DNA from: a virus
Virus record (IMG/VR): IMGVR_UViG_3300021197_001769
Strand: one strand, 5' to 3'
DNA length: 64,000 nucleotides
How positions within the stretch are numbered: the stretch's first letter is position 1; every line of letters begins with the position of its first letter. The translations under genes and the position numbers were made by a program. The notes beneath the pieces were generated by a model. That model saw only the letters and a list, made by a program, of their open reading frames with translations, ran no database searches and was not told the DNA's origin. Of the stretch, positions 1 through 64,000 are shown in pieces.

Positions 1-172
1 TAGCAAGAGTATCTTGATGAATCTCGTTAAAAGGATCTCTTCTTAATCTAGCTGCTACTTTATTAATTTCATTAGCAAGATAATAATATGCATAAGTAGC
101 TTTATACTTAGCAGCTGAATAACTTAAACCTTCTTTAACGAATTTTAGTTGAGACTGAGATGAACAAATCAT
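1..172 (-). CDS. hypothetical early protein (runs off the window edge)
   Basis: ATG at 172-170 with AAGGAA RBS, directly after an early promoter; frame is open to position 1. Confidence 0.55.
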   Translation of the reverse strand, partial: MICSSQSQLKFVKEGLSYSAAKYKATYAYYYLANEINKVAARLRRDPFNEIHQDTLA

Positions 173-193
173 TTAAATTTCCTTTTTCTTAAT

Positions 194-232
194 TATACTT
201 TATTATCGTATACTTTTAATCAAAAGGCAACT
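194..232 (-). promoter_or_regulatory. phage early sigma70-type promoter
   Basis: -35 TTGCCT (230-225), 17 bp, -10 GATAAT (207-202), then AAAGTATA; the same architecture recurs 6 times. Confidence 0.8.
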
Positions 233-248
233 GTTTTTTTAATTTTTT

Positions 249-440
249 TTAATTTTTTTCTATTCCAGCCATTACAGTATCGTAAGTACCATACTTTTTC
301 ATAATAGCTATTTCGCCTTCAGATAAATTACTGAGTCTTTCTCTTCTTCGTTTATCTTTTTCTTTTCTTGACATTTTATTAATCTTATTACTAATTGTAC
401 CAACCATTTTATTTTCTGTACTACTTCCTGCTTGTTTCAT
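249..440 (-). CDS. hypothetical basic protein
   Basis: 63-aa ORF in the operon direction. Confidence 0.5.
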   Translation of the reverse strand: MKQAGSSTENKMVGTISNKINKMSRKEKDKRRRERLSNLSEGEIAIMKKYGTYDTVMAGIEKN

Positions 441-574
441 TTAATTTCTCTCTCAATTCTTCAACTCTAGATTCCATATAACTTATAGATGTATGTATAT
501 GCCCTGTATCTTGAGGCTGTAATTTACTTTTAGCTATTGCTATCTCTTCCATAATAAAAATTAATCTATCTGCA

Positions 575-940
575 TCAGTCATCGTTATCTCCTATTTTAC
601 ATTTAGTAAAGTCTGCTTTATACCATAAAGCTTGAGCTTCAGGAGATTTATCTTTCATCCATTTACCTACATCAGGTTGATAAGCACCTCTTCTAGAAGA
701 TATCTCTTTAATGACTTCATCCATAACCTTATCACCATTATAACCATACTTAGCCATTTCACCATAACAGAATACTATCATATCTGCCATAGCATCTATT
801 CTTCCATCTGTATCTTTAGACTCTAGAAATTCACCACACTCTTCTACAATCATAGCGATAAAACCATTTCTATCTGGCTTTTGTATAGTAATCATTCTCT
901 CGTCAGACCACTCTTTTATTCTTTCGTAATTAGTACTCAT
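575..940 (-). CDS. MazG-like / all-alpha NTP pyrophosphohydrolase
   Basis: EECGEF...DAMAD acidic metal-binding pattern of all-alpha NTP-PPases. Confidence 0.7.
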   Translation of the reverse strand: MSTNYERIKEWSDERMITIQKPDRNGFIAMIVEECGEFLESKDTDGRIDAMADMIVFCYGEMAKYGYNGDKVMDEVIKEISSRRGAYQPDVGKWMKDKSPEAQALWYKADFTKCKIGDNDD

Positions 941-1563
941 TCAGGACTCCAATAAAAATTATCTTTAGTATCAAATCGCATATCTGTAGACTTCCATTTA
1001 TTATCTACATAACTATAAAACTTTCCACTATCTAGTGATAGTGAGTTTTCGAATTTTGTTGACGATAAGTTGCCTTCTTTATCGTAGAAGAGAGGACTAT
1101 TGTCGTTTCTAAAACAACTTAAGAAAGGATTGAACTTACCGTACCATATACAAGCAAATGATCCTTCACTATTAGATAGTCTTTCACAAGGATCACCATT
1201 CAATAGACCAGTTAATAATAGATAAGTATCCCAAGTAACTTTTTGGAACTGATGCTCTTCTTGCCACTTCTTTACTTGAGTATCTAAAATTATTCCGTTG
1301 TGCCAGAGATAGTCTCCACCCTTATATGCTGGATGTATGTTCTCATTTTCACTCCGTTCAGTTGTAGGCTCCTGAACATGACCTATAATAAGATAGTCTT
1401 CATCTAGATCTATCTCTGGCATCGGTCCTAGCCCTTTTGTAACAATGCTTACTTTGCTTCCATTATAATAAGAAATACTATGACTATGAGATCCTCTATA
1501 GCTATTCAATTTAGCTAACTCATAGAACTTATCTTTATTTCTTGATGCAAATATACCACACAT
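937..1563 (-). CDS. class-II (Ntn) glutamine amidotransferase, stand-alone partner of QueC
   Basis: N-terminal MCGIF, YRG, GH, HP and HNGII motifs; translationally coupled to queC. Confidence 0.85.
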   Translation of the reverse strand: MCGIFASRNKDKFYELAKLNSYRGSHSHSISYYNGSKVSIVTKGLGPMPEIDLDEDYLIIGHVQEPTTERSENENIHPAYKGGDYLWHNGIILDTQVKKWQEEHQFQKVTWDTYLLLTGLLNGDPCERLSNSEGSFACIWYGKFNPFLSCFRNDNSPLFYDKEGNLSSTKFENSLSLDSGKFYSYVDNKWKSTDMRFDTKDNFYWSPE

Positions 1564-2375
1564 TACCAGGGCACCTCTATACTATAACCACCTACAATAG
1601 GATCTTTTACTTTAATATCCATAAATGCTTTTATTCTTTCAGCACAAGAAGGACATTTACCACAACTCTCTGCTGTAGTATCAGATATTCTTGTAGGGTT
1701 ATAGCACGTTAAAGAATCTTCTAACATATAAAGCTGACCGGCTTCAATTAATAATTCTAACTCTTGCTTTTTAGATAAGTCAGAGAAAGGAGCTGTCAAC
1801 GTAACAGGCCAACTTCTATTCTGAGAAGTTACTTCATTGACACTATCTACAAACTTCTGAGTAGTATCCCAATATGAGTATTCATCATGTACTTGCAAAC
1901 CAGATAGAATATGACTAGCTCCATTAGCTTCAGCAAAAGCAGAAGTCAAAGAGAATATAACTAAATTTCTATAAGGTACATAAGTAGGAGGCTGAGGATT
2001 ACCTAACACATCTTTAATAGTAGGCATCTCAATAGTAGAACCTCCAATATTAGCAGATACATTTCTTACAATATCACCTAAGATATGTAAATCAACAGTC
2101 TTTCTCTCTACACCTAACTTATCGCATAATCTCTTAGCATACTCTAACTCTACAGCTTGCTTCTGACCATAATTATATCCTAAACTAATAACATTTTCAG
2201 GACCATAATGCAGAGCTGATAAGATAACAGCAGTAGCGCTATCCATACCTCCTGAATGAGTTACAATAACTTTTTTATCAGTATCAGGTAATCTTTTAAA
2301 TGCTTCAATTAGGTTCATTTTTTTACTTTCTTCCTCTCTTAAACGTCTTTTCATATATTCCATATGACGTTCCAT
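1563..2375 (-). CDS. queC: 7-cyano-7-deazaguanine synthase QueC
   Basis: SGGMDS PP-loop, YGQK, TYVPYRN, C-terminal TCY...CGKCPSC zinc motif. Confidence 0.95.
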   Translation of the reverse strand: MERHMEYMKRRLREEESKKMNLIEAFKRLPDTDKKVIVTHSGGMDSATAVILSALHYGPENVISLGYNYGQKQAVELEYAKRLCDKLGVERKTVDLHILGDIVRNVSANIGGSTIEMPTIKDVLGNPQPPTYVPYRNLVIFSLTSAFAEANGASHILSGLQVHDEYSYWDTTQKFVDSVNEVTSQNRSWPVTLTAPFSDLSKKQELELLIEAGQLYMLEDSLTCYNPTRISDTTAESCGKCPSCAERIKAFMDIKVKDPIVGGYSIEVPW

Positions 2376-3331
2376 TATTGTCTCTCAGTCTTATCATTAG
2401 GTCTATCCCATATCATAAGACCATTAAAACTTTTCTTAGCTAACTCATAATCATTATACCTTAAAGGATTAATATCAATGCCTCCTCTTCTAGTATACAA
2501 ACAACAAACAGCTATTTTATTATCAGGCATAAGATCAATTAGTCTCTTGAATATACATTCACATATCTCTTCATGAAAATGATTCTCTTTTCTCATACTA
2601 ACAATATATTGTAGTAACGACTCAGGAGTAACATCTTTAGGACCTTCATAAGTAATATAGACATCACCCCAATCAGGCTGATTAGTCACTCTACAATTAG
2701 ATCTAAGAACATTAGTAGTATACTTCACTAAAAGTCCTCCATCTCTTATATCTAGAATATCAGCTGACTCATTAAAGATATCAAAAGTCATTTTCTCTAA
2801 GTCAACACAATCTTCTAAATAGTCAAAATGCTCAGATACTGTAGGGGTAGGATTATGTCTAACAGCTCTCGATACATTATGATTACGAAAAAACTTAACC
2901 AATACAGGTGTATCTAATGCATCGGATAAGTCGTTACCTATCCTCATCTCTAGTTCATCAGACGCGGAGACAACGCTCTCTCCCAGTTTAACCATATTAT
3001 AAGAGTTAAGATATAGTTTTAAAGATTTACTCTCGACAATACAGCTACTAGCTACATCATAAGTAATCTTAATAATACCTGATAAAGGGTAACCATTTTT
3101 AAGTAGACAAGATACTTCATAAGCATTCCATACATCTACACCTTCGAAAGGAAGATTATCTTCTTTGATATTATACTGCTCTCTATTCAAATATCTAGGT
3201 ACAGGAACGAGTAAGCTAGTATCTACATTATCAGGAGTAACATAAGGATCTACAGCAGAACCATCTCCTGCTTTACCTAAATGCTCACCTACAATTTTAT
3301 TCAATTCAATAGTATTATCCATTAGCCCCAT
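2375..3331 (-). CDS. queF: NADPH-dependent preQ0 reductase QueF (bimodular type)
   Basis: QueF motif VESKSLKLYLNSY, catalytic SNCRVTNQPDWG, FHEEICE, YTRRGGIDINP. Confidence 0.93.
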   Translation of the reverse strand: MGLMDNTIELNKIVGEHLGKAGDGSAVDPYVTPDNVDTSLLVPVPRYLNREQYNIKEDNLPFEGVDVWNAYEVSCLLKNGYPLSGIIKITYDVASSCIVESKSLKLYLNSYNMVKLGESVVSASDELEMRIGNDLSDALDTPVLVKFFRNHNVSRAVRHNPTPTVSEHFDYLEDCVDLEKMTFDIFNESADILDIRDGGLLVKYTTNVLRSNCRVTNQPDWGDVYITYEGPKDVTPESLLQYIVSMRKENHFHEEICECIFKRLIDLMPDNKIAVCCLYTRRGGIDINPLRYNDYELAKKSFNGLMIWDRPNDKTERQ

Positions 3332-4149
3332 CCATTTATATTATAGTCAAATTTTTCAATATTAAACTTTATCTTTTCAAAAGTTATCTCATCAACATCA
3401 TCGTTAATTATAGTGTATAGTTTTTGAGCAGGTTTATCATCTAGACCCCAAATATCATATTGAGGTTGTCTATCATATTCCATATCTTTTATACCTGCCA
3501 TAACAGGATTAGAAGTATCAATAGAATCAATCCATACCCAATGTCTATAGAAAGCAAACTCTTGAGGAAGACCACATCCTAATAAATGATGAGGTTTTCT
3601 TCTATTAATAATACCTTCATTCCACATATTATAAAGAGTCATTTGTCTTCCAGTACCCATTCTCTCATACTTATTCTTACCTTCATATTCAGTCTGATAA
3701 AAAGGATGATTAAAAGATATAGCAACTTTTTCTACTCTATCATCTTCTGCAAACTTCTTATAACACTTGACTAAATCTTCATAAGTCTCTCCTTGAGCTA
3801 CAGCGATAATTTTACCAGGTAACTTAGGATAGTTCTCCATAAACTTATCAAACGATTCCATAGTAGCTTCTGCTTGATCTAATACATCAGGTACAATATA
3901 CCAGGTAGGTTTCATTTTCTCTACCCATAAGGCAAACTTAACAGGGTCCCAAGCTTTACCTAATTCAAAGATAGAGTTATCTAAAATAGTTTCTCTACCT
4001 TGCTTTACACACTCAAGTGCTTTATTCAAATATTCTTTATTCTCTTCAAATAAGTGTACTAAGAAATAATCATAATGAGTTAGATTCTGTACCTTATCGA
4101 ATATACTTAGAGGGGCTTCATGCGCGATCTTTATATAATGCTGATTCAT
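3322..4149 (-). CDS. putative DNA 7-deazaguanine transglycosylase (TGT/DpdA-like TIM barrel)
   Basis: TGT-like motifs in canonical order (ILDNS, PDV, VAQG, HHLLG, SIDTS); embedded in the preQ0 cluster. Confidence 0.65.
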   Translation of the reverse strand: MNQHYIKIAHEAPLSIFDKVQNLTHYDYFLVHLFEENKEYLNKALECVKQGRETILDNSIFELGKAWDPVKFALWVEKMKPTWYIVPDVLDQAEATMESFDKFMENYPKLPGKIIAVAQGETYEDLVKCYKKFAEDDRVEKVAISFNHPFYQTEYEGKNKYERMGTGRQMTLYNMWNEGIINRRKPHHLLGCGLPQEFAFYRHWVWIDSIDTSNPVMAGIKDMEYDRQPQYDIWGLDDKPAQKLYTIINDDVDEITFEKIKFNIEKFDYNINGWG

Positions 4150-4163
4150 TTATACTCCATAAC

Positions 4164-4192
4164 AAAAAAAGAGAGAGATTTCTCTCTCTCTT
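4164..4192 (-). terminator. rho-independent terminator-like hairpin between yhhQ and the dpdA-like gene
   Basis: GAGAGAGA/TCTCTCTC stem followed by T7 on the minus strand. Confidence 0.55.
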
Positions 4193-4202
4193 ATTATAGT
4201 AA

Positions 4203-4832
4203 TTATCCTGCAGATTGTATTGCAAGTCTACTCTTTAAATATTTTAGTAGAATACCGTAGACAGGTAAGAATAAGATTAACGAAGTAGCAATCTTAAATC
4301 CAACATCTACAGTAGCGATCTCTAACCAATTAGCAGCCATAAACTCATTCGTTGCATGGTTACTAAATGCTGCCCAGAAGAACAGATAAGTATCTACTAG
4401 ATTAGCTACTACAGTTGAGATAGCAGGAGCAACCCACCACATCTCTGTAAACGATTCTCTAATCTTTTGAAATACTGTAACGTCAAACATTTGACCTACT
4501 AAGTATGCGAATGCGCTAGCAAGTCCTATTCGCCAATCAGCAATCAATGCGCTAATAATAATCGCAGGTGGAAAAGCAATAGCTATAACAGCTCTAGCTT
4601 GATATTTGTTTGTTAATCTGACTGTTAAGTCTGTAGCTATAACAACTAATGGGAATACAAACATAGCCCACGTAAAGTGATAGCCAAATATCGTCCCACT
4701 AAACTGTACAATGTAATTAGATGCTGCAATAATAATTAAATGCAAAGCAACTAACTTCATTAGTAAAGTACGATCAACGTCAGCTAAATTGAACCAATCT
4801 TTAAACATAATTGTCCTCCTATCTCGGTGCAA
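4203..4832 (-). CDS. yhhQ: preQ0/preQ1 transporter, YhhQ (VUT) family
   Basis: multi-TM protein; SNYIVQ, FTW, ATDLTVRL, RIGLAS..AYLVGQMFDV.VF, DT..FF motifs. Confidence 0.9.
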   Translation of the reverse strand: MHRDRRTIMFKDWFNLADVDRTLLMKLVALHLIIIAASNYIVQFSGTIFGYHFTWAMFVFPLVVIATDLTVRLTNKYQARAVIAIAFPPAIIISALIADWRIGLASAFAYLVGQMFDVTVFQKIRESFTEMWWVAPAISTVVANLVDTYLFFWAAFSNHATNEFMAANWLEIATVDVGFKIATSLILFLPVYGILLKYLKSRLAIQSAG

Positions 4833-5508
4833 ATTCTTGTTGAAGTTTAATATTATCGAAGAACTCTTTCTTCGTAGTCATATTGTCGTCTATAAAATGG
4901 CCTTTTAAGACCGAAGTTTGAGTCAAGGAACTATGAGCTCCTATACCTCTATTCTCACAACATCCATGAGTTGCTTGAATATACACAGCTACATTCTCAG
5001 TATTAGTAGCATTCTGTATCTCTCTTGCGATATCATTACAAAGTTCTTCTTGTAATGTACCTCTTCTAGAACACCATTGCGCTATTCTAGTATATTTAGA
5101 TAAACCTATAACTTTGTTTCCAGGTATAACACCAATATATGCTACACCCGATACAGGTTGATGATGATGAGAGCATACAGATTTAATCTCTGATCTCACA
5201 ACTAACATACCTGTATAAGCATTATCTCCTTCATTAGGGAATGCTGTAGCTTTAGGTTTAGGATTATATCTACCTTGCATTAACTCGGTTATATACATTT
5301 TAGCTAAACGTCTACCGGTATCCATGCTATTAGGATCATTCAATCTATCAATAACTAAACTATCTAAGACGCTTTCAAAACTCTTAGCAGCTTCTTCTAT
5401 TAATAATTCTTTCTCGCCTTCTTTGATATAGTCTGAAATATTATCTCCAGCCCAATATCGTTTTTTATCTTCATCTAATCTTCTACGAATTAGTTCGCTT
5501 ATACTCAT
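4819..5508 (-). CDS. folE: GTP cyclohydrolase I
   Basis: SVCSHHHQP, GLSKYTRI, LQEEL, HGCCENRG motifs. Confidence 0.95.
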   Translation of the reverse strand: MSISELIRRRLDEDKKRYWAGDNISDYIKEGEKELLIEEAAKSFESVLDSLVIDRLNDPNSMDTGRRLAKMYITELMQGRYNPKPKATAFPNEGDNAYTGMLVVRSEIKSVCSHHHQPVSGVAYIGVIPGNKVIGLSKYTRIAQWCSRRGTLQEELCNDIAREIQNATNTENVAVYIQATHGCCENRGIGAHSSLTQTSVLKGHFIDDNMTTKKEFFDNIKLQQEFAPR

Positions 5509-5536
5509 ATTTACTCCTAGTTATAGAGGAAGGCCT

Positions 5537-6436
5537 CTAAGTTCCAATTGCGTTACCAAATAAGTACACATGTACTCTTGCACTAACATTATAGCCTCTT
5601 TTAAAAGCTATTTCTGCTACTTTACCTGCAGTATCTACTTGCTCTTCTTCTCTAGCACCTACAGGCATAATAAAGACAGGGTAATCAACTCCTGCATCTC
5701 TAAATAATTTTAACACTTCTTCCATCTCATCCCATTCTCTTTCAGCATGTCCAAGAACAAATTTAAGATGACCTTTACTAGACATATCTTTATACTCTGC
5801 TACTATTTCTGGAAGAATAGCTTTATCTCTTTTCTCACCAGCTACAGTCCATAGCTTAGGACTAACAGAAAAGAATAACTCTTGAGCCTTAGTATTACCC
5901 CAATATTCTTTAAAGTTAGGTCTTAACTTCTGAGTACCATTAGTTTCGTAAGTTACAGATCTAGGTACATTACCCATATCTTCAAAGTGCTGCATCATCT
6001 GTACCGAAGCAGTCTGACCAGTTACCATAAGAGGTTCACCTCCGGTAAAACACATATCAGACTTCATACCAGATATAGGATGCTTAAACAATCCTTGAGG
6101 ATTATTTTCGTTACTAGCTACTTCCATAACTCTATTTACCAATTGTAAAGGAGTACCTTTAGACATAAGAGCTTTATATTTCTTAGCCCAAGTATAAGAA
6201 CTATCACATCCTTTATCCCATACAGGTAAATCTTCTACTCTCTTAACTGTAGATATATCGAAACTCTCAAAAGGTAACTCATAAGTAGATGTATCAGTAG
6301 GATCAATCTGACCAAAACCATTACACTGTAAGTTACATAGAAAGAATCTTAACCAAAGAGTATGTACTCCGGTATAAGTTCCTTCACCTTGAATCGAATC
6401 GAATATCTCAGAATATAGATACTCTTTTTCACTCAT
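5537..6436 (-). CDS. queE: 7-carboxy-7-deazaguanine synthase QueE (radical SAM)
   Basis: SEIFDSIQGEG, CNLQC...CDS, FTGGEP, ETNGT, SVSPK. Confidence 0.93.
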   Translation of the reverse strand: MSEKEYLYSEIFDSIQGEGTYTGVHTLWLRFFLCNLQCNGFGQIDPTDTSTYELPFESFDISTVKRVEDLPVWDKGCDSSYTWAKKYKALMSKGTPLQLVNRVMEVASNENNPQGLFKHPISGMKSDMCFTGGEPLMVTGQTASVQMMQHFEDMGNVPRSVTYETNGTQKLRPNFKEYWGNTKAQELFFSVSPKLWTVAGEKRDKAILPEIVAEYKDMSSKGHLKFVLGHAEREWDEMEEVLKLFRDAGVDYPVFIMPVGAREEEQVDTAGKVAEIAFKRGYNVSARVHVYLFGNAIGT

Positions 6437-6627
6437 ACTAATTCCTCAACTATACCTAACACTTCAGCTATAATTAGTAATAGTCCACACCAGAAAAAAC
6501 TTCCAAAAATAAGTGCAATTCCTGCTGCTATTCTAAGAGCAGACTTAACTAAACTTACATAGAAGTGACCTACGCTAGGATCTTTACCATTAGGTTCTAT
6601 CTTAGGAATCTTATCTGTATAAAACAT
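6433..6627 (-). CDS. small membrane protein
   Basis: hydrophobic C-terminus ending AEVLGIVEELV; coupled to both neighbours. Confidence 0.65.
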   Translation of the reverse strand: MFYTDKIPKIEPNGKDPSVGHFYVSLVKSALRIAAGIALIFGSFFWCGLLLIIAEVLGIVEELV

Positions 6628-7079
6628 TATCTACCCTCACTATTTGCGTAGATAGCTCCGTTAGCTCCATGCTCTTTACACTCTACAGATTGTACCCAAC
6701 ATCTACTACCATACTTTTTATTGATAATATGTTGAGCAGCTTTAAACGCATGTTCAGCAAACTTCTCACATCCCACACCGTCCATTACTCTAATACTAAC
6801 TAGACCTAAAGCATCTAGTTCTCTAAATTTATCTATATGAGGATCACTTTCTGCTACTGCAAGAGTATGATCGAAAGAAAATTCTAACCACTCTTTCAGT
6901 TCTTTTAAACCACCAAAGTCTACTACCCAATTATTCTCATCTAAAGCACCACACCCAAAAGTGAATTGAAAAGATAAAGCATAACCATGAATCATATTAC
7001 AATGACTAGTAGCAGTAGGTTGCCTAAACGCACAAGATAATCCTCTCTCATGACCATAAGTCTTCGAAGAAAAATACAT
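6627..7079 (-). CDS. queD: 6-carboxy-5,6,7,8-tetrahydropterin synthase QueD
   Basis: HCNMIHGY, WVVDFG.LK, FDHT motifs. Confidence 0.93.
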   Translation of the reverse strand: MYFSSKTYGHERGLSCAFRQPTATSHCNMIHGYALSFQFTFGCGALDENNWVVDFGGLKELKEWLEFSFDHTLAVAESDPHIDKFRELDALGLVSIRVMDGVGCEKFAEHAFKAAQHIINKKYGSRCWVQSVECKEHGANGAIYANSEGR

Positions 7080-7137
7080 TACAACTCCTATAATTACTAT
7101 AGTATTATTATAGTGTTAATTAAAAATAATTTTAGAT

Positions 7138-8202
7138 TTATTTACCGACGTCGAAGTTAGGAGATACAGATCTTGAATCAGAACCTCCATGCATATTACC
7201 ATCTGTAGTTGCTGAAGATTTAAGTTTACCTGAAATAATACCTTTGTAGACTGCTTCAGGAGTCTTCATAGCGAAGATAGTCTTCTTAGCATAATTGTAT
7301 TGCACAATATATTCCCATCCATCAGATTTCTGATAAACAGATGCTATTGTATAAGCATAAGCAGCTCTCCACTTAATACTATCACCTACCCAGTCACCTT
7401 TTACAATATACTTAAAGTCAGCTGTATTAGGAAATACTTTTGCAAGACCTTTTGCTATTGCTTTACCTAAATCTTCTTTAGACACACCTAATGCTTTTAA
7501 AGTTTTTACATTTACAAACTTATTTGCTCTAAAGTCTACGAGTTTTTTAAACTCATCAAGAGACACTTTAGTTTTTAGTTCACTGTGAGCAATAGAGAAC
7601 ATTTCTCTTACAGAGCCATATTGTACTCTAGCAGAATGCCATCTAGCAGAGTTTGCTTTTAGTTCAACATCTCCATTGTTGTACATTAAGTCACCTACTT
7701 TACCTTTAGTAACTCCATCACAAACTAATACAAAGAAACCTTCTCCTGGACCTACAGCAGAACCAGAGTTAAGGTTAAAACCTCCTCCTCCTTTACCACC
7801 TAGTCTAGTAAAAATATGTTTTAATACTCTATTTCCTTGTACTTGTCTTTCAATGTTAACTACAGAAGTAGTACCCATTCTTAGTACAGCACCCATATCT
7901 ATATGACCCGAATCGAGACATTTTTGAAGAAAAGATAATTTATCTTCTGTAGTTCCTGGTGCGTCTAAAACATTATTTTTAATTAATCTAAGATCGTTAT
8001 CAGAAAAAGCAGTATTCTTTTTCGTATTGATATCATTTAATAATTGATCAATCTTAGGTTCAGCAATAATTGTAAGGATTTTATCCATCTGAGAATCATC
8101 TAGATCTCCTAAGAGATCAATGATCATTTTCTTCTTATCTGGCATACTCATTTCAGCCAAAACTTTATATTGTTCGAATGTAAACATATTATATTTAGTC
8201 AA
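7138..8202 (-). CDS. hypothetical protein with PD-(D/E)XK nuclease-like motif
   Basis: GPGE...GDL...VELK pattern; N-terminal MFTFEQYKVLAE resembles a T4 capsid-targeting sequence. Confidence 0.5.
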   Translation of the reverse strand: MTKYNMFTFEQYKVLAEMSMPDKKKMIIDLLGDLDDSQMDKILTIIAEPKIDQLLNDINTKKNTAFSDNDLRLIKNNVLDAPGTTEDKLSFLQKCLDSGHIDMGAVLRMGTTSVVNIERQVQGNRVLKHIFTRLGGKGGGGFNLNSGSAVGPGEGFFVLVCDGVTKGKVGDLMYNNGDVELKANSARWHSARVQYGSVREMFSIAHSELKTKVSLDEFKKLVDFRANKFVNVKTLKALGVSKEDLGKAIAKGLAKVFPNTADFKYIVKGDWVGDSIKWRAAYAYTIASVYQKSDGWEYIVQYNYAKKTIFAMKTPEAVYKGIISGKLKSSATTDGNMHGGSDSRSVSPNFDVGK

Positions 8203-8746
8203 GTACGACTTCGTAAGTAGGAGCTCCTACAAACCAATTCGGAATATTACCTAGCTTCCATTTAGCAAAGGTAAACTTCTCCATATTGTAATAAGTACGA
8301 TATGCTTCTACAGGATCTTTTCTATGCCATTTCTTATTAGTAATAGCTTGAACAAACTCAGTCTTTCGTTCTTTCTTAAACTCACAATATTTTAACTGAG
8401 CTTCATAAATCATAGTACAACCTTCTAGTTTATGATTTTTATCATATCTTAGATAATATTGATGACATAACTCTCTCAAATGATGACATAGCCATTTAGC
8501 GTTACCTCTAGCTTCTATAGCCCATAATGTAGCAGGATGCTTTACATGCGCAGGAGGGTAATTAGGAAGACCTAATTGTTGACTAGGTTTACTTTTCCAA
8601 CCTTTACCTCTATGCTCATCAATATAGTTAACATCGATAACAGCAGATAAAATCTGACAAGTCTCGATAATCATTTTGACAACATGTTTATCGCACATCA
8701 TTTCTGCAGCTTTTTTAGGATCGCGATCTATACAAAAAACGTTCAT
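8195..8746 (-). CDS. pyrimidine-dimer DNA glycosylase (DenV-like) family protein
   Basis: MNVF.IDRDP..AA...CDKHVVKMIIE..QILS, H.KHP...W, AYRTYY pattern. Confidence 0.7.
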   Translation of the reverse strand: MNVFCIDRDPKKAAEMMCDKHVVKMIIETCQILSAVIDVNYIDEHRGKGWKSKPSQQLGLPNYPPAHVKHPATLWAIEARGNAKWLCHHLRELCHQYYLRYDKNHKLEGCTMIYEAQLKYCEFKKERKTEFVQAITNKKWHRKDPVEAYRTYYNMEKFTFAKWKLGNIPNWFVGAPTYEVVLD

Positions 8747-8908
8747 TTTAACCTCATTATTTGTTTAAGCCATATTTTACCTTGCTTTTGAACGAACTCA
8801 TTATCTGAGTTTATATTCATCCAATTAAAGATACTTTCTGACATTTCTAAGTTACTCTTTCTATTATTATAGTCAGAAAGAATAGGAATGTATTCTATTG
8901 TAGGTTTT

Positions 8909-9271
8909 CTAACCCCTCCGCATTGTAGCATAATCTGACCCTTTCGTATTTTTATTAACAGGAACTAAATTAGACTTATGCATAGTAGCAATACCAGTAA
9001 TAAAGTCTCCGGTATAAGTATTCTCAGTCTTCTTAACGTTAATATTAGTAATTAAGTTACTACAAGGTACACCACTTCCTTCTCTAATAAGAGATTCAGT
9101 ACGTTTATAAGCATTAGTAAACTTATTACCTTTTCGTTGAGAAGGATGAGCACCCATCTTCATAAGATAAGCCTCATGCTCTTTCTGAGCTTTCTCCCAT
9201 CCAGGTTTCTTATTCTGCTTTCTACGCTTAGTATTAGTAGTAGTAAAACCGCGAGCTAAATGCATAGTCAT
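8909..9271 (-). CDS. conserved T4-like phage hypothetical protein
   Basis: YTG...GIATMHKSNLVPV motif, recalled from marine T4-like phages. Confidence 0.7.
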   Translation of the reverse strand: MTMHLARGFTTTNTKRRKQNKKPGWEKAQKEHEAYLMKMGAHPSQRKGNKFTNAYKRTESLIREGSGVPCSNLITNINVKKTENTYTGDFITGIATMHKSNLVPVNKNTKGSDYATMRRG

Positions 9272-9304
9272 AATATAATCCTTTCGTCTATACTAATATT
9301 ATAG

Positions 9305-9493
9305 TCAATTATTGATTCCGGTTGAATGATTTTCAATATATTCCATTACAAAATTATGAAAAGTTTTATCGTCCATTTTTTCATCGCTTTGATAATTTAA
9401 AAACTTTTCGAATCGATCTCTCAAAAACATCTTATGTTTCCTTTGCCAAGGGGCATTGTTATCGTATTGGTAACTAAAACTCTTTATATTCAT
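9305..9493 (-). CDS. hypothetical protein
   Basis: 62-aa ORF with GGGAG RBS. Confidence 0.5.
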   Translation of the reverse strand: MNIKSFSYQYDNNAPWQRKHKMFLRDRFEKFLNYQSDEKMDDKTFHNFVMEYIENHSTGINN

Positions 9494-9627
9494 GATCCAT
9501 CTCCCAACGCTGGATTTTAAAAGCTAATTGATTAGCTAGCTCAGGCCGAAGCATCATGAGCTTATTTGTGAATTCTTCTCTTTCATCATTAGACCATTTA
9601 GCATATACATTTACAAATTCATTAACA

Positions 9628-9969
9628 CTATGCATATTCATGATCCCTTATTATTCTAAATCCTGTTGGCATGCACTCAAATTCTCTATTATTAAGGTTC
9701 CAAGGAAGATGCTTTCCTTCGATCATAAACCTATCTTCTATCATAGAACTTCTCAATCCAAGTCCGTCTTCTCTAGTCATAAGAACTTTTACTGTATCAC
9801 TAGCATCACTTCCTAGTTTCTTAGACCAACTTCCATCAGTGTTATTTGTATATCTATAAGCATGATTAAGAGCTTCATTAATATCTTTTGTATCAACACT
9901 AATTTCTGCTACTGCATTAAGAGCATCTTCAATTTTATGATCTCTATGTAAAACTGTAACTTTAATCAT
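9628..9969 (-). CDS. hypothetical early protein
   Basis: coupled to the upstream ORF; AGGAG RBS. Confidence 0.65.
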   Translation of the reverse strand: MIKVTVLHRDHKIEDALNAVAEISVDTKDINEALNHAYRYTNNTDGSWSKKLGSDASDTVKVLMTREDGLGLRSSMIEDRFMIEGKHLPWNLNNREFECMPTGFRIIRDHEYA

Positions 9970-10334
9970 TATGCAATCTCCTGTTCTTTAGCAGCTTTAA
10001 TTATAATAGGGGTGAATTTACTTTCAATAGTAGCTTCCCATTGATCGTAGCTTTCGTTAGTAAAATATCTAAAATCTCTATATGAAGGGATATTCCAAGA
10101 ATCAATATCTTGACCAAACTCTCTAACGAAAAGATCTCTCTTATTACAAAGACCATTATTAAAGAAGTCATAAGCAGCATTCTGCATTCTTCTAAACTTA
10201 TCTAAGTACTTATTCTTAGAGTTAGGGTTAGAACATCTACCTTGCGCAGGTAACAATTCGTTAAGCTTATCTGATAGTTTTTTAAAACCAGAGTTAAGTC
10301 CCCAATCATTTGAAAAAAGTTCTAATTGCTTCAT
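9969..10334 (-). CDS. hypothetical early protein
   Basis: first gene after an early promoter; AGGAG RBS. Confidence 0.7.
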   Translation of the reverse strand: MKQLELFSNDWGLNSGFKKLSDKLNELLPAQGRCSNPNSKNKYLDKFRRMQNAAYDFFNNGLCNKRDLFVREFGQDIDSWNIPSYRDFRYFTNESYDQWEATIESKFTPIIIKAAKEQEIA

Positions 10335-10358
10335 AAAATATCTCCTATTTCTTTATTT

Positions 10359-10397
10359 TATACTTTATTATGGCTTCTTTTTAAACAAAAGGCAACT
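10359..10397 (-). promoter_or_regulatory. phage early promoter
   Basis: TTGCCT (10395-10390), 17 bp, CATAAT (10372-10367), AAAGTATA. Confidence 0.8.
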
Positions 10398-10424
10398 AAA
10401 AAAGGGCTTTTTTACAACTTTTTT

Positions 10425-10814
10425 TCATCTTTTTTCCCAAGGAAAAACTAATTTAGTCATTGATTCTCCAAAGGGTATATTTACTTCTTCAATAGAAAAA
10501 TCTATTGGAATAAGAGTTTCGTATTTTGAATCTATTGTTGTTTCTATAAAACATACAAAGAGAGCAGCTTTGTTAGCTGCTCTTATATTTTTATTAGATA
10601 TAATAGAAAAATGAACTGCGTTAGGTACATCATCTGTTGTAATATTACATCCTAACTTACTAGCTAATATTGTAGCAGGAACAAGATCTGAGTTATCTGT
10701 AACAAGAACAAAACTAGGAACTATTCTAGTCTTAATTCTATCACATAATATGTTTAACCAGTTATCTAATTCTAACCAAGTAACAATTCTAGAATGACTT
10801 AATTTTTTTAGCAA
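10425..10814 (-). CDS. hypothetical protein, possible degenerate PRTase fold
   Basis: LVPATILASKLG and a C-terminal LVFPWE, resembling the PRTase at 40585. Confidence 0.45.
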   Translation of the reverse strand: MLKKLSHSRIVTWLELDNWLNILCDRIKTRIVPSFVLVTDNSDLVPATILASKLGCNITTDDVPNAVHFSIISNKNIRAANKAALFVCFIETTIDSKYETLIPIDFSIEEVNIPFGESMTKLVFPWEKR

Positions 10815-11223
10815 TCTCCATCTCCATATTATATGCTTCTACTTCCCAAGGTAATTCATAATAGTCAATATTTTTACTATTTACTTCTATACCTTTCCAT
10901 TTATGTTTATCCATTCCTAATTCTTTTAACTCTTTCTTAAGATATTGCTTTATATGTACACACTCATGACATATAGTTTCTATAAGTTCTTCTTCGTTAT
11001 CTAATAATTCATTGGATAATGCTAAAAAGAATACATCATCTGATTCTTGATGTATAAGTGCTTTAGCAGGCTCTATATCTTCTTTAAGAGCAACGTGACA
11101 GTCAATTAAAATTGGAAGTCTTCTCTTAGGAAGAAGATGGAGAAGAGCTTGTTCTAGAGTATCTCTTATAACAAGACCCTGTTCAGGTTTACTTACGCCT
11201 ACTATATCTACACAAATTATCAT
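10789..11223 (-). CDS. putative zinc metallopeptidase
   Basis: HECVH (HExxH) with KQY and PWEVEAY. Confidence 0.7.
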   Translation of the reverse strand: MIICVDIVGVSKPEQGLVIRDTLEQALLHLLPKRRLPILIDCHVALKEDIEPAKALIHQESDDVFFLALSNELLDNEEELIETICHECVHIKQYLKKELKELGMDKHKWKGIEVNSKNIDYYELPWEVEAYNMEMEIAKKIKSF

Positions 11224-11252
11224 ATAATTGTTATAGTGAAAAAATTAAAAAG

Positions 11253-12488
11253 TTATCTCTGCCAACCTTTTACATAATCATCAGAGAAATTGAAGTGACT
11301 AAAAGCTAGTCTATCAACTAACTTTACTGCTTGATTATCTTTACCAATAGCTACGTATCCTTCTGGAGCTGTAGGAACAAACTCTCCATTTTTTTTAAGA
11401 ACAAATACTCTACTATCTAACAAAGATGTTAATTTTTTGATAATAAGTAATTTAGCTTCATTTACTGCTTTAACATATACAAATGAATTCTCGATAGGTT
11501 TCTTTATTTGACTAAGTTCGTCTAATAACTGCTTTAGAGCTGCTTTTTTAGTTTCTTTACTCTTATCAGTTTTAACTTTAGCTATAACTTTATCTTCCCA
11601 ATAACCTTTAACGTGAGCCATATACCCTGCATATGTAGGATTCATTCTACCAGCTCTAACTTCAGAATTTATATAAGTTTTAATGTGAGAACCTATAGCA
11701 GTACTTGGAATCATATCTAGTACCTTAACAATTTTATCAAAGTCTTTACTCATAGCTTTCTTTGACTTATCAATAAGCCCTTTTAACTCTCTTGACTCAC
11801 TGCTAGTTAAAGAAGCTGTACCTGATAAATTTTTAAAGAATGCATCATCTACCCATACAGATCTAGACTTTCTTAATCTAGATACATCAGCACCAAACGA
11901 TGCTTTATATGATTGTAAGTCTTTACTACCTTTGTAAGTTGTATGAAAAACAATACCCATATCAGCATTTCTAATAAGATTACCTATATCGCTCCCTGTA
12001 TCAAAAGCATAGACAAGGGTATTAGGATGAATAGTAATATACCTTCTTCCATCGATGGTTTCATATTTCTGCTCCCCTTTAGTAAACATCATATCGCCCT
12101 GTAAGACTGTACCTTTAGGTATGCCTATAGAACTTAGATGTTTAAGAGCATATTCTAGTTTAGTTGCTTTACCGGAAGGTTCATTATCTTTGATGTCTTT
12201 AATAGTTTTATATACTTTAGGAGTTTTATTGAATACTGATTTTGTACCTACAAAGAACTTTCCGTCTGCAGGATCAGTACCACAAAATAAAGCAGGAGCT
12301 CCATCCCATTTAACTGTAACGTTTTTAGCTCCTGATGCTCCTGATTGAAGAGTATCTAGTACATCTTGCAAAGATTGAATAGCAAATTCAGCACCTTTTG
12401 CACCTCTCTCATATAAATCTTCATCTGCATGAGTTAAATGTAAGTTCTGTTTTGAATCTGCTGCTTCAAATAATGCAAAGTTAATCAC
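11253..12488 (-). CDS. conserved T4-like protein (DUF6267-like) with ATP-dependent ligase motifs
   Basis: NLHLTH, TVKWDGAPA, VLQGD, PEGYV, VKLVDRL.FS. Confidence 0.7.
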   Translation of the reverse strand: MINFALFEAADSKQNLHLTHADEDLYERGAKGAEFAIQSLQDVLDTLQSGASGAKNVTVKWDGAPALFCGTDPADGKFFVGTKSVFNKTPKVYKTIKDIKDNEPSGKATKLEYALKHLSSIGIPKGTVLQGDMMFTKGEQKYETIDGRRYITIHPNTLVYAFDTGSDIGNLIRNADMGIVFHTTYKGSKDLQSYKASFGADVSRLRKSRSVWVDDAFFKNLSGTASLTSSESRELKGLIDKSKKAMSKDFDKIVKVLDMIPSTAIGSHIKTYINSEVRAGRMNPTYAGYMAHVKGYWEDKVIAKVKTDKSKETKKAALKQLLDELSQIKKPIENSFVYVKAVNEAKLLIIKKLTSLLDSRVFVLKKNGEFVPTAPEGYVAIGKDNQAVKLVDRLAFSHFNFSDDYVKGWQR

Positions 12489-12996
12489 TATCCTGTACCA
12501 ATCTGTTATTAACTGTATCCCAGTTAATTATATGCATATGCGTTTTTAAATATTGTTCTTTATTTATTCCATGAGTAAAGACATATGCATGTTCCCATAG
12601 ATCTATTAATAAAATAATATCTTTTACTATTCTATTATTAGGTATAATATTTACATAACCAGCATGATTCATCCACAACCATCCATTACCTTGAAGCCTT
12701 TCAGCTTGTTCAAGTATTGTAATATAAAAATTATTATGAGAGCCATATCTATTATTAATAATTTGCTCTATTTTACCATTCGGTTTATTTTGATCTCTAT
12801 ATTCTCTAATATTATCAAAATAGAGAGAATGAAGATGAGCACCAGCTTTATTAAAAGGAATATCACCTTTGCTCAAATTGAAATCATCAATATAAGTTTT
12901 ATAAACATGGTTAAAGTGTTGATCGAAACCCACTTCATTAATTGCAGGTTTAAGTTCACTTATGTTATAAGGAAATAGATTTTGTTCTAATATCAT
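12481..12996 (-). CDS. Fe/Mn superoxide dismutase
   Basis: LFPY...L.P, HFNH...Y, HLHSLYF, GNGW.W, DLWEHAY, INW. Confidence 0.85.
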   Translation of the reverse strand: MILEQNLFPYNISELKPAINEVGFDQHFNHVYKTYIDDFNLSKGDIPFNKAGAHLHSLYFDNIREYRDQNKPNGKIEQIINNRYGSHNNFYITILEQAERLQGNGWLWMNHAGYVNIIPNNRIVKDIILLIDLWEHAYVFTHGINKEQYLKTHMHIINWDTVNNRLVQDSD

Positions 12997-13577
12997 TCAC
13001 TATACGCTTTCGCTTCTTTTGTAAGATCTTTTATTTCAGTTTGTAATGACTTTAATTGTTCTTTTTTATCTTGGATAACAGCTAAGATATCAGCTTTCTT
13101 CTCTTCTTCAGACTGCTCTTTAGCTTCTTGTTTAGTCTGAATTTCAAGATTAGGGAAAGCTTCTCTTACTATTCCAATATCTAAAGAAGGATATAGTTTT
13201 TCTAACTCTCTATCTTTAGCAAGTATAATCATATTAGCTTCTTCAACTGCTATAGCTTCTAACATCTCAATAAACAATTTCTCTCTTTGAAGAGGTTTAA
13301 CTTGAGCTGCTTGATTAGATTGTACAAAATTAGGAAACACGTTTAGGTATTGCCACAGAGATGCCTTACTAGGTCCATCATCTGGTTCGTCATTGAAAGG
13401 AGGCCTCCCTTCAGGAATTAATGATTTTATTGTATCACAATAATTAAATTTTAGTACATACGTTAATGGTGTATGTTCTCTATATTCTTTAAGATAATTA
13501 ACCTTTTGAGATCTACCTACGGTTTTATCAAATTCTTCAAGTATTTCAAATACTTGCATATCTTTCGCTTTAATCAT
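12993..13577 (-). CDS. conserved T4-like hypothetical protein (DUF6433-like)
   Basis: LIPEG.PPF, REKLFIEMLE, AKD..L...Y, V.EAFP pattern. Confidence 0.6.
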   Translation of the reverse strand: MIKAKDMQVFEILEEFDKTVGRSQKVNYLKEYREHTPLTYVLKFNYCDTIKSLIPEGRPPFNDEPDDGPSKASLWQYLNVFPNFVQSNQAAQVKPLQREKLFIEMLEAIAVEEANMIILAKDRELEKLYPSLDIGIVREAFPNLEIQTKQEAKEQSEEEKKADILAVIQDKKEQLKSLQTEIKDLTKEAKAYSE

Positions 13578-14116
13578 AATTTCATTCCTTGTCTAACTTT
13601 TCTTAATATATCTTTAGCCATCCTTTGCGCTTTCAAAGGTAAGCCTTTCTTGAACTCGTCTAAGTTTTCATCCTTAGCTAATTCTCTCATCTTACTTGCA
13701 CTCATTCCTTCGGCTCCGTCTGCGTCAGGGTCTCTTTGTCCTGCACTTACAACTTTGATATTTTTAAAGTTATAGTCAGTTCCATTATATTTTTGCAGTA
13801 AATCATTGAAGTCTTTAACTCTATCTGAACCAGCAACAAGGATTACTTCTTCGTAACCTTTATCTTGAAGTTCAGCCATAACTTTCATTATAGTATTAGA
13901 GTTGGTTCTTTGAACGATTTGTCCAAACGAGGTTTTTAAGATTCGAATTTTTGTATTGTAATCTAATGGGTTCTTTTTAGCGTCTTGACTTTGACTAGCA
14001 AACAAGAGAGGCTGCCCTCTTGACATTCGGGCAACCTTTCTTAATTTGTTAATTAGTTTTTCATGACCTATTGTAGGAGGATTCATTCTCCCAAATGTAA
14101 AAACCGCTAGTTTCAT
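13574..14116 (-). CDS. HIGH-family nucleotidyltransferase (cytidylyltransferase/NMNAT-like)
   Basis: FTFGRMNPPTIGH, KNPL, VAGSDR, SAG.RDPD, MSASKMR. Confidence 0.85.
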   Translation of the reverse strand: MKLAVFTFGRMNPPTIGHEKLINKLRKVARMSRGQPLLFASQSQDAKKNPLDYNTKIRILKTSFGQIVQRTNSNTIMKVMAELQDKGYEEVILVAGSDRVKDFNDLLQKYNGTDYNFKNIKVVSAGQRDPDADGAEGMSASKMRELAKDENLDEFKKGLPLKAQRMAKDILRKVRQGMKL

Positions 14117-14124
14117 AATTTAAA

Positions 14125-14778
14125 TTACGCAACATTGTCAGAGAACATAAAGTCTGAGTCAGCATCTGCATAACGATTCTTATCATCGTTAATAGTTTTG
14201 CCTCTAGCCATTACTTTATTATTTGCATCGTAAATAATTGATAATGTGCCATCTGCTTGTGCAGCTTTCCAGCCTATGTTAGAAGATGTTGGAATTACAC
14301 CAAGAGTTGAATCAGGACTTGCTCCTGTAGTCTTAGTTACATAACCTTCAATTACATAGTTTTCTGTACCGAATTCTTCTGACCAAATATAAGTTCTACC
14401 TGAGTTAACAGCAGTTACTGCATCTGAGTCAATACTATTAAACGTTAGAGTATATCTAGTGTTTTCACTATCAAATGCTATCGCTGATGTTGTACCTAAT
14501 GTAATACCATTTTTACCAATAGTATCTTCTTGAGTTACATAATCAGAGTCTGTCATGATTGTACCTGGAAGGGCATCTAAAACTTCAAATGAATATACTA
14601 CTTTACCTTGTCTACTATCATACACAGGATTACCGATTCCGAAACCGCCTTTGAAAGCTATAAGATGTTCTGAATCGTGTCCTTTATTATCAATCGCAGG
14701 TACGTAGCTCTTTCCGTTTTTTAATTGTCCTTCGCCATTAGCGTTCGCTGTGAACACGTTCTGTTTTCTATGAGCCAT
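14125..14778 (-). CDS. hypothetical late, possibly structural protein
   Basis: AGGAG RBS; late-like AATAAATA at 14827-14820; G/T/S/D-rich. Confidence 0.6.
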   Translation of the reverse strand: MAHRKQNVFTANANGEGQLKNGKSYVPAIDNKGHDSEHLIAFKGGFGIGNPVYDSRQGKVVYSFEVLDALPGTIMTDSDYVTQEDTIGKNGITLGTTSAIAFDSENTRYTLTFNSIDSDAVTAVNSGRTYIWSEEFGTENYVIEGYVTKTTGASPDSTLGVIPTSSNIGWKAAQADGTLSIIYDANNKVMARGKTINDDKNRYADADSDFMFSDNVA

Positions 14779-14818
14779 TTTGGAGTCTCCTTATTAAACT
14801 GTCTTTTTTGGATCCACT

Positions 14819-15670
14819 TTATTTATTCGTTTCGAAATCCGGAAGTGCTTCGAGCAACATCTTCATTTGTCTTTTAGTAAATAAAGTCATTAAACTATTT
14901 ATTGATCCTTCGTGTTCACCATTAAAGCTAGCCATAATTTCATCTTTAATGTCATCAGGAGTTCTATCTAGATCTACTAAGTCTCTATTACGAATAACTC
15001 GTCTAGATATGGTAGTACCTAAAGCTTCTGGATCTTTGAGGAGAGCTTCAAATTTTGCTTTACGAAGAGGCGTTTGCCTACTATTTTCTTCTACAAAAAC
15101 GTTATCTTCAGATAGTACATTAGGTACACCATCTCCCATATCGCCTTTGAGAATCTTTTCTTGTAAGTCATAATCTGCAGAAACTTTAGGTTCTATCCAT
15201 TTCTTCTGTATATTAGAAAATTGCTTAACATTAGGGTATTTTTGTAATTGAACAAAATCGCGATCAGGAGAGATGATAAGTACAGGTTCCGGAGAGGTTT
15301 GCTTCTCAACCAATGTAGCTATTACGTCGTCAGCTTCACAACGATCAATGCGAATGCATTTGAAAGGGGACATCGTTGTCATTTCATCTCGAACACTATT
15401 CAATATAGAATAGATCGCATCCCAATCATGGACTGAGTTATTACGGCTTTTACGACGATTCGCTTTATAGAAGGGATAACGTTCTCTACGCCAGTTTTTT
15501 CCACCGTCCATACATAGAATCATCTCTCCATAATCACTACGATACTGAACATTGTATAATCTTATGATATTAAAGATCTGATGACGTAACAAATCTACAT
15601 CGTTTTCGTAATCATCTATCCTAGAAAAGATAGAACTCATCATTACAGAAGAATAATCTAATAAAATCAT
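14819..15670 (-). CDS. rnh: RNase H / 5'-3' exonuclease (T4 rnh)
   Basis: ILLD, NWR...P.YKANR, EADDVIA, SPDRDFVQL, GD.GDGVPN. Confidence 0.93.
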   Translation of the reverse strand: MILLDYSSVMMSSIFSRIDDYENDVDLLRHQIFNIIRLYNVQYRSDYGEMILCMDGGKNWRRERYPFYKANRRKSRNNSVHDWDAIYSILNSVRDEMTTMSPFKCIRIDRCEADDVIATLVEKQTSPEPVLIISPDRDFVQLQKYPNVKQFSNIQKKWIEPKVSADYDLQEKILKGDMGDGVPNVLSEDNVFVEENSRQTPLRKAKFEALLKDPEALGTTISRRVIRNRDLVDLDRTPDDIKDEIMASFNGEHEGSINSLMTLFTKRQMKMLLEALPDFETNK

Positions 15671-15722
15671 AATATCGCCTTTTTTTCAGTTTCGCTAATA
15701 TTATTATAGTAAGTTTTATAAA

Positions 15723-16328
15723 TTATTTCCAGTAAAAGCCTAATCTTTTAAAATCTTTTGAATCTACCCATTGATATTTTTCAGAAGGCATAATGACAAT
15801 ATCATCTTTAAATACAGGTATAAGTTCTTTTGCTTTAGGTATCAAAGCCCAATCAGGGTTACCTCTTAAATGTACTTCAATAAGCTTATCACCTATAAAT
15901 TCACAGTTAATATACTTATAGTTATTTTTAAGTTTTTTGAGAACATCAGGGTAAGGAATATTAGATTCTATCTTTTTCCATTTAGACCATCTCCATAAAT
16001 TTGTATTCGTTTTACGAACACCTTGTACAGCTAACACTTGCTTCTTGTTAACATAGTCTACTGATATATGTTTACCTTTAAATATCTCACACCAGAAAGA
16101 CCCTTCAGGCATTTTGTTATCTGTTGTCTTAGTCCAGAATCTATCAAAGTAAGCACCTCGTCCCATACCCATAAAATTAACGCAAGGTCTAATAATATAT
16201 TTACCTATTCTAGGAACATCAACTCCGTGAGGTCCGCAAACATAACCTAACTTTCTACTTAGAATAAGCTTATCATGTATCCACAGATCTTCAGGATCTG
16301 TTTTCCAATACATTGTGCTGTCATCCAT
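15723..16328 (-). CDS. conserved phage hypothetical protein, possibly ATP-grasp-like
   Basis: YIIRP..N..GMG.GA, FWCE.F.G.H.SVD, NCEFIG..LIEVH.R. Confidence 0.55.
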   Translation of the reverse strand: MDDSTMYWKTDPEDLWIHDKLILSRKLGYVCGPHGVDVPRIGKYIIRPCVNFMGMGRGAYFDRFWTKTTDNKMPEGSFWCEIFKGKHISVDYVNKKQVLAVQGVRKTNTNLWRWSKWKKIESNIPYPDVLKKLKNNYKYINCEFIGDKLIEVHLRGNPDWALIPKAKELIPVFKDDIVIMPSEKYQWVDSKDFKRLGFYWK

Positions 16329-16768
16329 TATTTCAGAGCTTTTTTCTGTTTCTTTTGTCCAAATGTTTTTCTTTTCCAGTTAGCATGTTCTATTGTGCCT
16401 GGTTTATATGGACTAACAGGAGGAGGAGGGTTTCGTCTTAATTCTTCTTCTGCTAAGATTCTTTTACGTTCTTCTTCTTGAGCTATTAATAGATCAGCAG
16501 CTGCTTGTTCTATTCTTTCTTTCTCTTCTTTTTCGTATTGAATCTTTTCAAGTTCTTCTCTTCGTTTCTCTTCTCTAAGCCTATGCTCTAATCTTTCTTC
16601 TACAACAGCTAATCTTTCTGGATCATCTTTTGACAAAAACTCATACTCTAATAGACTAGCTATTTCATCTAGTCTATCTTCTACTATAGAAAGACGCTCT
16701 CTAATATTTCCTAGTAAATTTTTTCCGGGGGTTTTATTTTCTTTACGTGGTGGCATTGACTCTTCCAT
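16328..16768 (-). CDS. hypothetical coiled-coil protein
   Basis: E/R/K-rich helical ORF with a Pro-rich tail. Confidence 0.6.
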   Translation of the reverse strand: MEESMPPRKENKTPGKNLLGNIRERLSIVEDRLDEIASLLEYEFLSKDDPERLAVVEERLEHRLREEKRREELEKIQYEKEEKERIEQAAADLLIAQEEERKRILAEEELRRNPPPPVSPYKPGTIEHANWKRKTFGQKKQKKALK

Positions 16769-16787
16769 AACTAACTATTATTATTTA

Positions 16788-18161
16788 TCAATTCCAGTTG
16801 ATGTCCATAATAGATTTAGTATCGGTTTGTTTGTTATTTTCTGCTTCATTTAATGCATCTATATGAGCAGGTTGATCTGGCATATCTTCTATTCTCATTC
16901 TACTATAATCTACACCTAATAACCAATTACGTCTATCAGCAGGATCACCATATCTATTCTTTAACTGAGAGAATCTAATAATACCTTCATCTCTTAATTT
17001 ATCGTTAGTAGTCATAGCAAAGAAATAATCAGCAGTCATAGGTAAACCAAACGATTCACTAACAGAAGTTATATCTACATCAGCATCACTATAACCTTGT
17101 CTATTAGTCTGAGTAGCAGTCAATACTGGAATATTAAACTCCATAGCTAATGCTCTAAGCTCTTCAGCAGTAGCTTTTACTTGTTCATAACTATTAGCTT
17201 GTTTACTTATACCCATAGCACCACAAATATTAAGATAGTCAACACATACTAAATCAGGTTTAAAGTCTTTCTTTAATTCTAACTCTTTCAAAAGAGCTCT
17301 AAAATGACCTGCATGAACAGATTTAGTAGGATACTCTTTAACTATTAATCTACCTCTAGTTTTAATCTTCAGGTTATCAAATCGTTTTAAGAACGAGTCT
17401 TTACCAATATTATCTAAGTCTTCAGGGGATAAGTTAAGTAAGTTCTGATCTATTCTCTGAGCTATCTTCTCTTCAGCCATCTCCATAGTTATATACAGAA
17501 CGTTATGACCTGACTCTAATAAGTTAGATGACATAGAGCACATAAACAAAGATTTACCTACACCAGTACCAGCCATTATAACACCTAGAGTCTTCGAAGG
17601 AAAACCACCTCTAAGAATATAATCAAAATGCTCTAAACCAGAAGGTACTTTCTCTTCTTTCTTATGATAAAATTCCCATCTATCTTCTACATCTTCTATA
17701 AAGTCATGACCTACAGACTTATCAAAAGAAGTAGATATAGCTTCTCTAAGTATCTCAGGTAATGCAGACTGAGAAGTCTTCTTATCTTCACCACCTATTA
17801 CATTAACAGCTTTAAAGACAGCATTAACAATAGCTTTCTCTTGACACCATTCTTCAGTCTTAGAAACTAACCATTCTACTTTAGGTATATCTGGTACTCT
17901 TTCATCAGTAAATTTAGATAACTCTTTATATACACCTTCAGTAAGATCATCTCTAGATTCTATTTCAATCTTTAAAGCTTGATACTTAGGACTAACATTA
18001 TGTTTACCATAATATTTGTTAATCTCTTCAAGTACAATTCTTTCAGATGCTTCTGCGAAGTATTCTTTATCTAAGAACGGTAGTACTTTTCTACAATACT
18101 CTTCGTTAACAACTAAGTTATGAAGTATAGCTTTTCTTAGTTCGTTAGAGTCAACTGCCAT
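16788..18161 (-). CDS. 41: replicative DNA helicase gp41 (DnaB-like)
   Basis: AGTGVGKS Walker A, ITMEMAEE, VDYLNI, ATQTNR, SESFGLP, KNRYGD. Confidence 0.96.
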   Translation of the reverse strand: MAVDSNELRKAILHNLVVNEEYCRKVLPFLDKEYFAEASERIVLEEINKYYGKHNVSPKYQALKIEIESRDDLTEGVYKELSKFTDERVPDIPKVEWLVSKTEEWCQEKAIVNAVFKAVNVIGGEDKKTSQSALPEILREAISTSFDKSVGHDFIEDVEDRWEFYHKKEEKVPSGLEHFDYILRGGFPSKTLGVIMAGTGVGKSLFMCSMSSNLLESGHNVLYITMEMAEEKIAQRIDQNLLNLSPEDLDNIGKDSFLKRFDNLKIKTRGRLIVKEYPTKSVHAGHFRALLKELELKKDFKPDLVCVDYLNICGAMGISKQANSYEQVKATAEELRALAMEFNIPVLTATQTNRQGYSDADVDITSVSESFGLPMTADYFFAMTTNDKLRDEGIIRFSQLKNRYGDPADRRNWLLGVDYSRMRIEDMPDQPAHIDALNEAENNKQTDTKSIMDINWN

Positions 18162-18243
18162 TAAGATACCTGTAAAGCTACGTAGATTAATGTACCTAAT
18201 ATACTAAAGTTAATTACCATATTCACATAATGAGGGTTCGGGT

Positions 18244-18918
18244 TCATTGTTTTTCCTTCCATTTAATTAAATCTTCTTCTGTGTTAATTTCTGCAGCAGG
18301 TTCATCTGTAAAGATAACTCCAATATCAAAACCATTACTTAACCATCTTAATTGTTCTAATGATTCAATCATCTCAGATTCATATACATTTAGATACTTA
18401 TATGCACCTAAAGCTGCTCTTGTATATCCATATATACCTAAGTGCCAGTCTCCATATTGGACTGGAGCTCTTAGAAACCAATTAGCAAAATAATTATTGT
18501 TAATACACTTGACTGAATTTGGATCTAATTGATCTGTTTTATCCATATTAGAACAAACAGTAACTACTCTATTATGATCAAGTCTTTTCTCAATATCATG
18601 AAAACTGTGAATAGGAGGGTCAATAAGATCACCTTGAACGTTTATAAATTTATCAAAGAAAGGTAATTGTTCCATTGCTTCTGCAACTCTATCAGTTCCA
18701 TTTTCAGCTTCTTCAGAAGTCATAATGTGATTATCAGGAAATAAAGCTGCTATCTTTTTACTATCAGTAGCTACAAATACATTCTCAGTAACCATTTTAC
18801 ACCAATGCTCTACTCTCTGAATAAGACAATGCATATCTGTAACTGGTACTAACATTTTTTCAGGAAATCTTGTACTCTCAAGTCTCGCTGGAATCACTAT
18901 CGCTGTCTTGTCGTTCAC
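18244..18918 (-). CDS. kdsB: CMP-Kdo synthetase (3-deoxy-manno-octulosonate cytidylyltransferase)
   Basis: VIPARLESTRFPEK, VATD, NGTDRVAE, INVQGD, HLGIYGY, ESLEQLR. Confidence 0.93.
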   Translation of the reverse strand: MNDKTAIVIPARLESTRFPEKMLVPVTDMHCLIQRVEHWCKMVTENVFVATDSKKIAALFPDNHIMTSEEAENGTDRVAEAMEQLPFFDKFINVQGDLIDPPIHSFHDIEKRLDHNRVVTVCSNMDKTDQLDPNSVKCINNNYFANWFLRAPVQYGDWHLGIYGYTRAALGAYKYLNVYESEMIESLEQLRWLSNGFDIGVIFTDEPAAEINTEEDLIKWKEKQ

Positions 18919-19177
18919 GCACTACTCCTTTACCTAATATTTCTGATATAATACTATCAGCCATTTTAAAAAATACTTTTTTAGCTCTTGTATTCCAAGA
19001 TTTGATATCACCGCCAAGTAATTCAATCTGATAAGATACTTCTCCGGTTTCTTCATTAACTAGTTTCATATCTGCAGGACGCCAAATAGCACCTTTATAC
19101 ATTCCAGTTTTAACTTTAATCCATTCACCGCCTTCTGGATCTACAAAGCCTTCATAATTTTTAGGATTCGGTTTCAT
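18878..19177 (-). CDS. gp40-like protein (head vertex assembly chaperone)
   Basis: lies between uvsX and g41 as in T4; IK...G.YKG.I pattern. Confidence 0.45.
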   Translation of the reverse strand: MKPNPKNYEGFVDPEGGEWIKVKTGMYKGAIWRPADMKLVNEETGEVSYQIELLGGDIKSWNTRAKKVFFKMADSIISEILGKGVVRERQDSDSDSSET

Positions 19178-20237
19178 TTACTTCTACCTCTATAGTTCTA
19201 TCTTCATTATCTTCTTCTACTATACCTTTGCTTGATGCAATAGAAAACTTTTTAGCAACAGCATCTGCCATTCCAGCTTTGAATAAAGGAATCCAGAAGT
19301 CAGAGTTACTTGTATCTGCTTTTCTCTTTTTATCAGTCATAACTTCACCAGTAGTAGGATTGATACCTTCATACCATCCATTAGAAGGTTTTCTTACCCA
19401 ACCTAATAACATACCTATTTCTAGTAATCCACCCCATTTAGAGATACCACCATCCCAAGTTACTACTAAAGGAACTCTAGTCTTTTCTTTTGTGAATCGA
19501 CTCTTCTCTACACCGATCATAAAGTTATAACCAGCGATTTCAGTACCTTCTTTCTCTTGCTGTCTACCCATAAAGAATATCTGATTAGCAGAGTAGTATA
19601 TACCAGTACCACCTGACATAATATCTTTAGGAAATAAACCAATCTCTTTATAAGTATGATTGATAACTACAGCAGGAATATCTCTAGTAGTTAGATAAGG
19701 AGTTATAATTCTAAACAGACCTTTCAATGCTTTAGCTCTAGACATATCTGCAACAGATTTCTCATTCATAGCATCTTCTAGTTCTTTCTTAGAAGCTAAG
19801 TTACCAATAGAGTCAATCATAATAATGACTTTATCACCTCTATCAATATTCTCTAATTGCTTAACAATATCAAACTTAAGCTGCTCTACATGCTCTACAG
19901 GAGTATGCAAGCATCTCTTAGGATCAACACCCATAGCAGTTAAGTAATCAGGAGTGATACCGAACTCAGTATCATATAATAGACAAATAGCATCTGGAAA
20001 CTTTTTAAGATAAGCAGATGTCATTATAAGAGCAAGGTTAGATTTAAAGTGTTTAGAAGGACCAGCAATAACAGTTAGTCCAGGGGTTAATCCACCATCG
20101 ATAGTGCCCGACAAAGCAATATTCAATACAGGTATATCTGTAGTGATCATATCTTTCTTATTAAAGAGTTTACTTTCGGAGAGTATAGCAGTTTGCTTGA
20201 CAGTAGAAGTTTTCTTAAGTTTATCTAGTAAGTTCAT
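19161..20237 (-). CDS. uvsX: RecA-like recombinase UvsX
   Basis: AGPSKHFKS, YDTEFG, DSIGNLASKKE, VADMSRAK, GGTGIYYSA; start trimmed to MNLLDKLK after a GAGG RBS. Confidence 0.96.
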   Translation of the reverse strand: MNLLDKLKKTSTVKQTAILSESKLFNKKDMITTDIPVLNIALSGTIDGGLTPGLTVIAGPSKHFKSNLALIMTSAYLKKFPDAICLLYDTEFGITPDYLTAMGVDPKRCLHTPVEHVEQLKFDIVKQLENIDRGDKVIIMIDSIGNLASKKELEDAMNEKSVADMSRAKALKGLFRIITPYLTTRDIPAVVINHTYKEIGLFPKDIMSGGTGIYYSANQIFFMGRQQEKEGTEIAGYNFMIGVEKSRFTKEKTRVPLVVTWDGGISKWGGLLEIGMLLGWVRKPSNGWYEGINPTTGEVMTDKKRKADTSNSDFWIPLFKAGMADAVAKKFSIASSKGIVEEDNEDRTIEVEVNETES

Positions 20238-20383
20238 ATTATCCTCGTTAGCTGTTTTATTCGCAGGAGCGACCTGAAAAAAATAAAGAGGCAATCTTTC
20301 GACTGCCTCAATATTTATAGTAAGTTTTTCGAAAATGTTTAGCTACTTAACCAATCATTTTCTTCATCTGAATAAGGCCACAC

Positions 20384-20617
20384 TTAAGATCTCTTTTCGT
20401 ATTCTTTAGCAGTCTTGTCATTTAATTGCATAATAATATGCCTTAAATCTTGATCTCTGCCATAGAATCCTAGTTGTTGTAATTCTCTTGCTACTTGTAC
20501 ATTAGCTGACATCTGTCTACCTACTATGATAGCTCTTAATGTTTCTTTTAATGCGTTAGCAATTGAAGCACATATCTTACATGTGACATTATATGTAGTT
20601 TGAGTTATTGCAGTCAT
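20384..20617 (-). CDS. small hypothetical protein downstream of hsp20
   Basis: 77-aa ORF with GGAG RBS. Confidence 0.65.
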   Translation of the reverse strand: MTAITQTTYNVTCKICASIANALKETLRAIIVGRQMSANVQVARELQQLGFYGRDQDLRHIIMQLNDKTAKEYEKRS

Positions 20618-20661
20618 TGGTTTACTCCATTTTTGACTTAATTAAAAATGAGAGTCGCTGA

Positions 20662-21072
20662 TTAGTTAATATTAATTACTTTAGGTTTTCTTTCTTCTGG
20701 AAGTTTAACTTCAAGATTAATGACAAGAATTCCATTAGTAATATCAGCACCTGTAACTTCGGTGTACTCAGACAGCCTATAAGATTTAGTAAACTTACGA
20801 GCTGAAATGCCCTTGTGGACATACATTTCCTGTGGTCTTCGACGTTCACGATTTCCTGTAATAGTTAATACGTGCTCTTTTACCTCAATCTTAATATCTT
20901 CTTTGCTAAATCCCGCTATTGCTAGCTCAACTAAGTGCTCTGTGGCGCTTAACTTCACTACATTGTGCGGTGGATATGTATCCTTAGCGTGTAAGCCGAT
21001 GTTATCGATCTCGTTTAAGAGATGGTCGAAACCTAAAAAAGCGTTCCTTGGGAACATAAAAGTACCAGTCAT
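20662..21072 (-). CDS. small heat-shock protein Hsp20 (IbpA-like)
   Basis: FLGFD, YPPHNVVK, ELAIAGF, HKGISARKF, A...NGIL; start chosen after GGAGG. Confidence 0.95.
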   Translation of the reverse strand: MTGTFMFPRNAFLGFDHLLNEIDNIGLHAKDTYPPHNVVKLSATEHLVELAIAGFSKEDIKIEVKEHVLTITGNRERRRPQEMYVHKGISARKFTKSYRLSEYTEVTGADITNGILVINLEVKLPEERKPKVININ

Positions 21073-21076
21073 ATTT

Positions 21077-21098
21077 GCCTCCATTTGTTATGCAAGAC
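21077..21098 (-). promoter_or_regulatory. ROSE-like RNA thermometer hairpin occluding the hsp20 SD
   Basis: GUCUU-G-CAU/AUG-GAGGC pairing with a bulged G opposite the GGAGG SD. Confidence 0.55.
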
Positions 21099-21132
21099 GG
21101 TTGTCACTCCCGATTACTCGGCTAGTGTACGT

Positions 21133-21140
21133 TATTTATA
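21133..21140 (-). promoter_or_regulatory. T4-type late promoter TATAAATA (hsp20)
   Basis: exact TATAAATA about 60 nt upstream of the start. Confidence 0.7.
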
Positions 21141-21159
21141 GTTAGTTACTCGAATATTT

Positions 21160-21405
21160 TTATGCAGTTTTAGGAATATTTTTCGAATCGTTTTTAATTT
21201 TTTCTTCTAAATGACCAATCATAATTCTTCTCATATATTCAGCTCTTGTGAGATCTGTAAATGAGTATTCTCTTATATCATCATTAGTAATACGTATTGA
21301 AAAATTATAAAATGCTCCAGATTTTTTTATACTAGATGCACTTCCTGCGGCTATCTTTTTTGTATTAACCAAGGTTCCAAATTTAGTTTCGATTATATTT
21401 GTCAT
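21160..21405 (-). CDS. small hypothetical protein under glutamine-riboswitch control
   Basis: ATG at 21405 after AAAGGAAG; the ORF-track extension runs into the riboswitch. Confidence 0.7.
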   Translation of the reverse strand: MTNIIETKFGTLVNTKKIAAGSASSIKKSGAFYNFSIRITNDDIREYSFTDLTRAEYMRRIMIGHLEEKIKNDSKNIPKTA

Positions 21406-21430
21406 AACACTTCTTCCTTTTACAGTTAAA

Positions 21431-21482
21431 GTGCGTTGCTTCAGCAAAATAGCTTACTTCCGGGTATGGAAACCCCAACGAT
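21431..21482 (-). promoter_or_regulatory. glutamine riboswitch (glnA motif, class I)
   Basis: minus strand AUCGUUG-GGGU..ACCC-GGAAGUA-AGC..GCU-GAAG-CAACGC: P1 CGUUG/CAACG, E-loop AGUA/GAA, three-way junction. Confidence 0.88.
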
Positions 21483-21486
21483 AGTT

Positions 21487-21494
21487 TATTTATA
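21487..21494 (-). promoter_or_regulatory. T4-type late promoter driving the riboswitch leader
   Basis: exact TATAAATA ending 4 nt before the aptamer. Confidence 0.75.
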
Positions 21495-23178
21495 ATGTTA
21501 AGTTAACGTTCTTAGCCCAAGTTTTAAAGAAAGCTGAAGCGTAGAAAGTCTTTACTCCATCTGCTCTTTGCCAATCAACTAAGTTATCTATTTTATTATC
21601 TAATGGTTCTCTTATACGACTAACCATCTTATCTCTAAACTTCTGTTGAGTCTTTCTCCATTCATTATCTGGAATAGACCATCCTGTTTTAGGTTTGTTA
21701 ATAATATATTCAGGTAGAATACCTTTTAAACTATCTCTAGCTAAAAACTTATATTCACCATTAGCGTACTTATTAGGTTCTAAATTTTCCATTTTAATTA
21801 ATGAAGGTATACCCATCACGTACTTATAGAACTTTTGATTGAGTAAAGGAAATCTTCCTTCCATTCCAAAATATGAACCAAACTTATCATTTCTAGTTAA
21901 AAAGTCTTCTGATACTCTTGTAAGCATTTCTACAAACAAACAGTTGTTAAGGTGATCATCACCAAAAACGTTACCAGGAAACCAGCTTTCCATATAGTTG
22001 ACATAAGCTACTTCTCCCATTTCTAAACTTTGATCTAATACATTCATTCGTTTTTTAGGTTTCCACGCAATAGCTCTATAATGGTCCCTAAATGGATTAT
22101 CTGTATTATCATATCTACCATGAGTTATATAACCTGTATACATCTCATCTCCACCATCTCCAGAATAAGTAACAATAGTTCCTGCTTCTTTTAGAGCTCT
22201 ATTAATTGTAAAATAAGATGGAGTAGATTTATTGAATACAGGTTGCTCTAAAGCTAACATAGCTTCTTCTAAATCAGCATAATAATTTTCTGGAGTAATA
22301 TTAATATTACAATGATTAAAATTATATTCTTCAGCCATTTTTTGAGCCATATCAGCATCGTCATTAAAGTTAGCTGATTGAGGCTCATATCTTGATGTGA
22401 ATGTATTCTTTTCTTCTAGATAGTGAGCAACAGAAGTACTATCAAGACCACCAGAAAGAAAAACACCTCGCTGTCTAACACCAATATAACTTTTTCTAAT
22501 TGCTTCCTCAAGTTCATCTCTAAACTGTTCTTTACTAACATCTAAATCATTTATAAAATTATAATCATCCCATACATTAGTTGTTACTCTTTTTCTTGTT
22601 AAACAATCATATTCAATTATCTGCCCTGGAGTTAATTTAAAAGTTTCATCAATTAAAGTTAAGTAACCAGGAACATATCCAAATTGTCTATAAAGAGCAA
22701 AAGCAAAAAGATTTAATTTAGTTTCTTTTCTTTCTAATGCATGCATAGATGATGAAAATATCATACCTTTGTTAGTATTTCTATAAAATAAAGGTTTAAC
22801 TCCAAAATGGTCTCTTGCTATAATTAACTTACCATCTTTATAGAAAGCTAAAGCCCACATACCTTCTAATTTACTTAAAAACTTAGGACCTTCCTCATAT
22901 AATCCTTTAGCTACAGCATGAGTATCTATTTCATACTCAGGATAAAACTCTTTATGATTATAGATAGCACCATTGAATATTAGTGCGCTATCTTTATAAA
23001 GATAAGGTTGTAAAGATTGACCTATATCTCCATAGATAGCTAATAAGTTATGTCCGAAAGATACATGATGATTAGTCCAAGTAGAAGAACCATCAGGCCC
23101 TCTTCTCTTTGTATGCTCCATCATTCTATAAATTCTAGCTAACTGATTACCTTCAGTTATACCATTAATTCCGCACAT
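21490..23178 (-). CDS. asnB: asparagine synthase-like glutamine-dependent amidotransferase
   Basis: MCGING, RRGPDG, FNGAIYN, ARD.FGVKPL, LSGGLDS, SGDGGDE, E.RFPLL, PKTG. Confidence 0.92.
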   Translation of the reverse strand: MCGINGITEGNQLARIYRMMEHTKRRGPDGSSTWTNHHVSFGHNLLAIYGDIGQSLQPYLYKDSALIFNGAIYNHKEFYPEYEIDTHAVAKGLYEEGPKFLSKLEGMWALAFYKDGKLIIARDHFGVKPLFYRNTNKGMIFSSSMHALERKETKLNLFAFALYRQFGYVPGYLTLIDETFKLTPGQIIEYDCLTRKRVTTNVWDDYNFINDLDVSKEQFRDELEEAIRKSYIGVRQRGVFLSGGLDSTSVAHYLEEKNTFTSRYEPQSANFNDDADMAQKMAEEYNFNHCNINITPENYYADLEEAMLALEQPVFNKSTPSYFTINRALKEAGTIVTYSGDGGDEMYTGYITHGRYDNTDNPFRDHYRAIAWKPKKRMNVLDQSLEMGEVAYVNYMESWFPGNVFGDDHLNNCLFVEMLTRVSEDFLTRNDKFGSYFGMEGRFPLLNQKFYKYVMGIPSLIKMENLEPNKYANGEYKFLARDSLKGILPEYIINKPKTGWSIPDNEWRKTQQKFRDKMVSRIREPLDNKIDNLVDWQRADGVKTFYASAFFKTWAKNVNLTL

Positions 23179-24632
23179 TAAGAGCAAACCTTTACATTAT
23201 ATTTCTTTTCAAATCTTTTTGCATCTCTTTTTGTATTTACCATAGGTTCACCTCTAATATTAAGAGAGGTATTCAATAGCATAGGACATCCAGTTTCTTT
23301 ATACCATTCTTCTAATAGCATTCTAAAACCTGGACTATCATCTTTACCTACAGTTTGAACTCTACTAGAACCATCTACATGTATTATAGCTGGAAACTCA
23401 TCTGGTTTTTTACAATTACCTACAAATTGCATGAAAGGTGAGTCATCAGTTACAATATCAAAATATTCATTAACATGTTCTTTGAGAATAGCTGGAGCAA
23501 ATGGTCTAAACATTTGTCTTCTTTTAATATTGTTGACCGTATCTTTAATCTCATTACCTCTTGGGTCTGCTAGTAAGCTTCTATGTCCTAATGCTCTAGG
23601 ACCAAATTCAGCTCTTCCTGATGCTACACCTACAATCTTATTTTTCTTAAGTTCGTCTATAATATCATATACAGGGTATATTCCAGGAATCTTAGTTCCA
23701 AGATAAGGACCAGGCCATTTACAAAAGTCATCATAATGTGCTAAAGCAGCTCCTAATGAAGAACCACAATCTCCAGGATTAGGCATAATCCATACATGAT
23801 CAAAATAATCATATAATATTCTATTTGCTACACAGTTAAGAGCGACTCCACCCATAAAAACTACATTAGTTCTACCAGTAAGTATATTTGCTTTATGCAT
23901 TACTTCTGAAATAAACTCTTCTGTAACTACTTGAATACTACATGCTAGATCTTCTTTTTCAGCTAGAGGTAAATAATTACCAATACCTTGATGCACATTC
24001 ATTCTTAATTTTAGTTTTTTAATATCTACCAAATCTTCTTTTATTTGTTTAGTAAAAGTAGGCATGCCCCAACCAGCCATACCCATTGTAATATACTCTT
24101 CATCTAATGGTTTAAGTCCGACTCTCTTAGTAAATGCTGAATACAATAAACCTAAACTATGAGGTAATTTTCTACTCCATACTTTTTTAATATTGTGACC
24201 ATCCGCATCCCAAATTGTAATAGTTTCAAATTCACCAATAGCATCTATAACTACAATAGCAGCATCTCTAAATGGACTTGAATAATAACCTGCTGTTGCA
24301 TGAGTATAATGATGGTCAAATAATTGAACAGGAGCATCAATACCGAATGATTGCATATATGTTTCTGGATGAGTATCGAAAGGAGAGTATCTCCATTCAC
24401 CAGTTAATAGCTTTCTAATATTCTTTTTCCAAGGTTTTTCATACCATGCTACAGCATCAGGTTTACCAAACTTTAAGGCTTCCTTAATGATCTTATCATT
24501 AAGATGCTTATCATGCTTTATACCAGAATATCTTTCAGAGTGAGCTGCAAAAACAATCTCACCGTTTTTAATTACGCTTAGTCCAGCGTCATGGAAGTAT
24601 GCAGATACTCCCCAAATAATTTTATTTTCCAT
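23178..24632 (-). CDS. carbamoyltransferase (NodU/CmcH/TobZ family)
   Basis: HDAG, ERYS..KHD, HHYTHA, SLGLLYS, GGVALNC, GRAEFGPRALG.RS, RPFAP, LLNTSLN. Confidence 0.93.
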   Translation of the reverse strand: MENKIIWGVSAYFHDAGLSVIKNGEIVFAAHSERYSGIKHDKHLNDKIIKEALKFGKPDAVAWYEKPWKKNIRKLLTGEWRYSPFDTHPETYMQSFGIDAPVQLFDHHYTHATAGYYSSPFRDAAIVVIDAIGEFETITIWDADGHNIKKVWSRKLPHSLGLLYSAFTKRVGLKPLDEEYITMGMAGWGMPTFTKQIKEDLVDIKKLKLRMNVHQGIGNYLPLAEKEDLACSIQVVTEEFISEVMHKANILTGRTNVVFMGGVALNCVANRILYDYFDHVWIMPNPGDCGSSLGAALAHYDDFCKWPGPYLGTKIPGIYPVYDIIDELKKNKIVGVASGRAEFGPRALGHRSLLADPRGNEIKDTVNNIKRRQMFRPFAPAILKEHVNEYFDIVTDDSPFMQFVGNCKKPDEFPAIIHVDGSSRVQTVGKDDSPGFRMLLEEWYKETGCPMLLNTSLNIRGEPMVNTKRDAKRFEKKYNVKVCS

Positions 24633-24719
24633 TAGTGATATATAAATGGATCTTTAGATTTCATTTCTTTGATCTTCTTCTTCATCTCAAAATAAATTCT
24701 AATTTTTGTAATAATTTTT

Positions 24720-25385
24720 TTAAAGAAGTTTACCATTTTCTATGAACTCTAAGAGTCCCTCCGCCCATAATTTATGTCCATCATAAGATGGATGCTCATC
24801 AACTCCAGCTTCGAGTTGGTAGTTATTATCTCTACAAAAAGTTAAATGGTCTGTATCTTTTTTATATACTTTAGACCAATCTACCATTTCGTAGAGCAGT
24901 TGACTATCTCGAGTTCTAAGATCAAAAGTCTGTGGTAACCCGAAATACATAACATATTTAATACCGTTTAATTTAAAGTAATTCTGCAGATCTAGTATGT
25001 TATTACAAGTATCGAATGTATCATCCATTGTGTCATCATACTTTTTCTGCTTCATATAGAACTGGTACTCTTCATGCTTTACCCATGTCCTCCAAGGGGT
25101 ATCAAGGTCTAACCATCTGTCTAAACCTAATGCAGGGTAATCTTTTCTTCCTGGACCTGACCATTGAATAACAGCAAAAGCATTTTTCTTTCTCTCAGTA
25201 TCATATTCATAATACAATTTTGATGTAATAGCTATTCTTCTATTACCTCTTCCTCCTCTACCATATTGAGTAGATTCTAAGTTGTAATGATCAGCTACTA
25301 ATCTACTAGCAAAAGTATCTACTTTAGCGTTAGCAGTTTTTCTATTAGTACTGAACGAACATCCATTTGTAAATACATGGTTCAA
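24720..25385 (-). CDS. SGNH/GDSL-like hypothetical protein
   Basis: NGCSFS, G.GN, QWS, DEHPS..GH..WA. Confidence 0.55.
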   Translation of the reverse strand: MNHVFTNGCSFSTNRKTANAKVDTFASRLVADHYNLESTQYGRGGRGNRRIAITSKLYYEYDTERKKNAFAVIQWSGPGRKDYPALGLDRWLDLDTPWRTWVKHEEYQFYMKQKKYDDTMDDTFDTCNNILDLQNYFKLNGIKYVMYFGLPQTFDLRTRDSQLLYEMVDWSKVYKKDTDHLTFCRDNNYQLEAGVDEHPSYDGHKLWAEGLLEFIENGKLL

Positions 25386-25525
25386 CGTGAAGATCCTTGT
25401 GCTCTATATTTTTTAAAGCTTCTTCTTTTGTTTTTGTTCATCATTGCTACTGAAGGTTTACGTCCAATAGAGGTCTTCTTTGGATTTGAAATGTGTGTTG
25501 TTTGAGGTCTAAATCGCGTTGGCAT
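25382..25525 (-). CDS. small basic phage protein (not in the ORF track)
   Basis: MPTRFRPQ...KKTSIGRKPSVAMMNKNKRRSFKKYRAQG; AGGAG RBS. Confidence 0.55.
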   Translation of the reverse strand: MPTRFRPQTTHISNPKKTSIGRKPSVAMMNKNKRRSFKKYRAQGSSR

Positions 25526-25545
25526 AATATACTCCTAAAAAATTA

Positions 25546-25850
25546 ATGGCACTTCTGTTGCCAGGTAGTACCCACCCCGCTAATCGCTACTAAGTCGACT
25601 AGGCTGAAGCTGCAAGAGCTTCCTGCACAAGTGAGACACGCTCGACTTTTACAGGTAAGATTGAAGCAAAAGTAGTGCTTTTTTTAGCATTTACTTTAAT
25701 GTACGTATCTCTAAGAAAACTTTTCAACATACGTCGATCCTATTTCGCCCCCATAAGAAACACTCAACTATGCAAGTGTTTATGGTGGAGGCGCCGGGTA
25801 CCGCCCCCGGGTCCGTCCTATCTATTGCGAGATCCATCATCAAGCAACGT
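25546..25850 (-). ncRNA. ssrA: circularly permuted two-piece tmRNA, alphaproteobacterial type
   Basis: acceptor piece ends CCGGG-GGCGGUA-CCCGG-CGCCUCC-ACCA (CCA at 25785-25783); coding piece starts GGGGGCGAAAUAGGAUCGAC at 25752; G3:U pair; AACAGAA near the 3' end; tag ORF 25688-25599; outer ends approximate. Confidence 0.95.
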
Positions 25851-25856
25851 ACTAAA

Positions 25857-25864
25857 TATTTATA
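25857..25864 (-). promoter_or_regulatory. T4-type late promoter for tmRNA
   Basis: exact TATAAATA immediately upstream of the acceptor piece. Confidence 0.75.
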
Positions 25865-26217
25865 TGGGAAAAGCGAAAAAAGTTTTTAGAGTTTATGTAA
25901 CTTATTTTCCAGATGGAAGATATTACATAGGTTTCTCTCAAAAACCAGAAAAACAATATGTTAATTATTATGGTTCCTCTAAAGAAGTTTTAGAATACGA
26001 TAAAAGTTTACTTATAAAAGATACAATAGTAGTCTACACTGAAAAGAACAAAGCAAAGATGCAAGAGTTTCTTTTACAATGGTGGCATAGACATGATCCT
26101 AAGTGTATCAATGATATGTTGAATATAAGATTAAGATCTAAGTATCTTGATGGTTTTGTTCCGGTACATTGGAGTCCTCGTGACATTCGTCAGTTAGAAT
26201 TAGATTTCCATAATTAG
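25864..26217 (+). CDS. GIY-YIG-like endonuclease domain protein
   Basis: VYVTYFPDGRYYIGFS, YYGSS, QE, N.M; start trimmed to MGKAKK. Confidence 0.6.
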   Translation: MGKAKKVFRVYVTYFPDGRYYIGFSQKPEKQYVNYYGSSKEVLEYDKSLLIKDTIVVYTEKNKAKMQEFLLQWWHRHDPKCINDMLNIRLRSKYLDGFVPVHWSPRDIRQLELDFHN

Positions 26218-26294
26218 GCCATCCATAATCATCAGGTGATTCACCTATGTACCGCCATCTAACAACTCCAGTATCAGGATTTCTCTCGTAGATT

Positions 26295-26525
26295 TTAGGT
26301 CGATTCAACTAATAATCCTGGATTGTTTTCTAATTCTTTAATAGTTTCAAGCTTATCTCTAGCATCAGTCATCGAAGCAATAAGTTTATCCATCTCTTCA
26401 ACATGCTGAGGATGTTCTCCAATAGCAACTGGATTGTTAAGATATACTTGAATTGTAGCTTCAGCTTCTTTATACTGAGCTTCATACTTAGCTTTAAGAG
26501 CTCCTACAAATCGTTCTTTATACAT
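26295..26525 (-). CDS. conserved T4-like hypothetical protein
   Basis: A.I.VYL.NPVAIGEHP...EEMDK pattern. Confidence 0.7.
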   Translation of the reverse strand: MYKERFVGALKAKYEAQYKEAEATIQVYLNNPVAIGEHPQHVEEMDKLIASMTDARDKLETIKELENNPGLLVEST

Positions 26526-27379
26526 TATCTACCATCTCCTAACAAAGTAGTATAACCAGGTGTATCCTTAGTTATATTTCTAAATGCATCACTAGGTTCG
26601 TAAACCTGAATTTGCATTCCGTATCTATAAGTATCATCGACTTCATTAAATTTTTCAACTGCATGAAAGCACCAACGAGACTTAAAGAAAACAAATAATT
26701 GATTAGGCTTATATGACATTTGAGCTGCTTTAGTAAAACCATCAAAACCAAAATGTCTACCTCCGTAAGAGATATCTTTATCTTTAGCTTGCCATAAAGA
26801 AGTACCTAAATGCTCAAATCCTTCTTGTTTAGGAAATGAAAATATATTAGTAAAAACTCTATCTTCTCTATCTGTATGAGGTCCAATAAAATAATCTTTA
26901 TCATGTCTCTGTACAAACCATTCTTGTACTACACTATCTGACCATTTATTATCTTTCATTAATGGTCCAAATTGAGTAGCAAAATAAGTTTTAAAATGAT
27001 TTGCAATTGTATTTACATACCAATTATCTTTGATTAATACGTCATGAATAATCTGCCAAAACTGCACATCAGGCTGTGTTTTATCTGCTTTCACGATGTC
27101 ATAACAATCTACTTGTTTACGAATCTGATAGTGAGAGTTGTTCTTACTATGCTTTTGTAACCAAGGTTTAGATAAATGTGATTGAGTTATTAAAGGGTTA
27201 CACTCATGAAACCCTTCATAGATGCTTTTAGGCCAAATATTTTCTACCTGAAAATGTGGAAAAGGATATAACTCTACTTCCACATTCTCGATAGCAGCAC
27301 GCATATGCTTTCTTATTTTTTTTACATGATCTTCTGTATTCACGCAACGCTCCTTTTTTGATCCTCGCGGGCATGCCAC
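26525..27379 (-). CDS. 2OG-Fe(II) oxygenase
   Basis: PFPHF, IGPHTD (HxD), GTS, YKPN..FVF, HAV, distal R. Confidence 0.8.
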   Translation of the reverse strand: MACPRGSKKERCVNTEDHVKKIRKHMRAAIENVEVELYPFPHFQVENIWPKSIYEGFHECNPLITQSHLSKPWLQKHSKNNSHYQIRKQVDCYDIVKADKTQPDVQFWQIIHDVLIKDNWYVNTIANHFKTYFATQFGPLMKDNKWSDSVVQEWFVQRHDKDYFIGPHTDREDRVFTNIFSFPKQEGFEHLGTSLWQAKDKDISYGGRHFGFDGFTKAAQMSYKPNQLFVFFKSRWCFHAVEKFNEVDDTYRYGMQIQVYEPSDAFRNITKDTPGYTTLLGDGR

Positions 27380-28338
27380 GAAGTACTACGTTTATACTCC
27401 CCCCAATCGCCTTCTAATCCGTTAACCGAATATTCTGTAACTCTCTTCTCAAAGAAGTTATCATGAGAAGCTCCATTAAGAATCCAATCTAGCCATTGAA
27501 TCGGGTTATCTTTTACATTATATTTAGGTTTCATTCCCAATTGTAGTAATCGTCTATCTGCAATATGTCTAATGTACTTCTTTACTTCATCTTCAGTTAA
27601 ACCTTCGATGGTAGCGTTTTTGAATGCAAGTTTAATAAACTTATCTTCTAATGCTACAGAATCTTTAGCCATTTGATATATCTTAGACTTTAACTCGTCG
27701 TTTACTACTTTAGGATGCTCACTTACGAACTCTCTAAATAGTTTTGCATTTCCCATTACATGAATAGACTCATCTCTAATAGACCACTCAACAATGGTTC
27801 CCATTCCCTTCATTTTACCAAAACGTTGGAAATTAAGTAACATAACAAAAGATGCAAATAATGACATTCCTTCGTTAAAAACTGACTGAGCAAAAGCTAG
27901 TGCTAATCCTTGATGAGTACTTACATTATTATCTTGCATGAACTCAATCTTGTCAGCCATTTCAGAATATTCCATAAACTTATGAAAGTCTTCTTCTGGT
28001 AAACCTAGAGTATCATTCAATAAAGCATATGCTCTTTGATGAACTCCTTCTCTACTAGCAAAAGAGCCTAACATGTTTCGTGCTTCATTATTTTTAATCT
28101 TAGGAATAAGATAGTCAAAATAATTTTGTCCTACTTGAACGTCAGACTGAGTAAACAATCTAAGAATATGAGTAATAAACTCTTTTTCTTGATCACTTAA
28201 TTTAGTCTTCCAATCTTGTACATCTTCTGATAACTCAGCTTCGTCTTCTACCCAATGCACTTCTTCATGTTTTTTAGTAAGCTCTACTGCCCAGGGGTAA
28301 ATAAAAGGGCGGTAAGCTTTTGACTCTTGTAAAAGCAT
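27340..28338 (-). CDS. nrdB: ribonucleotide reductase class Ia beta subunit
   Basis: YRPF.YPW, FTQSD, E.VHQRAY, EGMSLFASF, WSIRDESIH, NFFE.RVTEY. Confidence 0.96.
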   Translation of the reverse strand: MLLQESKAYRPFIYPWAVELTKKHEEVHWVEDEAELSEDVQDWKTKLSDQEKEFITHILRLFTQSDVQVGQNYFDYLIPKIKNNEARNMLGSFASREGVHQRAYALLNDTLGLPEEDFHKFMEYSEMADKIEFMQDNNVSTHQGLALAFAQSVFNEGMSLFASFVMLLNFQRFGKMKGMGTIVEWSIRDESIHVMGNAKLFREFVSEHPKVVNDELKSKIYQMAKDSVALEDKFIKLAFKNATIEGLTEDEVKKYIRHIADRRLLQLGMKPKYNVKDNPIQWLDWILNGASHDNFFEKRVTEYSVNGLEGDWGEYKRSTSWHAREDQKRSVA

Positions 28339-28512
28339 TTATTCCTCTTGTTTCAGTTTCTCGTCTAACACAATAGACTTTTCTAATTTATTAATTCGCT
28401 CATTCATTTCAAACATGATCTCAGCGATAGCTCTAAAAGTTTCTTTATCTGGAGAACCTCTTAGTACTACTCTGTCTAACTGAGCTTTTAACTTATCTGT
28501 ATATGATGCCAT
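28339..28512 (-). CDS. small hypothetical protein between nrdA and nrdB (not in the ORF track)
   Basis: 57-aa open frame MASYTDKLK... with AGGAG RBS. Confidence 0.55.
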   Translation of the reverse strand: MASYTDKLKAQLDRVVLRGSPDKETFRAIAEIMFEMNERINKLEKSIVLDEKLKQEE

Positions 28513-28521
28513 AATATACTC

Positions 28522-30513
28522 CTATCCTTGGCAGGCTACGCACTCATCGCCTTCTTCTACTTGAGCATTATTTAGTAATGCCATTAGTTGATCATAACCA
28601 CCTACATATTCTCCATTTAAATATATTTGCGGTAATGTAGTTACTTTTCTTCCAGTAACCTCTGCAGCAGTTTTACCTGCTAACTCTAAATCGATATACT
28701 CATATTGTATACCTCTCATACCTAGTTCGTCCTTAGCCATTTCACAATATTGACATCCAGGTCTACCATATAAGATATTAGTTTTATCATCTTCTAAAGC
28801 TACTCTTTCAACTTTATCTGCAACAGTCTCTGCTCTAGATTTAGATTCAGTTCTAAGATAATATAAACCTTTTAATTTCTTTTCCCATGCTTGTAAATGA
28901 ACTTCATTAACATAGTTTCTATCAACTCCAGAAGGGAAGAATAAGTTAACTGATTGACCTTGACATATAAATCTTTGTCTATCAGCTGCTAATTCGACAA
29001 CCCATCTTTGATCTAACTCTTGAGCAGTTTTAAAAATATCTTTTTCTTTCTTATTCAATTTAGTTAGATGTTGGACTGATCCTTTATTTGTTATAATGGA
29101 ACTCCAAGTTTTTTCTGTATTAATTCCTTTTTCTTCTAACACTTTTTCTAGATACTTATTCTTTACTAAGAATGACCCGCCTCTAGTTCTATGAGTATAA
29201 GCATTAGCTTTCATCGGTTCAATACTAGGAGAAGTAGAAAGAATGATACCAGAACTAGCGTTGGGAGCGATAGCAAGTAAGTGCGCATTTCTAAGACCAG
29301 TTCCCATACCATCAGGATACTCTCCTCTCTCTTCAGCTAATTTTTTAGATTGAGCGACTGCATTTTGTTTTATCTTATGAAAAATTACAGTATTATGCAC
29401 TTTAGCACTTTCATTTTCCCACGGAATACCTTTTTTATGTAAATAAGAATGGAAACCCATAGCACCAATACCAATAGATCTTTCTCTCTTAGCACTATAT
29501 TTTGCTCTCATAATTTCATTAGGAGCGTTTTCAATGAAATATTCTAAAACGTTATCCAACATAGTAGTTATATCTTGAACAATAGTAGTATCTTTCCATT
29601 CATCATAGTACTCTAAATTAAGAGAAGATAAACAACATACAGCAGTTCTATCTGCTGCAGTAGGTAAATGTATTTCGTTACATAAGTTAGACCCGTGAAT
29701 CTTTAAACCTATATTTTTTAAATTTGAGGGTAACGAAGCGTTAGCAGTATCAATAAAGTTAAGATATGGCTCACCAGTCCTGAATCTAATTTCAATAATA
29801 CGTTCCCATAGTTTTCTTGCATCAACAGTCTCCTTTACAGCACCATCTTTAGGATCAATAAGATTCCAAGGTTGATTTTCAAATACAGCATGCATAAAAT
29901 TATCAGTAACATTTACAGCATTATGTAAATTTAAAGCTTTTCTTTGAACGTCTCCAGTAGGTATTCTCATATTAATGAATTCCATAATATCTGGATGGCT
30001 AATATCTAGATAAGCAGCATAACTACCTTTTCTAGTTTTACCTTGTCTATAAGCTATCATATCAGCATCTACCGTATGAAGAAAAGGTATAGGACCTGGA
30101 GCAATATCAGAAACAGTTCTAACATCAGACCAATGACCTCCTACTCCACCTCCAAAAATACTTAAGTATCTTAACTCAGATGAATGTTGAATTAACCCAT
30201 CAATAGTATCAGGAACATAAGTAAGAAAACAAGAAATAGGCATTCCTTTATTATTCTTCTCTCCATTAGGAGCATTAGATAAAACAGGAGAAGCAAATAG
30301 AAAATATTTTTTACTTACATAATCATATAATCTTTGAGCTAATGCTTCATCAGTAGCACCTTTATAAGTAGACCAAGCCCACGAAGCTCTTGCAAATGCT
30401 TCTTGAGGCGACTTCTCACTAGGTCTCATATAGAAATCTTTGAGAAGGTTTATTGAATATTCAGTTAGTAAACTATCTCTAGAGAGATCGATTTTAATTT
30501 TTTCGTATTTCAT
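28522..30513 (-). CDS. nrdA: ribonucleotide reductase class Ia alpha subunit with inserted C-terminal glutaredoxin domain
   Basis: PISCF, GGGVG, SNLCNEI, CCLSS, APNASS, LYYLR; then Grx CQYC...TLPQIY..GEYVGGY and terminal CVACQG. Confidence 0.95.
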   Translation of the reverse strand: MKYEKIKIDLSRDSLLTEYSINLLKDFYMRPSEKSPQEAFARASWAWSTYKGATDEALAQRLYDYVSKKYFLFASPVLSNAPNGEKNNKGMPISCFLTYVPDTIDGLIQHSSELRYLSIFGGGVGGHWSDVRTVSDIAPGPIPFLHTVDADMIAYRQGKTRKGSYAAYLDISHPDIMEFINMRIPTGDVQRKALNLHNAVNVTDNFMHAVFENQPWNLIDPKDGAVKETVDARKLWERIIEIRFRTGEPYLNFIDTANASLPSNLKNIGLKIHGSNLCNEIHLPTAADRTAVCCLSSLNLEYYDEWKDTTIVQDITTMLDNVLEYFIENAPNEIMRAKYSAKRERSIGIGAMGFHSYLHKKGIPWENESAKVHNTVIFHKIKQNAVAQSKKLAEERGEYPDGMGTGLRNAHLLAIAPNASSGIILSTSPSIEPMKANAYTHRTRGGSFLVKNKYLEKVLEEKGINTEKTWSSIITNKGSVQHLTKLNKKEKDIFKTAQELDQRWVVELAADRQRFICQGQSVNLFFPSGVDRNYVNEVHLQAWEKKLKGLYYLRTESKSRAETVADKVERVALEDDKTNILYGRPGCQYCEMAKDELGMRGIQYEYIDLELAGKTAAEVTGRKVTTLPQIYLNGEYVGGYDQLMALLNNAQVEEGDECVACQG

Positions 30514-31361
30514 TGGGTTTTTTTCCAAGCATTCAGTTGTAATTTTCCGGTCAGTCCACTAAAGGTGTTACTGGTAACGACAGCATTGACGTCGATACCG
30601 GCAAGTGTCATTTCGTTAATGTCTTTTTCTTTAATATGATCTGGCCAGATCACTACCTTGAATTGTCGATCAAGGTATTTAGCTACCTTGTCAACAATCT
30701 GCCTATTACGCGGCTCGTTATCTAATATGATTGTTGCAAGCTTAGAATATTTATTATCAATATCGTTCGCTCCGCATAAAGCTACACAATTTTTTATAAA
30801 AAAACTGTCGATAGGGCCTTCTACTACATTAAAAGGTTTAGTGACATCGACTTTATCTAAACCATATATTCTCTCATTATTATTAAAGTACATAGTGAGG
30901 TATCTCATTTCATTATCATCTAAGGCTCTACCCTGCATACCATATATCTTACCTTCACTATTACGAATAGGTATTACTAATCGCGGTGATTCATCTCCTT
31001 TAACCATGATATTTCCCGTTGAAATACCAATCTCTCTAAACCGTTCACTGTAATAGAGATCCACCAGAAGGCTACTATCGATGCCACGAGACCGTACATA
31101 ACGTACGCACTTATGGCTATCAGGTAAAGTATCCAACCTCTCACAATAACGTAGCACACTACTATAGTCCACGTTTTGGCGGATATCAATCCTAGTATTC
31201 CTACTCCCAGTATCAACTGACTTATTAGCATCATATTCTTTTACCTTCTCATAGTTCAAATCTCTTTGACACCCGTGACAAAGAAACATTTCTACTTCAG
31301 TTTTATACACAAAAGCAGTATCGCTACAATAAGGACATTTAACTTCTTTTACATCAAGCAT
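30510..31361 (-). CDS. 61: DNA primase gp61
   Basis: CPYC...CHGC zinc finger, RLVIP, QGRAL, VEGPIDS.F, DNEPRN, KDINEM. Confidence 0.93.
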   Translation of the reverse strand: MLDVKEVKCPYCSDTAFVYKTEVEMFLCHGCQRDLNYEKVKEYDANKSVDTGSRNTRIDIRQNVDYSSVLRYCERLDTLPDSHKCVRYVRSRGIDSSLLVDLYYSERFREIGISTGNIMVKGDESPRLVIPIRNSEGKIYGMQGRALDDNEMRYLTMYFNNNERIYGLDKVDVTKPFNVVEGPIDSFFIKNCVALCGANDIDNKYSKLATIILDNEPRNRQIVDKVAKYLDRQFKVVIWPDHIKEKDINEMTLAGIDVNAVVTSNTFSGLTGKLQLNAWKKTQ

Positions 31362-31373
31362 AATATAGTTATA

Positions 31374-31922
31374 TTAAACTCTTGATAAAATTTTCGTTAA
31401 GTTCTTTCTTTTTTTCGAAGGACCTGTAGGACCGGCTAGTCCAGAGGCATTTGCTTGAGAATTTGTTGTTGTAGGACTAAGAGGACCACCTAATGCAGCT
31501 CCAGAATGCATTTCTATCATAATAGCTTCTTCCATAGCGGCTAGGTAACCTTCTTTAGTTCCTATATCATGCTCAAGTTTAGGTATAATTCTATTTTCTT
31601 CTAATTTTTCCATAAGTGCATTTGCTGTTTCATTATTATATTCATCTTGTACATGTTCTTTAAGAAGAGCTAAAGCAGCAATATATGATGCTAGTCTAGT
31701 CTTACCTAATGGTACTTTTCCAAGTAATCTTTTCATATTAAGTACTAATCTGTCTACTAGAGTCATAGCACCTTTTTCTTCTGAGGATTTAGCTTTCTTT
31801 AATGACTTACCATCTGCATCAATTAAGCCTAATTCAAACGCCTTCATTTTATTATAAGGAGTTACTAGCTTCTTAAGTATCCTAAAAATAATTAATGTAT
31901 CTACAACGTTAACGGCTGGCAT
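31374..31922 (-). CDS. conserved T4-like hypothetical protein
   Basis: FRILK.LVTP...AFELGLID.DG, RLV.N.KRL, ASY.AAL.LLKE. Confidence 0.75.
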   Translation of the reverse strand: MPAVNVVDTLIIFRILKKLVTPYNKMKAFELGLIDADGKSLKKAKSSEEKGAMTLVDRLVLNMKRLLGKVPLGKTRLASYIAALALLKEHVQDEYNNETANALMEKLEENRIIPKLEHDIGTKEGYLAAMEEAIMIEMHSGAALGGPLSPTTTNSQANASGLAGPTGPSKKRKNLTKILSRV

Positions 31923-32280
31923 TGTCCATTTCCTTCAATAATTTTGCAGTATACAAACAATGTCCTATATCTGCGTATTCCTTACTATCTAATAAACTAA
32001 GATAAGTTAGTACGGTTTTAAAGACTTCTTTTTCTTCTTCTGTAGCAAAGGCAAATAATATTTTCTTTGCTGCATTTCTTTCAAAGTTATTTGTAAAACA
32101 TATTATGTGATTTACTAATAACCTTATATTTTTAGTCTTATCTGTATTTACTTTCTTAGCGAGTTTCTTTGCTAATTTAAATCTATTTAAGTCTTCAATA
32201 AATTCTTCTTTACTATGACAAAACGGATTTGTATAATTTTTCGCAGCAAATAACTCTATCGTATCAGCATTTAATTCCAT
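31909..32280 (-). CDS. conserved T4-like hypothetical protein
   Basis: FAAKNY.NP.C...EF.EDL.RFK, RLLVNHII. Confidence 0.75.
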   Translation of the reverse strand: MELNADTIELFAAKNYTNPFCHSKEEFIEDLNRFKLAKKLAKKVNTDKTKNIRLLVNHIICFTNNFERNAAKKILFAFATEEEKEVFKTVLTYLSLLDSKEYADIGHCLYTAKLLKEMDNASR

Positions 32281-32283
32281 TAT

Positions 32284-32820
32284 CTACTTATTTACGCCTA
32301 TATCCTTCTTGGTGTCTATCATTACCTTCGGCTTTACATTTATCTTTTGTTCTTCTTTACTTACTGTAATTTTTTTAGCTGTAGGTTCTATCTTCTTGTC
32401 TAATACTTTTCGACCAATCTTTACTTGAGACCCAGGTTGAGGCTGTACTGGAGGAGGAGCTGGTGGCTGCTCTTCAGGTGGCTGTTCTTGTTCCATATCC
32501 TGATCAGGCATTGGTTCTTTCTCAATAGTCTTATGAGTTTCACCGCCATTAGCATGTTTCTTTACTTCTGTTTCTTTTGTTTTAGTATTTCTATCATGCG
32601 CTTTCTTTTCAGCTTCTTCTATTTCGGTTTCTTCTCTATAACCTCTTCTTCTTAAATCTCTATGCTTTTCTCTATCCATTTTAGCTTTCGCTTCTTTGGA
32701 TCTTTCTAAACCATTTTTACCACGAGAAATCTCAACGCCAGAATTGATTCTTTCGCTAAGAAATTCAGTGAGTTCATTCATATTTTTGAATTGTGCTAGT
32801 ATATTTGGATCAATTGACAT
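32284..32820 (-). CDS. hypothetical charged, Pro-rich late protein
   Basis: late-like AATAAATA upstream at about 32841-32848; low complexity. Confidence 0.6.
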   Translation of the reverse strand: MSIDPNILAQFKNMNELTEFLSERINSGVEISRGKNGLERSKEAKAKMDREKHRDLRRRGYREETEIEEAEKKAHDRNTKTKETEVKKHANGGETHKTIEKEPMPDQDMEQEQPPEEQPPAPPPVQPQPGSQVKIGRKVLDKKIEPTAKKITVSKEEQKINVKPKVMIDTKKDIGVNK

Positions 32821-32846
32821 TTTACTTCTCTCTTTCTAATTATTTA

Positions 32847-35339
32847 TTAAGAAAAGAAGTCGACTAGTGTAGCCCTTTTAACAGAAGACCAACCAATTGG
32901 ATCTAATATATGTTTGAAAGGTTCAGTAACAGTTTTAGAAAACATTTTTTCATAATCAATATACTTATTGATATCTACTTCATCCGGTAAAGAAGTCATA
33001 AAAGATATAACATGAGTACCTACGTTATTAGGTTCTCTAAGATATACAAATCTACCCTTCTCTCCATTATTAATCTTTTCCCATTTCTTGGTTAAGTTTT
33101 TCTGTTCTAGTAATCTATTGAAAGCAATAGCACCTCTTACATGAGGAGGAGTACCTTTCATAAACCCTTCTTTAATAGTATAATCAGTAATAGAGTTCAT
33201 AGTTCTAGGAAAAGCAATATCCTGAGGAACCATTTTCATATATTCTTCTTTAACTTCTTTAATATATTTCTGTAAAGTCTCTTCATCAGTTTGCAAAGTA
33301 AGAGTAATCATGTTAAGGAGTTTCCCTCTCATAATTTGAGGAGTAGAAGATCTAATAGCATCTAAACCTTGAATCTTTATCTTAGCTTCTTTATGTCTAA
33401 CACCTTCAGTATCCCATACAGACATAGCATATCGTTTCTTAGCAGTCCATACAGCAGTTTCAGCAATACACTCTCGTTTCATTACCATCTTCTGACCTCT
33501 AGTATTCATATACTTAGATACGTCTTGATAACCTTCTTCTAGTATTCTATCTAATTGCTCTTCAGCTATCTTATCTAAAATATCAATGATTTCTTCTCTA
33601 GACTTATCAGAGAAAAATTTATCTACAAGAGGTTGAACGTTAAGATAATTAGAGTCAGTATCGATAGCAATAATATAATCTTTATTTTCAGTCTTAAGTA
33701 GTTTATTCATAAAAGCATTTAAGTTCTTTTCAGCTTCTTGAATAATAAACTGACCTGATAGAGTAATAGATTCACCTAATCGTTGATCGTACCATCTATA
33801 GAACTTATTAGTAATAGCACCATAACCACTATTCAATAGAATCTTTCTAACTTGCTGATTATTCTGTTCGTAAGTAGAAGGTTCACCTTTCTTCTGCTTT
33901 TCTATCATTCTATCTTTGAATATAAGTCTCTCTTCGTAAAGAGTTCTCATAATACGAGGCATTATACCTTCGATCTTATCATGATACTTCCAACCAGAAC
34001 CTGCAATAATTTTACCTTTACAATCGTCAGGTAAAGGTTCTCTATTTAAGAATCGTCTTATACGTTCTTCAGGAGATATATCAGCCCATACTTTAGATTC
34101 GTTTATGATAGTCTCAGGAGAAATATTATATTGCATAACAAGATGAGGATATAGAGAGTTTAAGTCAAAAGATAAAACCCATCCATGTTTACCTGCAATA
34201 GGTTCTTTTACATGACCGCCAGGTATCTGAGAAGTCTTATCACCTGCAACTATATTAAAGTGAGGATGTTTATTTTCTTTAATTAGCTCTTTATTGATGA
34301 GGGAGTCCCACGCTCTCACAGGTGAACTTACTTCGTCATAGTTAAGAGATGCTTTATAAGCCATAGCTAACTGAGCGTCTATTAGACCCATCTTTTTATC
34401 GAGTAAACCTACTAGATTAACATCTTGAATATTATAATCGATAAATTTTTGATAATTACTATAGTAAAGCATATGCAAACCAGTTACTTCACTATGATCT
34501 AACTTACGTTGACCTAGCTCTAAGTGAGCTACCCAATCTAGTCTATAAGACTCTTGTATTCTATTTCTTCTATAGAGTACAATATAGTCAATAACAGATA
34601 CACCTTTCATAGCTACTTCAGTTTCTATACCTCTTCTAGTCTGATACTCTCTCATATCACATCTACCCCAAGGAGATAACTTACCAGCATCGAAACCAAG
34701 ATTATTCAATCTATTATACAAATAAGGCATATCGAAACCTGCAACGTTCCAACCCGTTACAACATGAGGACAATTATCTTTCCAGAACTTAAGAAACTTA
34801 GTTAGTAGATCATGCTCAGAAGAACATTTAATATAAACAACTTTATCGATAATCTCTTGAGGTAATTCAGATTTAGAACTATCCCAGTCGTTATCACCTA
34901 AAGTAATATACTTATCAGAAATATTATCGTGAATACAAATAGCAGTAACAGGATAAGCAGCTTCTTTAGCAGTAGGAAAACCTTCGTTAGAAGTTACCTC
35001 GATATCAATATTAAAAGTTCTAATCTCATCTCTGTTATAAGTCTTTTCAGCATTAGGAAAAGTCTCATTGATATAACTAGAATGAAATAAAGGAAAACCG
35101 TAAAGTTTAAGATTAGTATCTTCATGCTTTTTAGCAAACTCAGTAGCTTCTTGCATCTTATCAAACTGAGTAGGTTTAAGCGGCGTACCATAAAGACTAG
35201 TTACACCAGTCTCTTTTTTAGATTCAATATAAAGAGTAGGAGAGTAATTAAGTTTATCTCTAAACTCTTTACCATCTGAAATACCTCTTACAAAGAGAGT
35301 ATTACCCCATCGATTAACATTAGTATAATATTTACTCAT
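32847..35339 (-). CDS. 43: family B DNA polymerase gp43
   Basis: DIEV, GWNV.GFD.PY, YNIQDV, SFDLNSLYP, K.LLNSGYG, DTDS, KKRYA. Confidence 0.97.
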   Translation of the reverse strand: MSKYYTNVNRWGNTLFVRGISDGKEFRDKLNYSPTLYIESKKETGVTSLYGTPLKPTQFDKMQEATEFAKKHEDTNLKLYGFPLFHSSYINETFPNAEKTYNRDEIRTFNIDIEVTSNEGFPTAKEAAYPVTAICIHDNISDKYITLGDNDWDSSKSELPQEIIDKVVYIKCSSEHDLLTKFLKFWKDNCPHVVTGWNVAGFDMPYLYNRLNNLGFDAGKLSPWGRCDMREYQTRRGIETEVAMKGVSVIDYIVLYRRNRIQESYRLDWVAHLELGQRKLDHSEVTGLHMLYYSNYQKFIDYNIQDVNLVGLLDKKMGLIDAQLAMAYKASLNYDEVSSPVRAWDSLINKELIKENKHPHFNIVAGDKTSQIPGGHVKEPIAGKHGWVLSFDLNSLYPHLVMQYNISPETIINESKVWADISPEERIRRFLNREPLPDDCKGKIIAGSGWKYHDKIEGIMPRIMRTLYEERLIFKDRMIEKQKKGEPSTYEQNNQQVRKILLNSGYGAITNKFYRWYDQRLGESITLSGQFIIQEAEKNLNAFMNKLLKTENKDYIIAIDTDSNYLNVQPLVDKFFSDKSREEIIDILDKIAEEQLDRILEEGYQDVSKYMNTRGQKMVMKRECIAETAVWTAKKRYAMSVWDTEGVRHKEAKIKIQGLDAIRSSTPQIMRGKLLNMITLTLQTDEETLQKYIKEVKEEYMKMVPQDIAFPRTMNSITDYTIKEGFMKGTPPHVRGAIAFNRLLEQKNLTKKWEKINNGEKGRFVYLREPNNVGTHVISFMTSLPDEVDINKYIDYEKMFSKTVTEPFKHILDPIGWSSVKRATLVDFFS

Positions 35340-35346
35340 ACAATAG

Positions 35347-35353
35347 TTATAGT
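35347..35353 (-). promoter_or_regulatory. putative middle-mode promoter -10 box ACTATAA (example; about 10 intergenic copies)
   Basis: same 7-mer upstream of the dpdA-like gene, queD, rnh, uvsX, g43 and others. Confidence 0.5.
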
Positions 35354-35360
35354 GGTAAAG

Positions 35361-35741
35361 TTATTTCTTTTTACCGATCGTATAATTTTGTTTGAGTTGC
35401 CATTTGGCTTTTTCTTTGAAGGGAATAATTTTAACCCGAGCCAGTGAGTTTGGCTCGGATTTAGGTTTTTCAACAATAGTACATAAATTCCATTGTTCGA
35501 GTAGCTTTGCGATTCCATTTCGTCTCTTAATATCATCTTCTTTTAACTCTCGTTCATAACCATCTAAAATAAACAACTCTCTATAATGACATAGAAAATA
35601 TTTACCTCTCTTATGGAGTAAATGACATGTTTGAACGAGTTTATTATCAGAACCTTCAACACCTATTCGTGTCAGAGTTTCGACAATTTTAAGGAAATTA
35701 TCGCGTTCGCCTAATTTAACTTCTAATAAATTTTCTATCAT
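35361..35741 (-). CDS. regA: translational repressor RegA
   Basis: FLKIVETLTRIG, QTCHLLHKRGKY...HY.ELF.LDG, RRN.IA.LL.QW. Confidence 0.95.
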   Translation of the reverse strand: MIENLLEVKLGERDNFLKIVETLTRIGVEGSDNKLVQTCHLLHKRGKYFLCHYRELFILDGYERELKEDDIKRRNGIAKLLEQWNLCTIVEKPKSEPNSLARVKIIPFKEKAKWQLKQNYTIGKKK

Positions 35742-35782
35742 AACCTAATCATCATTTATAAGTTATTTAATAGATTTAGATA

Positions 35783-36022
35783 CTAGTCGTTAAGTTGGTC
35801 TTTCCAGTTCTCTGCTAATTCTGCGGCTCTATTAGTTAACCATTCAGCAGCAGCTGTATCACCTGACTCTTTTGCTACATCTGCTTCTTGAATACAGTTA
35901 TAGATTTTAGCCATCATAGTTATTCTTTGGTCCTGAATTTCATGACCATGTTCGTCTTTACTAATAAGTCTGCACTTATTTTTAATTTCATCTAAAGATG
36001 CTTTAGTAATATCAAATGACAT
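35783..36022 (-). CDS. hypothetical protein
   Basis: GGGAG RBS; 79 aa. Confidence 0.6.
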   Translation of the reverse strand: MSFDITKASLDEIKNKCRLISKDEHGHEIQDQRITMMAKIYNCIQEADVAKESGDTAAAEWLTNRAAELAENWKDQLND

Positions 36023-36050
36023 TTGAATGTCTCCCTTGTTAATTAACTAA

Positions 36051-36254
36051 TTATTTATTAGTTTTAGTTAATTTATTGCACACATAAGATTTACCATTAG
36101 GTGAATCTATTGTTAAAGCTGGAATTCCTGGTGTAGCTTCTCTACATTCGATTTGCGTCCAAGAATAACCTTCTTTTAATTGTTTGCTTGAAGTATCAAT
36201 AAACTCCTTATTATTAATTCCAAACATAGCAATTAGTAAAAATGCATATATCAT
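36051..36254 (-). CDS. small exported/membrane hypothetical protein
   Basis: hydrophobic N-terminus, two Cys. Confidence 0.55.
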   Translation of the reverse strand: MIYAFLLIAMFGINNKEFIDTSSKQLKEGYSWTQIECREATPGIPALTIDSPNGKSYVCNKLTKTNK

Positions 36255-36685
36255 TATTTGCCTCCCTTTCTGTTATTATACCATTGTTTAATTTGTTCTA
36301 GCTGTTCTTTATCTAAAATCTTTTCGTATTGTTTAGCTACTTTATGTGAGACTGAAAAATATTCTTTGACCATATCAGTATAGTCTGAAGTAAATTTCTT
36401 AGCCCATTTCGCGAAATAATTTTTCTTAGGAAGTCCATGATAGTAGAAGTCAAAACATATTTGATCTGATAAGCTATCATATTTATTCATTTCATTAGCG
36501 AATAACACAGTATCAGAACGTTGACTCATACCTAAGTTAGTTAAAAATTTATTGAAACCGAAAGTAGACTCAGGATAATTTTTATTAGATATATTTTTTA
36601 GTAACTCAAAAGGATTAGCTTTTACTTCTTCAGCTACATACTCTTCTTTTCTTTCAATAATATTTCCGAATAGATCTATTTCCAT
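36254..36685 (-). CDS. 62: clamp loader small subunit gp62
   Basis: ANEMN, QI.FDFY, FAKWAK, VKEYF; position after g44. Confidence 0.88.
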   Translation of the reverse strand: MEIDLFGNIIERKEEYVAEEVKANPFELLKNISNKNYPESTFGFNKFLTNLGMSQRSDTVLFANEMNKYDSLSDQICFDFYYHGLPKKNYFAKWAKKFTSDYTDMVKEYFSVSHKVAKQYEKILDKEQLEQIKQWYNNRKGGK

Positions 36686-37629
36686 TTTACACTCTTCATT
36701 ACTTCAACTACAAAAGCAGCTAAGTTAATTTCTTGATTAGTTACAAAAGCAGCTTTATGTTGATACTCACCCATAATTAATATAAGATTAGGTAAAGATG
36801 CAGGTTCTACATATTCATTTATATTAGTATACAAGTCATCAAATAACTGATCAGTCTCAGGATTATCTGCAATCCATTGCCTACAAGACTTAAAGTCACC
36901 TTTCTTCATAAAACCTATAAGAGATTTTACTTTAGAAGTATCTACTAATGCAATAATACCAGAATCAATCTTACCATTAACTTGACTATATCTCTGAAGT
37001 TCATTAATAGTTCTTCTAGTATCAGGATAGAATCGTTTAACTATTTCTAGTACAGCAGTCTGATTAAAGTCTATCTTTTCAAACTGCAATATAGATATCA
37101 TACGTTTAGCAATAGAAGCCATAATCTGAGCCTTCTCTTCTTTACCTACAGTAAAGTCTACTACAGAACATCTACTATGAAGAGGAGGTATAATTTTATG
37201 CTTATAGTTACAAGTAAGTATGAATCTACTATTCTTAGAGAACTCTTCTATAAAGTTTCTAAGAGCTGGTTGAACAGCAGGTCCTAAGTAATCAGCTTCA
37301 TCAATAATAACTACTTTAGGTTTATCTTTCATAGAAGTAGTCGATACAAACTTTTTAATTTTATCTCTAAGTATATCTATAGACCTACCTTCATCAGAAC
37401 CATTAACTACAATATAATCACAATCAAGTTCTTTACAAAGAGCTTTAGCAGCAGTAGTCTTACCTGTACCTGCTGAACCTGAGAAAAGCAGGTTAGTTAC
37501 TTCACCCTGCTTGATTAAATTATAGAATACTTTTTTAAGATTATCTGGTAAGATAGTTTCTTCTATGTTATCCGGACGATATTTCTCAGCCCAAATAAAT
37601 TGTTCACCTGCCACGTCTTTTCCTTTCAA
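36676..37629 (-). CDS. 44: clamp loader large subunit gp44
   Basis: WAEKYRP, GSAGTGKTT, IIDEAD, QPALR.FIEEFS, LHSRC. Confidence 0.96.
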   Translation of the reverse strand: MKGKDVAGEQFIWAEKYRPDNIEETILPDNLKKVFYNLIKQGEVTNLLFSGSAGTGKTTAAKALCKELDCDYIVVNGSDEGRSIDILRDKIKKFVSTTSMKDKPKVVIIDEADYLGPAVQPALRNFIEEFSKNSRFILTCNYKHKIIPPLHSRCSVVDFTVGKEEKAQIMASIAKRMISILQFEKIDFNQTAVLEIVKRFYPDTRRTINELQRYSQVNGKIDSGIIALVDTSKVKSLIGFMKKGDFKSCRQWIADNPETDQLFDDLYTNINEYVEPASLPNLILIMGEYQHKAAFVTNQEINLAAFVVEVMKSVKWK

Positions 37630-37789
37630 ATCTAGGTTCCGGTTCGCCGTTCTTTCTTCTATTATAGCTTCTTAATGCGTCTTGGCGCCTTTTTTCTACT
37701 TCTTGAGGATGGTAAGCTTCAGACCATTTCCACATTCCGTTTTCTTTGGCCCACATACCTAATTGTTCAGGTGAGTGCTTTCTTGGCAT
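37604..37789 (-). CDS. small basic hypothetical protein
   Basis: coupled within the g45-g44 operon. Confidence 0.55.
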   Translation of the reverse strand: MPRKHSPEQLGMWAKENGMWKWSEAYHPQEVEKRRQDALRSYNRRKNGEPEPRFERKRRGR

Positions 37790-38060
37790 CTTTTTCCTTT
37801 CTTTCTTCTATTAAAATACTTAATTGTAAAGGTACAAGCATATGGAGTTTATAATTTTCTGATTTAGGATCATCTCTAAGTTTATCAGATAATAACTCAA
37901 CATAGTCCATTGCATCAGCAACAGATAACTCTAATAATTTTACATGTACCTCTTTACCAGAAGCTAAATATTTGTCTGCTGCAAGATGCGCATCCATAAT
38001 AGCTTCTTCTAGAGACATTCTTTCTTCTGGAGTCATTAATTGTTTTTTACCCTTTTTCAT
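37767..38060 (-). CDS. hypothetical protein
   Basis: coupled within the g45-g44 operon. Confidence 0.6.
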   Translation of the reverse strand: MKKGKKQLMTPEERMSLEEAIMDAHLAADKYLASGKEVHVKLLELSVADAMDYVELLSDKLRDDPKSENYKLHMLVPLQLSILIEERKEKDAKKALT

Positions 38061-38697
38061 AACTACCTTCAGGTTGTAACGCTACATAATAATTGATATA
38101 GTTACCAGTAAATCTAGCTAAACCTTTAGTACAAATAGCTACGTCATAATCATCTGGAACCATCTTAAGTTTATCTACAGAGATAGATAAATTATACTTA
38201 TCATCAGTATCAGGAGTATCAACACTAAACTGATTAGAGTTAGGTACTGCTTTATCATGAACTACAATACCGTCATTAGTAAAAGTTAAGTCACTAGCAT
38301 TATTAATAGAAGCAGCTCTTACTATCATACCTAAAGTATTTCTATCTATTTGTAGTTTAATCTCTTCAGAAGGTAAAGTAACACCTTTCTCAGGAGGTTG
38401 AGTAATAACAGTAGGATCAGCATAAAAATATTTCTGCTTAGTTTTACCTTGAATAAGTAACATATGATCGTCTTCTAAAGTAATATCAGGATCTTCAAAT
38501 AAAGATATAACTCCTAATAACTCATTTAGATCATATATAGAAACCTGTTTATCAAAGGTCTCCTCAATGGTAGCATCAGCAAATACATCTTTAACGTTAC
38601 TAATAGTTTCTATCTTATTACCAGGTTTAATAACGATAGATTGATTAATAGCAGAAAAGTTCTTAAGTATAGCTAACGTTTGCTTGCTCAGTTTCAT
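38047..38697 (-). CDS. 45: sliding clamp gp45
   Basis: MKLSKQTLAILKNFSAINQSI, IYDLNE.L, YFYADP, YYVAL. Confidence 0.95.
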   Translation of the reverse strand: MKLSKQTLAILKNFSAINQSIVIKPGNKIETISNVKDVFADATIEETFDKQVSIYDLNELLGVISLFEDPDITLEDDHMLLIQGKTKQKYFYADPTVITQPPEKGVTLPSEEIKLQIDRNTLGMIVRAASINNASDLTFTNDGIVVHDKAVPNSNQFSVDTPDTDDKYNLSISVDKLKMVPDDYDVAICTKGLARFTGNYINYYVALQPEGSYEKG

Positions 38698-39260
38698 TTC
38701 TTTTTCCTTCTAGTTTTTCTTGTTATAGTAACTTCTTCGACTTTTTTCAAATCATCAATTGTATAGACATCTCCAGGTTTATATTTAGCTGTAGGAGATG
38801 ATGCAATGACTTGCCATTTAGTTTTCATTTGCATATCACTGCCCCAGAAATCGCATATCCAATCTCCGTGTCTTAGATACCAGTTAATGTCTTGAGTATA
38901 ACCATACCACCTATTCATCTCAGCGTTTCTATGAGCCCACTCTTTATTAGTAAGACCTTTTTGTTTAAGACTAGATTTTGCAGAAGAATATAATTCTTTA
39001 GCATTCTTTAACCAAGCTAATACATCTTCTAATGGTCTTGCATCTGGTAGATAAACTGAAGGATGATGAGTCAACTTCTTAGTAGGGTTCTTAGCTTGCT
39101 TAGCTGCTCTAGCTTTTGCTAGTCTTTCAACAGCTTTAGCTTTCTGTTCTTCAGACATAGGTTTACGAGATTTTCGAAACTTAGTTCTTTTAGGAGTAAG
39201 TTCATCAATAAGCTTTTGCTTACTAGTTTTAGTAACACGATTAGCCATATAGCACCTCAA
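38694..39260 (-). CDS. conserved basic hypothetical protein
   Basis: RKPMSEEQK..A.ERLAKAR, YLR.GDW...F.G. Confidence 0.7.
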   Translation of the reverse strand: MRCYMANRVTKTSKQKLIDELTPKRTKFRKSRKPMSEEQKAKAVERLAKARAAKQAKNPTKKLTHHPSVYLPDARPLEDVLAWLKNAKELYSSAKSSLKQKGLTNKEWAHRNAEMNRWYGYTQDINWYLRHGDWICDFWGSDMQMKTKWQVIASSPTAKYKPGDVYTIDDLKKVEEVTITRKTRRKKK

Positions 39261-39304
39261 AATTATTGGTATCTATATTATTATAGTTGATTTTTTGAAA
39301 AAGT

Positions 39305-39475
39305 TTATTCTTTGTCTTTGTGGAAGGAAACGAGCCACTTAATATCATTCTTAATTTCTGCGATACTTGTTGTTATATGCTTTAAATGATTAGTCTCAAT
39401 AATGTACACACGCCAGGCGACAAAACCGACGACGGACACAAGAGTAGTAACAAACATAGTTTCGTAAAAATCCAT
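39305..39475 (-). CDS. small single-TM protein (not in the ORF track)
   Basis: MDFYETMFVTTLVSVVGFVAWRVY...; GGAG RBS; late-like AATAAATA at 39551-39544. Confidence 0.55.
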   Translation of the reverse strand: MDFYETMFVTTLVSVVGFVAWRVYIIETNHLKHITTSIAEIKNDIKWLVSFHKDKE

Positions 39476-39549
39476 AATAGCTCCGATAAATTAATTTTTT
39501 AAATGTAATTGCTGTTTTACCTACAGGAGCTACCTGGTTGAATTATTTA

Positions 39550-40584
39550 TTATTCGTAAACTTTGTTATGAGTATTATTCACTAAAATAAAGGTACTACA
39601 CTTACTTAATTCTCTTATCTTAGCTGCTCCAACATAAGTACAAGCAGATCTTAAACCACCTAATATACTTTGTACAGTAGGTTCTAAAGGTCCTTTAAAT
39701 GGCATAGTAACAACTTTACCTTCAGCACTTTTATATTTACTTAACCCACCATCATACTTATTCTGAGCTACTTCAGATGACATACCATAAAACTGCTTTA
39801 CCATTTCACCATCTCTATTAACAAGATCACCACCAGATTCTTCGTGACCTGCTAACATACCACCTAGCATAGTAAAGTGAGCTCCAGCACCAAATGCTTT
39901 TGCTACATCGCCTGGAGATGTACAACCACCATCTGAAATAACATGTCCACCTAATCCATTAGCAGCATCACTACATTCTATAACTGCAGATAATTGAGGA
40001 AAACCTACTCCTGTTTGTATTCTAGTAGTACATACAGAACCTGGTCCTATACCAATTTTAATAATATCTGCTCCGCTTAAAATAAGCTCTTGCGTTTGAT
40101 CAGCAGTACATACATTACCAGCAACTATAATAGTATTAGGATTTTCTTCTCTAAAACTTTTTATAAAATTAATAAACCTTTCAGTATATCCATTTGCTAC
40201 ATCAATATTAACAAACTTTATAGTATCTTTTGGAAGTTTACTTTTTAGCATTTTCCATTTCTGAGTATCTAAATCTGTAATACCCATTGAGTAAGCTAAA
40301 TTCTCTCTCTTTTCAGAAGCAAAAAGATCATACAAAGTATCAATATTATAATGTTTATGAAGAAAGGTAAGTATCTTATAACGATTAAGTACTTTGTATG
40401 TCTCTACAGTACCTGTTGCATCCATATTAGAAGCAATAATAGGAATACCTTCCCATTGGCGGTTACTATTTTTAAAAGTAAATTTTCTCTCTAATCTTAC
40501 TTGTGATCTAGATTCAAGTGTACTTCTTTTAGGTTTTAAAAGTACATCATTAAAATCTAATTTAATATCTGTTTCAATTCTCAT
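39550..40584 (-). CDS. guaC: GMP reductase
   Basis: LDFNDVLLKPKRSTL.SR, IDVANGY, KIGIGPGSVCTTR, DGGC..PGDVAKAFG, FYGMSS, LGGLRSACTY. Confidence 0.95.
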   Translation of the reverse strand: MRIETDIKLDFNDVLLKPKRSTLESRSQVRLERKFTFKNSNRQWEGIPIIASNMDATGTVETYKVLNRYKILTFLHKHYNIDTLYDLFASEKRENLAYSMGITDLDTQKWKMLKSKLPKDTIKFVNIDVANGYTERFINFIKSFREENPNTIIVAGNVCTADQTQELILSGADIIKIGIGPGSVCTTRIQTGVGFPQLSAVIECSDAANGLGGHVISDGGCTSPGDVAKAFGAGAHFTMLGGMLAGHEESGGDLVNRDGEMVKQFYGMSSEVAQNKYDGGLSKYKSAEGKVVTMPFKGPLEPTVQSILGGLRSACTYVGAAKIRELSKCSTFILVNNTHNKVYE

Positions 40585-41088
40585 TTAATCCTCGGGTATG
40601 TTAAATTGGTTCTCCCAAGGGAAAACTATCCAAGCATCAGGGTCACCATCTGTTGCTTTTTCTGTTAATTCTTCTCCTACAAACAACGCTGAATAAGGAG
40701 CACTTACTCTTTCTAATACCATAGCAAATTCATATTTAAAAGTTAAGTTATCTCTATTGCTTAACATTCTATCATCAATATATGCTAATGTACCACTACT
40801 ATCATTTATATCGTCAATAAACAATACTTTTTTATCTTCAGAGAAATGAGTTGCAATATCAAAAAAATGTTGGAATCCCATAGCGTTTGACACCACATTA
40901 TCTCTTAATCTTATATCTAAAGGTAAAAAAGGTTTATCCATTATATGAGATAATTGAATACCTGGAATAGCTCCACCTCTTACAACACCAACTATATAAT
41001 CAGGAACCCATTCTTTACGATAAAGATCTAATGCAATTCCATGCACTAGATGATCTATTTTTTGCCAAGTATAATAAACTTTATTCAT
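40585..41088 (-). CDS. purine phosphoribosyltransferase (Gpt/Hpt-like)
   Basis: GVVRGG.IP, VLFIDDINDSSGT PRPP motif, WIVFPWE. Confidence 0.85.
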   Translation of the reverse strand: MNKVYYTWQKIDHLVHGIALDLYRKEWVPDYIVGVVRGGAIPGIQLSHIMDKPFLPLDIRLRDNVVSNAMGFQHFFDIATHFSEDKKVLFIDDINDSSGTLAYIDDRMLSNRDNLTFKYEFAMVLERVSAPYSALFVGEELTEKATDGDPDAWIVFPWENQFNIPED

Positions 41089-41422
41089 GTTCTCCGCCTA
41101 CATCCTTAGGATCTAGTTCAACTCTTTTTCCGTTTACATAAATTGCTCTAGAACGACTAGGTGTATGATATGTAAAATTTAATTTTCTTGCTGATGTAAA
41201 TGTAGCTACAGTTACTACAATAGCTGATATAAGAAAAATATGAGCAATAGTAGTTATACCAAAAACCCACATACTACCAAAGTAACTCGAAAAAGCTATA
41301 CACCACATCCATGCAAGTATCTGCATTACCATATGTCTAACTTGCAAATCAGGAATATTTTTTAAAGGGTTATAGTTAAAATTCATAACAGCATTCCAAC
41401 TATCATATATGAATTGTCTCAT
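41081..41422 (-). CDS. membrane hypothetical protein
   Basis: NPLKNIPDLQVRH.VMQILAWMW plus two TM segments. Confidence 0.7.
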   Translation of the reverse strand: MRQFIYDSWNAVMNFNYNPLKNIPDLQVRHMVMQILAWMWCIAFSSYFGSMWVFGITTIAHIFLISAIVVTVATFTSARKLNFTYHTPSRSRAIYVNGKRVELDPKDVGGEHE

Positions 41423-41622
41423 TTTAGATCCTTTTGTAGTTTTTCTAATAACTCCTTATGTTCTCTTACAACACGTAAACAGTTAGGCATATCCGTTCTA
41501 TAATTAATCCAAATTTTTCTTAATACTTTAGCATCACCTGAATCATTCAAACAATCTGCTGAACTCAGATTGTCTGAAATTACTTTTTCTAATTCAGTTA
41601 ATTTTTCAATATTATAAAACAT
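41419..41622 (-). CDS. hypothetical protein
   Basis: coupled ORF. Confidence 0.55.
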   Translation of the reverse strand: MFYNIEKLTELEKVISDNLSSADCLNDSGDAKVLRKIWINYRTDMPNCLRVVREHKELLEKLQKDLK

Positions 41623-42129
41623 TTATTTTTTAAACTTTAGCCTATGTTCAATACCATTTATCACAAATGTTATAGTAGAGTGAGAATAAATTGTTTCCAT
41701 CGACTCATTATACCTTGTAGTTTTATTACAAATAAGTTTAGTTCCACCTGAAGCATCACTATTTTGATTAGCAATAATACCACCTATAATAGCTCCTGCA
41801 GTACCTCCATCAGGAAGATTTTTAGTAACATTATTACCTATAGCACCTCCAATAAGAGCTCCTAATAAAGTATCAGCTGTCTTATCTCCTGATACTTCTC
41901 TTTCAGAACAAACTTCTACTGTATAAGGTGTTCTTCGAATAATTTTTTTATATTCATCTGAAACCGTTCCTCTTACAGTTTGGTTTAATTTAGTTTCAAC
42001 TGAAGTTTGAGCTGAAACAGGAAAAATAATGGAGCAGCATAAAGCTACTCCAAGGGGAATTAATTTAAGCATTAGCCATCTCCATTGCTGTTTTAACTGC
42101 ATTAATCTTTTTAGATCTATTAGCACCAT
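41623..42129 (-). CDS. glycine-zipper 2TM outer-membrane-type protein
   Basis: GALIGGAIG...GAIIGGIIA; signal-like N-terminus (true start probably MLKLIP). Confidence 0.75.
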   Translation of the reverse strand: MVLIDLKRLMQLKQQWRWLMLKLIPLGVALCCSIIFPVSAQTSVETKLNQTVRGTVSDEYKKIIRRTPYTVEVCSEREVSGDKTADTLLGALIGGAIGNNVTKNLPDGGTAGAIIGGIIANQNSDASGGTKLICNKTTRYNESMETIYSHSTITFVINGIEHRLKFKK

Positions 42130-43039
42130 ACCACATGCTATTCAATCTAGTCTGAGTAGAAGTACCAATCTTATGATCAGTTACATAAGTAACAGCGTTA
42201 AGAGCCTGCCACCAAGATCCTTTAGCGAAATTAGCTCCAGGCTGAGTTTCGAAAGAATCATAAGCTAACTGAGCAGTTCTAGTTAGTAACTTCTCTTTAG
42301 TATCTTTATCTTCTTTCTTAGATTCACCGAATACTTTACTTAAGAATTCTTTGAACTTAGCATCTGAAATCTGCTTAGAACCTAAATTCACAGCAATATC
42401 TTTATACTCATCCATTTTCTCTTGAGCAAGACCTAAAACCTTCTTAACCATTTCTGGATCGAACTCTTTTCTATGAGAGATTCTAGCAAAGTTCTGAGAC
42501 TCAGTACCTAAAGATAAAGTTAAAGTATTATTACATACAACTCTAATAGGAGTAAATCTAACATCTACAGACTGACCAAACTGATGAGGGTTAGAGAATA
42601 AAAGAAAACCTTCTACTTTATCTCCATTGAATAATTCAAAGTCAGAAGAGATCTTTCCTAAAGCCCATACTTTCTTTCCGTTAAACAACGAACCTGCAGT
42701 ATGCATCTTAATAGAACCTTCTTTACAAAAGCTCTCAAAAAACTGAAAAGCTTCCTTATTCTGAACTGGATACCATTCCTTACCAACGATATCTAAAGGT
42801 TGATCATCTGATTGTCTAATTAAGACATCTTTATTAGGAACACTTAACATTGATCCATCACTAGATTTATACTTAAGAGGAACTTTTTTAACTTCCCAGT
42901 CTAGACCAGCAGCTTCCATCATTTCCATAGGCATAACACCTTCTTTGAGTTCTACACCTAAACCATGCCAAGGCTTTTCACCTACATATGCCATTTGAGC
43001 TTTATTATCTACTATTTCTAATTCATGAGCCATATTCAA
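42065..43039 (-). CDS. DUF932/DUF945 family protein
   Basis: MAYVGEKPWHGLG, AGLDWEV, VQNKEAF.FF, TAGSL..GKKVW, TPIRVVCNNTL. Confidence 0.9.
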   Translation of the reverse strand: MNMAHELEIVDNKAQMAYVGEKPWHGLGVELKEGVMPMEMMEAAGLDWEVKKVPLKYKSSDGSMLSVPNKDVLIRQSDDQPLDIVGKEWYPVQNKEAFQFFESFCKEGSIKMHTAGSLFNGKKVWALGKISSDFELFNGDKVEGFLLFSNPHQFGQSVDVRFTPIRVVCNNTLTLSLGTESQNFARISHRKEFDPEMVKKVLGLAQEKMDEYKDIAVNLGSKQISDAKFKEFLSKVFGESKKEDKDTKEKLLTRTAQLAYDSFETQPGANFAKGSWWQALNAVTYVTDHKIGTSTQTRLNSMWYGANRSKKINAVKTAMEMANA

Positions 43040-43133
43040 ATCTCCTACAATTTATTTCTCAATTTCTTATACTATTATTATACTAACTTTTTTAAAAAAG
43101 TTTTTCTAAGACTAAGTTTTTTTTAAAAAAGTT

Positions 43134-43210
43134 TGGCCTGCCCTGAGAGATTCGAACTCCCGGCCTGCTGCTTAGAAGGCAGCTGCTCTATCCAGCTGAG
43201 CTAAGGGCAG
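43134..43210 (-). tRNA. tRNA-Arg(UCU)
   Basis: CTGCCCT/AGGGCAG acceptor, D-arm GCTC/GAGC, anticodon GCTGC-CT-TCT-AA-GCAGC, TTCGAAT T-loop, encoded CCA. Confidence 0.96.
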
Positions 43211-43417
43211 TTAGAAAGGAATATAATCTAGATCATATCCATAAGACCAATGACCGTTATCTAGATCAAAAATACACCTATCAGCTAAATCAAAAGGAAT
43301 CTCTTTTATATCAATACCGTACTTTTCGCCTTGTTTTTCGCAAAGTTCTATCTTCTTAATCTTACTATGACCAAACTTTGAATAAACTGGGCTTCCTACT
43401 TTTAACGTATTATTCAT
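43211..43417 (-). CDS. hypothetical protein
   Basis: AGGAG RBS; FDLDNGHWSYG. Confidence 0.65.
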   Translation of the reverse strand: MNNTLKVGSPVYSKFGHSKIKKIELCEKQGEKYGIDIKEIPFDLADRCIFDLDNGHWSYGYDLDYIPF

Positions 43418-43442
43418 AAAAATCTCTCCTTAATTAAATTTA

Positions 43443-43600
43443 TGAGGGGCTCTCTTACAATCACTTCTACCTAGGTATACCCCTCAGCGGTAGAAGCGGG
43501 CAGTTTTTAGATGAGGTTACGGTTCCTTGAGTCCTACCAGACTTGTAAACCTCTGAGACTGTCGAGCCTATCGCTCTCCCTTATTCAGCCTCTCAACCTT
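43443..43600 (-). ncRNA. candidate structured RNA with H-type pseudoknot (family not recognised)
   Basis: about 49% GC by hand count in an AT-rich genome; two nested stem modules plus interleaved CUUCUACC/GGUAGAAG and UGAGGGG/CCCCUCA; own promoter. Confidence 0.6.
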
Positions 43601-43640
43601 TACTATCGCTATGTCATTTTATATTTCCTTTTCTTCATTT

Positions 43641-43679
43641 TATACTTTATTATAACCTCTTTTTAATCAAAAGGCAACT
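43641..43679 (-). promoter_or_regulatory. phage early promoter
   Basis: TTGCCT (43677-43672), 17 bp, TATAAT (43654-43649), AAAGTATA. Confidence 0.85.
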
Positions 43680-43685
43680 ACTTTT

Positions 43686-43931
43686 TTAACTAATTCCTAA
43701 CTCTTTAGCAACTAATTTTCTACCTTGATCAAAACCAACATGACCTCTAGCTTCTAATGAATCATTCATTGCTTCACTCTCAGTATAAAATCTATCCTGA
43801 TGAGCTATATTGATCTTAGTCGCTAGAGCAGCACCTACTGAAGGATACTTATTAATAAGTTGAGTAGCAAGTTCATCTTGCTCTTCTGAACTCATTGCTT
43901 CTAATAATTCTACTAAATCTGTAATCTGCAT
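43686..43931 (-). CDS. hypothetical early protein
   Basis: start trimmed to MQITDL after GAGGGA. Confidence 0.65.
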   Translation of the reverse strand: MQITDLVELLEAMSSEEQDELATQLINKYPSVGAALATKINIAHQDRFYTESEAMNDSLEARGHVGFDQGRKLVAKELGIS

Positions 43932-43951
43932 ATCTTTCCCTCTCTTCATTT

Positions 43952-43990
43952 TATACTTTATTATAGCCTACTTTTAACCATAAATCAACT
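43952..43990 (-). promoter_or_regulatory. phage early promoter
   Basis: TTGATT (43988-43983), 17 bp, TATAAT (43965-43960), AAAGTATA. Confidence 0.8.
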
Positions 43991-44380
43991 GTTTTTTTCA
44001 TTATTTTTAAAAAAAGTAAAGATTTTTTGTATTTCATCATAATCCCATTTACGCATTTCAGTAATACCAGAGATCTTATTAGGTTCCCACCAATTATGAA
44101 AAAACTCTTCATTCTTATCTTTACAGATACCCATCATAACTGTTTTCTCTAAATGCTCAGCTTCTAATCTTGTATACTTTTGTTTAGTACTATACATAAC
44201 TTTAATATCAGAGAAATGCTCAGAGATAGGATTAGGTTCATCAATACCTCTATAGTTAAGTCTAGTCATAGCATCTTTAGAACTTGTAATTCCAACCTTA
44301 TATACTACTCTAGGTTCAGAATCAGTTCTTTTTAATTTTGCTAGATAGACCTTGTATCTTTTTTCTGTTTTAAAATCCAT
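43985..44380 (-). CDS. GIY-YIG-like (T5orf172-type) protein
   Basis: KVYL...VYKVGIT...RL, AE.LEK, G.TE. Confidence 0.55.
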   Translation of the reverse strand: MDFKTEKRYKVYLAKLKRTDSEPRVVYKVGITSSKDAMTRLNYRGIDEPNPISEHFSDIKVMYSTKQKYTRLEAEHLEKTVMMGICKDKNEEFFHNWWEPNKISGITEMRKWDYDEIQKIFTFFKNNEKNS

Positions 44381-44530
44381 AATATTAACTCCTTAACTCC
44401 TTTAACAGTTTGACCATAAACTGTTCCGTATTCATGATACGAACCGCACCATCTATTTTCTTTTACACTTTTAAATACTTTAACTGAAGGTTCATCTTGT
44501 AAGAAATATTCTATACCTCCAGTTTCTTCG

Positions 44531-44773
44531 TTACGTGCTCGTATCCACATCTTCAAACTTACTTTCAACTTCTTTAATATGCTTACACTTAGCATAAGCA
44601 ATACAATCACAAGAAAAACCATGATTAGTCATTTCAACACTATAAGTATTACCTTTAGATCCTTTGATAGGCCAAATTATACCTACCCAAGGATGATTCT
44701 TAGTATTGATATCTTCAGCTTTATGACTAAACATAAGGTCTGAATCCTTCTGACTGTATTTCTGACCAAGCAA
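44531..44773 (-). CDS. SWIM zinc-finger protein
   Basis: GSKGNTYSV...FSCDC.A..KCKH. Confidence 0.75.
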   Translation of the reverse strand: MLGQKYSQKDSDLMFSHKAEDINTKNHPWVGIIWPIKGSKGNTYSVEMTNHGFSCDCIAYAKCKHIKEVESKFEDVDTST

Positions 44774-44945
44774 AGTCGACCATCTCTCCTACGACATCTG
44801 CTTCGATCCAGTTATACTCTTTACTGCTAAGCTCTTCAGCTTTTTTTACAGCTTCTTCGATACAATCTGCATCCTTAACTATTTTAATAATAGCATCTTC
44901 GAATTTCTCTTCTAAATCCATGATATATCTTTTAGTATTTGACAT
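44727..44945 (-). CDS. hypothetical early protein
   Basis: first gene after an early promoter. Confidence 0.65.
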   Translation of the reverse strand: MSNTKRYIMDLEEKFEDAIIKIVKDADCIEEAVKKAEELSSKEYNWIEADVVGEMVDFAWSEIQSEGFRPYV

Positions 44946-44969
44946 TTTATTTCCCTTCTTTTCTAATTT

Positions 44970-45008
44970 TATACTTTATTATAACTACTTTTCCTACAAA
45001 GTGCAACT
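44970..45008 (-). promoter_or_regulatory. phage early promoter
   Basis: TTGCAC (45006-45001), 17 bp, TATAAT (44983-44978), AAAGTATA. Confidence 0.8.
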
Positions 45009-45218
45009 GTTTTTTTCCATTTTTCCAAACTTTATTAAAGAAGCTTCTAACTCTTTAACCATAACATATCTTTTAATAAGCTGCTTTTTTACTTCTTCTT
45101 TTAATTCTCTATTAATCTGATAAGGTAAAGTATCAACTAAAATTCTAATAATTTCTGGCTTATTAGAACTGCTTAAAATATTTGCTTTTAATCTTGCTAC
45201 TGAAATTGGTCTAGTCAT
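44994..45218 (-). CDS. hypothetical early protein
   Basis: AAGGAA RBS after an early promoter. Confidence 0.6.
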   Translation of the reverse strand: MTRPISVARLKANILSSSNKPEIIRILVDTLPYQINRELKEEVKKQLIKRYVMVKELEASLIKFGKMEKNSCTL

Positions 45219-45237
45219 TTTATTTCCTTTTCTTTAT

Positions 45238-45276
45238 TATACTTTATTATCGTATACTTCTCGTCAAAAGGCAACT
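45238..45276 (-). promoter_or_regulatory. phage early promoter
   Basis: TTGCCT (45274-45269), 17 bp, GATAAT (45251-45246), AAAGTATA. Confidence 0.8.
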
Positions 45277-45304
45277 AAAAAAGGGCTCAAAAGCCCTTTT
45301 TTTT
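45277..45304. terminator. bidirectional rho-independent terminator
   Basis: A6-GGGCT-CAAA-AGCCC-T8. Confidence 0.8.
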
Positions 45305-45395
45305 CTCTAATATTTCTATTTGTTCTTTAAGTTTAGCATTCTCTTCAGATAATTCTTTTATTCTAATTAGAAGCTTATGGTTATATTCTGTTTCA

Positions 45396-45998
45396 TCAGC
45401 TATTGTTTTTTTCAGCATGTCTAACTCGTTCATGTACTACCTCATCAGCTAAATTATATTCTACAGCTTCTGCTGCTGTCATAAAGTTATCTCTATCCAT
45501 ATCTTTTTCAAGTTTTACAAAACTATGACCTGTATGTCTAACATAAATTTCAGTTAAAACTTTTTTCCATCGCTGCAGTTCTTTGAAAGCTATTTCTACT
45601 TCAGTAGCCTGTCCTGAAGCACCACCTAGAGGCTGATGAATCATATGTCTGCTATTTGTAGTTACTAATCTTTTAGCTCCTGCACAAGCAAGTAAAGAGC
45701 CCATCGAAGCTGCTTGACCAGTAACAATGGTAGTTATTGGAGACTGAATATACATCATAATATCATAGATAGCCATTCCAGCTACTACACTACCTCCAGG
45801 TGAATTTATATACATATTAATAGGTGCTTTAGGGTTTTGACTCTCTAACCATAACAAAGTAGCTACTATATGATTACTCATATTTTCTTCTACTACACCA
45901 TTTAAAAATAAAATTCTATCTTTAGCTAATCGAGTATAAACATCGTAAGCTTTTTCTCTTCCATCTTTTTCTGTTTCAATTACTGCTGGAAACGGCAT
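45396..45998 (-). CDS. clpP: ATP-dependent Clp protease proteolytic subunit
   Basis: YDVYTRL..DRILFL, YINSPGGSV, GQAASMGS (Ser), MIHQP (His), DRDNFM (Asp). Confidence 0.96.
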   Translation of the reverse strand: MPFPAVIETEKDGREKAYDVYTRLAKDRILFLNGVVEENMSNHIVATLLWLESQNPKAPINMYINSPGGSVVAGMAIYDIMMYIQSPITTIVTGQAASMGSLLACAGAKRLVTTNSRHMIHQPLGGASGQATEVEIAFKELQRWKKVLTEIYVRHTGHSFVKLEKDMDRDNFMTAAEAVEYNLADEVVHERVRHAEKNNS

Positions 45999-46722
45999 TT
46001 AAATACTCCTTCGCTCTATCATCAAATACATTTGATCTATTTTTTATACTTCCTTTAAGATGTACTATGTAACCATCTTTATATCTTTTATCCATTTGAT
46101 TCCAATACTGATGCATCGGAACTATGTTAACACCTGACTCAACTGCAGCTATGTTAATAGCTGATTGATCATCTGACCAGAGACCTCTAGCTGTTAACCA
46201 TTCTTCTATTTGTTCATGTGATAAAAAAGGTTTCATCTTAAGTATAGTGTTTCTATCTAATAGTAATACTCCAGAATTAAAATAATTTTGTCTATATTTT
46301 TCTATTAAATGGCTTTTATTAATTCTTGATAAGTGATCAGGTTCTTTACCTTCATCAAATATTTTACCTAATCTACTTACAGCATGAAAACCTTCATCTG
46401 GGTAATAATCAATAATATTAGGACTGTCTGGGTAATAATATACATCTGTATCTAAATACAATATTCTATCATATTCAAGGTACTTATCATCTCTAAAAAT
46501 TTTAAATATTTCAAAGCAAGGAGATCTATGTTTAGTTTCTCTCTTACCTTCTAAAGTATAATCCCAACCAAATCTCTGTGCGGCTGCTCCACTAAAAATA
46601 ACTGACTTAGATTTAACATCGTCATTTCTTTCTTTTAATACGGATGCTGTAGCTGTAGTTCTATCTTCAATATCTGTATACTGATCTTGGAATATATCAA
46701 TTTGAATTAAAAGAGTTTTCAA
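45976..46722 (-). CDS. glycosyltransferase, GT8-like
   Basis: RILYLDTD, YFNSGVLL, DQSAIN, WN, VH. Confidence 0.8.
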   Translation of the reverse strand: MKTLLIQIDIFQDQYTDIEDRTTATASVLKERNDDVKSKSVIFSGAAAQRFGWDYTLEGKRETKHRSPCFEIFKIFRDDKYLEYDRILYLDTDVYYYPDSPNIIDYYPDEGFHAVSRLGKIFDEGKEPDHLSRINKSHLIEKYRQNYFNSGVLLLDRNTILKMKPFLSHEQIEEWLTARGLWSDDQSAINIAAVESGVNIVPMHQYWNQMDKRYKDGYIVHLKGSIKNRSNVFDDRAKEYLNAVSSSN

Positions 46723-46979
46723 ATATCTTGACCTTTATTTTTAAGACTATTGTATATTTCTAAAGCACCTTCTTCACTTACACATCTCATACTATAATGT
46801 TTCTCATGACTATCTAACTGAGGGTACCTTTGTATTAACGTATCTCTGAGATTCCATTGTTGCTTTACCATAAACTCATGACATGTTTTATATGATTTAA
46901 AAATATAATCACTGTTAACCACAACATGAGGTTCAACGTTAGGTTGAAGATATAATAATGCTATAATGTACCACTTCAT
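46719..46979 (-). CDS. small exported hypothetical protein
   Basis: hydrophobic N-terminus, F.SYKTC...C. Confidence 0.55.
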   Translation of the reverse strand: MKWYIIALLYLQPNVEPHVVVNSDYIFKSYKTCHEFMVKQQWNLRDTLIQRYPQLDSHEKHYSMRCVSEEGALEIYNSLKNKGQDI

Positions 46980-47224
46980 TTTACTATGCTGTTATTAGTC
47001 ATTTTTTTATAAATTGAATGTAGTATATAAAACCAAACACCGTTAATTGCAGGCTCTACTAATGCAACAAGGCCAGCTTCCCATATACTTGCTCCTGTCA
47101 TTGTACTAACAACAGTCATAGCTATTACAATATGACCTAGTGTGTAGACAATAGCTAGAGATATACTACTTCCGCCTATTAATCTTTTTATTACTTCAAA
47201 AATTCCTGATGTAAATTCTGTCAT
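46976..47224 (-). CDS. DUF2061-like membrane protein
   Basis: YTLGHIVIA...TGA..WEAG.VALVEP.IN.VWFY.LH. Confidence 0.75.
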   Translation of the reverse strand: MTEFTSGIFEVIKRLIGGSSISLAIVYTLGHIVIAMTVVSTMTGASIWEAGLVALVEPAINGVWFYILHSIYKKMTNNSIVK

Positions 47225-47322
47225 TTTATTATCCTTAATATTGTTATAGTCAATGATAGATATATGGATTTTGTTTCTTATCGTTTTTCTTCTTAAAGAG
47301 TCCTTTAAACCACATTCTAAAT

Positions 47323-48312
47323 CTAAGCCAATGTATAAACATCTTTATACCTTTCATAAAAAATATTTCCAATTAACTCATTTCCTTCTTTATTAGGATG
47401 ACCATCTAACTCTGAAATAAGTAATTCTTTTTCTGTTATTAAATCACAAAAGGTATCTCCTCCTAAGTGTCTATAAAAAGGCCAACCTATAAAGTGTTTC
47501 TTTTCTTTATCTAATATATAACTGATTTTTCTAGGTTTGTTTTCAAAGTTTGTAAGGAGAAGTTTTGATAGTTCGCTATTCCAACCTTTGTTTATTCTAA
47601 GTCTTTGTATGAATCCCATTTGTACTAATCTATTAAGTTCCCATACTGATATAGGGAAGACTCCTTGAGCAGCTATAATTTGAGCACCAATAGATTTAGC
47701 ATATTGAAATAGAGCATACATATAACCTAAGTTATCACTAAACATAATATCTAAACCATGGTCAGTAAACATTCTCTTAGCAGAAGCTGCAAAATTCATT
47801 CCCATGTCTTCCCAAGTTTTTTTCATAACTTCTTTTTTAAACATCAGAAAGTTATCTATGTTATCAACGTCATCTAAATTTTTTATTTTTTGAAGTAATT
47901 TATATTGTTTATCGTAATCTTCATCTTGAACAAAGTAAGATTTATAAACTTGAAACATAGATGTAATAGGTTTACCAGAGGTAATCTCACTCCAGTTTAA
48001 CAATTCATAAGTTAGATTAGTTTTTATTTCTGTACAAGGTATAGTATATCTATCAAAACCACTCCATGATACAAAGATAGCTTTAACATTACTTTCACCT
48101 ACTTCGGTACATTTTCTTATGATCGAATTAAAAATCCATCTATTACATGCACCGCCTTTACCTAAGTCAAACCATTTATCTTCTTTAATTCCTAATTTTT
48201 TTCTTAGGTGAGCCATCCACATATCATACTCAACAGTATAATTTGGATCTATATGTTTAAAATCTGGATCTGAATAACTACAACCTGATGTAATGTATAT
48301 GTCACGCTTCAT
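47323..48312 (-). CDS. SGNH/GDSL-like hypothetical protein
   Basis: SGCSYS, LGKGGACN..I, WSGFDR, DGHPN.EG...I; paralog-like to 24720. Confidence 0.55.
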   Translation of the reverse strand: MKRDIYITSGCSYSDPDFKHIDPNYTVEYDMWMAHLRKKLGIKEDKWFDLGKGGACNRWIFNSIIRKCTEVGESNVKAIFVSWSGFDRYTIPCTEIKTNLTYELLNWSEITSGKPITSMFQVYKSYFVQDEDYDKQYKLLQKIKNLDDVDNIDNFLMFKKEVMKKTWEDMGMNFAASAKRMFTDHGLDIMFSDNLGYMYALFQYAKSIGAQIIAAQGVFPISVWELNRLVQMGFIQRLRINKGWNSELSKLLLTNFENKPRKISYILDKEKKHFIGWPFYRHLGGDTFCDLITEKELLISELDGHPNKEGNELIGNIFYERYKDVYTLA

Positions 48313-48484
48313 TTTCTAAATTCCTTAAATCTGCTTCTGCTTCTTCTGGAGTTAAATACGGACCTATCATTTTAAAATCACCCTTAGGACTAAATTCATA
48401 GATGTACCAACCTGTATCTCCATATATACTAGGTTGTAGCTGGTACTGATACTTTCCTCGTTTCGAGGAAAATGAAGTTGACAT
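48302..48484 (-). CDS. hypothetical protein
   Basis: coupled ORF. Confidence 0.5.
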   Translation of the reverse strand: MSTSFSSKRGKYQYQLQPSIYGDTGWYIYEFSPKGDFKMIGPYLTPEEAEADLRNLENEA

Positions 48485-48683
48485 AACCCTCTCCGTTTAC
48501 AATATAAAAACCTTCACCATTATCTATCTGCTTTTGCCATTCATCTTCTGACATTATCTCTCTAAAATATGTCCAAGCTAGATCAATTGATTCATAAAAG
48601 TATATTTGAATATTAGATTGTTGTACACCTTTATCTGTTTCTGTACTTGTAGTTCTTCTTACAAATAGTTTTTCTTCACCCAT
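48429..48683 (-). CDS. hypothetical protein
   Basis: coupled ORF. Confidence 0.5.
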   Translation of the reverse strand: MGEEKLFVRRTTSTETDKGVQQSNIQIYFYESIDLAWTYFREIMSEDEWQKQIDNGEGFYIVNGEGYVNFIFLETRKVSVPATT

Positions 48684-49354
48684 TCTTCACTCACTTCTGT
48701 TGGATTAGGGGATCCGTGAAATATACACACTTTAGCTCCATTAGGTATTTCTCTACCGAACATTTGAGAACGATCACCTGCGTGTTTACCTCTATCGATT
48801 CCTTTTTTATAGCTCCACAACCACTCATCAGGAAAAACATTAAGAAACTCAGGATAATAATTGCAGTAACTCGATATAACATTTTGATCTCCAAAAAAGT
48901 TTATCTTTTTTTGATACTCATGCCACATTTTATAATTACTCATATAATAGGAATATATTCCTGCTGAGTTTTTAGTATTAAATCTTATAGCAGAGGAATT
49001 ATATTCTTTTCCGGGGAGAAGACCGTTGTCAGGCCTGATAAAATCTCTAATAACAGCAAAGGATTGATGCTCAAAGAAACAATCGACATTATCAACAATA
49101 ACAACGTCAAGATCAAAGTATAAGTATTCGCCATCTGGTAACACTCCGGGTTTAAACATTTGAAGTTTGTTCCACCAACCTACTTCATCAGTATTTAACT
49201 CACAAGGAATATAATTAGGATAAAGATCAACCTGATCTGTTAAGACATAAAAAGAGAACTCTTTAGTAGAGTTTCTTTTAACCATATTATACAATCTATG
49301 TGTATACTCTGCACTATATTTCGTACCCCAGTTTACACAAACTACATTAACCAT
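48659..49354 (-). CDS. glycosyltransferase (GT-A fold)
   Basis: VCVNWGTKY, GWWNKL..F, LYFDLDVVI, NSS, GDQ, FHG.PNP. Confidence 0.85.
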   Translation of the reverse strand: MVNVVCVNWGTKYSAEYTHRLYNMVKRNSTKEFSFYVLTDQVDLYPNYIPCELNTDEVGWWNKLQMFKPGVLPDGEYLYFDLDVVIVDNVDCFFEHQSFAVIRDFIRPDNGLLPGKEYNSSAIRFNTKNSAGIYSYYMSNYKMWHEYQKKINFFGDQNVISSYCNYYPEFLNVFPDEWLWSYKKGIDRGKHAGDRSQMFGREIPNGAKVCIFHGSPNPTEVSEEWVKKNYL

Positions 49355-50159
49355 AAACTAACTTCGCAAAATCCATATTCAATTCTCTATAATGCTTTAG
49401 GTTTATATTCTCAGGAATATTATAAAATTTTTCACCTAAAGGCTTTCTATATTTACTTTTATAGTCGATCTTTATATTCTTTTCTAGTAACTTGCCCCAG
49501 TAGTATACATGATAAGAAGATGTAATAATTTTTTTATGTAATTTTAACTGATTGATAACTACATTCATTTTATTAAAGTTACTCATATGTTGACCTTCAA
49601 TAGCTCTTTTTCCATTACCTGAACCAACTATTAAAGTACCTAATGAACCAGACCTAGATAAATTTATTTTATCTTCATTTGTCATAGTATCTAAATCATT
49701 ACCTCTTACATCTTTATTATTATCTAATAAAGGATTTAGACAAGATACACAGGGCACAAATTTAAATGGAGTATTTTTTTGTCTAATGCCAACGTGATCG
49801 AACGAATTGAATATAGGATGCGTAAAGAATTCTTCATCGAGTCCAGCTCCCCATATTATTTTTTTCTTAGCTTTTATTCTTGTATCCCAAAGCCATAATT
49901 TTTTCATCCAGTCAGCAGTTGAAAATAAACCACCTCCGCCAACAATTAATAAATCACATTCAATAAATTCTGGATTGTCAAGCATATCAATAACTTGACC
50001 TTTGTAGTTAGGGAAATAATGATGAGGTGAAGACCACCAATCTCCTGGATTATTTTGGTCTTTGCGATGTAGGTAGACGATCTTCTGGGTCATTATTAAA
50101 CTTCCATATTCCAACTGTATGTTGGTTATTTTTTTCATGCGGGTACTCTTCGTGAGCAA
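49347..50159 (-). CDS. polysaccharide pyruvyltransferase-like protein
   Basis: N.GD, IVGGGGL, WGAG, GIR, ITSSYH. Confidence 0.65.
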   Translation of the reverse strand: MLTKSTRMKKITNIQLEYGSLIMTQKIVYLHRKDQNNPGDWWSSPHHYFPNYKGQVIDMLDNPEFIECDLLIVGGGGLFSTADWMKKLWLWDTRIKAKKKIIWGAGLDEEFFTHPIFNSFDHVGIRQKNTPFKFVPCVSCLNPLLDNNKDVRGNDLDTMTNEDKINLSRSGSLGTLIVGSGNGKRAIEGQHMSNFNKMNVVINQLKLHKKIITSSYHVYYWGKLLEKNIKIDYKSKYRKPLGEKFYNIPENINLKHYRELNMDFAKLVYG

Positions 50160-50733
50160 CTAAACCAAATTTATAGTCAGGTGGTACAGTAGCATATAAG
50201 TCACCTTGTACCAGTACCCACTTATATTTATTCTGTAGAGAAACTAAGAATTCCTCTCTATGCCTATGTGGCCAATGTTGTAGCACTTCTTTTACAATAA
50301 TTAAATTACCTCCAGGAAGATCGTTCCAATCAGTAAGTTTAATAAATTCTGCTCTAGGATTAGTACAATTAAGTTCAGCTCTTTCTAAAGCTGTATCACT
50401 TACATCATATCCTGTATATCTTATTTCATCAGGCCATTCAATGTCTTTATATAAAAAATAAGGACCACATCCAAAATCATGTACTGTAATAGGTTTATGT
50501 TTTCTTAAAGCTTTGAATAGATACCTGAACCATACCTTTGCGTTATCAGGAATAGAACCAGAACCAGCTCCTTGAGCTTTTCTCCATCTATTAGTTTTAT
50601 AGACGTCTTCAAAAATCTCTTCCATTTCTGGTTTTTCGTAATCAGTTTTATCTATACCTGTAGCTTTATGACTGTATTGCGCGTTCAATTTTTTCTCTCT
50701 CCATAGGTATAAGATACTTTTTAGCCCATTCAA
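50050..50733 (-). CDS. class I SAM-dependent methyltransferase
   Basis: F..VY..N.W, GSGS, DFGCG, Y.GYDVS, KEVLQH. Confidence 0.8.
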   Translation of the reverse strand: MNGLKSILYLWREKKLNAQYSHKATGIDKTDYEKPEMEEIFEDVYKTNRWRKAQGAGSGSIPDNAKVWFRYLFKALRKHKPITVHDFGCGPYFLYKDIEWPDEIRYTGYDVSDTALERAELNCTNPRAEFIKLTDWNDLPGGNLIIVKEVLQHWPHRHREEFLVSLQNKYKWVLVQGDLYATVPPDYKFGLVAHEEYPHEKNNQHTVGIWKFNNDPEDRLPTSQRPK

Positions 50734-51313
50734 AAGCCATATCGTCTCTTTTAGTTATTTTATTTTGTCTAGATAATTGTGCAGTTTTATCTGAACTTAT
50801 CTTTTCTGCTTTATATACTATGTTTACCCTTCGTAGAACGTTGGCTGCCTTAGCTAACTCTACTGCGTAAGTATCTACATACCAATGTAAAAACATTGGA
50901 TGTGACATGTATCCTAATAGATCATACCATTGTCTAGTTACCATAAAGTGAGGAGCTCCTCCTTTACCTCTACCATCATCAGGTACAATAACACTTATAG
51001 GATACTTTTTTGCTTCTTCATAAACTATATCATCCCAGTTATTTGTTTGCATTATCTCTGCATCACCTGACATAAAAAGAATGTCACCTTTAGCTCTACT
51101 AGAAGCGATATTCCATCCATGGTTAGCATAAAACTCTAAGCCTATATGTAAATAATTTTTTGGAATTAACTTTCGATAATCCGCTAAACACGGGTCATTT
51201 TGATTTATATAAATTTGAAATTCAATATCACCCTTAGTAGTATCTTTAAATGATTCTACCATTCTTGCGCACTTCTCTGGTCTTCCTCTAGATGGAACAC
51301 ATATACTTATCAT
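50666..51313 (-). CDS. glycosyltransferase, GT2-like
   Basis: ISICVPSRGRP, WN......AKGDIL, HWYVD. Confidence 0.75.
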   Translation of the reverse strand: MISICVPSRGRPEKCARMVESFKDTTKGDIEFQIYINQNDPCLADYRKLIPKNYLHIGLEFYANHGWNIASSRAKGDILFMSGDAEIMQTNNWDDIVYEEAKKYPISVIVPDDGRGKGGAPHFMVTRQWYDLLGYMSHPMFLHWYVDTYAVELAKAANVLRRVNIVYKAEKISSDKTAQLSRQNKITKRDDMAFEWAKKYLIPMEREKIERAIQS

Positions 51314-52323
51314 ATTCTTTTCTCAGTCCATGTCTTAGGAGTTTTATCGTTTATAATCTCTAATGGTAGATGATACTTAAAAGGTTTAGGATTTTTTCTA
51401 ATCCAATCTGCAGTCTTTTTAACTGCTTCTTTTACTGTAGTTGTTGTTTTATAATTTAACAATTTTCTAGCTTTATCAGAAGAGCATGTAGCATGTTTTA
51501 CTTCTTGAGGTCTACCTTGCGTGTAGTATATTGGCGCTCCATTGAAACCTGATTCATTCGAACAAAGAGCAGCAAGATCGTTGATGGTAATAGACTCCTC
51601 ATCAGGACCGATATTAATAGTTTCGTAAGTAATGTTTTCATTTGTACCTATTCTTTCTAGACATTGTATACAATCACCAACATAACTAAAACATCTGGTC
51701 TGAGTACCGTCTCCATATATTATAGCTGGTTTATTTTGTAAGTTTCTATTAAGCATTATTGACATAACATTACGAAAAGGATCATCATATTTTTGATGCT
51801 CTCCAACTATATTATGAGGAACAGCTATATTCCATTCTACTTGGTGTACTTTTCCAAGGACTTTAAGCACCTCTTCAGCCGCGACTTTTGCAATTCCATA
51901 AGGATCAACTGGCTGGGGTTGCATGTCTTCTGTGAACGGTGCTGTTTGGTTACCATATCTTGCCATGCTCGTACAAAAGACAATTCTTTTGACTCCAGCT
52001 GAGATTGCAGCTGAGAAACTTGTGACTGAAGCTTCAAAGATGTTTCTTGTGATGAAACTAGGAGAGAATACAGATAAGCCTTCATGAGCAGTAGCAGCAC
52101 AATGATAAAGAAGACTACAACCTTCCATTGCTTTTTCCATACCTTTGAAATCACAACAATCAACGAGGTGAAAATCGACGAATTCTGGAACATTATCTTC
52201 TTCTCCTCCTACAAATGTATCGTTGCCGGCAACATCGTATCCTAGCTCATACATTCTAACTGCTAAGTGATGACCTAAAAATCCACCTACTCCAGTTATA
52301 AAGACTTTAAGTTTTTGTGCCAA
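51310..52323 (-). CDS. NAD-dependent sugar epimerase/dehydratase
   Basis: ITGVGGFLG, YGIAK (YxxxK), IYGDGTQTRCFSYV. Confidence 0.92.
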   Translation of the reverse strand: MAQKLKVFITGVGGFLGHHLAVRMYELGYDVAGNDTFVGGEEDNVPEFVDFHLVDCCDFKGMEKAMEGCSLLYHCAATAHEGLSVFSPSFITRNIFEASVTSFSAAISAGVKRIVFCTSMARYGNQTAPFTEDMQPQPVDPYGIAKVAAEEVLKVLGKVHQVEWNIAVPHNIVGEHQKYDDPFRNVMSIMLNRNLQNKPAIIYGDGTQTRCFSYVGDCIQCLERIGTNENITYETINIGPDEESITINDLAALCSNESGFNGAPIYYTQGRPQEVKHATCSSDKARKLLNYKTTTTVKEAVKKTADWIRKNPKPFKYHLPLEIINDKTPKTWTEKRI

Positions 52324-52672
52324 TTGTTCGTCTAACTATATCATCATGGTTAAACTCAGCCCAATATAATTCAAAAGCTACTCCGTCTTCTAAACCTTCA
52401 AACTGATGGATCTTTCCAGGTTTAACCTGAGTAAAATCTCCTGGATTAAGAATAGTTTCATCTACTAAACCATCTTGTTCTCCATTTTGCCAAACTCTAA
52501 CTATCATTTGACCTGATTCAACGTAAAAACCGTTCCACTTAAACTGGTGTTCATGTTCACTACATTTGAATCCTTTTTTAAATTCTATTCTATGAAACTC
52601 AAGAACTCCATTTGCATGTATAAGTTCTGTTTGTCCCCATATTTTTCCTGCTTTCATTATTCTGGCTCCCAA
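52307..52672 (-). CDS. cupin protein (mannose-6-phosphate isomerase-like)
   Basis: KIWG, CSEHEH..K, V.PG..HQF. Confidence 0.75.
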   Translation of the reverse strand: MGARIMKAGKIWGQTELIHANGVLEFHRIEFKKGFKCSEHEHQFKWNGFYVESGQMIVRVWQNGEQDGLVDETILNPGDFTQVKPGKIHQFEGLEDGVAFELYWAEFNHDDIVRRTIGTKT

Positions 52673-53184
52673 TCTTCTCTTACAAAAATATAATCATGAC
52701 CTTGTAAGTGATCAATTTCTTTAAGTTCATAACCCCAACTTTCTAGTAACCATTGGGATTCATTATCTCCTTTATTAATTTCAACGCATATTACAGGATT
52801 GCATCGATCTATAGTTTTCTTAGCTCCTCTTAATACTTTAGGTTCCCACCCTTCTACATCAATTTTTATAAAGTCTACATCGTTATAGTTAAATTGATCT
52901 AAAGTTTTTACTCTAACTGCTCTATCGCCTTTTCCTTTAATCCTACCAGCTTTAAAATTAGTATAAGCTGTATAATCTGAATCTCCTAGTGCTATTGCAT
53001 AAGCAATTAAATTTTCTACTTTAAATTTTTTTTTAATCCTAAACTCAAAACCTATAACATCGTCAAAAGCCGGCATCATATATTTTGCAAAATCTCCACC
53101 TCTAAAACCTACGTCTATTCCTCTACGAAAATTTTGTATATATGGAGCGCATTGGTTCCAAGTACCTAAGTATACGTCCGCCAT
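52657..53184 (-). CDS. FkbM-family methyltransferase
   Basis: IDVG...G, GFE, ALG, TLD, FIKIDVEGWE..VL.GA. Confidence 0.85.
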   Translation of the reverse strand: MADVYLGTWNQCAPYIQNFRRGIDVGFRGGDFAKYMMPAFDDVIGFEFRIKKKFKVENLIAYAIALGDSDYTAYTNFKAGRIKGKGDRAVRVKTLDQFNYNDVDFIKIDVEGWEPKVLRGAKKTIDRCNPVICVEINKGDNESQWLLESWGYELKEIDHLQGHDYIFVREDWEPE

Positions 53185-53963
53185 GCAGCTTCTCCTATTT
53201 CATTCATTTTATTAATTACATTTTTAAGATCTTTTACATCCAAAGCATTAGCACCATCAGAAGGAGCATTATCCGGATCATCGTGAACTTCTAAAAAGAA
53301 ATTTTCTACTCCCATTCCTGCAGCTGCGTTAGCTAATCTCGGAACGTAGTCACGGTTGCCACCAGATGATGTACCTTTTCCTCCAGGTTTTTGAACGCTG
53401 TGCGTAACATCAAAAACGAACAAACTAGGGTAGTTATCAATAATATATTGCATACCAGTGAAATCATTAACCAATGTATTATATCCAAAACTCGTACCTC
53501 TCTCAGTAATCCAGACATCTTTAGCTTTTTCGGTCTTAGAAAGAATTCCGCCTACATCCCAAGGAGCTAAAAACTGTCCTTTTTTAATATTTACTACTTT
53601 GTCGGTTTCACATGCTCTTTTTATGAGATCGGTTTGTCTACAAAGAAAAGCGGGAATTTGAATAACATCTATTTCATGCCCTTCTTTTTCAATATAATCT
53701 ATTTGACTAACTTCATGAACATCAGTTAAAAAACTAACATTAGGAAAACATAGTTTAAGCGCTGAAAAATCAATTAAAGTCTCTTCAATACCAATACCTC
53801 TTTTACTTGTAATAGAGGTTCTATTAGCTTTATCAAAACTAGCTTTAAAAATTAATCTTTTACATTTACCTTCAGTAGCGCGAACTATCTGTTCAAGTAA
53901 AAATTTCGAATGATCTAAAGATTCGTGTTGACATGGACCTATAATTAAATTATTTAGCATCAC
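53166..53963 (-). CDS. kdsA: Kdo-8-phosphate synthase
   Basis: GPC..ES, FKASFDKANRTS, TDVHE, QIPAFLCRQTDL, KKGQFLAP, ERG..FGY, FD.THSVQ.PG, SDG. Confidence 0.96.
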   Translation of the reverse strand: MMLNNLIIGPCQHESLDHSKFLLEQIVRATEGKCKRLIFKASFDKANRTSITSKRGIGIEETLIDFSALKLCFPNVSFLTDVHEVSQIDYIEKEGHEIDVIQIPAFLCRQTDLIKRACETDKVVNIKKGQFLAPWDVGGILSKTEKAKDVWITERGTSFGYNTLVNDFTGMQYIIDNYPSLFVFDVTHSVQKPGGKGTSSGGNRDYVPRLANAAAGMGVENFFLEVHDDPDNAPSDGANALDVKDLKNVINKMNEIGEAAWRTYT

Positions 53964-54390
53964 TATCCCTTGAGACTAAACCAGCTTCATATAGCTTTTC
54001 TCTATTAGCTAAATGAATACCAGCTATTTCATCTTTGCTTTGACCATAATAAGGTGCAGCATAATTATTTTGAATAAGATAATCATTTATTGATGTAGTA
54101 TCTTTCTTATTATATAATCGTCCTACAATACGTCCGAATTTACCTACTGCATCATATTGATCAGTTCTTAAAATAAGAGTATCAGTTCTATCTAGATATT
54201 CTTGAACAACTTCAGAAGCTATTTTACCAAACTTCTTTTCAGTTTTGTCTCTAGTTCTACTTTCAGGAGTATCAACTCCATATAATCTTATTCTTTCTTT
54301 TCTTAACCATACACCAAAACCTAAATCAATATCTACGTCTACTGTATCACCGTCTACTACTCTTACTAATTCACATCTATATTCGTACAT
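53950..54390 (-). CDS. thermonuclease (SNase-like)
   Basis: RVVDGDT, RIRLYGVDTPE, GKFGR. Confidence 0.9.
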   Translation of the reverse strand: MYEYRCELVRVVDGDTVDVDIDLGFGVWLRKERIRLYGVDTPESRTRDKTEKKFGKIASEVVQEYLDRTDTLILRTDQYDAVGKFGRIVGRLYNKKDTTSINDYLIQNNYAAPYYGQSKDEIAGIHLANREKLYEAGLVSRDSDAK

Positions 54391-55154
54391 TATCTTCTCT
54401 CTATGTCTTCTTCAGTTAATTGATCTCCAAACCAAACTTCTATAACTTTAGCTACCTTATTAGTCTTGTTATAGCCTTTATGCCAAGTAAGTCTCGGTAT
54501 ATCAAAAGATTGTTTAGGATGAAAAGTATCTTCCATCTTATCACCATTAGCATATTCAAAAGTCATTGTGACTTCACCTTCTACGATATGCCAATGCTCC
54601 GAGCGATGAGCATGCTTCTGATCAGATAAGCTTTTACCAGGTTCAATAGTTAATTCTTTAACTGCGAATCCTTTTTGTTCATCTAACACTCTATACCAAC
54701 CCCAAGGTCTTTTAATGATTGGTTTTTTCCAATCTTCTAATATTTTAGAACTAGCATTTAACTTAGTTCTTCCTCCTACTCCAAACTTAAATTCAACATC
54801 AAAATCTGAAATACTTGAAGCGTCCATTTCTGGTATATTAGTCTTTGTTCTATCTCCGCCGTTCATAAAAATTAATTGACCGTCTGGAAACATAGCAGCT
54901 GCTCTTACAATAAGATCTGATGCACTGTCATCTTCATCATTAAATGAAGTAGCATAGTTCACATCATGGAGAGCTTTCAATACTTTAACTCTCTCTACAA
55001 AAGGCATAAAAGGTCTAGTCTTTTTCCTACTTAACCATTCATCTGAATTAACTCCTACTAAGAGAAAATCACAATGTTGTTTCGCTGCTTTAATATAGGC
55101 AATATGACCTGAATGTATTGGGTCAAAACCACCTGAAATAATTCCTATTTTCAT
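54390..55154 (-). CDS. sugar nucleotidyltransferase (HIGH) fused to a C-terminal cupin/PMI domain
   Basis: SGGFDPIHSGH, GVNSD.WL.RKK, NGGDR; then RPWGWY, LS.Q.H..RSEHW. Confidence 0.88.
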   Translation of the reverse strand: MKIGIISGGFDPIHSGHIAYIKAAKQHCDFLLVGVNSDEWLSRKKTRPFMPFVERVKVLKALHDVNYATSFNDEDDSASDLIVRAAAMFPDGQLIFMNGGDRTKTNIPEMDASSISDFDVEFKFGVGGRTKLNASSKILEDWKKPIIKRPWGWYRVLDEQKGFAVKELTIEPGKSLSDQKHAHRSEHWHIVEGEVTMTFEYANGDKMEDTFHPKQSFDIPRLTWHKGYNKTNKVAKVIEVWFGDQLTEEDIERR

Positions 55155-55792
55155 AAATTAAAATCCCTATCACTAGTTAGTGAAATTGTATTAATAGAAT
55201 CTAAAGTAGCACATCTTGGTTTTATACTTTGAATTCTGATTCCTGTTCGATCTGATATATGCATATCAGCTGCCGTAAAACCTTGATTAAAAGTTGCATC
55301 AATAAGTTTTTTAGCTGCATGAGGTTTAATAATATAAGCATGAGCTCCATTTAAGGTATTAAAACTTTTTCTCATAAACTTCTCATCAACTACTTTTAGT
55401 TTATCGTTTGGACCTTCTGGAGGCAAAACGTTTTTATATGGATCTAATTGCAATACATCGTCAAATTCTACATCTGGAATATCATTAATTAATCTTCCAT
55501 CATGCTCAAATATACAAGTAACTTCGTCGTTGTCAAAACAACTTTGCCATAAGCTAAAGTGCGACATAAAACAACCTCTTACTCCTGGTTTACTATTTTT
55601 AATATCAAATAGTTTAGGACCTGGGCTAAAAGGTTTAATACCTAAGCTTTCCATTTTTGCATCTGCTCTTTGAGGTGTATAACCATGGAATAGCCTTGCT
55701 TCTATATTGAAAATACTACACCCTACTTTAGCTTCTTCTGCAGACTTAACTGTATGAGGTACTTCAGGTAAATAAATTATATATGTTTTCAT
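55151..55792 (-). CDS. glycosyltransferase family 25
   Basis: YII.L, GCFMSH..LW, IFEHD, GAHAYII.P.AA.KL, AD. Confidence 0.85.
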   Translation of the reverse strand: MKTYIIYLPEVPHTVKSAEEAKVGCSIFNIEARLFHGYTPQRADAKMESLGIKPFSPGPKLFDIKNSKPGVRGCFMSHFSLWQSCFDNDEVTCIFEHDGRLINDIPDVEFDDVLQLDPYKNVLPPEGPNDKLKVVDEKFMRKSFNTLNGAHAYIIKPHAAKKLIDATFNQGFTAADMHISDRTGIRIQSIKPRCATLDSINTISLTSDRDFNL

Positions 55793-55804
55793 CTGTTATT
55801 CCAA

Positions 55805-56527
55805 TCATAATCCATACATTTCTCTCAATGTAGCTTGCCATTCTCTAGCATGAGGACAGTCTCTATATTTTTCGAACCAAGGTCCACCGTCAGTATAATG
55901 TATAAGTGAAGGAGGAGCATCATAGTAACCTGCTAAACTATTCCATTTACTATCTAACGAACCTACTTCTTCTCCATTACCTGCCCAATTCATTCTATGT
56001 AAGAACATAGGTGTCTCTTCATTAACTAAATCAGGAGTCAAGTTTTCACAAAGTTCATTATCAAATACCATAACTGACGACCAGTTTTTTCTAGGGTAGA
56101 TATGTTGCATCTGACCATCCATTTTCATAGCACTTCCTGGTGTGTAGTCATGTTGCACACACCATACAGGTTTTCTATCATCGTCAGTATTAATTTCTCT
56201 CATGATTTCCTGTACGTCTCCCATTGCTAATACATCACAATCACAGAACATACTATAACCTTCGTAACCTGATAAAAAAGGTACTAAGAATCTACTTATA
56301 GTAAACTCTGTAGATGCTTTTTTATCTCCAGCTCTCCAATAGCTTCCTTTATCCCTTAACTCATAAAGCTTTAACGGTTTAATATCTATATGAGAATTAT
56401 ATTTGAGCATAGAATATCTAGCTACTTGATAAGCTATATCTTCTCTACTATCCCAACCTATAAAAACTTTAAGATCCATATGCATTCTCCATACTAGTTT
56501 CCCAAGCAAAACCATTTCTAAATTCAT
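55805..56527 (-). CDS. glycosyltransferase (GT-A)
   Basis: VFIGWDSRE, STEFT.SRFLVP, FCDCD, YPRKNWSS, HYT.GGPW. Confidence 0.85.
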   Translation of the reverse strand: MNLEMVLLGKLVWRMHMDLKVFIGWDSREDIAYQVARYSMLKYNSHIDIKPLKLYELRDKGSYWRAGDKKASTEFTISRFLVPFLSGYEGYSMFCDCDVLAMGDVQEIMREINTDDDRKPVWCVQHDYTPGSAMKMDGQMQHIYPRKNWSSVMVFDNELCENLTPDLVNEETPMFLHRMNWAGNGEEVGSLDSKWNSLAGYYDAPPSLIHYTDGGPWFEKYRDCPHAREWQATLREMYGL

Positions 56528-57257
56528 CTTTATGAAAAGAATGATACATGCAGTTGTTTATAATTTTTTGTCTGTCTGGCTCTTCATTAAGTATATTTGT
56601 TTCTAAATCTTCCATTTTAAATGATGCAAAGAACGCAGGACAATACTTATAACTTATTGTGGGAACGCCTTTTATTATAGCATCAATTGCTAAGTTAGAA
56701 CCGAAACTAACAACACAATAAGCTTTTCTTAATTGGTCATCCCAAGAAGGAGCTTTCTTACCCTTAGCGGGTTTAGGTCTTACTATAAAATTTCTATCTG
56801 TATATGCATTCATTGTATGTATGAGTTGATTAACCCAATTTACTTCTTCAAAAGCATCCATATATGGTAACGATGGAGGAAGAATAAGAATGTTCTTTCC
56901 AGACCATCTATTCTCTCTCCAAGGTTGCAACACACTTAGCTCCGGTGGTGTTCTGTCATTAGGTCTATCTAATAATCTAGTAGGTGCAGTACCTTTAAAT
57001 GTAACTCTCTTCCAATAAGGACCATAACCATTATCCATATAAAACCAATTTTTATCTTGTCTTACAGACTCTCTACATACTGCTCCACAACCTCTTAATG
57101 TTCCAGTAACAAATAAATTATCCATATCATCTGGAAAAGCAGGTATCCAATCTTTTCTGTCTTCACACATTAAGTATTGAGTTCTATCTTGAGTAAGCAT
57201 ATTAAGCATTACTTGCTTAGACGTTTTAGGATCTAAATATGCATAATCTATCCCCAT
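56469..57257 (-). CDS. KpsS/KpsC-like capsule-biosynthesis protein (paralog 4)
   Basis: DNGY, ILILPPS, VRPKP, VVSFGS..AIDAI..GVP. Confidence 0.55.
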   Translation of the reverse strand: MGIDYAYLDPKTSKQVMLNMLTQDRTQYLMCEDRKDWIPAFPDDMDNLFVTGTLRGCGAVCRESVRQDKNWFYMDNGYGPYWKRVTFKGTAPTRLLDRPNDRTPPELSVLQPWRENRWSGKNILILPPSLPYMDAFEEVNWVNQLIHTMNAYTDRNFIVRPKPAKGKKAPSWDDQLRKAYCVVSFGSNLAIDAIIKGVPTISYKYCPAFFASFKMEDLETNILNEEPDRQKIINNCMYHSFHKDEFRNGFAWETSMENAYGS

Positions 57258-58168
57258 ATTTGTACTCTTTCTTTAGAAAAACCTACGTCTTTTCTTCTTC
57301 CTTTAACATGATCCATATACTCACCTAATATACCTTTTACAAAAGGATGCATCTTTCTTACTTGAGTTTGATCTATTTTTACTTTAGCATTCTTAGCAGG
57401 TTGAGATAAGTCATATGCTTTACACGTGCTAGCTTCTCTCATTTCTCTCATTTCATGATCCCATATAATACTATCATGCCAACCTAAGTCATTATATTTT
57501 TCAAACATAAGTCCTTCATCATACATAGCTCTTATACGTTTAAAGTATTCTTTAGTTTCAGGTAATGTAGTATCCCAAATCATAAAACCACATTCAGCAT
57601 ACTTATAGCCTCTTTCTAATAAAGACATAAAGCATCCTTCTTTGACTAATGTTTGAAAGAACTCTAATGGAATAGTTTTAACAGGAACAACATCACCATC
57701 TATCCAACCAATATATCTAGCATCATCTTTTCTATTTTCATAGTGAGACAATACAGCATAAACTTTGTGGCTAAATCTTACATGCTCATATTCAAAACTT
57801 TTATATTGTTTATCAACAGGTTTTCTTCCTGCATATTTTTCTTTATATTCTTTATACCCAGTAACTTCTTTATCGAAATCTAAAATTTTTATCTTCTTAG
57901 GTTCTAAATCTACATTAGTTTCTTGCGCATAAGCATAATGATTTACACCCTCAGGAAGAGCTTGATCAAAATAATGAATATGATTTCTAGCGTACCTGTC
58001 ATAACCTGCTTGGTGAAACGTAGTACAAAAACTAAAAGTGGCCAAGAGCTTTTCCTTTCTTAATATAATAATCCCATATACCAGCATCTTTCCATTCGTT
58101 AAGATGCCATGTAGTATATGCCCAGTTATACAACTGTTGCTGTCTTTTATCCCAGTTAACTTTATCAA
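57248..58168 (-). CDS. putative glycosyltransferase (DxD)
   Basis: VRFSHKVYA, WIDGD, ECGF, WHDS, H.KG.RK; true start is probably downstream of the ORF-track start. Confidence 0.65.
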   Translation of the reverse strand: MIKLTGIKDSNSCITGHILHGILTNGKMLVYGIIILRKEKLLATFSFCTTFHQAGYDRYARNHIHYFDQALPEGVNHYAYAQETNVDLEPKKIKILDFDKEVTGYKEYKEKYAGRKPVDKQYKSFEYEHVRFSHKVYAVLSHYENRKDDARYIGWIDGDVVPVKTIPLEFFQTLVKEGCFMSLLERGYKYAECGFMIWDTTLPETKEYFKRIRAMYDEGLMFEKYNDLGWHDSIIWDHEMREMREASTCKAYDLSQPAKNAKVKIDQTQVRKMHPFVKGILGEYMDHVKGRRKDVGFSKERVQIWG

Positions 58169-58991
58169 TAGATTCTAATAAAGTTAAATCTTGCTCACAA
58201 GCTTTGTAAGCAATACATCTCTCATCTAAAGCAAAGGTTGGGATACCTTCAACGATTGATTCAACAGCAGCAGAAGAGCTATGTGTAACAACAGCGAAAG
58301 AGCCACGGATACTATCCAAGACTTCTCTACGCGCTCTATCAGCATATTCAATCGTAACGTCTTTAAAACCTTCTGCGATTTTATTTGGACGTTCTCTATC
58401 AGGGTTCGGATGCGCTCTGAGTACAATAGGCCTATCTGTAATTTTTCTAATTTCTTCAACTTTATTCCTTGCATATTGCCAGAAAGGTATACTATCATTA
58501 TACTGCCATCCTTTTTCTGATTGAAGTAAAAATAGTATACTACCGTCTTTATTTGTTATAGGATCTTTTTCTGTAAAGTTAAATAATTTTTTGAATGTCT
58601 TATATCTTTGACCTGGCATATTTTCATTTAGAAAATCACCTGTACCACAACAGTCATTAAGACCCATTCTAAACATCCAAGTTTCGTTCTGTTTAATTTT
58701 ATTTCTGACATAGACAGAAAACAATCCAGTATCGAAATGAAAGGTAGGAATTTTAGCAAGCAATAATTTATCTTTGAAAATAGCTCTAGTTGTATCTCTT
58801 TTTCTATTCGTTACTGAACCGAACATGATACAAAAGTCTGCTTTATCCATTAGACCTAAAAATGGTTTTGCTTCGACTGTATGACCCATTTTAATAAGAC
58901 AGGTTTCTATCTCAGCAAATGTATTAAAGATTGGATTCTCGAATACTCGTTTTTGCTCTTTAATTGAGCAACCAGCTATTTGAATTCTCAT
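58032..58991 (-). CDS. KpsS/KpsC-like capsule-biosynthesis protein (paralog 3)
   Basis: FLLQ, TDRPIVLRAHP, VVTHSSSAAVES..EGIP, AYT.W...E. Confidence 0.65.
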   Translation of the reverse strand: MRIQIAGCSIKEQKRVFENPIFNTFAEIETCLIKMGHTVEAKPFLGLMDKADFCIMFGSVTNRKRDTTRAIFKDKLLLAKIPTFHFDTGLFSVYVRNKIKQNETWMFRMGLNDCCGTGDFLNENMPGQRYKTFKKLFNFTEKDPITNKDGSILFLLQSEKGWQYNDSIPFWQYARNKVEEIRKITDRPIVLRAHPNPDRERPNKIAEGFKDVTIEYADRARREVLDSIRGSFAVVTHSSSAAVESIVEGIPTFALDERCIAYKACEQDLTLLESIDKVNWDKRQQQLYNWAYTTWHLNEWKDAGIWDYYIKKGKALGHF

Positions 58992-59802
58992 AACATATAC
59001 CTTCGCGCATTTCTTTAATAGAGTATTGTTTATAGGCTAAATTATAAAACAATTCTTCTCTATCATAGTATTCTGGTTTATTTATCTTGGAAAAATCTCT
59101 ATTAGTACACCATGCAGATGGTGCACATCTATGAGTACTGAAAACTGGAACTCCTATTTTCAAAGCATCTATAGCTACAATACTACCACTCACAACAACA
59201 GCATGTGCATTAGCTAAATCTAAACTTATTTGATTTATACCTGCTGCTGCAGGTCCACTAGTACCATTACCTCTAGGTTTTTTTCTTACTTCAATTGGTC
59301 TATTAGTATAACACCTGAGTGCTTCAGTAACATCTTTAATCCATACATCTACACTCTTACCATGCATATATTGAGTCATAGTTTCACTAGAAGGACATAT
59401 TACAATTTTATCATGGTAGTCTACATACTCAAAAAATTCAATATCATGTCCCCATTTATCGAATCTATCTGAAGGTACGTTTAATTTTCTGTTATCATGA
59501 AGACCATTGAAGCACCATCTCCAATATGTGTTATCCCAATCTTCATTATTAGGATCATACCTTCCATGATAAGGCATATCACAAAAGATAAATCTATCTT
59601 TAATCATATATTGTGGGTTGTTAGCTATGAGACCCCATAGTACATACATGTCAGTATTATGAGCGTTTATCTTTGCTCCTGGATAACCTTCTTCTAGAGC
59701 TTGGTATATCCTTTCCATCTTTGGAGACGGTCTTGGTTGTATTAGAGATAGGGTCGGAGTCTGTTCCATGGTATCCCTTCTGAAATTTCTTGTGGCCACC
59801 AC
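58960..59802 (-). CDS. KpsS/KpsC-like capsule-biosynthesis protein (paralog 2)
   Basis: IVICPSS, TNRPIEVRKKP, VVVSGS..AIDAL..GVP, LAY.QY...E. Confidence 0.55.
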   Translation of the reverse strand: MVATRNFRRDTMEQTPTLSLIQPRPSPKMERIYQALEEGYPGAKINAHNTDMYVLWGLIANNPQYMIKDRFIFCDMPYHGRYDPNNEDWDNTYWRWCFNGLHDNRKLNVPSDRFDKWGHDIEFFEYVDYHDKIVICPSSETMTQYMHGKSVDVWIKDVTEALRCYTNRPIEVRKKPRGNGTSGPAAAGINQISLDLANAHAVVVSGSIVAIDALKIGVPVFSTHRCAPSAWCTNRDFSKINKPEYYDREELFYNLAYKQYSIKEMREGICYENSNSWLLN

Positions 59803-60596
59803 TCTGTATGTACGTACTCATCAAGCCAGTCAGTACGATCAACTCTTGGTGGACTTTCGATATCCTTCCAATCACGTATAGATAAAGGATAAGCAAAACT
59901 AGCAGACCCAGTATAAACATGTACTCCATTTAAAGCTGCCTCCAATGCAGGTCCTGAACTATAGTTTACGACACACCATGATCTACTCATAATGTCTCTA
60001 AAGTTTACTGCATCACCAACACCAGTACTCTCTGGCATATCGTAAAATATTTTGCCAGTCAACTCGTCAGCAAGTTTATTCCAATTAGTAACCTTATCTC
60101 TAGGGTGTGGTCTAATAACTATAGGTTTATCAGTATACTTATTAATTTCTTTTACACATTGCTTGATCCATTCATCAGTAGGAGGCATTCCAAACCACTG
60201 ATGTGAATCTTGACGCTGTGTAGCTATCGTTATAAATTCGCCACTTTTTATATAAGGTCTTATAGCTAGGTTAAATTTATCTTTTCTTTTTCTATCTAAA
60301 TTATCTTTGTTTGCAAACTCTGCACTTCTATTTATTCCTCCAATACCTACTCTCCAGGTCTTGTCTCTAAATATACTCCCAACTTCTATTACTATTATAG
60401 GTTTATTTTGTTTAGTAAAATGTTGCCATACGTCTTTATTTTTTCTCATTCTTCCAGAAAATAAAATAGACCATATGACTGCTACATCAGCATCCATATC
60501 ATTGTACACAACTTCTTCGTTGCAGCCTTCTGCGAAAGCTTTGAATATAGGAGAGCTATTTAAGGCACCGTAATCGGTGAAGAGCGATACTTTCAT
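59742..60596 (-). CDS. KpsS/KpsC-like capsule-biosynthesis protein (paralog 1)
   Basis: IEVG, ATQ...S, TDKPIVIRPHP, VVNYSSGPALEA..NGV, EW...E. Confidence 0.65.
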   Translation of the reverse strand: MKVSLFTDYGALNSSPIFKAFAEGCNEEVVYNDMDADVAVIWSILFSGRMRKNKDVWQHFTKQNKPIIVIEVGSIFRDKTWRVGIGGINRSAEFANKDNLDRKRKDKFNLAIRPYIKSGEFITIATQRQDSHQWFGMPPTDEWIKQCVKEINKYTDKPIVIRPHPRDKVTNWNKLADELTGKIFYDMPESTGVGDAVNFRDIMSRSWCVVNYSSGPALEAALNGVHVYTGSASFAYPLSIRDWKDIESPPRVDRTDWLDEYVHTEWWPQEISEGIPWNRLRPYL

Positions 60597-60627
60597 AATA
60601 TAGTTATAGTAAGTTTAATTATTTTTT

Positions 60628-63399
60628 CTATAAGTCTTTAGCTGAATTATATGCTTTTTTTCTTTCATGATCAGAAACTTCTTTGAGACCTTTTAAGTTA
60701 GGTAAATCATCATCAGTCTTTAACTCATTTACTTTAGGTTTATTCATTGAATTTATAACATCAGCTCGAGCTTTCTTTTGAGCAGATTTAACCATTGCAC
60801 TATCATCCTTCTTAGCAGATTGCACTTGTGCATCAGTCATATCAGCTTCGTCTAACTCAGGTTTATTCTTAGCTGTTATAAGTCTTTCAACTGTTGTCTT
60901 AAATGCTGTTGTACGACCATCTACTACTTCTTTTATTCCAAGTTCTTTCATAGTTGATCTTCTTAAATTAGCGGGTAGACCCTGAACCAGTACCTTAGCT
61001 TCATCCTGACTCATTGTCTTGAGAGCTGCCATTGCCTTAGGCTCTAGCTTCCCACCTCTCATTTTCATGTCACCTTTTTTTAACTTAGACTTTTCTATCA
61101 TATAATCTGATACTTCGTCCTGTTTAAAAAATTCCATCTTCATATTTTTCATTTTTTTCTTTGCATCTTTAGGAGCAGGGAACTGTTTAGCAGTTTTACT
61201 ACCCTCAGGCTTTTGATTGTCGTCTAGACCATCAGCATTCTTGTCTTGAATCTCATCATGACCTTCATTCATTTTAGTAAGTTTTTTTACATGACCCATA
61301 AACTTTTTATCTTTTAAAGCAGGGCTGCCTTTATTTACAGTCACAGCATGCGGTTCATCATCACCCATAGCTGTATGGAATTTTACACCAGCATGATTAG
61401 ATTTTTTATGCATTGCGTGAGCGGAGTCTAAGTGATGTGAATTTAATTTATGATCACCATCCGCATAAGTATTATCTGAATATGTTCCATGATCTTCTGG
61501 AAGTGATCTATAGAAAGGATTATCACCAGTAAGAATTGAAGTAAAGTTTACTTGCTGAATTACATCAACTTTTTTTTTTGACTCTTGCACTTCAGCTTCT
61601 TTAGGAGGACCAAATTTAGATACGTTATCTATAATGTCTTCTTTCATACCCATTTTTTTTCTATACTCAGCTCGCTTTGCGTCTGATTGTGCATTAGCTC
61701 TTTTGACAGCGTCTTTAGATGCAATTGAACCTTTATTCTTATCTCTCCAACTATAATCTACACCTGGCATATCTGAAACTTTATTTCTTATACCATATCC
61801 AGATGATCGTGCTGTAACTTCTTTCACTGTATCTTCTTTTTGTCTCTCAGGATACTTCTCTTTTGTTTTAGGATCTACTTCGTCTTTATGTCCTTTAGGA
61901 ACAAAGTAGCTTACTCCAGTAGGGCCATAAGCCTTACCTTCTGGAACACAATTATTGACTCTTATTCCACCCTTCATTTTAGTACCTGCTTTCTTATAAC
62001 CATCCCAACAATTTGGATCTAATCTTTGTTTTTCAACAATTGCTTCTTCATTTGTTGACTCTTCACCTTCCATAGCTTTCATTCTAAAAGCTTTTCTGAC
62101 ATCTGCTTTAGGAGTCTTAACAATATCACCTATCATATCCATATTCTTCAACATCTTTCTAAGCTTAGCTTTAATCATACCTGCTGATGATGCTGTCATA
62201 TACATATCTGGAAGACCTGAAATGTTAACTTTAAAATACATTTCTTCATTCAAGTCTGACTCTGGTGTAATAAATTCTGCATATGGAGGAGCAAAAGTTT
62301 CTTTCTTCATTAATCTTTTAGTAGCTTTATCAATACCACCAACTCTTTTAGCTGCTTTTCTTTCAGGTCCTGTATCATAATTTTGATCAGGATGAGAACC
62401 TCCAGCACCAGCTATTGCATCAGCTCGTCCCTGGTTTGTACCTTTATGATAAACGTCTCTAGAAGCTTTACTAATATAGCTTGCAGCTGTATTTTTAGAA
62501 ATTTCATCAACTTGATTTATATCTTCTTTAGCTGCTTTTTTTATACCTTGCATTCTATTATCTATTTTAATATCATTTCTTTGAGCTTCTGGAGATGATC
62601 CTCCAAAAGGTTTAGAATAAGCCATGCCTTGAGAAAAACTTCTATCTTTTAAATTACTAACAGCTTTTTTAATATATCTACTTTTCATATCTTTAGAAAT
62701 TTCATCAATATTAGATTCAGTAGCATTTACTTTAGCTTTACCAATAACTTTTTTAGTAGCCATATCAAAACCTTTATCTCTTTTTGAAGATGCTGATTCC
62801 ATATCTTTTTTATGACCTGGTTCTTGACCTGATTTATCTAAATAATTATATATTTTATCTTTAGAAATTTCATCTATGTGATTTTTAAATTGATCTTTAA
62901 TCATTTTAATTTCCTCATTATATTCATTATCATATTTATCATTTTCGTTCATTGAAGGTCTTTTGAAACCATGTTTAGCTAGCACATCTTTATTCTTATC
63001 GTATGCATTTGTAGCTTTTTTAAGTTGTATTTTTAACTTAGGTTTGTTTTCTAAACTAGCCATTGAAGGCACTTTCTTATCTTCATCTGCTGATAATTTT
63101 GCTGCTATTGCCATTTGTCTTCTCTTTGTTTTTGATTTACCTTTAAATTGAGGAGCATCTGATTTGTAAAAATCATCTACAACATCACCCATATCAGCTG
63201 TCTTGACATTAATACCCTCTTTAAACAAATCAAAATGACCGAATTGGGACTCAGCGTCTTCGTGTGATATGTAATCTACTCTTACAATGTACTCACCATA
63301 CTTCTCTTTCATGTCGAGAGCTACTTGTGCTTTAGTTTTGCCTCTGATAAGAATTGGTGGTCTTATTTTATCTTTAAAGTCTACTCTAAATAATCTCAT
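60628..63399 (-). CDS. large low-complexity K/E/D-rich protein with internal repeats (candidate internal head protein)
   Basis: 923 aa, modular; three DEISK repeats; many (L/I/V/M)xE sites. Confidence 0.7.
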   Translation of the reverse strand: MRLFRVDFKDKIRPPILIRGKTKAQVALDMKEKYGEYIVRVDYISHEDAESQFGHFDLFKEGINVKTADMGDVVDDFYKSDAPQFKGKSKTKRRQMAIAAKLSADEDKKVPSMASLENKPKLKIQLKKATNAYDKNKDVLAKHGFKRPSMNENDKYDNEYNEEIKMIKDQFKNHIDEISKDKIYNYLDKSGQEPGHKKDMESASSKRDKGFDMATKKVIGKAKVNATESNIDEISKDMKSRYIKKAVSNLKDRSFSQGMAYSKPFGGSSPEAQRNDIKIDNRMQGIKKAAKEDINQVDEISKNTAASYISKASRDVYHKGTNQGRADAIAGAGGSHPDQNYDTGPERKAAKRVGGIDKATKRLMKKETFAPPYAEFITPESDLNEEMYFKVNISGLPDMYMTASSAGMIKAKLRKMLKNMDMIGDIVKTPKADVRKAFRMKAMEGEESTNEEAIVEKQRLDPNCWDGYKKAGTKMKGGIRVNNCVPEGKAYGPTGVSYFVPKGHKDEVDPKTKEKYPERQKEDTVKEVTARSSGYGIRNKVSDMPGVDYSWRDKNKGSIASKDAVKRANAQSDAKRAEYRKKMGMKEDIIDNVSKFGPPKEAEVQESKKKVDVIQQVNFTSILTGDNPFYRSLPEDHGTYSDNTYADGDHKLNSHHLDSAHAMHKKSNHAGVKFHTAMGDDEPHAVTVNKGSPALKDKKFMGHVKKLTKMNEGHDEIQDKNADGLDDNQKPEGSKTAKQFPAPKDAKKKMKNMKMEFFKQDEVSDYMIEKSKLKKGDMKMRGGKLEPKAMAALKTMSQDEAKVLVQGLPANLRRSTMKELGIKEVVDGRTTAFKTTVERLITAKNKPELDEADMTDAQVQSAKKDDSAMVKSAQKKARADVINSMNKPKVNELKTDDDLPNLKGLKEVSDHERKKAYNSAKDL

Positions 63400-63409
63400 G
63401 TTTTATTTA

Positions 63410-64000
63410 TTAAACTATTGAGTCTTTAATGTATGAGAAGTTGCCTTGCTTATAGAACTCGATAAGAGACTTAAATCTATCTCCAGTTTGATACTTATGA
63501 GATATAACCCATACGTTTGTACCTTCCATATCACCTATAATGTCCCATAGTATATCTGTAGCTTCAGCATCTAAAGAACTATCACCTACCTCATCCATAA
63601 TAAGTAGATTAGTATTAACAGAGTTCTTTAACTTAGCAATCTCTCTCCAAGTAAACATTAACGCAAGATCTATTCTCATCTTCTCTCCTTCTGAGAAAGA
63701 AGCATAACTAAAATGATCTCTATATCTACTCTTTATACTTTCGTTAAAGTTTTCGTCTAAGTTAAACGAATAGTTAGCACCCATTCTATCTAAGTACTTA
63801 TTGATAAGTTTATTCATAACAGGTAAGTATTGCTTTATGATTTTAGCTTTTATACCAGTATCTTTTAGTAATACTTTACACACTTCTAGATGATGCTTAA
63901 GTTCTAATTGTTGTAGAGACTTGGATTGTATTTCTTTTTTCTCTTCTTTTAATGCAGCTAGTTGTGCTTTAGCATCATTAAGAGATTTAGCATCAGCTTT
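63410..64000 (-). CDS. 46: recombination endonuclease ATPase subunit gp46 (Rad50/SbcC-like), 5' end outside the window
   Basis: LLKD.GIK..IIKQYLP, FSY.SFSEGEKMRIDLAL.F.WR, LLIMDEV.DSSLD, VISH; frame open to 64000. Confidence 0.95.
   Translation of the reverse strand, partial: KADAKSLNDAKAQLAALKEEKKEIQSKSLQQLELKHHLEVCKVLLKDTGIKAKIIKQYLPVMNKLINKYLDRMGANYSFNLDENFNESIKSRYRDHFSYASFSEGEKMRIDLALMFTWREIAKLKNSVNTNLLIMDEVGDSSLDAEATDILWDIIGDMEGTNVWVISHKYQTGDRFKSLIEFYKQGNFSYIKDSIV

Follow-up and report, generated by a model that had tools for sequence, protein, structure and literature searches.

The window analyzed here is a 64,000-nucleotide stretch of DNA from the virus record IMGVR_UViG_3300021197_001769. 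On its minus strand lies a gene for an 81-aa protein, referred to here as p81, behind a leader that is composed of the box TATAAATA, the nucleotides AACUAU, a glutamine riboswitch aptamer, and ACUUUAACUGUAAAAGGAAGAAGUGUU, after which comes the AUG of p81 (Table 1). A gene for AsnB, a glutamine-dependent asparagine synthetase encoded by a 565-aa ORF, lies directly upstream, and the surroundings also hold genes for a carbamoyltransferase and Hsp20 and an alpha-type two-piece tmRNA. One tRNA was found in the window by an Rfam 15 scan.

Table 1. Positions of the p81 cassette, its leader elements and the surrounding genes in the window.
Feature	Position	Strand	Basis or detail
Hsp20	20662-21084		Pfam
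p81, 81-aa protein	21160-21405	minus	AUG 21405-21403; homologs conserved
Platform hairpin (predicted)	21408-21433	minus	CACUUU (21433-21428) with GAAGUG (21413-21408); encloses the Shine-Dalgarno sequence
Shine-Dalgarno sequence AAGGAAG	21413-21419	minus	Sequence; 7 nt ahead of AUG; purine-rich Shine-Dalgarno sequence at this place in 16/16 leaders
Inner platform pairing (predicted)	C21425-G21417, U21424-A21418	minus	Reaches the Shine-Dalgarno sequence
Glutamine riboswitch aptamer (RF01739)	21430-21482	minus	Rfam covariance model and stem covariation
P1	21480-21476 with 21438-21434	minus	CGUUG with CAACG
P2	21474-21472 with 21465-21463	minus	GGU with ACC; 6-nt loop
Junction CGGAAGUA	21462-21455	minus	
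P3	21454-21452 with 21445-21443 (span 21454-21443)	minus	AGC with GCU
GAAG	21442-21439	minus	
Conserved C directly 3' of P1 (equivalent of the "linchpin" C60)	21433	minus	C in 16/16 leaders
T4-type late-promoter-like box TATAAATA	21487-21494	minus	Sequence; overlaps the AsnB stop TAA (21492-21490)
AsnB, glutamine-dependent asparagine synthetase	21490-23187	minus	Pfam Asn_synthase 2.7e-48, GATase_7 8.4e-21
Carbamoyltransferase	23178-24632		Pfam
Alpha-type two-piece tmRNA	25542-25892	minus	Rfam 15, 119 bits

A cmscan of the entire window against Rfam 15 matched the leader element to the glutamine riboswitch family RF01739 along the full model (positions 1-53 of 53), at 42.9 bits, where the gathering score is 35, and with an E value of 5.1e-06. 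This score is well beyond chance and every conserved junction base is present. A glutamine riboswitch at this place had been proposed in a sequence-only reading, which named the Rfam glnA model as a check; all of the elements that it listed are indeed found on the minus strand, where the aptamer reads CGUUG-G-GGU(UUCCAU)ACC-CGGAAGUA-AGC(UAUUUU)GCU-GAAG-CAACG-C. Aptamers of RF01739 typically, but not by definition, stand in the 5' leaders of genes for nitrogen metabolism or DUF4278 proteins, and here the aptamer precedes p81, which matches no Pfam family. This new gene context leaves the RNA family assignment intact, and the element is a glnA-class aptamer.

Relatives of the leader were gathered in two ways that both left the stems free, a protein-based scan of viral contigs and a metagenome scan with a pattern that fixed only CGGAAGUA and the N-terminus of p81. 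Including the window, this gave 24 loci from viral and metagenome contigs, which reduce to 16 distinct leaders. In an in-register alignment of these 16 leaders, both-sided changes occur in 10 of the 14 pairs of P1, P2, and P3, and 90.8% of stem cells are standard pairs, compared to 30-48% once the 3' partners are slid. The covariation score of the stems was reached in 0 of 500 shuffles. No leader among the 16 departs from the junction bases CGGAAGUA, GAAG, and AACGC, which include the G22/G23 ligand clamp and the linchpin C60; the roles of these bases were mapped onto the aptamer after published work (PMC11477058; for C60 also PMC6212724). This pattern of substitution indicates that the stems of the aptamer are under selection. 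The junction-proximal P1 pair is a compensated G-C in the window and C-G in the 13 other distinct leaders. Four p81 leaders (L219, L220, L225, and L233) carry a second aptamer directly upstream; tandem copies are known among glnA RNAs and have been tied to sharper switching (PMC2864571).

The box TATAAATA occurs four times in the window, where 16.6 copies would be expected on both strands, and is thus depleted. All four copies are on the coding strand and none falls wholly within an ORF, in a window of which 94% is coding. The coding strand has 18 copies of the motif NATAAATA, and the opposite strand has none. Since the box ahead of the aptamer ends 6 nt before P1, a T4-type late transcript would begin 1-2 nt ahead of P1, at approximately 21481, and the box stands, as in T4-type late promoters, approximately 6-7 nt upstream of the predicted transcript start and ahead of genes. 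The spacing is kept among relatives, as one of TATAAATA, AATAAATA, GATAAATA, or CTAAATA ends exactly 6 nt ahead of P1 in most single-aptamer leaders. These data agree with the late-promoter box that had been read from the sequence, and the promoter motif suggests that p81 would be expressed late in infection. A PHROGs scan of 10 ORFs of the window, which is part of a genome, found no gp55 or gp33 late factor among them. The three other boxes, all on the minus strand, lie ahead of UvsX (20312-20319), Hsp20 (21133-21140), and the tmRNA (25857-25864). The last of these lies within the 5'-terminal part of the Rfam alpha_tmRNA match, and for this reason it is probably the promoter of the tmRNA and not part of the RNA.

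Between the aptamer and the start codon of p81, we found a candidate expression platform in the form of a two-tier hairpin. Its first base is the invariant C21433, so that the hairpin directly abuts P1, and its outer tier is the helix that had been noticed in the sequence before (GCACUU, 21434-21429, with AAGUGU, 21412-21407). All 16 leaders are predicted to form this helix, whose fifth pair is U-A, U.G, or C-G. Within the window, thermodynamic support for the platform is only moderate: RNAfold gives the hairpin -5.0 kcal/mol (z -2.0 compared to shuffles) and -1.2 kcal/mol when C21433 and the next A are withheld, a cost of approximately 3.8 kcal/mol, while the accessibility of the Shine-Dalgarno sequence is 0.64 and 0.62 in crude proxies of the bound and unbound states, its bases being just partly paired.

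We surveyed the platform across 96 distinct leaders. These were the matches listed when viral contigs were scanned with a pattern, together with the leaders of the p81 loci, of Melnitz, and of two bacterial genomes. We counted helices of at least 5 bp that start on the linchpin C and end no more than 8 nt from the start codon. Such a helix is present in 49 of these 96 phage or host glutamine leaders; shuffled leaders gave 3.4 +/- 1.9 and at most 10. The first pair is C-G in all 49 helices. Covariation is seen at the third pair (C-G in 41, U-A in 4, A-U in 1, and U.G in 3), the fourth (C-G in 25, U-A in 21, and U.G in 3), and the fifth (U.G in 28, U-A in 16, and C-G in 5), and a Shine-Dalgarno-like tetramer lies inside the 3' arm of 45 of the 49. 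Among the matches listed, the helix stands ahead of more than 15 unrelated small ORF families. The comparison across leaders indicates that the platform helix enclosing the Shine-Dalgarno sequence, as the sequence-only reading had drawn it, is real.

Prior studies report that, on glutamine binding, C60 becomes the Watson-Crick partner of junction G23 and that the short helix attached to P1 melts (PMC11477058; Klähn 2018, PMC6212724). In the gifB leader, this P1-attached helix is postulated to occlude the ribosome-binding site, giving an ON switch (Klähn 2018, PMC6212724). After this model, we propose that the phage transcript would start at the T4-type TATAAATA promoter, carry a type-1 glutamine riboswitch at its 5' end, and encode p81. 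In the absence of glutamine, CACUUU, made up of the C 3' of P1 and the 4-5 nt that follow, would pair with GAAGUG between the Shine-Dalgarno sequence and the AUG, and the inner CU/AG pairing would touch the Shine-Dalgarno sequence, which would leave the ribosome site inside a hairpin stacked on P1. The aptamer is predicted to bind glutamine. Once it is bound, the junction G of CGGAAGUA would take C21433 as its partner, and the hairpin, now without its closing pairs, would allow more translation of p81. The simplest reading is that p81 would be made only when the glutamine pool of the host is high. By analogy with gifB, we consider a translational ON switch to be the probable mode of action, held with some reserve because the thermodynamic support in the window is moderate and the accessibility of the Shine-Dalgarno sequence hardly moves; the ON direction itself would follow from one tested cyanobacterial case.

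We weighed whether the leader might not gate translation at all. The aptamer would then fold and serve mainly as a structured 5' end that protects a late mRNA, and p81 would be made constitutively late in infection. The weak hairpin of the window, the largely accessible Shine-Dalgarno sequence in the thermodynamic model, and the flipped junction-proximal P1 pair are in keeping with this. It is nevertheless rather unlikely, given that the ligand-contacting junction bases are all kept, that the stems covary under selection, that the linchpin-anchored helix occurs far above chance ahead of many unrelated ORFs, and that tandem aptamers, the arrangement tied to sharper switching (PMC2864571), precede p81 in four relatives.

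The opposite polarity would have glutamine stabilize P1 and the hairpin stacked on it, with less translation of p81 at high glutamine. Polarity has been measured in few glutamine riboswitches (PMC6212724), and a platform hairpin that directly abuts P1 could stack on it coaxially. We regard an OFF switch as unlikely, however, since the bound structure pairs the hairpin-closing C with the junction G instead (PMC11477058; PMC6212724), the hairpin is poorer by the 3.8 kcal/mol given above when that C is withheld, and the response to a nitrogen upshift was positive in both tested cyanobacterial examples.

Riboswitches control sequence that lies 3' of themselves. It is accordingly very improbable that the element serves the genes upstream of it, either as a 3'-UTR element of asnB, given that it begins 8 nt past the AsnB stop codon and that AsnB consumes glutamine, or as a tmRNA controller, as PMC9004378 takes the Melnitz copy to be for ssrA, because AsnB is nearby at none of the 23 other cassette loci, the promoter box stands between AsnB and the aptamer, the tmRNA of the window is 4 kb upstream with two genes between, and the aptamer of Melnitz itself comes after the tmRNA, with the same platform and a conserved 32-codon ORF behind it. 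A functional unit of AsnB and the cassette was rejected on the same count of loci. The sequence-only reading had set the riboswitch among nitrogen enzymes; AsnB and the carbamoyltransferase are confirmed by Pfam as its neighbors, but the link to AsnB is incidental, being absent from the other cassette contigs. Its alphaproteobacterial-type tmRNA is borne out by the Rfam match (Table 1).

Searches of GenBank phages by megablast and blastn, with the region and with the leader, found no related locus, and tblastn found no p81 among them even at E below 1. By UvsX, the closest GenBank relative is Phage C48C1 of the Kyanoviridae, at 58% identity, which has neither the aptamer nor p81.

The protein-coding gene of 81 codons that had been read downstream of the aptamer is well supported by its homologs. 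The start Met of p81 (ATG at 21405) is also the start of the cellular homologs; the ORF list holds a TTG-extended 95-aa version. Some public metagenome gene calls (P0001, P0003, and P0008) lengthen p81 by 14-27 residues (..ERTLTVKGRSV-MTNII..), and these extensions are the translated riboswitch platform, an annotation artefact. Homologs of p81 share 28 invariant columns, and the family is narrow and strongly conserved since it forms 286 clusters at 90% identity but just 42 representatives at 50% identity (an exhaustive HMMER search for the 42). In the AlphaFold2 model, which is confident (pLDDT 89.8), residues 15-22 form a helix, residues 32-49 a beta-hairpin, and residues 52-75 a long C-terminal helix; the model also has short strands.

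We found no match of p81 in Pfam down to E 0.1 or in NCBIfam, nothing below E 0.69 in a PDB profile search, and nothing below E 0.08 with Foldseek on the PDB (best, Sac7d at 0.08). An exhaustive structural search gave a best PDB Z of 5.0, under the usual background, with no AP2 or Tn916-integrase-type domain in the top 50. In an Atlas shape search, p81's own family came first, followed by DNA-binding domains of the integrase/AP2 type at TM 0.56-0.62 over approximately 56 residues; we treat this resemblance of the predicted model as a lead only and claim no fold family. Single matches to PHROGs (phrog_14733, E 0.0024) and PADLOC (HORMA, E 0.011) were set aside as uninformative. Residues 19-56 gave weak multi-stretch HMMER matches (E 1e-6 to 3e-4) to repeats of giant SdrD B-like/prealbumin-like surface proteins, which were rejected and probably reflect compositional similarity of the beta-hairpin. 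DUF4278, the signature of the glutamine synthetase (GS)-inactivating factors IF7/IF17, is absent from p81, which has no Pfam match and is predicted to combine a beta-sheet with a helix. Judged by its conservation, p81 is a real gene without known family or fold among the libraries searched.

Copies of p81 that are 80-91% identical are present in thirty-four genomes, nearly all of them single-cell genomes or MAGs of the SAR116 cluster and one of them Candidatus Levibacter, of the order Puniceispirillales. The leaders of these cellular copies are AT-rich with a TTGACA-type promoter, and no aptamer was found in the cellular p81 loci by Rfam searches, whether at the gathering score or with E allowed up to 10. 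On one contig in some SAR116-type genomes, two diverged copies of p81 lie a few kb apart (L074/L088 and L084/L093), and on contig L001 p81 lies within a stretch of many tiny orphan ORFs. We found glutamine riboswitches elsewhere in two of five such genomes, Candidatus Levibacter and a Ca. Marisalimonas MAG, as tandem RF01739 aptamers of 56-61 bits that precede a 38-aa basic peptide, MTYRPYQWNKF... (L234:1358-1474(-) and L235:1366-1482(-)). The same peptide family is also found behind aptamers in the viral contigs L102, L114, L129, and L143. Our data indicate that glutamine riboswitches are native to Puniceispirillales-like heterotrophic alphaproteobacteria. The host lineage thus has the RNA and p81 apart, and phages combined them: p81 was taken by phages from SAR116-type alphaproteobacteria and set behind a ready-made module of aptamer and platform.

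Among full-length viral p81 loci, six of 56 carry the aptamer, and the remaining fifty are from a different group of phages. In this abundant aptamer-free group (L012-L061), p81 starts directly behind a 221-aa ORF of phrog_12985, near virion genes; PHROGs searches of the p81 neighbor genes in other phages gave no functional hint. The cassette is present in at least three different phage backbones. Its neighbors differ between the window and the other cassette contigs, which lack AsnB and in some of which UvsX is 28% or Hsp20 40% identical to that of the window. Because the cassette contigs share no neighbors with the window, the aptamer, platform, and p81 travel among phages as one unit. One carrier, IMGVR_UViG_3300021964_000012 (L009/L217), is a contig of 328,292 bp with terminal repeats, a CheckV completeness of 100%, and a single aptamer, that of p81. 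There the cassette is a lone plus-strand gene among minus-strand genes, behind a CTAAATA box, a moron-like layout on a contig of jumbo-phage size.

As possible roles of p81, the sequence-only reading had suggested a GS modulator or a lysis-timing factor. Another reading is that p81 might be a nitrogen-status effector of SAR116-type heterotrophs, functionally equivalent, as a structured protein, to the GS-inactivating factors of cyanobacteria or to other small binders of nitrogen regulators, which phages captured behind the riboswitch and which would hit host nitrogen assimilation only when glutamine is plentiful. We offer this as a speculation of small probability.

A core of the aptamer is present in more than 120 viral contigs (L097-L216), which is a lower bound. 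Among the matches listed from these contigs, the first ORF behind the aptamer is nearly always tiny, at 25-85 aa, and many unrelated families are represented (YRG-repeat/DUF4278-like, MNRFDHL..NG.GTSGY, MTLW.RYCR, MTKYQ.., and others). Roughly half of the viral aptamer contigs listed have a Shine-Dalgarno helix anchored on the linchpin, and another group of them has a different leader, CACCAAUACC...AAAGUAAAGGAGCA.

One such small ORF lies in the genome of Melnitz (MZ577097.1), where the aptamer scores 52.8 bits and is positioned after the tmRNA, not before it. At 46398-46567 (L239:2854-3023), the aptamer is followed by GCACUUAACCUUAAUGGGGAGAGUGUUAUG and the 32-codon ORF MTLYQQWCYLKAQKEYRRRQKILMYFRIRLKG, which starts MTLYQQWCYLKAQ.... 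This ORF, one of a peptide family that is also found behind other phage aptamers, is absent from the annotation of the record, which instead has a 33-aa CDS on the opposite strand. Since the aptamer comes after the tmRNA and is followed by the platform and this ORF, the published riboswitch control of the Melnitz tmRNA (ssrA) is doubtful.

A structure of the glutamine riboswitch aptamer has reportedly been described by Ren et al. in 2015. The sequence-only reading had held the class to be known mainly from cyanobacteria, which is too narrow: glutamine riboswitches have been published in T4-like cyanophages (PMC9964418), in Methylophilales phage Melnitz, Pelagibacter phage Mosig, and pelagimyophage MAVGs (Buchholz et al. 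2022, PMC9004378), and in SAR86 MAGs (PMC12379486), and the two Puniceispirillales-like genomes described here extend this range. The leader of gifB (IF17) in Synechocystis sp. PCC 6803 (PMC6212724) shares with the window the Rfam family, the three-stem aptamer, the junction bases, and the pairing of nucleotides from the linchpin C onward with the ribosome-binding region. It acts on translation and is ON at high glutamine, and the window is likened to it by analogy. The two differ in that p81 is not a DUF4278/IF17 protein and matches no known family, that gifB is NtcA-regulated whereas the promoter of the window is a phage TATAAATA box, and that the window belongs to a phage whose host is probably an alphaproteobacterium.

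Melnitz, Mosig, and the MAVGs are, like the phage of the window, T4-like marine myophages (Kyanoviridae-type) with an alpha-type two-piece tmRNA and one aptamer per genome. The platform sequence of Melnitz, GCACUUAACCUUAAUGGGGAGAGUGUUAUG, is almost identical to that of the window. In contrast to the Melnitz aptamer, which lies right after the tmRNA and ahead of the 32-codon ORF, that of the window precedes p81 at a distance of 4 kb from the tmRNA. The glnA RNAs of cyanophages and marine metagenomes likewise lie ahead of small ORFs and are in some cases tandem (Weinberg et al. 2010, PMC2864571; PMC9964418), as are the aptamers of the four p81 leaders above. Most of the ORFs behind them encode YRG-repeat (DUF4278-like) or basic peptides of 25-65 aa, whereas p81 is an 81-aa domain, folded in the AlphaFold2 model, with close cellular homologs.

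The riboswitch itself, a canonical glutamine riboswitch in a marine T4-like myophage, adds limited novelty because glutamine riboswitches are already published for cyanophages, Melnitz, and pelagimyophages. What is new is the cargo, an orphan protein that is structured and host-derived, together with comparative evidence for a platform anchored on the linchpin. The targets of riboswitches in phages of marine heterotrophs have so far been unclear or probably misassigned, and this locus presents a clean unit of promoter box, aptamer, helix anchored on the linchpin C, and gene. The recurrence of the platform in phages and Puniceispirillales-like bacteria lends comparative support to the translational ON model, which had been just postulated for gifB. 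These data define a portable "glutamine-gated" module to which phages attach varied cargo. As the largest and best conserved cargo among the matches listed, with near-identical copies in hosts, p81 is therefore a practical entry point to what phages do when host glutamine is high.

Follow-up and report, generated by a model that had tools for sequence, protein, structure and literature searches.

The window (the whole 64-kb stretch of DNA that was analyzed) contained a single permuted tmRNA gene, which ARAGORN placed at 25508-25875 on the minus strand with the encoded tag AKKSTTFASILPVKVERVSLVQEALAASA*. The Rfam alpha_tmRNA model (RF01849) matched 25542-25892 on the minus strand over its full length (model positions 1-355), with 119.1 bits (gathering score 50) and an E-value of 6.9e-32. 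The newer model tmRNA_permuted (RF04321) matched with 92.6 bits, compared with a threshold of 47. The features of the locus and the gene for a phage ClpP, which is considered further below, are as follows.

25857-25864, minus strand: T4-type late-promoter motif TATAAATA, about 6-7 nt upstream of the presumed precursor start
25783-25850, minus strand: acceptor piece, delimited by ARAGORN, Rfam, and sequence reading, with a putative 5' end
25810-25794, minus strand: T arm, with stem CCGGG/CCCGG and loop GGCGGUA
25793-25787, minus strand: acceptor 3' strand CGCCUCC, followed by the discriminator A
25785-25783, minus strand: CCA that closes the acceptor piece
25753-25782, minus strand: spacer (intervening segment) of 30 nt, a hairpin presumably removed at maturation
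25547-25752, minus strand: coding piece, delimited by Rfam, sequence reading, and relatives
25752-25746, minus strand: acceptor 5' strand GGGGGCG, which opens the coding piece, with G1 at 25752
25599-25688, minus strand: tag reading frame of 29 codons, on which ARAGORN and the CM alignment agree
25688-25686, minus strand: resume codon GCU, after GUAAAU
25601-25599, minus strand: tag stop TAG
25559-25553, minus strand: AACAGAA, in the loop of the terminal hairpin, after which comes a U run
25537-25563, minus strand: terminal hairpin UGGCA-ACAGAAG-UGCCA, then UUAAUUUUUU, resembling an intrinsic terminator
25382-25525, minus strand: very basic ORF of 47 aa that follows the tmRNA terminator directly and has the ribosome-binding site AGGAG
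45396-45998, minus strand: phage ClpP (PF00574, E 2.5e-69)

The gene has the permuted order, in which the CCA-ending acceptor piece lies 5' of the coding piece, whose start forms the 5' acceptor strand. The acceptor piece contains the 5' strand of helix P2, the T arm, the acceptor 3' strand, the discriminator A, and CCA. The coding piece runs from the acceptor 5' strand through the D-loop analogue AAAUAGGAUCGAC, a short pre-tag region, and the tag frame to the 3' hairpin that bears AACAGAA. The two acceptor strands form a 7-bp stem (GGGGGCG/CGCCUCC) in which the third pair is G3:U, the alanine identity, and the discriminator is A. A first-pass annotation, made by reading the sequence, had claimed the permuted order, the G3:U pair, the T-loop, AACAGAA, and the tag; all of these were found as described, with coordinates right within 1-2 bases, and the two programs that it named as a check, ARAGORN and the Rfam alpha_tmRNA search, both called a permuted tmRNA. 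The pre-tag stretch from P2 to the resume codon measured 44-45 nt, about 22 nt below that of canonical-tag phage tmRNAs, and the pseudoknot PK1 may therefore be reduced. Minimum-energy cofolds of the P2/PK1 region disagreed between variants.

GC content was 30-35% throughout the window (33%), and the long ORFs all lay on the minus strand except for three short overlapping ones. The window harbored a T4-like replication module, including gp43 DNA polymerase, gp61 primase, a gp41-type helicase, gp44/62, gp45, regA, UvsX, and nrdA/nrdB, which bears out the earlier claim that the tmRNA is phage-encoded. Auxiliary genes encoded an Fe-SOD, Hsp20, GMP reductase, ClpP, an asparagine-synthetase-like protein, a NolO-like carbamoyltransferase, and a 7-deazaguanine cluster. 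The gp43 protein was about 41% identical to cyanophage gp43 and 42% identical to that of phage Melnitz. The source appears to be an uncultured, deep-branching marine T4-like myovirus; a 38-kb relative was rated 22% complete by CheckV, which implies a genome of roughly 170 kb. Judged from its sequence, the gene is a phage-encoded, circularly permuted two-piece tmRNA of the alphaproteobacterial type.

Relatives were gathered by an exact 26-mer of the tRNA-like domain (TLD), a neighboring protein, and a clade-specific 3' motif, and the same tmRNA gene was found at the same place in 11 further contigs from marine viromes and metagenomes (IMG/VR, JGI metagenomes, and TARA). All relatives had the gene order nrdA, nrdB, a 284-aa protein, the tmRNA, the 47-aa basic ORF, and an asnB-like gene. 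Their flanking proteins were 62-84% identical to those of the window, and their tmRNA copies scored 79-94 bits with Rfam. One of the relatives, L078, is the same phage type, with 96.1% identity over 9 kb, and showed zero differences from the window in 25476-26195, the 720 bp that hold the tmRNA. Over 24447-26945 (2.5 kb), the two differed at 9 positions (0.36%), compared with 3.9% overall. Strong constraint or a recombinational sweep in the recent past might explain the low divergence around the tmRNA. None of the genomes that represent 185,579 species of bacteria and archaea contained a clade-specific 28-mer. On present data, this tmRNA type is confined to phages. Searches of INPHARED with the tmRNA and the 12-kb region gave no DNA match, close or remote, apart from short matches to the TLD. 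An assignment of the host through the 28-mer or through ClpP was considered and rejected, as the 28-mer was missing from those representatives and the nearest bacterial ClpP copies were 57% identical, in a MAG whose other tmRNA-bearing contigs look phage-like.

Integration often occurs at tmRNA genes, and phages acquire pieces of them (PMC9004378); the gene might therefore be a host ssrA copy that was taken up recently, perhaps at an att site, or is in decay, and that does nothing for the phage. However, it is complete and occupies a fixed locus in lytic-type T4-like genomes whose neighboring proteins differ by 18-38%, its RNA carries the compensatory changes described below, and its clade 28-mer is absent from the bacterial and archaeal representatives, all of which make such a passenger very improbable.

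Six distinct sequences were aligned to assess selection on the RNA by covariation. Changes on both sides had occurred in two pairs of the T stem and in two of the acceptor stem (pairs 5 and 6), G3:U was invariant in all six sequences, and the base of the spacer hairpin and one pair of the terminator stem covaried. The spacer of the window was predicted to fold into an 8-bp hairpin (-6.5 kcal/mol), and the spacer together with the acceptor stem gave a fold of -21.1 kcal/mol (z -4.1). Among the relatives, the spacer was 30, 108, 122, or 178 nt long, and its flanks (CCA on one side and UAU/GAU-GGGG on the other) were fixed; L133 and L118 had almost identical coding pieces and spacers of 30 and 108 nt, respectively. 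A variable spacer between fixed flanks is as expected of an excised segment. The long spacers of L118, L121, L129, and Melnitz carried small ORFs with a GGAG-type ribosome-binding site.

L118:5658-5765, spacer ORF of 35 aa
L121:1209-1386, spacer ORF of 48 aa
L129:993-1114, spacer ORF of 32 aa
L135:1077-1218 (Melnitz), spacer ORF of 54 aa

The L121 and L129 peptides had a common C-terminal ...H[ST]TKYEDLC, and those of L121 and Melnitz a common [VI]PKYL[QS]G. In the window, L130, and L133, the spacer is just the 30-nt hairpin without an ORF, which suggests that the spacer ORF is an optional insert in the hairpin loop.

None of the window ORFs scanned encoded ClpX, ClpA, or SmpB; for SmpB, the Pfam search covered 57 window ORFs (67 including the PHROGs scans), and two related records likewise yielded none. 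With no phage SmpB found, the RNA must use that of the host. This dependence is also what would be expected if the RNA mainly titrated host SmpB or competed with the host tmRNA, thereby damping host trans-translation, as proposed for the TLD-only RNA of mycobacteriophage DS6A; inhibition of tmRNA by a TLD-only molecule is a precedent (PMC4131195, PMC11915505). A decoy, however, needs no coding piece, whereas here the coding piece, the resume context, a frame under purifying selection, and its stop have all been kept, and a function of this kind is therefore improbable.

The motif TATAAATA upstream of the tmRNA occurred four times in the 64-kb window, compared with 16.6 copies expected from shuffles, and all four copies were on the coding strand. 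Three of them were located just upstream of uvsX, hsp20, and the tmRNA, and the fourth was at the end of asnB, upstream of a glutamine riboswitch. This riboswitch (RF01739, 42.9 bits; 21430-21494, minus strand) lies approximately 4 kb downstream of the tmRNA, directly behind the motif copy at 21487-21494, and belongs to a separate unit. Five of the six aligned sequences had the motif equally far from the tmRNA, and L129 had AATAAATA instead. The late-type promoter that the first-pass annotation had proposed is thus well supported as a sequence motif, being present at 25857-25864 and kept in relatives. No sigma-70 -35 element was found upstream of the motif in the window. In L118, a sigma-70-like TTGAAA-17-TATAAA overlapped the late motif, and in Melnitz TTGACA-17-TATAAA was combined with TATAAATA; expression might therefore not be confined to the late phase. 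Of the late factors, gp45 was present, and gp55 and gp33 were both missing from the 67 window ORFs scanned; a late transcription machinery is presumed from the T4-like character of the genes.

The tag frame itself was compared across the clade, in which the following peptides were encoded.

Tag of the window, L078, and L131: AKKSTTFASILPVKVERVSLVQEALAASA
Tag of L130: GKKPSTFASILPMQVERVSLVEEALAASA
Tag of the L118 group and the L121 group: GKKPSTFASILPMQVERVSLVEEAMRASA (two nucleotide versions, one peptide)
Tag of L129: AKRKSTFASILSTKREVSSSSAQALAAIA

There were five distinct tag versions, the window's and four more, and each had exactly 29 codons; up to 46 of the 87 bases differed between versions, and the length remained constant. 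Pairwise dN/dS among the five variants was 0.15-0.46 in the tag frame. Each pair differed by 1-8 synonymous codons in this frame, compared with 0-1 in the other two frames, which carried stops in most variants. The resume codon and frame proposed from the window are accordingly the only ones that stay open and show synonymous change in the five variants, and no other frame gave a canonical tag, which the first-pass annotation had named as an outcome that would refute it. ARAGORN chose the same frame independently in L121, with the resume codon GGC. All five tags start with x-K-[KR]-x-[ST]-T-F-A-S-I-L and end with A-[SI]-A. Their first residues are AKK, GKK, or AKR and their last ASA or AIA, in departure from the canonical (A)ANDN...[LI]AA form. 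Three tag versions resume at GGC (Gly) instead of GCN. A small hairpin that encloses the resume codon covaries, with UGCU/AGCA in the window and AUGG/CCAU in L118, which is the probable reason why codon 1 varies between Ala and Gly and codon 4 between Ser and Pro. The ASA end would correspond to the loss of a stop after ALAA in the Rfam alignment, and to an Ala-to-Ser change inside LAA in the MAFFT alignment. The tag is a selected peptide that has lost both the AND(N/E) adaptor-binding start and the LAA end read by ClpX; conservation of its nucleotides could partly serve RNA helices.

Conventional translation of the frame as part of an ordinary small gene was also weighed, as the tag frame lies within a 43-codon ATG ORF (25599-25730) and is open upstream to the ATG in both the window and L118. 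In L121, however, the upstream extension contains in-frame stops, and the ATG falls inside the conserved P2/D-loop region with no ribosome-binding site before it, which leaves this explanation hardly credible.

The frequency of such tags among phage tmRNAs was estimated from 116 IMG/VR stretches with an exact match to a 26-mer of the TLD, in which ARAGORN called 71 tags. Seventy of these were canonical, starting with AN[DE]N (or VAANDN or VAFNDN) and ending with AA, and the single exception was L078. The earlier description of the window's tag as non-canonical and longer than usual therefore holds, with its 29 residues and its ASA end, and the commonest tag length in a database of 97,179 tmRNA sequences is 10 residues (PMC11915505). 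Length alone is not unique: nine of the 116 loci encoded a 29-residue tag with canonical ends (e.g., ANDNALSNVTFVDFSAPVTAVNEDFALAA) and one a 24-residue tag. Among the loci compared, the change of both ends is limited to the window's clade.

Phage-like contigs binned in the MAG 'Rickettsiales bacterium MED657' encoded the tags ANRKALGFADLTVGMSKMRLAA and ANKRALGFADLTLLLPSKTELRLAA. This MAG contained three alpha-type tmRNAs; the loci and contigs concerned are L179:1501-1895, L180:1460-1849, L181 (G012:C5), and L182 (G012:C3). The host-like one scored 185 bits and had the tag ANDNEMALAA at a local GC of 30%; the contigs of the other two had a GC of 36-37% and tags starting with ANRK or ANKR, and one of them had a phage-like nrdA-nrdB neighborhood with the tmRNA downstream. 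The 36-37% GC contigs are probably phage DNA binned with the bacterium, and would give a weak hint to the host. Like the window's gene, the long-tag tmRNAs of IMG/VR and one of the MED657 pair are located downstream of nrdA-nrdB in marine phage contigs. However, the tags of both groups, of 22-29 residues, have Asn at position 2 and retain the LAA end. The MED657 pair and the window's clade have in common a basic pair followed by F-A-[SD]-[IL]. Judged from five peptides, the first half of the tag, with its basic and hydrophobic residues, may have arisen earlier among phages, and the change of the end may be specific to the window's clade.

The loss of both ends raises the possibility that only ribosome recycling is needed during infection. 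The tag would then have drifted off the ClpX and SspB determinants, so that its products escape host ClpXP and no protease is loaded, and the conserved residues would serve the translation of the tag or the RNA structure. In favor of rescue without destruction, the AND(N/E) start and the LAA end are both lost, whereas 70 of 71 related phage tags keep them, and predicted helices overlap part of the tag. Furthermore, the residues read by SspB and ClpX have been mapped on the E. coli tag; ClpX depends critically on the final LAA, and variants such as DAS minimize its binding (PMC9382460). On the other hand, dN/dS well below 1 and the fixed 29 codons point to selection on the peptide, and the hydrophobic STFASIL block and the Ala-rich end resemble degron material. 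A tag needed for termination alone could also be very short, as 2-residue tags exist (PMC11915505). This explanation is thus considered unlikely, and a tag that still serves as a disposal signal, with altered specificity for its adaptor or protease, is preferred.

The 47-aa ORF was kept beside the tmRNA across the whole clade, with 65-69% identity at the syntenic position, and matched phrog_17967 (E 4e-7). No Pfam family (E up to 10) and no named Atlas cluster was found for it. A faint likeness by eye to ribosomal protein L34 was discarded, since Pfam at E up to 10 and the Atlas gave nothing. The ORF could encode a partner that binds RNA or the ribosome. Just downstream of the tmRNA locus, 21490-24632 (minus strand) encoded an asparagine-synthetase-like amidotransferase (565 aa, phrog_16728) and the NolO-like carbamoyltransferase (484 aa). 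The carbamoyltransferase and a 221-aa DUF6071-like ORF were present in the window's subclade and missing at this place in the L118-type relatives. A set of quality-control and stress genes on the minus strand comprised ClpP (45396-45998), Hsp20 (20662-21084, behind TATAAATA), and an Fe/Mn superoxide dismutase (12481-12996).

The phage ClpP that the first-pass annotation had mentioned is present, and its AASMG, IHQP, and DRD motifs align with the Ser-His-Asp triad of solved ClpP structures, so that the triad is intact. The gene recurred in the record of L118. It was also found in complete or large records of canonical-tag phages (G008 and G011), and Melnitz is without it; a specific tie between ClpP and the odd tag was therefore rejected. 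ClpP itself does not read tags. Taken together, its presence in canonical-tag phages, its absence from Melnitz, and its lack of tag reading mean that ClpP does not point to a special pathway.

The proposed mechanism would begin with a single precursor transcribed from the TATAAATA late-type promoter. From T4 biology, the RNA would be expected to be made in quantity during infection, when host transcription is off and mRNA turnover yields non-stop messages. The stem-closed spacer would be cut out by tRNA-processing enzymes of the host, including RNase P, leaving an acceptor piece of approximately 68 nt that ends in CCA and a coding piece of approximately 205 nt, joined by the acceptor stem and P2. 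Host AlaRS would charge the molecule via G3:U, and host SmpB and EF-Tu would deliver it to ribosomes stalled on broken mRNAs. Translation would resume at GCU (25688), alanine and the 29-residue tag would be added, and the ribosome would be freed after the stop at TAG. We give a probability of roughly 0.65 to the whole chain, that is, to a working trans-translation RNA whose tag is a disposal signal with altered adaptor or protease specificity. The reprogramming of trans-translation by the phage, as the first-pass annotation had suggested, is plausible as a hypothesis; its idea that the RNA stands in for host tmRNA cut by defense nucleases drew no support from these data. A bolder version, in which K-[KR]-x-[ST]-T-F-A-S-I-L docks a phage-specific or non-ClpX adaptor or protease and A-[SI]-A avoids ClpX and SspB, is put forward tentatively and seems rather doubtful at present; the protease of such a private disposal channel might possibly be built around the phage ClpP. 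If it were true, trans-translation in the infected cell would be uncoupled from the quality-control network of the host, and the motif of basic residues plus FA[SD][IL], which recurs in another phage lineage, would be the signature of a class of degrons particular to phages.

To our knowledge, tmRNA tags are among the most uniform peptide signals of bacteria, and the ClpX-read end and the SspB-read start are nearly universal in Proteobacteria and in the tmRNAs of most of their phages. A lineage in which both ends of the tag have been rewritten, yet the new peptide remains under purifying selection, offers a natural experiment on the role of the tag during infection, and addresses the question of ribosome recycling alone versus disposal through another protease. 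A further orthogonal degron could be gained from it, as one was from the tag of Mesoplasma.

The canonical alphaproteobacterial two-piece tmRNA (RF01849) was reportedly described from the ssrA of Caulobacter by Keiler, Shapiro and Williams in 2000. The window's gene resembles it in gene order, G3:U, ACCA, the GGCGGUA T-loop, the GGAUCGAC D-loop analogue, the resume context, and the terminal hairpin with AACAGAA. In contrast, the window's gene is phage-borne, lacks ANDN...LAA, and has a pre-tag region that is about 22 nt shorter. Tags of Mollicutes such as that of Mesoplasma florum (mf-ssrA) are long, end in NYAFA, and are read by Lon (PMC9382460). The mf-ssrA tag, like the window's, is long and without the LAA end, and it is a known degron for a different protease. 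It differs in belonging to a one-piece tmRNA, in its unrelated sequence, and in occurring in organisms without ClpXP. By analogy, mf-ssrA would be the best precedent for a long, odd tag that means a changed protease.

Among phages, earlier tmRNA surveys gave only the tmRNAs of mycobacteriophages and Bacillus phage G as cases (PMC4131195). The two-piece alpha-type ssrA of the Methylophilales phage Melnitz was then described by Buchholz et al. (2022), who reported 53 two-piece tmRNAs in phage genomes, mostly marine, and 17 among 47 Melnitz-like contigs, and who offered the same functional guesses for the phage tmRNA (PMC9004378). The novelty first claimed for the window's gene was therefore too strong, given this publication and the 29-residue tags of other phages; together with that survey, the gene is one more sign that many marine phages carry a trans-translation RNA of their own. 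The text and supplements examined for that paper (PMC9004378) contained no tag-peptide analysis, and full-text literature searches found no description of the window's tag. Melnitz and the pelagimyophage-like marine myophages resemble the window's phage as T4-like marine myophages with a permuted tmRNA of the alphaproteobacterial type. Melnitz also has TATAAATA directly upstream of the gene, a stem-closed spacer, and a glutamine riboswitch in its genome, and no SmpB of its own was found. However, the riboswitch is said to adjoin ssrA in Melnitz and is 4 kb from the tmRNA in the window, and the tmRNA locus is next to gp33 in Melnitz and between nrdB and asnB in the window's clade. The tag of Melnitz is canonical (ANDNYVPVDYALAA), whereas that of the window's clade has 29 residues, a K-[KR] start, and an A-[SI]-A end. 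Thus, the two-piece alpha-type tmRNA of phages was already known, and what is new is a conserved 29-residue tag without either of the usual hallmarks.

Follow-up and report, generated by a model that had tools for sequence, protein, structure and literature searches.

A pseudoknotted RNA family with a conserved mini-ORF in uncultured marine T4-like phages

The locus and the fold of its RNA

The 64,000-nt stretch of viral DNA analyzed here (the window) carries, on its minus strand, a sigma-70/T4-early-type promoter followed by a short leader with an SD sequence, a two-codon mini-ORF, a single-stranded spacer, and a folded core RNA, beyond which lie a small ORFan gene and a tRNA gene (Table 1). 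The core stands out by its GC content (49.7%, compared with 32.9% for the window), and the SD, the mini-ORF, and the 5' leader are all unpaired in the MFE fold. An earlier note, made from the window sequence, had described an early promoter, a ribosome-binding site ahead of ATG-ACA-TAG, and an RNA of roughly 49% GC, and all three of these claims were borne out. The promoter is also a constant of the relatives, every one of which has a TTGACA- or TTTACA-type -35 box and a TATAAT-type -10 box at the same position. No terminator was found in the window between the RNA and the 68-aa ORFan, and the tRNA-Arg(UCU) is probably part of the same early transcript as the RNA. The 10-nt minigene word has a second exact copy in the window, at 8483-8492 on the plus strand; this copy lies antisense within an ORF, is accompanied by neither an SD nor a fold, and was set aside as a chance occurrence.

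Table 1. Positions in the window of the promoter, the leader, the mini-ORF, the core helices, and the genes that follow (a slash separates the two strands of a helix)
Feature	Position	Strand	Remarks
Sigma-70/T4-early-type promoter, TTGCCT-17-TATAAT	43677-43649	minus	10/12 consensus positions
Promoter boxes	-35, 43677-43672; -10 (TATAAT), 43654-43649	minus	17-nt spacer
5' leader	43626..43638	minus	Direct reading; unpaired in MFE fold
Optional 5'-proximal AUG	43638-43636	minus	Same frame as mini-ORF
SD, AAGGA	43630-43626	minus	Direct reading
Mini-ORF, AUG-ACA-UAG	43617-43609	minus	Met-Thr-stop, then C at 43608
Stop-to-P1 spacer	43600..43608	minus	9 nt, single-stranded, GUAA at end
Folded core RNA	43599-43443	minus	
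P1	43599-43595 / 43518-43514	minus	Closing helix of three-way junction; 5/5 pairs change on both sides, 95% of cells paired; in MFE fold
P2	43594-43586 / 43561-43555	minus	Two-G bulge; 7/7 pairs covary, 80% paired; inner pair recovered blind
P2a	43576-73 / 43567-64	minus	Lineage-specific hairpin on P2, with purine-rich internal loops
P3a	43551-47 / 43525-21	minus	P3: 98-100% paired, G-C/A-U swaps at three pairs
P3b	43543-40 / 43533-30	minus	Beyond invariant internal loop
PK-A	43538-34 / 43503-43499	minus	P3b loop with strand just 3' of P1, past A-rich linker; 99% paired; U-A/A-U and C-G/G-C swaps
P4	43496-89 / 43471-64	minus	Hairpin; 9/9 pairs covary
PK-B	43486-80 / 43449-43	minus	H-type, one arm in P4 loop; 86-90% paired; 6/7 pairs change on both sides
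Next cistron, 68-aa ORFan	43417-43211	minus	SD 43431-43424; start 25 nt past PK-B
tRNA-Arg(UCU)	43210-43134	minus	

On the evidence of covariation, the core is a three-way junction (P1, P2, and P3) combined with a pseudoknot, PK-A, that joins the P3 loop and the strand 3' of P1, and with a hairpin-type pseudoknot, PK-B. When a 42-pair model (P1 5, P2 7, P3a 5, P3b 4, PK-A 5, P4 9, and PK-B 7 pairs) was scored on an alignment of 100 sequences (A4), 89.8% of cells were paired, as against 33-53% in controls in which the partners had been slid by 1-3 columns; the covariation score was 0.527, as against at most 0.125 in the slid controls. Changes on both sides were present at 33 of the 42 pairs, and a 66-sequence alignment agrees, the two alignments together giving 89.8-90.1% of cells paired (30-53% in slid controls) and covariation scores of 0.52-0.53 (at most 0.13 in slid controls). 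The alignment was fitted to the nested helices and thus favors them; PK-A and PK-B, in contrast, lay outside the covariance model used for the alignment and are nevertheless paired in 99% and 86% of cells, respectively. A blind, APC-corrected mutual-information scan of all column pairs likewise ranks the helices, PK-A, and PK-B highest, and at about 40 unpaired positions there is little or no variation. Most of the helices also appear in the MFE fold of the window; since the stability of this fold relative to shuffled sequence is not significant (z -0.66 and -0.75), the window sequence by itself is no proof of structure, and the case for a feature beyond chance rests on the covariation across 100 distinct homologues.

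The comparative fold both confirms and corrects the pairings drawn in the earlier note. Its first module (43595-43586 / 43561-43554, enclosing the inner hairpin) corresponds to P2 and P2a, and its 3' H-type pseudoknot has exactly the arms of P4 and PK-B. The outer helix of its second module (43553-45 / 43520-13) can be drawn in the window sequence but is not kept in the relatives, where P1 and P3a take its place; P1 and PK-A, absent from that first reading, were found comparatively. Covariation, which the note had named as a check, proved strong and supports six helices and two pseudoknots. On inspection, base pairing between the mini-ORF and the linker that precedes PK-B was rejected, being confined to one subgroup and not conserved. 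By eye, the spacer and P1 region resembles helix 45 of 16S rRNA, a likeness that we take to be coincidental.

Collection, distribution, and novelty of the family

The element was found by nhmmer in loci that had been reached via a neighboring 87-aa ORF, which yielded 21 sequences, and a 27-nt motif invariant in these 21 was then used to retrieve further members. The motif matches 98 IMG/VR contigs and at least 118 marine metagenome contigs; outside the nhmmer set, membership required this motif, which belongs to P3, so that more diverged members are not represented. As collected, the family comprises at least 100 distinct sequences from marine phages and metagenomes (104 unique members), with RNAs of about 175-190 nt. 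By a covariance model (R1), 66 of 66 and 100 of 100 sources contain one copy each and no more, and the complete record of a 328-kb jumbo phage has one copy.

Searches beyond the marine viral contigs delimit this distribution. Among 185,579 prokaryote genomes, the 27-nt motif has 11 matches, four of which are confirmed by the covariance model as full-length, while the remaining seven were rejected by it as chance matches to the 27-nt word alone. Two of the confirmed matches (L180 and L181) are T4-like phage contigs in MAG bins, with homologues of gp32, UvsX, and gp41, and the other two (L177 and L186), also from MAGs, are short contigs in which a phage-type promoter precedes the element; no homologue of cellular origin turned up in this genome set. 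When applied to whole records, R1 found no copy in T4, P-SSM2, HTVC008M, phiM12, S-PM2, Melnitz, Phage C48C1, or two AG-345 marine viruses, and the positive controls were matched. A blastn comparison of three family members with 50,697 deposited phage records returned no homologue and one short chance-level match, and a tblastn comparison of two downstream proteins with the deposited phage records returned no match among isolates. Judged from these searches, the element is an accessory, single-copy, and patchy feature of uncultured marine T4-like phages and of one 328-kb jumbo phage.

That the RNA is a new non-coding one, outside the known families, holds as well: Rfam 15, searched both at gathering thresholds and at E<=10, contains nothing that matches the element in the window or any of six homologous loci, and the fold covaries strongly. 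It is very probable, in our judgment, that a real, uncatalogued family of structured RNAs with a translated mini-ORF is at hand. Uncatalogued, in this context, does not mean unpredicted, as 10,006 unnamed structured RNAs have been predicted by Fremin et al. (2023) from IMG/VR, i.e., from the same data source and for the same kind of object, and the present family could be among them (PMC10690425). The main-text sections of that study cover tRNA-like RNAs, terminators, and the GP20 and GP32 leaders, and none of these sections deals with a minigene-capped RNA (PMC10690425).

The mini-ORF and the downstream genes

The earlier note was right in recording the minigene but treated it as an appendage, whereas the comparative data make the mini-ORF a defining part of the element. 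It is present in all 104 unique members (103 scored by script and one, L270, by eye), and an SD-like motif lies 5-15 nt 5' of its AUG in 100 of 100 aligned members. AUG-ACA-UAG itself occurs in 81 of 103 members; 13 further ORFs bring the number of variants to 14, and the sense codons of these others include Leu, Trp, Arg-Arg, Arg-Gln, Asp-Tyr-Gly, Lys-Glu-Pro, Thr-Trp-Thr, and Val-Trp-Ile. The mini-ORFs are only ever 9, 12, or 15 nt long (two to four sense codons, AUG included), and UAG, UGA, and UAA all serve as stops. A C follows the stop codon in 94 of 103 members (TAGC in 90, TGAC in three, TAAC in one; the other nine have TAAT), and the spacer between stop and P1 is similarly constrained, measuring 9 nt in 62 members, 10 in 27, 5 in nine, 8 in three, and 11 in two (9 or 10 nt in 89 of 103). 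As TAG-C terminates none of the window's 54 long ORFs, the stop context of the mini-ORF is atypical for the phage; a stop codon followed by C is the weakest termination context in E. coli. As read from the aligned members, the restricted length classes, the fixed position of the stop, and the SD indicate selection for an SD, a start codon, and an in-frame stop at a fixed place, and thus for translation that would end beside the fold.

Codon-specific explanations of the mini-ORF are weakened by its own variants. Sensing of UAG specifically by RF1 is difficult to reconcile with the existence of UGA and UAA forms, and depletion of a single tRNA is difficult to reconcile both with the variable sense codon and with the use of ACA by the phage itself, in which it makes up 27% of the Thr codons.

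The genes beyond the RNA are as variable as the mini-ORF is constant in position. The 68-aa ORFan of the window is shared as the downstream gene by only one related contig (L110), other relatives carrying other genes, and across the members at least ten unrelated families of small ORFans follow the RNA; Pfam and PADLOC searches of the neighboring proteins gave no match. Closely related RNAs can precede different genes (L056 compared with L070, and L107 compared with L010), and tRNA-Arg(UCU) is also found 3' of the RNA in three relatives (L125, L107, and L159). Most lineages lack a terminator between the RNA and the gene that follows. Counted from PK-B, the next start codon with an SD is at most 45 nt away in 81 of 96 members (median 24 nt) and more distant in the other 15; in the members read by eye, 9-16 nt separate the end of PK-B from the next SD, which is located outside the pseudoknot, and the downstream genes carry good SDs of their own. 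The more distant starts go with a second promoter right after the RNA (L101, L140, L280, and L290), a hairpin (L102), or 250-400 nt of extra non-coding sequence (L136 and L145).

A proposed parked ribosome, its precedents, and its rivals

The RNA probably works with a host ribosome parked against its knot, to judge from what the family has conserved: an early promoter, a leader of about 25 nt with an SD, a mini-ORF, a spacer of 5-11 nt, and a compact core. In the proposed mechanism, a host ribosome would initiate on the mini-ORF, translocate once, and then sit on a stop codon placed in a weak context (stop plus C). The helicase site of the ribosome lies at about +11, the edge of its footprint at about +15, and its toeprint at about +15 to +17, counted from the first P-site base. 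With the stop codon in the A site, P1 would begin at +16/+17, or at +12 in the short-spacer variants, i.e., beyond the helicase site and at the edge of the footprint, so that the ribosome could park against the intact knot without unfolding it; by the same inferred geometry, one further codon of translation would invade the fold. Ribosome and knot would then constitute a cis-acting, cap-like device at the 5' end of one early transcript, which would stop 5'-end-dependent decay, whether by RNase E/RppH scanning or by RNase J, would keep ribosomes out of the fold, and might also hand ribosomes to the SD located 20-30 nt further on.

That the RNA is a cis-acting 5' leader, in which ribosome and knot govern the early transcript, is the reading favored here, at a confidence just short of even; the cis-acting reading overall, with its variants, can be regarded as about evenly poised, and its protective roadblock version as less likely than not. 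The cis-acting reading is suggested by the constant proximity of the RNA to a promoter, the lack of a terminator, the closeness of the next SD, and the precedents described below (LEE1, the Gram-positive stabilizers, and the topology of xrRNAs). It is weakened by the presence of one copy per genome and by the patchy distribution, given that these phages have many early promoters and that a general stabilizer would be expected more often. Nor does the downstream gene appear strictly dependent on the RNA, as more than 45 nt separate it from the RNA in 15 of 96 members, and some lineages place a second promoter between the two. An 80-85-codon frame, open through the whole RNA in about 20% of members (frame-preserving, and within one clade), also counts against the cis-acting reading, since its translation would unfold the knot. 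The good SDs of the downstream genes are a further point on that side.

Several known systems share parts of this arrangement. Among Gram-positive 5' stabilizers, the cryIIIA STAB-SD, the erythromycin-stalled ribosome on the ermC leader, and the ribosome-protected hbs mRNA all have their downstream mRNA shielded from 5'-to-3' decay by a ribosome that is bound, or has stalled, close to the 5' end; in these, however, an SD or a stalled ribosome suffices, and there is no conserved double-pseudoknot core. The bar minigenes of phage lambda have an SD and an AUG followed by a single sense codon and a stop, and are read from an early promoter; to our knowledge, bar elements do not form a family conserved among phages, and what is known of them comes solely from their toxicity in Pth-defective hosts. 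Both bar minigenes and the marine family are thus phage-encoded and join an SD and a start codon to a few sense codons and a stop, but bar elements have no structured RNA attached, whereas in the marine family the sense and stop codons vary and the position relative to the fold is fixed. Toxic minigenes are reported to act via sequestration of tRNA (PMC2490762). In EHEC LEE1, a two-codon AUG-AAA-UAG ORF within a leader of about 170 nt is needed for the next gene to be expressed, with its translation important and its position critical (PMC3262186); the likeness resides in an SD-driven two-codon ORF that ends in UAG within a long 5' leader, and the difference in that no conserved pseudoknotted fold separates the minigene from the gene in LEE1, which is chromosomal, restricted to a single lineage, and not homologous.

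Two eukaryotic comparisons concern the fold and its distance from the stop codon. The flavivirus xrRNA, a three-way junction with pseudoknots, forms a mechanical block that also stops the bacterial RNase J1 (PMC5760640). The likeness to class 1 xrRNAs is one of topology only, in that a three-way junction is closed by P1 and the P3 loop pairs with the strand 3' of P1; in both, many bases are conserved, in xrRNAs for tertiary folding. The xrRNAs (about 70 nt, in 3' UTRs) additionally thread their 5' end through a ring by pairing it with the junction, whereas the phage RNA has a longer linker to PK-A, an extra pseudoknot domain, and a mini-ORF, and shows no Rfam or sequence match to them. Because the spacer before P1 is almost invariant in the phage family, no covarying partner for it could appear in the mutual-information scan. 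The nuclease-resistant RNA proposed in the earlier note survives only as a topological analogy to xrRNAs. In the plant pararetrovirus shunt, a short ORF must terminate near a stable stem (PMC2241666); there, as in the marine family, a short ORF close to the 5' end stops next to the base of a stable structure, an initiation site follows directly on that structure, and the 5-11-nt spacer gives all scored members this layout, but the pararetrovirus process is eukaryotic, dependent on cap and scanning, and built around a long hairpin.

The same observations can be accommodated by several other readings, with differing success. Single copy, patchiness, and the fresh promoter that follows the RNA in some lineages favor a trans-acting "ribosome trap" or decoy, in which the RNA-ribosome complex would itself be the product, made abundant by the strong early promoter. 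Such an RNA would tie up host ribosomes, release factor, or tRNA (through peptidyl-tRNA drop-off like that of bar minigenes) or, alternatively, would offer a decoy substrate to ribosome-dependent host nucleases, and in either form would aid host takeover or counter-defense. Its accessory distribution is that of a host-interaction gene, the element is indifferent to the identity of the downstream gene, and the strong SD, the minimal ORF, and the weak stop context occur together; the approximately 40 invariant unpaired positions could contact a conserved partner, e.g., the ribosome, and tRNA sequestration by toxic minigenes offers a model (PMC2490762). We nevertheless consider it unlikely, if a serious contender, since in most lineages the RNA continues into the next cistron with neither a terminator nor a defined 3' end, since trapping ribosomes would be costly to the phage, and since no single tRNA is targeted by a sense codon that may specify Thr, Leu, Trp, or Arg; depletion of the tRNA for ACA would, moreover, hurt the phage too. 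The placement of the RNA in a 5' UTR with PK-B near the next SD, together with a complex core of junction and pseudoknots rich in invariant unpaired bases, would also suit a ligand-sensing riboswitch or a protein-binding operator that controls translation of the next gene via PK-B. This is distinctly improbable: the unrelated downstream genes, none with a Pfam domain, and the mini-ORF, which such a device leaves unexplained, count against it, the SD is not within the pseudoknot, no Rfam aptamer matches, and no mutually exclusive alternative pairing was found by inspection. The suggestion of a riboswitch or ribozyme in the earlier note fares correspondingly poorly, as no ribozyme or riboswitch model matches and a gene-specific riboswitch would not be expected before at least ten unrelated ORFans. 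The other suggestion made there, a type III antitoxin mimic, finds no toxin- or defense-like neighbor; a ToxI-like antitoxin, expected as tandem repeats of about 36 nt beside a ToxN- or AbiQ-type toxin gene, was rejected for want of any tandem repeat and of any PADLOC or Pfam match in the neighbors. A group I intron was likewise rejected (no Rfam match and no exon continuity, the downstream genes having their own SD and start and differing among lineages), as were a ribozyme (no Rfam match) and a programmed frameshift or bypass (no slippery site, and a nascent peptide that is too short).

Two further readings retain the location of the RNA in cis and assign it another task. A ribosome terminating on the mini-ORF could be handed over across the fold to the next SD and start codon, in a prokaryotic form of shunting; we know of no bacterial shunt of the pararetrovirus type. 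The short ORF that ends a few nucleotides before a stable structure, with a start site just after it, reproduces the pararetrovirus layout (PMC2241666), and the critical position of the LEE1 two-codon ORF for the next gene points the same way (PMC3262186), yet the downstream genes have strong SDs of their own and the RNA stands apart from the next gene in 15 of 96 members, sometimes with a promoter in between, which leaves this reading improbable. A modification of RNA polymerase like that by HK022 put, which would render early transcription resistant to terminators, is in keeping with an RNA that is always promoter-proximal and single-copy, that continues into early genes by read-through, and that is indifferent to the identity of those genes. 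The stop codon would here keep ribosomes off the fold, and translation into lambda nutR, which has been reported to abolish antitermination, provides a precedent for such a protective stop. A put-like role is highly doubtful, however, as the RNA resembles neither put nor nut, no terminators were identified farther downstream, and the retention of an SD and a start codon remains unexplained. Finally, a protein-coding region or a functionless chance fold is scarcely credible: the non-significant MFE z-score and the frame without stops across the RNA, seen in about 20% of relatives, can be cited in its favor, but the window copy has 4-8 stops per frame across the RNA, 46 of 65 members are stopped in all three frames, and the compensatory substitutions in the helices contradict it.

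Bacteria and phages have few large, intricately folded RNAs that lack an assigned function, and those studied before have in many cases proved to work by new mechanisms. The present family is abundant in ocean metagenomes (at least 118 contigs) and absent from the Rfam 15 annotation of marine viromes, and it is unusual in having as a defining part a mini-ORF placed so that a terminating ribosome would abut the fold. It is possible, and offered here tentatively, that these RNAs form a class whose working form is a complex with the host ribosome, docked flush against a ring- or knot-like double-pseudoknot core, and serving either as a cap in cis or as a means of titrating or reprogramming translation in trans; if true, this would be a bacterial-virus counterpart of xrRNAs or of shunt leaders. 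Were the complex of ribosome and knot functional, the virus would be using the host ribosome as a structural partner of its RNA rather than as a protein factory, and the promoter, mini-ORF, and fold would provide a tractable module for mRNA protection, ribosome parking, and ribosome hand-over in bacteria.

Reading frames overlapping the RNA

In the window, an AUG that lies about 5-8 nt from where the transcript is predicted to begin shares the frame of the mini-ORF, and the predicted ORF that begins there comprises nine codons and ends at the same UAG. A similar A-rich AUG motif occupies the 5'-proximal site in many relatives, with AUU in its place in others. In one clade of the family (L010, L035, L013, L021, L054, L083, L174 and relatives, these being contigs that carry family members; about 21 of the 100 members), a frame of 80-85 codons beginning MEKE... 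spans the entire RNA. Its AUG sits within a few bases of the site where transcription is predicted to start. This long frame is offset by one base from that of the mini-ORF (frame 1) and overlaps the beginning of the following gene, with its stop 8-11 nt beyond the RNA. The frame is kept open in all indel states found in this clade (80, 82, 83 and 85 codons); in the window copy of the RNA, every frame is interrupted by stops. The long frame could mean that the region is dual-coding, or that it works as a device for translational coupling.

Other RNAs in the window and its relatives

In the window, a tRNA-Arg(UCU) gene follows the RNA, as it does in three further lineages, at distances of about 100 nt to 2.4 kb, and in two of the latter (L125 and L159) it belongs to a small tRNA cluster. 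Next to its own tRNA-Arg, phage T4 also has stable RNAs with no assigned function; a search of the T4 record with the family covariance model returned no homologue of the RNA. The window also encodes a two-piece alpha-type tmRNA, as well as a glutamine riboswitch. A further perfect copy of the mini-ORF with its following C, a 10-nt word, has neither a Shine-Dalgarno sequence nor a fold around it and is judged a chance occurrence (0.15 copies expected). In three relatives (L136, L145 and L098), an additional non-coding, G+C-rich stretch of 110-400 nt follows the RNA; it contains long-range complementary segments and may represent a second structured RNA. An Rfam search of L145 gave no match.

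Features in the window and in related loci (L numbers)
Feature	Location	Strand	Remark
131-aa ORF	window 43985-44380	-	position comparable to GIY-YIG-like ORF
5'-proximal AUG and mini-ORF	window 43609-43638	-	AUG at 43638-43636
tRNA-Arg(UCU)	window 43134-43210	-	downstream of RNA
A/T palindromes (two) and promoter-like site	window 43040-43130	-	two
DUF932-like gene	window 43039-42065	-	50% identical to gene of Methylophilales phage Melnitz
Two-piece alpha-type tmRNA	window 25508-25892	-	
Glutamine riboswitch	window 21430-21482	-	
Second 10-nt word	window 8483-8492	+	antisense within minus-strand ORF
tRNA-Arg(UCU)	L125:7926-8002; L107:1256-1331; L159:5529-5606		downstream of RNA
GIY-YIG-like ORF	L076:1061-1462; L035:1166-1570	+	
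Long frame (example)	L035:2081-2332	+	open through whole RNA
Extra non-coding stretch	L136 ~860-1090	+	between RNA and next ORF
Extra non-coding stretch	L145, downstream of 1349	-	between RNA and next ORF
Extra non-coding stretch	L098, downstream of 787	-	between RNA and next ORF

Neighbouring genes

Beyond the tRNA, the window contains two A/T palindromes (each a T run and then an A run), followed on the minus strand by a TATAAT-type promoter-like site directly before the DUF932-like gene. Upstream of the RNA, many related loci carry a GIY-YIG-like ORF of the homing-endonuclease type at 0.5-0.7 kb; a Pfam search of the 131-aa ORF in the window yielded no match. The region around the RNA has the look of a hyperplastic zone of early genes, with the gene that follows the RNA apparently exchanged among close relatives.
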